A stretch of 63,716 nt of DNA, counting the filler, from Kipferlia bialata (lineage: Eukaryota), in the NCBI GenBank assembly GCA_003568945.1. It is 7 parts of 7 records of this genome, joined end to end, with 100 filler letters (N's around TTAATTAATTAA, not from the genome) between each part and the next. Parts side by side here need not be neighbours in the genome. Positions count along the whole stretch, not along the records: positions 22,164 to 33,130 come from BDIP01001321.1; 6 more parts are not named here. One strand, 5' to 3'. Below are positions 1 through 63,716 of this stretch, one piece after another. The translations under genes and the position numbers were made by a program. Position 1 is the first letter of the stretch; each line of letters starts with the position of its first letter. A model generated the notes under the pieces. That model was not told where the DNA came from. It saw only the letters and a program-made list of their open reading frames with translations, and made no database searches.

Positions 1-13032: not shown

Positions 13033-16000
13033 CATTATCCTTATCACTGCTCACCCTTTAGGCACTCCTGTCACCAACAAACCCGTTGAACTCTTCTCCC
13101 AACTCAAGATCATTGGGTTCAAGACAGGCACATACAAGGAGTTCGGGATCAGGTACGACACACACATATATATATCTACTCTCTCCATCTCTATCTCCAT
13201 ACTTATACCCCTTGTCCTTACCCAGATACTGCGAGGGTGCTGAGGATGACTACGACTGCGTCTGTCTCTCTCTGTCTCTCTTTATCTCTCTGTACTATAT
13301 GCACATAACTAATGTCTAGATACTGCGAGGGTGCCGAGGATGACTATGGCAGTATTAGTATTGGTATATATATACAGATACACTATATATATATATGTAT
13401 GTATACATGTACCCCTTACCCCTAGATACTGCGAGGGTGCCGAGGATGACTATAGCAGTATTTGCATATACATATATGTATATGTATATATGATACCCCT
13501 TACCCTAGATACTGCGAGGGTGCCGAGGATGACTATGGACGTTTCAAGGCCAACGGGTGCAACAGACTACTAGAGCTATCATGCAGACTCAAGCCGTACA
13601 TGCTCAGAAGAACAAAGGTTGGTGAAGTTGTGGTATCCACTCATAAAAGTTTTAAGAGCTGTGAATTTACTGGACATATGATGTGTTCTCAACTTTGAAT
13701 GTATGTTTCCCTTTCATATTCTCACCTTCAGGGCTCTGTCCTGGGAGAGATGCCCCTGAAGAGAAGGCACATTGTGGAGCTGCCCTGCACCCCATCAGCT
13801 GCATACACTACGATGTACCAGGTAGATAGTTATGCGAACTTAATTATATATATGTATATATATATAATAGATGTATAGTGTATGTTGCATACACTACAAT
13901 GTATCAGATATGTATGCATATATGGGTATATGTAGATATGTATAAAGTATTCATATATATCTGGGCTGCCCTGCACCCCATCTGCTGCATACACTACTAT
14001 GTATCAGGTGTGTATACGTATAGATTGCACTGTTGGGATATATGTTTATAATACAGGCGGGATACATATTATAACTAATAATATCTGCCCTGCACCCCAT
14101 CTACATACACTACTATGTACCAGGTACCCGTGTGTCTGATATATTCCAATATGCGATGGGATATATGTAGGATTCATGCACGTGGACATATACTGTAATG
14201 TGTTCCATATATATACGTATACATCCCTCACCCTTCAGACTGCTATGGGCGGTGCCAACTATAAGAGCAAGAGCAGGCAGCCTATAGCCATATCCCAGGA
14301 CGGAACGGAGGTATTGATGGGTATCAACATGGATAGTAGTCCTGTGTGAAAGGAGAAGGAAATATTTCAGATCTATGCAGGAGATAACCATTCCCTTGCT
14401 GCTTGTCGGGATATATATTGTCCAGGCTAGTTATGCTCCGGTTCTATAACGTATTGACTGTGTGCACATATATATATGTTGTGCTCACCCTAGGACCCCC
14501 AGGGCGATGACAGAAACCCCACCCTGCAACTCTTTGCTGCCACTGGCCCTGTCAAGACACAGCCCGTCTGTGACTTCCTCACACAGCTGTTCACAAGGTA
14601 GATATTGATATTCTCTATCAGATTGGGTCCACTATTTCTATCTTCCATGGCTGTTCACAAGTCCAAATGTGTTTTAGATAGTAATGAACATTCCTTTCAG
14701 ATAAGGGTCGACTCTTTCTCTTCGTTTCCCCGGTGACATTAGTATTGTACTTACCCCAGGCTTGGTGCCCCCCCACCCCCCTACCAAGACTGTGATAGTT
14801 TAGTGGTGTTTACTACTATTGTCTCTCTTCCTGTATTATTACCTAGTGTCTCTCTTCCTTTCTAACCCCAGGCTTGGTGCCCCCCCTACCAAGACTGTCA
14901 TATTCTTCTACCACAAGAGTGTCGGGGTCGCCATTCAGGTGAGCATGCCTGATTAGACATTTCTAGATACATATATGTGTGATAGCATTATGTTATTATA
15001 TATAAATATATTTGAATATGTGTATATATTCTTCTACCACAAGAGTATCGGGGTGCCATGCAGGTGGGGATAACTAGTATACGTGTCTGATATATGACTA
15101 GGAATTTGACATGTGTCTTGTGTCTCTCCCTGTAGATGGGTAGTTGTACCCCCAGGAGCATCTTGGTGTTGTACATATCCATTGTATACAGTTGTTGTCT
15201 ATATCCATTGTATATAATTGTTGTCTATATCCATTGTATATTTATGTACCCCCTCACCCCCCAGGACCATCTGGGCAAGGACAAGGCCATCCTGATCCAC
15301 AGCCAGACGTCAATGGCTCAGGTATCACGACATTAATCTAACTAGTGACCACCCAAGATACCCATCAGTATATGCATTTTGGACTTTGTACTCAGTACTG
15401 TTTGCTCTCTGCTCTGTCTGTACTCACCACCAGCGCACCAAGCGGCTGAAGACCTTCACCCAGGGTGATATGGACTATGCGGTGTTATCCATCAAGACAT
15501 GCGCAACAGGTATATAGAACCACATATATAGTATTGTATGTCTGTGGATAGATATATATAACCCCAGGCTCAACCTGACCGAGTGGCCTCTGGCTGTCTT
15601 CTCCTCTATATATACTATTATGTATATATATATGTATATGTATGTACTGTATGATGTATCACTCCAGGCCTCAACCTGACCGAGTGCTCCCTGGCTGTGT
15701 TTGATGTATAGTATATATGTATATTAGTATATGGATATCTATATGTATAGATATATACTAAAATGATTAACATTACAGGCCTCAACCTGACCGAGTGCTC
15801 CCTGGCTGTGTTTGCAGAGCTGTGCTGGACACCGGGGGACCTGCTGCAGGTGTGTATAATCTCTATATGTGTCTGTGTGTGTTTCTTATCATGTGTCAAC
15901 AAGTATATGCAATGCGCCTCTCACTATTGTATGCGCATCATGTTCATGTTTACTATCATGCCAATCTCTCGTCTTTCTCTCATCCTCTCACTCCCAGGCC

Positions 16001-16453
16001 GAGGACCGTATCCATCGCATTGGCCAGCAGTCAGAGGTGGATATAGTGTACCTGGTAGCAAAGGGTATGTCACTGTGTATATGCATATATACTTATTACT
16101 ATATACATCCCACATTCATTGTGTTGTACCTGATAGCCAAGGGTGAGGCTCTAGTAATAGCTCTCTTCGCATATACTATTCCGTATTGTACATTCATTCA
16201 TACTATATACTTGTTGTCACATTCTATCTTGTCTTCTAAATAATACCCTCACCCCCAGACACGTATGACGACCACCTCCTAATATGTGAGCATCATATGT
16301 GTATATGTATATGTATCATATGTACAGTATTATGATACATTATATGTGTGTCTCACCCCCCAGACACGTATGACGACCACCTCCTCCGCCTGGTGTCATC
16401 CAAACTGGCCATCCTGTCAAACACCATCGACAGACACGCAGGTACTGTGTGAG

Positions 16454-16487
<34 letters not shown>

Positions 16488-17037
16488 ACTATACCTATAA
16501 GGGATAATGATTTGTACTACATATACTTGATGAGGATCTGTCAAACACCATCGACAGACACGCAAGTATATATGTATGCATGTATATAGTTAGTTCATAT
16601 ACTATAGTAATATATGTGTATACTTTGTATACATATGTTCATGTATATATACTTTAGAAGTATTATAGGTCATCTTGTCCAACACCATAGACAGACACGC
16701 AGGTATACAAGTGTATATGGATATACTATATAGACATATGCTGTGGTAATGTAATAGATCATCCTGTTCAACACCATTGCTGCCTTCATCTCTGCCAAGC
16801 CTTTAGCCATGTTTTTGTATATACATGTAAATGTGTATATCTAGTACATAGTCCTTACATCCAGATAGGCATGACACTGGCACCTCCATCTCTGCCAAGT
16901 CCAATGTATCTGTCTATATGCATATATATATATGTATGTGTGTGTGTGCTTGTGTGTGCTTGTGTTTTGCATGTGTGATTCTGACCCCCAGACCGGCATG
17001 AGACTGGCACCTTCATCTCCGCCAACCCATACTCTGC

Positions 17038-17075
<38 letters not shown>

Positions 17076-18103
17076 TATATATTAATTAATATATATATAT
17101 ATATACATGTTTTTTACACTCAGACCGACATGAGACTGGCACCTCTGCCAATTCCATACTCTGTCTAGTATATGTATATAAATGTATATATATGAATATA
17201 TACATATTATTTACATCCAGATAGACATGAGACTGGCACCTCCATCTCTGCCAAGCCCAGTGCAATGATGCAACAGACCCTGGGGGGGACAGTGTCAGTG
17301 GAGAGTGCACTGAGGTATATACACTATATATATATATACATAATACTTCTAGTATACAGTGCCATGATGCAACAGACCCTGGGGGGGACAGTGTCATTGG
17401 AGAGTGCACTGAGGTATATATACTGTATATGTAGTAGTATATGTACATAACATACGTGGCATATAGTATGTCTCTCTCACTTACCAACCCCCCAGCAAGA
17501 TTGTCAAGTGCCGCCTTGGTCCAGACTCATCCTCTGTGCCCCTATGCGTGATGTCACCAGTCGACAGTGAGTGCACTATATATCTATAGTAGTATATATA
17601 GTAGTGTATATATATCTGCAATAGCCCTGGTATTGTGGATAACTGCCCATGTATGTATACATCCCACCCACCCCCAGGTCAGATCGGCGGCAGGAAGAGG
17701 TCTCTCTCTCTCTCTCTCTGAATTATTACCAATTGTGGACATTTCACTCCTCTCACCCTCAGGTCAGATTGGCGGCAGGGAGAGGGAGCGAGAGAGCGAG
17801 AGGGAGAGAGAGCGTGGCCGAGAGCGGCACGGCCTCTCCGTCAACGGTGAAGTCCCCCTACCCCTATCCCGTCCCTTATCTACTACCCATGCCTCTAGTA
17901 CATCTGGTCTCTCTAGAGCATCAGCACCATCCAAGGGCAAGGGTGCAGGCAAGGGAAGGAGAGAGGAGAAGAGGAGTAGACGCATGGCATGTGCACTGCC
18001 AATGTTCCCCTCTCCCTCTCCCCCTCGAAGGGGCCAGGGAAGAGAGAGAGAGAGAGAGACTGATGGGGTGGGGAGTAACAGAGACAGTGTAGACCTTATT
18101 TGA
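11087..18103 (+). CDS. SNF2-family helicase, SMARCAL1/ZRANB3 type (5' truncated, ~20 small exons)
   Basis: Spliced motifs: VGKTPQ|ALLAM..WPLVVLCPASLRDQW; IASYD; ICDESHMLK; VVMLTG|TPVTNKPVELFSQL; YCEGAEDDYGRFKANGCNRLLEL..YMLRRTK; GLNLTECSLAVFAELCWTPGDLLQ|AEDRIHRIGQ. FAELxWxPGxLxQAEDRxHRIGQ is typical of SMARCAL1/ZRANB3. Confidence 0.92.
11226..11815 (+). repeat. Complete exon end plus four 3'-half-exon + donor echo copies
   Basis: CCTGCCAGTCTRAGRGAYCAGTGGATAGACGCCAGYCARCARTGGCTAGGG|GT occurs five times (one copy has ACC for GCC), separated by (TA)n/(GA)n. Confidence 0.95.
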
Positions 18104-18699
18104 TTGATTGATTGATTCTGGGGTTTCGCGTCTTTCCATGTTCTTTGTGTGTTTAGTATGTTGGATTGGTTCTTATCGGTTATGTATTTCCTGTTGAGTG
18201 TTACGCCGTTGGTGTGTATGATATACTTTGTATGCTCTAATTCTCCATAAATGAGCTAGAGTCTTCACTGTCGGTATTTTTACTTTGTTTGATGTGGAAT
18301 GCAGCTGTCGAAGTATACTATCATCACTTATTGATAGTGCAGAGATCTATCTAACCTAATCACTGCACCCTTAGATCTAGTGAGGCTTATCCAGGATAAG
18401 TTATCCTCCACTCTTCATTTCTGTTTCAGTGCGAAGAAGTTGGTCTGACAGTTGTGAGTAACACATACTGCTAAGGTACAATAGGGTGAGTGGCTACTTG
18501 TCTGTTATGTCAGCGTGATATTCATAAATACTTTAGCCTGCCTCAAACAACTGTGATCTCTCTTTCTCTCTCGCAGGATCTGTACTCGTGGTTGTATTGC
18601 CATGTACATCTAGATATCTAGAAATAGACTGCACAACATGGCAGTGTGATGACGTAGGGTATATGTGTGCACTATTATGTCGGATTGTGTGTGACTCCC

Positions 18700-18731
<32 letters not shown>

Positions 18732-18763
18732 ATCACATTTTCCCCCCTCACTGCCCCCCCCCC

Positions 18764-18796
<33 letters not shown>

Positions 18797-18814
18797 CTCT
18801 ATTTCTTATCCTAG

Positions 18815-21025
18815 GCCCTAGCCGCAGCTGGCACCCAGAAGATCACCTTTGTAGGGGGAGAGCCCACCCTGGTGCCATGGTGAGTGGACATGTATATATA
18901 TGTATATAGATGTATACTGGTATAGAGTGATACATAGTGATATCTCACTCCCTATCTGTCTAGTATATCTCTACCTAGCCCACCCTGCCATTCTTTCCCA
19001 TGCCTCTCTCTGTTGCATGATACCTTCACAGTCTTTGGCCATTGCCGTCTCTCTCTCTCCAAATATCTGTCCCTCCTTCTCGGCACGGAAAGTCAAGGCC
19101 CCTTTCTCTCTCTCCCCCCGCCCTATATCTATACTGTCTCACCCCCAGCCTCCCCTCCCTCGTCCGTCGTGCCAAGTCCCTGGGTCTAACTACCATGGTA
19201 GTGACCAACGGGACTAGGGTGACAGAGGAGTATCTGGACTCATTCGAGGTATGGTATAGTGTATATACATATAGACATAGTTGTATATACCCTCACTCCA
19301 GGGCTGTCTGGATTGGGTGGGCCTCAGCATAGAGAGTGGCAGAGAGACAGTGAACGCAGAGCTCGGGAGGTACAGTGTATAACTATCTGTATATACATTA
19401 GTATATCAATATATATCTATTCGCATATGGGGAAGCACTGCCCCTCCCCCATCATTATCATCTTCTTATCTCTCTCACCCCAGGGGCACCGGACTCCACG
19501 TGGCACAGACAGAGGTATGATTCCATAGATACAGCGTATAGCACAGCGTATATGGTACATACAGAGGATGAGATGCATATGGTTATAGCTGCAGTATTCA
19601 CCTATGCATCCCCCGCTTTAGATATCTCTCTCCCACCCCCAGGCCATTGTCCCCCTCCTGCGGTCCAGACGCATTGGCATCAAGCTGAACACTGTTGTCA
19701 CATCACTGAACTGGGACGAGGACATGACCCCCCTGCTGCAGAGGATAGGGGCAGATAGGTGGAAGGTATGGATAGGGTATATAGTGTATATATGCATGGT
19801 GTGTAGTGTATATAGTGTATAGTATATGGACATGACCCCCCTGCTGCAGAGGATAGGCGCAGATAGGTGGAAGGTATGGGATGTGTATATATGCATTGTG
19901 TATATAGTGTATATGGGGGATTAGTCTCCTCTCTGCCTCTCTTCCTCTGTATTTCTATGTACATTTGTATGTATCTCACCCATCAGGTATTCAAGATGCT
20001 CCACTTCTCTGGCTCTCTCTCTCTCTGTCTCTCTCCCTCTTTGGAACACACACTCTCTCTTCTACTGTACATGTACACACGTCTAAATCCATTAGGTGTT
20101 CAAGATGCTCCACATCTCTGGCTATCTCTCTCTCCTTCATTGATGCACTCTCTCTTCTACTGTACATGTATGCGTATACGTATATCCAACCCATAGGTGT
20201 TCAAGATGCTCCACATTTCTGGTGAGAACGATGCTGCATCCGACCTATTGGTGTCAGACGAACAGTTCCAACACTATCTGCAGACACACGCTGACTGTAA
20301 CCCAGGTATACTACTAACCTATCTCCCACACATGCCTAATACACTTCGAGACGAGCCAGAGTGTACTATGTCTATATATCCTTCCATATGTCTCACCCGT
20401 AGTCAAAGAGGACAATGACGACATGGAGACAAGCTATGTCATGGTGGATCCCCAGGTATATGTGAACAGTGTATGATATAGACTGTACTGTTACTTACTA
20501 CTCTTACAATAATTCAAAGGACTATGTCATGGTGGATCCTCAGGTATCCATGTATGGTTAATCCATGACACCATTCGTCATCCCTCAGTGCAATAATATA
20601 TGATTACTGTACTCTCCTCCTAATGCGATATGTAGCTGTCTCACCCTCTAGGGCCAGTTCTTCCACAACCAGGGTAGGATGCACCACCACGGCAGAAGGT
20701 GAAAGACACCCAACTACCATTCCTGTATTTTGCTCCTGTATTTTGCAAAATTAACACATGTGCTAGTGCCTCACCCCAGGATCCTAGACGTGGGTGTGGA
20801 GGAGGCATTTGCAGACACAAGGTAGGATGCCTTCTCTCTCCCCCTCTATTTCTCCCCCCTCTCTCTCTCCCCACCCTACACCCCTAATTTCCAGCTTTGA
20901 CCTGGCCAAACTCTCTCTCTCTCCCTACACCCCTAATCCCCAGCTTTGACCTGGCCAAGCTCAAGGGCCGGAAGGGTCTGTATGAGTGGAGGAGGGGTGG
21001 GAGAGTCAGGGTGGACGGGGTGTGA
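18815..21025 (+). CDS. RSAD2: Viperin (RSAD2)-family radical SAM antiviral enzyme; the N-terminal exon(s) with CxxxCxxC are not present in this assembly
   Basis: Spliced protein includes ALAAAGTQKITFVGGEPTLVPW|LPSLVRRAKSLGLTTMVVTNG..|GCLDWVGLSIES..|GIKLNTVVTSLNWDEDM..RWK|VFKMLHISGEND..|KEDNDDMETSYVMVDPQ|GQFF..|ILDVGVEEAF..|FDLAKLKGRKGLYEW. All downstream viperin signature blocks appear in order. Confidence 0.9.
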
Positions 21026-22013
21026 GTCACACACACTGTGGGGAGATAGCCCCTCTGCATGAGTATGTTGCGTGTCTCGCTTCCGGGGACTACTGCATGT
21101 CACTTAGTGTGACGTGCATTCGCGGCGGTATAGGCTACACGTGTCTGCTGATGGCTTGATGTATGCTTGACGTTTCCTCACACTCGTATATTCTTCTGAA
21201 ACTGTATTAGCTCAAAGGATTGGGAGTGGTCCTACTAGTGGCAAATAGATTAACATATCGGTAGTTACCGTAAACACAGGCTCCTTGAGTCTTTCTCGAG
21301 GTATTCTTGGACTCCGGTCGTGGCTTAGAGCCCGTGGGGAGGCAAGCCAAAGTGATTAATTTACTACTAGGCCGTAATCCTTTGTACATTCTGTCACAGA
21401 TTTTCTGTGCTACCTACACCCTTTGTTGTTTTTGTTGAATCTCACAGTGATGATCGCGCATTGCTCTTCCATGTTGCTTTAGGAGGGACTGTTCAGCCTC
21501 TCATTGGTATATACCAACTGCACCACATTCCCACCACCAAGGTTCGGTTGTATGCTTCCTATGTGGGGTATGTATATGTACAATTATACGCTGTTTCATA
21601 GAGAGCAGATACTCTATTTCGGCAGTGAATATGTATACGTATACGTATAGCTATCTATCTTCATAGTGGTATATTCAGTGTGTTAGAGGTAGAAGTACTT
21701 ACTCTAACTTAGTTAGTGTTCTGAAGGCGTTGTGTCAGTGGATGAGTCACTCTGTCATGGGGCCAATGACAAATGGATTGCTCCTCTTTATCTCATACAC
21801 CCACTAGTATAATACCAATTCCCTCTTTGTACCGAATCTAGAACTGTGTAGCATACTGACTGGCAGTGGTCTAACCCCCCCCCCCCCCACCCCTATCCAA
21901 TGGAACTCCTTCCTTCAGACATATCCTGTTGCATTGTGTCTCTCCCCAAGTATTTGCATATCACGATGGATGATATCAATAATTGGCATCTACCGTCCCC
22001 TCAACCTTCTACC

Positions 22014-22063
<50 letters not shown>

Positions 22064-22163
22064 NNNNNNNNNNNNNNNNNNNNNNNNNNNNNNNNNNNNN
22101 NNNNNNNTTAATTAATTAANNNNNNNNNNNNNNNNNNNNNNNNNNNNNNNNNNNNNNNNNNNN
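22064..22163. other. Artificial contig spacer
   Basis: N44-TTAATTAATTAA-N44. Confidence 0.97.
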
Positions 22164-22591
22164 GAGGGGGGGGAAGGAGGGGGGGGGGGGGGGGGGGGGG
22201 GGGGGATGTATCGACACATATCAAGTAAGACATGATCACTCCACGTATTGACCAACTGTATCCATGAGATATCATACACACGCAGACAGATGATACATAT
22301 GCAGCGCAGAGACAACTAATATACCTTATCTGCTGGTATCAGACTGCTTATCAGTCAAGGAGAATGATACCAGATAGAGTGCATATATACATACCAGATC
22401 CATCCACAATGCACACATATGTATACACACCATATCCAAGCATACATATACCACTATTATCTAAATGAGCCAACACATAGTACGATACGCAGATGCTCGT
22501 GGATACATGGATACACTATGTATGTACACCCATCCAATCCCACATGAATGATACACGCACACAAATTAACACATATATACACTCTCCCAAC

Positions 22592-22887
22592 CTGATCGTG
22601 CTCTCTGTCTGCAGTTCCATCTCAATGTCCCCTCCCAAGGGGAACTCTATCAGACACCCCTCCCCACCCAGTATATCCTCCATACTCCTGCTCTCACCCA
22701 TCGGGACTGGATACACAGTAAAGGTGGGGGGGTCATCCCTCAGCCCAGGCACCACGACTGGCGTGCCCCTTCCCACCAGATCCCACTTGTGCTCAGAGTT
22801 CAGCACCATGACATCACACTCAATAAGAGGCCTCTGCCGGCGGGGAGGCCGGGGTCGAGACGCATCTGGCGGCCCAGCGTCTACCAT
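22592..22887 (-). CDS. First exon of a probable PP4 regulatory subunit 3 (SMEK/Psy2)-like protein with an EVH1-like N-terminal domain; remainder runs off the contig end
   Basis: ECDVMVLNSEHKWDLVGRG...CLIEFPLGGDIEMELQTESTIR parallels the PP4R3 N-terminus (RVKVYxLNxDxQWDDRGTG...LLESxI....YQKQQDTLIxW); GT donor at 22591. Confidence 0.55.
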
Positions 22888-23298
22888 ATACGCGCAGGGC
22901 TAGCTCCCAGGTGTGCACTTGGGGGGATAGAGGTACACTCTCACCCTATGCAGATCGCTACCCGTTGCGATGTGGTTTTGCGGCAGAGAGAGCAACCACG
23001 TCGTTGTTGGAAGAGACAAAAACACGTTTTGAGCGTTTCACTATGAAGGGTTTATTACACCTTCTTGGCCTCCTGGGAGTATGTACACTCTGACGTCGAG
23101 ACCCCTTTAGCACTATCTATTTTACTCTCTTTCTCTATTCCCCTGTATCACTCTAATCCTGTGAGTCTCTGTGGTCAGTACTACAGGAGTATCTTGCTAG
23201 ACTCGGCACCCATCTAGAGCGCGGTTTAGCCCTGTGATGCTCTGTTAGTCACTCTCTCTCTCTCTCTCTCTAGTCCTATATATATTCCCTCTCTCTCT

Positions 23299-25108
23299 CT
23301 AGCCCTGTGAGGCCCTGTTAGTGACATCGACCACCCTCCACCCCTCACTGGGCATGCCCTCTATCAGCAGGGCACGGCCCTCCCCGTTGCGCACACACAT
23401 GCACACCTCAGGTAAGATAGAGTAGGAAGACAGATAGTGTATATAGTAAATATATATAGGGAATATAGAAATATACATAGCCTCGCCATTGCACACACAC
23501 ATGCACACTTGGGGTCAGAGAGAGATACTACGACAGATGGAAATATAGATATCCTACACGATATTGAGGGAAATATGATACATGACCGGCTATGAAACAC
23601 TGAAACACCTGGGCTGCTGGCTTTGACCCCCCACCCACTGTGGTACATATATAGTACACATATAGTGTATAGAATTTCTATCGTAGTGTGTATAGTAGTA
23701 CTACTGTAATATTATCCCACCTGTGCTGCTGGCTTGGACGATCCACCCACTATATCACACATGTGTATATATAGTATATATATAGTATATATATACTATA
23801 TATATACTATAGCATAGTACTTGTATTGTGGAGTGTATTGTATACATACATATATATATATTATACTATCATACCTGTGCTGCTGGCTTTGACCCCCCAC
23901 CCACTGACTTATATATGTAACACGTAGAGTGTATAGTATTTCGATTAGGGAGTGTATATATTGGGAACAATACCTGGGCTGCTGGCTTAGACCCCCCACC
24001 CACTGAGGTCTGGGGCACAGAGGGGGTGCCACCGGTGGAGGCATCGCCCCTGGGGTGTGAGATATGTATACCATTGATTCAATATCAATAATCAATACTA
24101 GAGTGTATGTGCACTCGGCAGAGGCATCGCCCAATGGGTGAAATGGAATACAATTGGTATATACACTGTATATAATATCTACACATATATACCTTCCATG
24201 TGTCCTTGACAGTATGACGTATGACCCCCTGACTGATGGCACTATGACACTGGCAATATACATGTATATATACATATATATACTATCCTATACCTTCCAT
24301 GCGTCCTGGACAGTATCACGTATGACCCCCTGACCGATGGCACTATGACACTGGCACTGTCACAGTCGGGGAAGGCCTCGGAGAGGGCCTGTCTGACAAT
24401 AAGGGTGTAGAGAGAGAGAGAGAGAGAGAATTTTTTTTCAAAATATCACAGTCGGGGAATGCATGTCTGACAATAAGGGTGTATGGAGAGAGAGAAATAC
24501 TGGTACTGACATAGTATATACACAGGATTATAGTATATGTATACCCGAAAACACTATGATCACCCACCTAGCGTCGAGTGGTGACATCTCCGACAGACAG
24601 AGCCAGTGAATATAGGAGTATATATATATATAGTATAGTATATATACATACATACATGTATATATATATATAGCATAACACATTGGATAGTACTGCATAT
24701 CATATATATTCCTAGCGTCCAGTGTTGACATCTCCGACAGGGCAGGGCCAGTCTCACTCTATAGTCTCACTAGTATAGTATTATACCATATAAATATAGC
24801 ACATATATATAATAGCACTATAGTATAGTACACATATATATTTACCCACCTTGCGTCCAGTGTCGACATCTCTGATAGGGCAGGGCCAGTCTCACTCTCA
24901 GTGTGGTTGTCAGAGTCTCCATCCCTGCCACTGGCCCTGTTGTTAGGGAATAGAAGACACTATATATATACATACATAACAGACATCTATATATATACTA
25001 CATAGCATATATATATACGGCTGAGCTATAGAGAGAGTGTGGTTGTCGGAGTCTCCATCTCTGCCGCTGGCCCTGGGGGGTAAGATATACACATGTGTTA
25101 TCGAATAC

Positions 25109-25141
<33 letters not shown>

Positions 25142-25608
25142 AGGAGAGAGAGAAAGTCTCCACCTCTACCACTGGCCCAAGGTGGGTAAGACTATCTAAG
25201 TATAATAATAATAATATGTATATATATACATATATATATACATAGAGAGAGAGAGAGAGAGAGTCTCCATCCCTGCCAGAGGCCCTAACGGTAAGGCATA
25301 CTATATGTATGTAGTATAACCTGTACACTATTTACATATGGTATATACACCCACCTTATGTAGTGCCTACCCACACTTGGGAGTGCTGGCATCTTGGCAT
25401 CACTATACATACAAGTACATATATAGATACACTACATACTATATATACATGTATATACATGTATATATATATATGTATATATACCTGATGTAGTGCCTAC
25501 CCACACTGGGCAGTGCTGGCATCTTGGCATCACAGGACGGGATGGACAGGCCGGTCTGGGGTGAGGGTATGTATACATGTATGAGAAGGTATATATATCA
25601 CTATATGC

Positions 25609-25639
<31 letters not shown>

Positions 25640-26614
25640 GACGGGATGGACAGGCCGGTCTCGTATAAGGGTAAAGGTATATATATATATGTATATAACA
25701 ATATATATAACAATATATCAATATACTACACTATATATATGGTTACGGGATGGACAGACCGGTCGGGAGTGAGAGCTGAATAGGGAAAACACTTATATAC
25801 TATATGGATAGCAGTTCTAGGAATAGAAAACAAATCTCACATATAAACATATACACACACATACCTGAGCCGATATGTTCTCGAAGTACCAGGTGTCCAT
25901 GTCGGAGGTGTCCTGGAGGTTAGAGATACGGTATATTTATATATACATGATACATATATATGCCTGTATACACACAAATAGAGAAGGTGTCCATGTCAGA
26001 GGGATCCTGGGGTCAAAGACACTGTATACAAGACATACAATGAGTCACAATGATTAATACAACGTCCTGAGAAGAACAGGCAAGAGCGTATGTCGAGAGA
26101 AAATATCCCTATCCCCATACCTGGTAGAGCAGGCAGATGGCGCCACTGACTGACACATAGCCTGAAGTGAGAATACATATATATGTGTGAATATCAACTC
26201 TATTTCGAGCCAACTCAGAGTGGCATTGGACTCTGTAAGAAAACCTCAGCAATATGTATATATCTCATAGTAAGCTGTAGATAATACATGGTATACACTA
26301 TACATGTTATTCACATCCTGGTACCTACGCAGAGTGGGGCCAGGGGGTATGGGGGAGTGAACACATGGGGAGGGGACAGGGAGAGGGGGGCCTGAGGGTA
26401 AGACAAGAATATATATATATATATTCATGCAGATTTGTATATATCCAGAGACAGAAATATATATATTGGGAGGAGACAGGGAGATACATATATATCTCTC
26501 TATATACACATATATATATACACCTTAGCCTTGTCCGTGAGCTCTGTGACTGACACTGTCCTATATCCAAACCCAGACATGGAAAGACGCACAATCAGGC
26601 CTAGAAATTAGAGT

Positions 26615-26660
<46 letters not shown>

Positions 26661-27104
26661 CCAGACATGGACAGACGCACAATGAGGCCTATTATGAGTA
26701 CATATATACTCATTGATATAGAGATAGTGGGAGAGAGAGAGAGAGAGAGAGACTGTATCCAAATCCAGACATGGACAGACGCACAATGAGACCTGGGATG
26801 AGTATATATATACTCATTGACATTGAGATATATAACATGGGGAGAGAGAGAGAGAGAGAGAGAGAAACCAGACATGAACAGACGCACAATGAGACCTGGG
26901 AGTAAGGGTTATGAAAGTGGGATGTCTTGCTCGTAATTTGATCTCTCCTTCTCTGGATAGATACTCCATATTTCACATTCGATCCCTTACCCTGCGGTGT
27001 TGTCATGAATATGTGGAGTGCCTTGCTGGTCTTGTACACACTCACCCTGCCGTTGCAGGAGAGGAGGCCGGACTCCCTGGGGGGTTAGAGGTGTATATAC
27101 TATT

Positions 27105-27147
<43 letters not shown>

Positions 27148-27433
27148 TATGTTATACATATATGTGATAGTATTTAATTCACATGTCTCTCTCAACTCAT
27201 GTAAAGTATATATATATATATATACATCAACTGTCTGTATACCTAGATGACACTGTGTTGGACAGCACCCTGTGACCCCATGAGAAGAAGGAGCGCTTGG
27301 TCAGCCTGGGGGTAAGTATATCCTGCGCAAAGCATAGTTACATAGACAAATAATATAACTATACACTCATGTGTACCTATGGACAAGACCCCCGTTGTCC
27401 ACAAACAGCATGTTGGGCTGTGCTGCAAACACA

Positions 27434-27484
<51 letters not shown>

Positions 27485-55876: not shown

Positions 55877-56383
55877 TGCTCTCGGACGCTCTCTCGCGCT
55901 GAGATGGGTGGCTTTGCGGGGTAAGAGGCCTTCCGCGGGCTGTTGACCGGATTTGAGGCTACATTGGTACAGTTACCGTAATTTGAGGCTATTTTGGGCC
56001 ATCCCCGGTAGGTGAACAGTAAGAGAGTGAGAGATACCCTATACAGTAGAGAGAGGGTAGTGTTCCAATACCACTGGAGCCCATTTCGGTGTGCCAATAT
56101 TTCTCGAGTTTCAGATATATCACAAATCTCACTCTCACTATCTACTGTAGATCTGGTGTATGTGCATTCTGTTGCATATGACACTTGCCAAATAGGGTCA
56201 GGCCTCTCTACAGCTAATGGCCTATAGTATTGTGTGAATTGTGACTGTGCTTCACTGTATAGTATCTTTATGAAGTTTGCCTGTGCTTGAAGAGTCACTA
56301 TCAACTATGGTTCTGGTGGTGTGGTATATTGTCAGAAACCTCTTCCCTCAAAGACTATCTCACTGGTTAAAGAGTCTGGCCCC

Positions 56384-56447
56384 TCATGGCAGACAGGCAT
56401 AGCCGTCGTAGAAGAGCACGTCCAGAGCAGCCCTGAGATAAGGGTGT

Positions 56448-56479
<32 letters not shown>

Positions 56480-56510
56480 GAGCACGTCCAGAGCAGCCCT
56501 GAAGTAAGGG

Positions 56511-56544
<34 letters not shown>

Positions 56545-57573
56545 TATAGAGTAATTACAACACTACACAGAGTGCTGAATACATTTGTATATATTCAAAT
56601 ACACACAGTACCTGAAGTCTGTGGCGATGTACTTGCCAGTGACAGGGTGGGACAGGGTGCGGGAGGGGTAGGACTGGGGTAAGAATATTGTGGATTTATA
56701 TATATACACATAGGTATGTACATAGAGAGAGAGAGAAAGAGAGAGTCACAGGGCGGGACTGGGGTTAGGAGAGAGAACATACACATACATGTAACCATAA
56801 AAATAGGACTAATATATACACATATGAGAGATGTACCTGTCTATCCACGAACCCACCCCCTGCTCCCTTGGGCAGTCTCTTCAGGGTGCCGCCCTGGGGG
56901 TAAGGAGTGCCAAAATATATATGTAGATGTATATATGTAAATTATACACATATATATTGCTGAGGGTGCCGCCCTGGGGGTAAGAGCTATGATTATATGA
57001 TTGCACACTGCAATGCAATGTACACATACATATGGTCTCTTGAGAACAATGTGTGAAAGAATGTAGTGTATAGGATGTTCAGTATATACCTTAGCCTTCT
57101 TGTATCTGATGGCATCACACCCTTAGTCATACTCCACCATATAGTATATGTATAGCATACATATACTCATATATACATATATACTAAATATATATACCTT
57201 AGCCTTCTTGTATCTGATGACAGATGGCACCACAAGCATTGTCACACTGTATCATGCAATACTTATATATATAGCATTCATATATTTATATATACATATA
57301 TATACTATCTGCACACCTTAGTCATACTGTACTCTATAGTATAACTATAGCATATATATATATACTATCTGTATACCTTTGTCTTCTTGTATCTGATGGC
57401 TGATGGGACCACAACCCCACTCTTGACCTGCTGGAAGGCTGGAGGTTAGTACAGAGTGGGTAGAAATACACCTAAACGGATATATGTGACTCCCTACATA
57501 TATATGAATATTAATATATATATACACATTATCACCTCTGACTGTCTCCCTCTCTGCATCTAGCCTGGCCAGT

Positions 57574-57625
<52 letters not shown>

Positions 57626-58441
57626 CGTACATATATATTCTCACCTCTCACTGTCTCCCTCTCTGCATCTAGCCTGGCCAGTTCTCTCTCCCTCTCCTTC
57701 CTAGCTGGGGTCAGCAATAACAGTAATGTATATAAAAGGATATGATTAGATCTAGTTACTATGTATGTAATATAACTATAATACGTAAGTAATAGGGTAC
57801 CTCCATCCTCAATCTCTGTCCTCTGTGTCACTGCATACTCTCTCCCTCTCTATCATATATACACACCATATATATCTACATACTATACATATATATACCT
57901 CCATCCACAATCTCTGTCCTCTGTGTCACTGCATACTCAGAGGGCAGCTGGAAGCCATCCTGTGTGTTAGCATATTGGGGGTGGAGAGAAAATGGGGAGG
58001 GATACATTAGGTATAATACATGCTCCCACCAATGGAAATTGACTACCCATTCATACCTCCTCCACGGGTGCCATGGGTGTCAGCATGGGATTGGCAGCAT
58101 ACTTGGAGGGGTAGTGGGACTGGCGGGGCTGGGGGGTAAGGACTACCATACACAGAGAAGTATACTCATAGACGTGTTATATATATGTGTTACCTTGAGC
58201 CCCAGTCCAAATCCATTGCCAAAGGGTGCCTCTCTCTCTTCATTTCTCCCTCTCTCTCTCTTTATATATATATACTGATATACAACACCATCAGTCCCCG
58301 TCCAAACCCGTTACCAAAGGGTGCCTCTGCATCTGTCTCTCTCCCTCACTCTCTATATAAATAAACATAGATATATACATATATATAACCTTCAGTCCCA
58401 GTCCAAACCCGTTGCCAAAGGGTGCCTCAATACCTCTCTCC

Positions 58442-58479
<38 letters not shown>

Positions 58480-58569
58480 GTGTGTGTATATTACCTTCAG
58501 TCCCAGTCCAAACCCGTTGCCAAAGGGTGCCTCAGCATGGCCATAGGAGTATGCATTGGAGGGATCGGC
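56384..58569 (-). CDS. Multi-exon hypothetical protein, 3' part
   Basis: Exons ADPSNAYSYGHAEAPFGNGFGLGLK|PRQSHYPSKYAANPMLTPMAPVEE|DGFQLPSEY..|..SGVVVPSAIRYKKTK|..GKYIATDFR|AALDVLFYDGYACLP* (TGA at 56384). Confidence 0.65.
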
Positions 58570-58578
58570 CTGATATGT

Positions 58579-58630
<52 letters not shown>

Positions 58631-58730
58631 NNNNNNNNNNNNNNNNNNNNNNNNNNNNNNNNNNNNNNNNNNNNTTAATTAATTAANNNNNNNNNNNNNN
58701 NNNNNNNNNNNNNNNNNNNNNNNNNNNNNN
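58631..58730. other. Artificial contig spacer
   Basis: N44-TTAATTAATTAA-N44. Confidence 0.97.
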
Positions 58731-59869
58731 TTTCTTTCCCCCCCCCCCGCCCCCCCCCCCCCCCCTCCACATCCCCTCCCTCTTCTTACATCAGGCTGCC
58801 CTCACCCTTAACTTCCCCTCACTCTGTATACATACTCACCTGCATCGTACTACCAACAATATTCTATTGGAGACCAGAAATGCATATACTAGTATACGAG
58901 TATACATATCTGTAAATGTATATACTAGTATACGAGTATACATTGTATACATATCTACTAGGATGAAGAGAGACAGAGAGAGAGGGTGCCAGACGTACAA
59001 GGGTGAGTATCTCTCTCTATAAATGAATATCCCCATACTGTGCTTGCATCTCATCCCGATCAGTCCTCCTCCCTCCTTCTCTCTCATATTAGTCTATGAT
59101 TGTATTGTAGTATCATACATATATATAGTATGTGAGTCATTTACACTACCCTACCCCATTTGTTCTTACAAGCCAGTTCCTTACCATTAATTTCCACGTC
59201 TATTCATAGTATGACGATGGAGGGGGCAGATCAACCCGCCAGGGTGAGGCTAAATGAGAAAATAGTTATTAATATACACATATGTAGGAGAGAGAGTGAG
59301 AGAGGGAGAGATAACCTGGGGGAGTCCATGATACCAACGCATTCCTCCCTCTCTATATAGAATCTCTCATACTCAGATACTCATAGGCCAGAGTGCCAGC
59401 CTTCACATGTGTGTGTATATATACCAGAGAGCGTCAAGAAGCTCTCCCTATAATTATGCAACCAGAATAGATATGCAGGCGCATTACAGGTCAAAAACAG
59501 ATTAGTGTCAGCTTCAATTGCCATTTCGGGCATACCTTTTCGGCAATATGGTGGAATTGACCATAGAGATGATCATAACTGAGACATACCTACTACATGA
59601 GTACTCTACTAGTTTGTACTCACAGCACATACCTCTGGTATGGGGGAAGTTCACCCTCTTTCTCTAGGAATACCTTGACCTATATATGTTAATGTATATA
59701 CACTGTGCATATTTTACACATACCACAGATCTGAACACATTTTACTGTCTGGAGCGCTATGGTTTGTGCATATGTAGATATGACGCTAGTGACTACAGTC
59801 TAGTCAATGGTGTCCGCAGGGGGGAATGCCACCTCTGCGATGTATGTACAAACACTGAGTTTCCGAATC

Positions 59870-60823
59870 TTAGGCATCATCACAAGGGGGGAATACAACC
59901 TCTGCCATGTATGTTGAGTCTTCATCAACAGTTAATGACGTCCTGCCCACCCCCTCCACCACAAAGATACTGTCTGGCCCAAGTAAACATGCAAGATAAC
60001 CCAGACACGCATGATGACGGTTATCATAACCATCGGCGTGAGACCCTCTGTTGCCATTACCCCACCTCTCCCACTCCAGTGATGCAAGGGAAAGACAGTG
60101 TGCATGTAACTGCTCTGGACGGTCACGTCTCACCTCAGTAGCAACGAGAACCAAAAGGTGCCTGTCAAAGGCTATAACAGTGGACCTATCTGTGTTCTGT
60201 CCAATGGCAAATGGCAGTGCAACAAGAGTATTGAACCCATCCTTGGGTGTGTAGGTGTCGATGGTCTTGGCAGTTGCGTTCATCAGATACACCCTTTCAT
60301 TGGTGGCACTCACTGTGCTGTACATACAGTCTGGTGACTCCACCTCCATCCAGGTTGAAGTGGCTATATCAAGCGCCACTATAGCTGTGTTGACACTCCC
60401 CCTTCTGGTGCACAAGGCATATACAGCGCCATTGATAGTGAAACATGCAGATACCATACAGGGAGCAGGTGCGTTGTGCAGTGATATCTCAGACCAGACA
60501 CGCGTATCCAAGGAGAGAGACCAGACATAGGTCAGAGTGTACTGGTAGCCATACCTCCTGTTTGGAATGGGCATACTAGGGAAGGCAAGTACACACCCCT
60601 CACTCTCTACACACTTCCAGCGTGACCCTAGGGGATCAGGATAGGGTAGCTCTTCCTCTCTGAATGATCCATCACTCAGTCTTGTCGCCAGTCTGCAGCA
60701 ATTGTCACTAAAGGGCACGTTGCTGCCCAGATAGAGTAACTGGCCGTTCTTTGTAGGTACCAGGGCGTCTTGCTGGTTCAAGTACAGACTGGTGTCGAGC
60801 TTAGTCCACTCTATGCCACCCAT
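59870..60823 (-). CDS. Intronless kelch-like beta-propeller protein (317 aa)
   Basis: Uninterrupted ORF with kelch-like strands (VWSLSLDTRVWSEI, VALDIATSTWMEV, HCLSLASLEWERWG). Confidence 0.7.
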   Translation of the reverse strand: MGGIEWTKLDTSLYLNQQDALVPTKNGQLLYLGSNVPFSDNCCRLATRLSDGSFREEELPYPDPLGSRWKCVESEGCVLAFPSMPIPNRRYGYQYTLTYVWSLSLDTRVWSEISLHNAPAPCMVSACFTINGAVYALCTRRGSVNTAIVALDIATSTWMEVESPDCMYSTVSATNERVYLMNATAKTIDTYTPKDGFNTLVALPFAIGQNTDRSTVIAFDRHLLVLVATEVRRDRPEQLHAHCLSLASLEWERWGNGNRGSHADGYDNRHHACLGYLACLLGPDSIFVVEGVGRTSLTVDEDSTYMAEVVFPPCDDA

Positions 60824-61110
60824 CCCTCTCCCCCCTTCTCTCTCTCTCTCTCTCTCTCTTGCTGTACTCTGTCTGAGTAATAGCCGTCAGTCAATACTTG
60901 ATGTGAGCGGTCAAAGAGATACATATGTACCTTGCACACACAGCATCACATACACGTAGTAGCTCACTATGATATGATACATACTAAAAACTTCCAAGAT
61001 ACGAGTTATGAGTGAGAGGATATAGTTGGGTGAGAGAGACGGGGGGGGGGGGGGGGGGGGGGATATATATATATATATAAATGGGGGGGGGGGGGGGGGG
61101 GGGGGGGGGG

Positions 61111-63611
61111 AGAAACAGAGAGTACTCTCGGCAATCAGGGCCCAGCCGTTCTGGGGGTAAGGATATATACACACACACATACATATATATATCCATATAT
61201 TAGAGAGAGAGAGCAATGAGGGCCCAGCCGTTCTGGGGGTAAGAGAGAGATATATAGTTATATATACACAGAGACACGGTACCTGAGCGTGGTGGTTCTC
61301 TAGGACATACTACACAGAGACATCATTCAATCAATTACTACATGTCACATGGCACCACTATATATATATACATATATACAAATTTCTTCATACCTGAGCA
61401 TGGTGGTTCTCCAGGACTGACCGATCGTTGAATCTGATGGCAATCTCCTGCTCTGTCCTGACCAGGAACTTGTTGTCAACACCTGGGGGGTGAGGAGACA
61501 GTCAAAGAGATATCATCACATCCATCTTAAACATATGACTACACAGTGCCATGTCTAAAGTAGAATGAGTATACAATACCCCTACCTGGGTGCTGCAGGT
61601 CGTGACTGGCTGCTGCCAGGATGAGGGCAAATAGCTCGAGGTCGCCTGGGGGGTCAATCATGAACTAATATGTGTAGGTATATGAGTGTGTATAGATATT
61701 TGTATATGCCTACATATAGATAGATATATCTATATATATATATATATCTGCCAGGATGAGGGCAAACAGCTCGAGGTCGCCTGGGCATAAGAAGGAATAT
61801 ATATACGTATACATATATGTAATGTTACAAGGTATCAGGGCAAAGAGCTCGAGGTTGCCTGGGGGTCAGCTTGTGATTATGTATGTAACCTGTGTCTTCA
61901 ACAGAGATTATCCGAATCTCTCTCTCTCTCTCTCTACAAATATATGGACACACACATATATATATTGATATAATGTACCTATGACATGTGGGTTCCTGGC
62001 CAGCATGGACTTGGCCATACAGACACACCTGGGGGGTAAGAGTCCACTTCATACATACACACTATGATAGAATAGAGAGAGAGAGAGAGATAGTAGGTAC
62101 TCACATCTGGGTCATGTCCGTGGCGTGTGTTGCGTTGTGGTAGGTGTTCTCGGAGGAGTAGCCGGCCTGGGGGTCAGCAACAAGATAGTAATAGGAGGCC
62201 TCACAACTATTATAGGCAAGTGAATATGGGTCTTAAAACGTCTGTCGTGTACGGTAGCGACTATATATGTAGAGTGGTGTATATATACCTGGAATGCGGA
62301 CAGCAGGCACCACATCTGGTTCCTGGTGACACTATATATATACATATATATAATATTGTAACATATACATGATCATATACACGTGTATATAGGTAACAAT
62401 ATATATATATATATATGTATCTGTACCTGGAATGTGGACAGCAGGTACCACATCTGGTTCCTGGTGATACGGAGACTGTCATACAGGCCCAGGGAGTGCA
62501 TGGCAGAGTCTACTACGCAGCTGGGGGTAAGTATATACACATAAATACAATAACATAGGAGAGAGAGAGAGAGAGAGGGACCCAGGGAGTGCATGGCAGA
62601 GTCAACCACACAGCTAGGAGTGAGTATATACATATATTATGTATAATGGGAGGGAGAGAGAGAGGCCCAGGGAGTGCATGGCAGAGTCAACCACACAGCT
62701 AGAAGTGAGTATTTGTATGTATATATATATATATACAAAGGGAGAGAGAGAGAGAGAAACCTAGGGAGTGCATGGCAGAGTCTACTACGCAGCTGAGGGT
62801 TAGAAGAGACACATGCAGATATATACGGAAATACAGAGAGATAGGGGGAGAGAGAGACGCATACATACCCCAGTGCCATGTACGATGCTGCCCTAGGGTG
62901 CCCATGACACATGTAGTATAAATACAATATACATATAATATATATATATATACACCCACCCCAGTGCCATGTATGATGCTGCACTCGGTGTCCACGACAC
63001 ATATAGTATACAGTGTCTATATACTATATACACTACATACATATATACACATACCCCAGTGCCATGTAGGATGCTGCCCTTGGGTGCCCAGCTATGAGCC
63101 CAGTGTTCTCATCAGCCAGGGGGGGGAACGCACTGAACACGTTGAAGTTGGCAGACCAGCTTGTCACCTGGAGTGAGTGTAACCACACAATTGATACAAT
63201 TGTGACTGTCGTGTATATACCTTTGGCACTTGGGGCAGGGGGTACTCTGAGAGGGAGTATATAGTGTATTATATGTATAAATTTGTATGTATAGTATATA
63301 TATATACAGTATATATATATACAGTGTATATACCTTTGGGACTTGGGGCAGAGGGTACTCTGAGATGGTAGAGAGTGGAACTATACATATATGTATACTA
63401 TATATAGTATATAGTATATCACTATACCTTTGGCACTTGGGGCAGGGGGTACTCTGAGATGGGGGGTGCGGCCTGGAACTTCTCATCGGCAATGGCGGCA
63501 CCCTCCTAACAGGTTAATACACTCATTGTGTAAATATATTGAATATTACCAATTGCATATTGTTTACATACCCTGAGCTCCCCGCCCTCGAGCACTGCGG
63601 CACGGTCATCC
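61111..63611 (-). CDS. Second class I cyclic-nucleotide phosphodiesterase; N-terminal half of the catalytic domain only (5' end beyond the window, 3' half missing at poly-G tracts)
   Basis: NFNVFS..; AGYSSENTYHNATHATDMTQM; ELFALILAAASHDLQHPG|VDNKFLVRTEQEIAIRFNDRSVLENHHAQ|NGWALI. Confidence 0.9.
62480..62800 (-). repeat. Acceptor + 5'-half-exon echo array (CVVDSAMHSLG x4) with two codon haplotypes
   Basis: TGC GTA GTA in the complete exon and the most upstream copy; TGT GTG GTT in the two middle copies. Confidence 0.9.
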
Positions 63612-63716
63612 CTGAGGGTGAGAGAGAAGGAAAGAGCATCCTAGTAACGGGAAATAACAAAGAGAGAGAGGGGGGGGGGGGCAGTGATAATGAGCTGGAG
63701 AGACAGTCTATTCAAT

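What the first reader, a model, noticed from the sequence alone, without database searches (positions are those of the whole stretch)
23226..23325. 3'-UTR echo with four differences, all synonymous including the stop codon
Seen (minus strand): the gene end GTC ACT AAC AGG GCC TCA CAG GGC TAG versus the echo ~70 bp downstream GTG ACT AAC AGA GCA TCA CAG GGC TAA. No splice site is involved, so alternative splicing cannot explain the conservation. This points to a DNA-level origin from a second functional version of the gene.
Basis: partly seen in the sequence, partly recalled or inferred. Interest (0 to 1): 0.8.

Follow-up and report, generated by a model that had tools for sequence, protein, structure and literature searches.

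The report
Genome stores other alleles beside exons
In the protist Kipferlia bialata, about half of the exons examined have short copies of their ends sitting roughly 100 bases away in introns or after the stop codon, differing mostly by silent changes; these are likely pieces of other working alleles pasted in during DNA repair, so one genome would hold a sample of its population's hidden diversity.

Summary
Observation confirmed: the 27-nt end of Kipferlia bialata KIPB_005583 (23325-23299, minus strand) recurs 73 bp downstream (23252-23226) with four silent differences, TAG to TAA included, and no splice site could use it. Alone this is modest evidence (P 0.004-0.025), but it is one of a class. 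81 of 148 modelled exons have such echoes. In 135 junction-anchored echoes, 0-fold sites differ at 4.0% and 4-fold sites at 22.7% (ratio 0.15); a simulated dead copy gives 0.46-0.53. There are no new stops in 1,359 codons. Echo-versus-echo gives 0.185, splice dinucleotides are mostly kept while the intron flanks are nearly unalignable, and a second gene shows TGA to TAA. So exon and echo diverged as working sequences. No second gene copy was found in the protein collection, so the source is likely another allele, copied from a homologous chromosome and end-joined (inferred; this species has Dmc1 and Pol theta but no Rad51A or NHEJ). 26 of 135 echoes lost a splice/stop signal or carry an indel, which argues against pure assembly error. 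Reads could not be examined. No description was found in the papers searched.

The parts
23299..23406 (-). Last exon of KIPB_005583 (35 codons + TAG); the echoed end is 23325-23299
23226..23252 (-). Focal 3'-UTR echo of the last 9 codons, 4 silent differences including TAG>TAA
23253..23298 (-). 46-nt filler of (AG)n and TA repeats with no usable acceptor; holds a mini-echo of the stop region at 23278-23260 (17 of 19 nt)
23481..23508 (-). Acceptor-side echo of the same last exon (2 silent, 1 missense; acceptor changed)
23609..29511 (-). Span holding the other 23 junction-anchored echoes of KIPB_005583 (gene total 25: 59 silent, 14 missense codons; 0-fold/4-fold ratio 0.087)
40811..41084 (-). 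Second stop-to-stop swap: gene end TGA (41051-41049) with three downstream echoes all ending TAA
40197..40407 (+). Gene end TAG (40210-40212) with short GA-bounded echoes, 3 of 4 keeping TAG and identical; likely simple slippage
11225..11815 (+). Exon end plus four donor echoes whose silent variants break the four-gamete test (3 incompatible site pairs)
30872..31260 (-). Exon with three acceptor echoes carrying two-step silent codon changes (CGT/AGG, CGT/AGA, TCC/AGC)
59800..59914 (-). End of a kelch-repeat ORF with a downstream echo of its last codons (TYMAEVVFPP vs TYIAEVAFPP); not in the counted set

Best explanation
The echo is a tandem copy of the gene's last nine codons, one of a genome-wide class of junction-anchored partial exon copies, and it was likely copied from a different working allele on a homologous chromosome during break repair. 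Shown: tandem position, one splice site or stop per copy, strong silent bias between all copies, a normal-length intron on the junction side. Inferred steps: (1) a break falls in a TA/GA-rich intron or UTR; (2) one end invades the homolog at the next exon and copies through the homolog's intron and across the junction, stopping in mid-exon; (3) re-annealing fails because the alleles differ (about 23% at 4-fold sites, unalignable introns), and Pol theta-type end joining fuses the copy to the other end; (4) selection keeps only products that leave the resident exon whole and create no acceptor-then-donor pseudo-exon; (5) the copy then decays slowly, is deleted, or is refreshed by later conversion from other alleles.
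For: 0-fold 105/2623 vs 4-fold 164/724, ratio 0.153, p=2e-17 against 0.5; one echo per exon side 0.166, p=4e-10. Simulated dead copy 0.46-0.53 with 12-13 new stops; two alleles plus short decay 0.16 with 2.4 stops; observed 0 stops. Echo-echo 48/1129 vs 69/300, ratio 0.185, the same distance as exon-echo. Missense changes are conservative (BLOSUM -0.05 vs -0.51, p=0.006). GT kept in 63/69 and AG in 48/58, with near-normal site scores, while flanks fall to near-unrelated identity, even in most of 19 exon-identical echoes. Intron from echo GT to true AG median 100 nt and from true GT to echo AG 111 nt, against 112 for echo-free introns. Donor echoes precede acceptor echoes in 17 of 18 shared introns. 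Four-gamete violation in 1 of 2 testable arrays. No paralog found. K. bialata has PolQ, four Dmc1 models and Spo11 and lacks Rad51A; metamonads lack NHEJ (PMC8516963).
Against: No reads and no second isolate were examined, so neither the alleles nor a diploid or sexual stage are shown. The model needs synonymous diversity near 0.25, which is extreme. Fillers under 38 nt are rare (2 of 127), which uniform break positions would not give. In C. elegans comparable duplications did not use the homolog (PMC13031629). Some echoes are identical and GA-bounded (40244-40407), as simple slippage gives; 23 of 135 are identical. Two genes on the first scaffold have no echo in 21 exons. Junction microhomology was not formally tested. 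Against the 0.5 null, 4 of the 8 genes tested singly reached only p=0.05-0.08.
Confidence: 0.6

Rival explanations
1. Echoes are old duplicates whose exon part is repeatedly overwritten by out-of-register gene conversion from working alleles on the homolog; the birth event need not have used the homolog.
For: Exon-identical echoes mostly have unrelated intron flanks (3 of 19 above the null 95th percentile). Mosaic silent variants occur within an array.
Against: Echo acceptors keep high scores out to -18 with sequences different from the resident acceptor (6.6 vs 7.6), which conversion confined to the exon would not maintain. It still needs highly diverged alleles.
Confidence: 0.15
2. Echoes are same-chromosome duplicates that often collapse by deletion between repeats, so the echo becomes the exon and is under indirect purifying selection.
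For: Direct repeats about 100 bp apart are substrates for single-strand annealing (established knowledge). 0-fold differences rise from 2.4% to 6.0% over the first four 9-nt bins from the junction in the untrimmed data.
Against: After trimming distal ends there is no gradient (35/921 vs 32/924, p=0.71). Reaching about 0.27 silent divergence while selection still acts would need implausibly high N x mu (my calculation, not a call).
Confidence: 0.08
3. The short-read assembler stitched several haplotypes of a heterozygous or mixed culture in tandem.
For: The copies look like living alleles. The assembly is SPAdes on Illumina reads and the methods read state neither clonality nor ploidy (PMC5874029). 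Three echoes sit next to N gaps. Unit spacing (median 102) resembles a read length.
Against: 135 echoes are away from gaps; none shares 55 nt exactly with its exon and no distal flank has a simple repeat of 55 nt (default k up to 55 is recalled). 26 of 135 lost a splice/stop signal or have an indel, and 10 of 11 gaps shift the frame. Arrays hold up to 5 versions. One eukaryote coverage peak of 130-150x is reported. Spacing scales with echo length (slope 0.98).
Confidence: 0.08
4. Echoes are used in mRNA by unusual or recursive splicing and are under direct selection.
For: Splice dinucleotides are kept, and filler lengths have a floor near the minimum intron size.
Against: Each echo carries only one site. 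At the focal echo no acceptor scores above -5.1. The transcript-guided annotation omits all echoes of this gene. Some echoes are frameshifted.
Confidence: 0.05
5. The donor is a diverged paralog or second subgenome in the same cell.
For: It would give the same silent bias.
Against: P0002's cluster has 1 member on 1 contig; no other hit at 30-248 or 249-795 aa. Up to five versions per site would need many copies. Longer proteins and unannotated DNA were not searched.
Confidence: 0.04

Closest known systems
Tandem duplications from aborted SDSA/BIR finished by polymerase theta end joining (C. elegans tnsl-1; PMC13031629, passages read)
   Same: Head-to-tail copy made by templated synthesis and then end joining; K. 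bialata has PolQ.
   Different: There the homolog did not contribute and both copies were of one haplotype. Here the copies differ like alleles, are about 100 bp (the worm duplications are kilobases, recalled), and occur at about half of exons in a wild genome.
Tandem exon duplication / mutually exclusive exons (recalled)
   Same: Adjacent exon-like copies with low dN/dS.
   Different: Echoes are partial (median 41% of the exon), carry one splice site or a stop, and have no splicing route into mRNA.
Intron gain by tandem genomic duplication (search listing only: PMC3296678, PMC3629103; model recalled)
   Same: Short tandem duplication at exon/intron scale.
   Different: No new intron is made; the copy lies inside an existing intron or UTR, and the copies are not identical at birth.
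Gene conversion between a gene and a silent donor, e.g. pseudogene cassettes in antigenic variation (recalled)
   Same: Non-expressed copies that look constrained and form mosaics.
   Different: Here they are 15-67 nt, adjacent in cis, and found in ordinary genes.

Membership tests
TMEJ-finished tandem duplication (SDSA/BIR abort) | Head-to-tail copy with a novel junction | tested here: met
TMEJ-finished tandem duplication (SDSA/BIR abort) | Both copies from one haplotype (homolog not used) | tested here: not met
   4-fold sites differ at 22.7% with 0-fold at 4.0%; contrast PMC13031629
TMEJ-finished tandem duplication (SDSA/BIR abort) | Microhomology or templated insertion at the junction | tested here: inconclusive
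   89 of 135 distal flanks are GA/CT repeats or AT-rich; no formal microhomology test
TMEJ-finished tandem duplication (SDSA/BIR abort) | Dependence on polymerase theta | not testable with these tools
   gene present (g1038.t1); no genetics
Mutually exclusive / tandem duplicated exons | Whole exon with both splice sites | tested here: not met
   echo/exon length median 0.41, 90th percentile 0.63; focal echo has no acceptor
Mutually exclusive / tandem duplicated exons | Both copies appear in mRNA | not testable with these tools
   no reads; annotation omits echoes
Intron gain by tandem genomic duplication | Duplicated exonic segment is itself spliced out as a new intron | tested here: not met
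   echoes lie inside existing introns or UTRs; the junction-side intron is of normal length
Haplotype-mixing assembly artefact | Join at an N gap or through a repeat at least as long as k | tested here: not met
   0 of 135 with 55 nt exact match or simple repeat; 56 of 135 share 21 nt or more; focal 13 nt
Haplotype-mixing assembly artefact | Tandem arrangement absent from raw reads | not testable with these tools
   no reads examined

The most novel reading that the evidence does not exclude
Kipferlia, which lacks Rad51A and NHEJ, routinely repairs breaks from a highly diverged homolog with Dmc1 and leaves allele fragments beside about half of its exons. One genome is then a readable, recombining sample of a hyperdiverse sexual population (silent diversity near 0.25, introns unalignable between alleles), and the echoes form a cis reservoir that can return old alleles to the coding sequence.
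Probability: 0.3. Interest if true: 0.9.

Novelty: new variant of a known kind. Interest (0 to 1): 0.76.

Why it matters
If real, a single assembly gives population-genetic data (diversity, constraint per site, recombination) for a free-living relative of Giardia in which I know of no observed sex (recalled). It would make cryptic sex and homolog-templated repair testable in a lineage that uses Dmc1 without Rad51A. It would also explain part of the genome's intron bulk (echo-bearing introns median 253 nt vs 112 nt), and it shows how a spliceosome ignores strong decoy sites at about half of its introns, as exon definition would predict. The echoes can also mislead gene prediction and read mapping in this genome.

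Tried and rejected
No whole genome is held, so all counts are for this window. Raw reads were not examined, which leaves artefact and expression open. A metagenome scan with P0002 gave 39 pattern matches and no relative. Protein searches found no second copy (proteins longer than 795 aa not searched). Pfam found no family for P0002, so the gene's function stays unassigned; the weak hits of its last exon were not pursued. A first automatic gene finder over-called exons and took echoes in as mini-exons; I replaced it with curated models. Alternative splicing at the focal echo was rejected. The dead-copy model was rejected. Even spread of 4-fold differences (dispersion 1.06) separates the models only weakly (0.93 fixed-age, 1.43 mixed-age dead copy). 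The proximal-distal gradient vanished on trimming. The script stopped before the last gene's row, so per-gene ratios exist for 8 of 10 models. Earlier scan findings: none returned. Paper searches listed nothing describing this pattern; subscription journals are largely outside the library.

Full report
Setting. The window is a chain of scaffolds of about 11 kb joined by spacers. Its first long ORF matches KIPB_005579 of Kipferlia bialata on a 10,986-bp contig, the length of the first scaffold. The focal exon is the C-terminus of KIPB_005583 (454 aa, GIQ84140.1, 10,967-bp contig). The published draft is a SPAdes assembly of Illumina paired reads with one eukaryote coverage peak of 130-150x, and genes were predicted by AUGUSTUS with transcript hints (PMC5874029: passages, the methods section and the overview section read; the main text has no hit for 'duplicat', 'ploid' or 'heterozyg'; supplements not looked at).

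Observation. The last nine codons (23325-23299, minus) recur at 23252-23226 with four silent differences, including TAG to TAA. The 46-nt filler is (AG)n/TA and holds a mini-echo of the stop region. No AG there resembles an acceptor (best -5.1, true 5th percentile 2.9). For this echo alone, P(all silent) is 0.004 under random change and 0.025 if a dead copy diverges from a constrained exon (0.015 and 0.062 without the boundary site). The right null is a nonsynonymous/synonymous ratio near 0.5, not 1, because the working copy still gains silent changes.

Class. I curated 10 spliced models with 148 exons and open frames; the focal model agrees with the annotated protein. Each exon was aligned to its own flanking introns or UTR at a score reached by 0.15% of 680 control alignments. 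This gave 158 echoes at 81 of 148 exons, with mismatches at codon positions 1/2/3 of 74/1635, 55/1648 and 270/1641. I dropped 20 not anchored at a junction and 3 beside N gaps, leaving 135 (58 acceptor, 69 donor, 8 stop) at 73 exons. 0-fold sites differ at 105/2623 and 4-fold at 164/724; the corrected ratio is 0.153 (p=2e-17 against 0.5), 0.143 with ends trimmed, and 0.166 with one echo per exon side (p=4e-10). All 8 genes with a computed ratio lie at 0.06-0.24, but 4 of them miss p<0.05 singly. There are no new stops in 1,359 codons (4 expected from the missense count, p=0.017), and missense changes are conservative (p=0.006). Simulation through the same aligner gave 0.46-0.53 and 12-13 stops for dead copies, and 0.16 and 2.4 stops for two alleles plus brief decay.

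Stop codons. Of 5 complete gene ends printed, 3 have scored echoes, one has a 16-bp minisatellite that keeps TAG, and one has none. 7 of 8 stop echoes keep a stop. The focal end swaps TAG/TAA, and the gene ending at 41049 swaps TGA/TAA in all three echoes; the exception runs into a GA repeat. A kelch-repeat ORF also has an end echo.

Anatomy. Echoes are 15-67 nt (median 32), spaced at a median of 102 nt. GT is kept in 63/69 and AG in 48/58, a few 'losses' being one-base shifts or one probable false hit. Site scores are near normal, yet ungapped flank identity falls to about 0.3-0.45 against 0.3 for unrelated introns, also in most exon-identical echoes. On the junction side each echo carries a normal-length intron (medians 100 and 111 vs 112); on the other side is a filler of median 72 nt, independent of echo length. 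Donor echoes precede acceptor echoes in 17 of 18 introns that have both. Echoes differ from each other as much, and as silently, as from the exon (48/1129 vs 69/300), and 1 of 2 testable arrays breaks the four-gamete rule. Eight codon pairs are two-step silent changes. 26 of 135 lost a signal or have an indel, so some have decayed as dead DNA. Echo-bearing introns are richer in dinucleotide repeats (p=0.0009), and two genes on the first scaffold have no echo in 21 exons.

Mechanism. Shown: exon and echoes diverged mostly under coding and splicing constraint. No paralog was found, so the likely source is another allele. Inferred: a break in a repeat-rich intron or UTR, one-ended copying from the homolog across the junction, failed re-annealing, then end joining. 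Selection would leave only partial copies that do not disturb the exon, and exon definition would explain why lone decoy sites are ignored. The toolkit fits. Fornicates lack Rad51A and have Dmc1, and metamonads lack NHEJ (PMC8516963, passages and section 8 read); its supplement lists PolQ, four Dmc1 models and Spo11 for K. bialata (one supplementary file was unreadable). Dmc1 is proposed to stabilise mismatched joints (PMC6719624, abstract only). The copy-then-end-join route is described in C. elegans, where the homolog did not contribute (PMC13031629, passages). Unexplained: the floor of about 40 nt on filler length (2 of 127 below 38) and the echo-free genes.

Rivals. Ongoing conversion from homolog alleles (0.15), role swap by collapse (0.08), assembly artefact (0.08), hidden splicing (0.05), paralog donor (0.04). 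Against artefact: none of 135 echoes shares 55 nt exactly with its exon, though 56 share 21 or more, and living alleles would not carry the frameshifts and lost sites. Reads were not examined, so artefact is not excluded.

Literature. Searches on Kipferlia with intron, duplication/exon and polymorphism/sex, and on partial exon duplication, intron gain and hyperdiverse alleles (listings and abstract starts only) showed no description of this pattern. PMC6679479 (passages) covers only spliceosomal proteins of this species. Gene labels used in my scripts (SMARCAL1-like, viperin-like, nucleoporin-like, DUF1963-like, phosphodiesterase-like) are recalled from motifs and come from no call; only the kelch label is from Pfam (below its curated cut-off).

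Verdict. A real feature of the assembled sequence, far beyond chance as a class, and most likely captured allele fragments. New variant of a known kind; interest 0.76.

Noticed in passing
window 34195-35816 (+): Eight whole exons repeat in tandem and stay in frame (KEPSDAD..GFPPASK) in an FG-rich, nucleoporin-like gene (label recalled), with many silent differences; one has a GC donor at 35817. This may be the same process when the whole-exon product is tolerated.
   Followed up: partly
window 44174-44030 (-): Two versions of the first exon of the gene ending at 41049: the upstream one has an in-frame TGA where the downstream one has TCA. It is either a dead start-side echo or a selenocysteine codon.
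   Followed up: partly
window 1-10986: Both genes on this scaffold lack echoes (0 of 21 exons), and the minus-strand gene has mostly short introns of 47-77 nt; echo density is patchy between genes.
   Followed up: partly
window 16760-16801 (+): Echo fragments of two consecutive exons lie fused a few bases apart inside an intron, as after a deletion between echoes.
   Followed up: no
window 54405-54505 (+): A 16-bp minisatellite starts at the gene's last codons and repeats the TAG stop in each unit.
   Followed up: no
window 18815-21025 (+): A 10-exon gene resembling viperin-family radical SAM proteins (recalled from motifs, not tested).
   Followed up: no
window 12903-12947, 29610-29590, 52814-52911: Echoes or exon parts directly beside N gaps; those within 15 bp of N (3) were left out of the counts and could be scaffolding duplicates.
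   Followed up: partly
window 2425-7365 (+): A 1,646-codon open frame (KIPB_005579) with weak Ig-like and invasin-domain Pfam hits below cut-off and no other homolog of similar length.
   Followed up: partly
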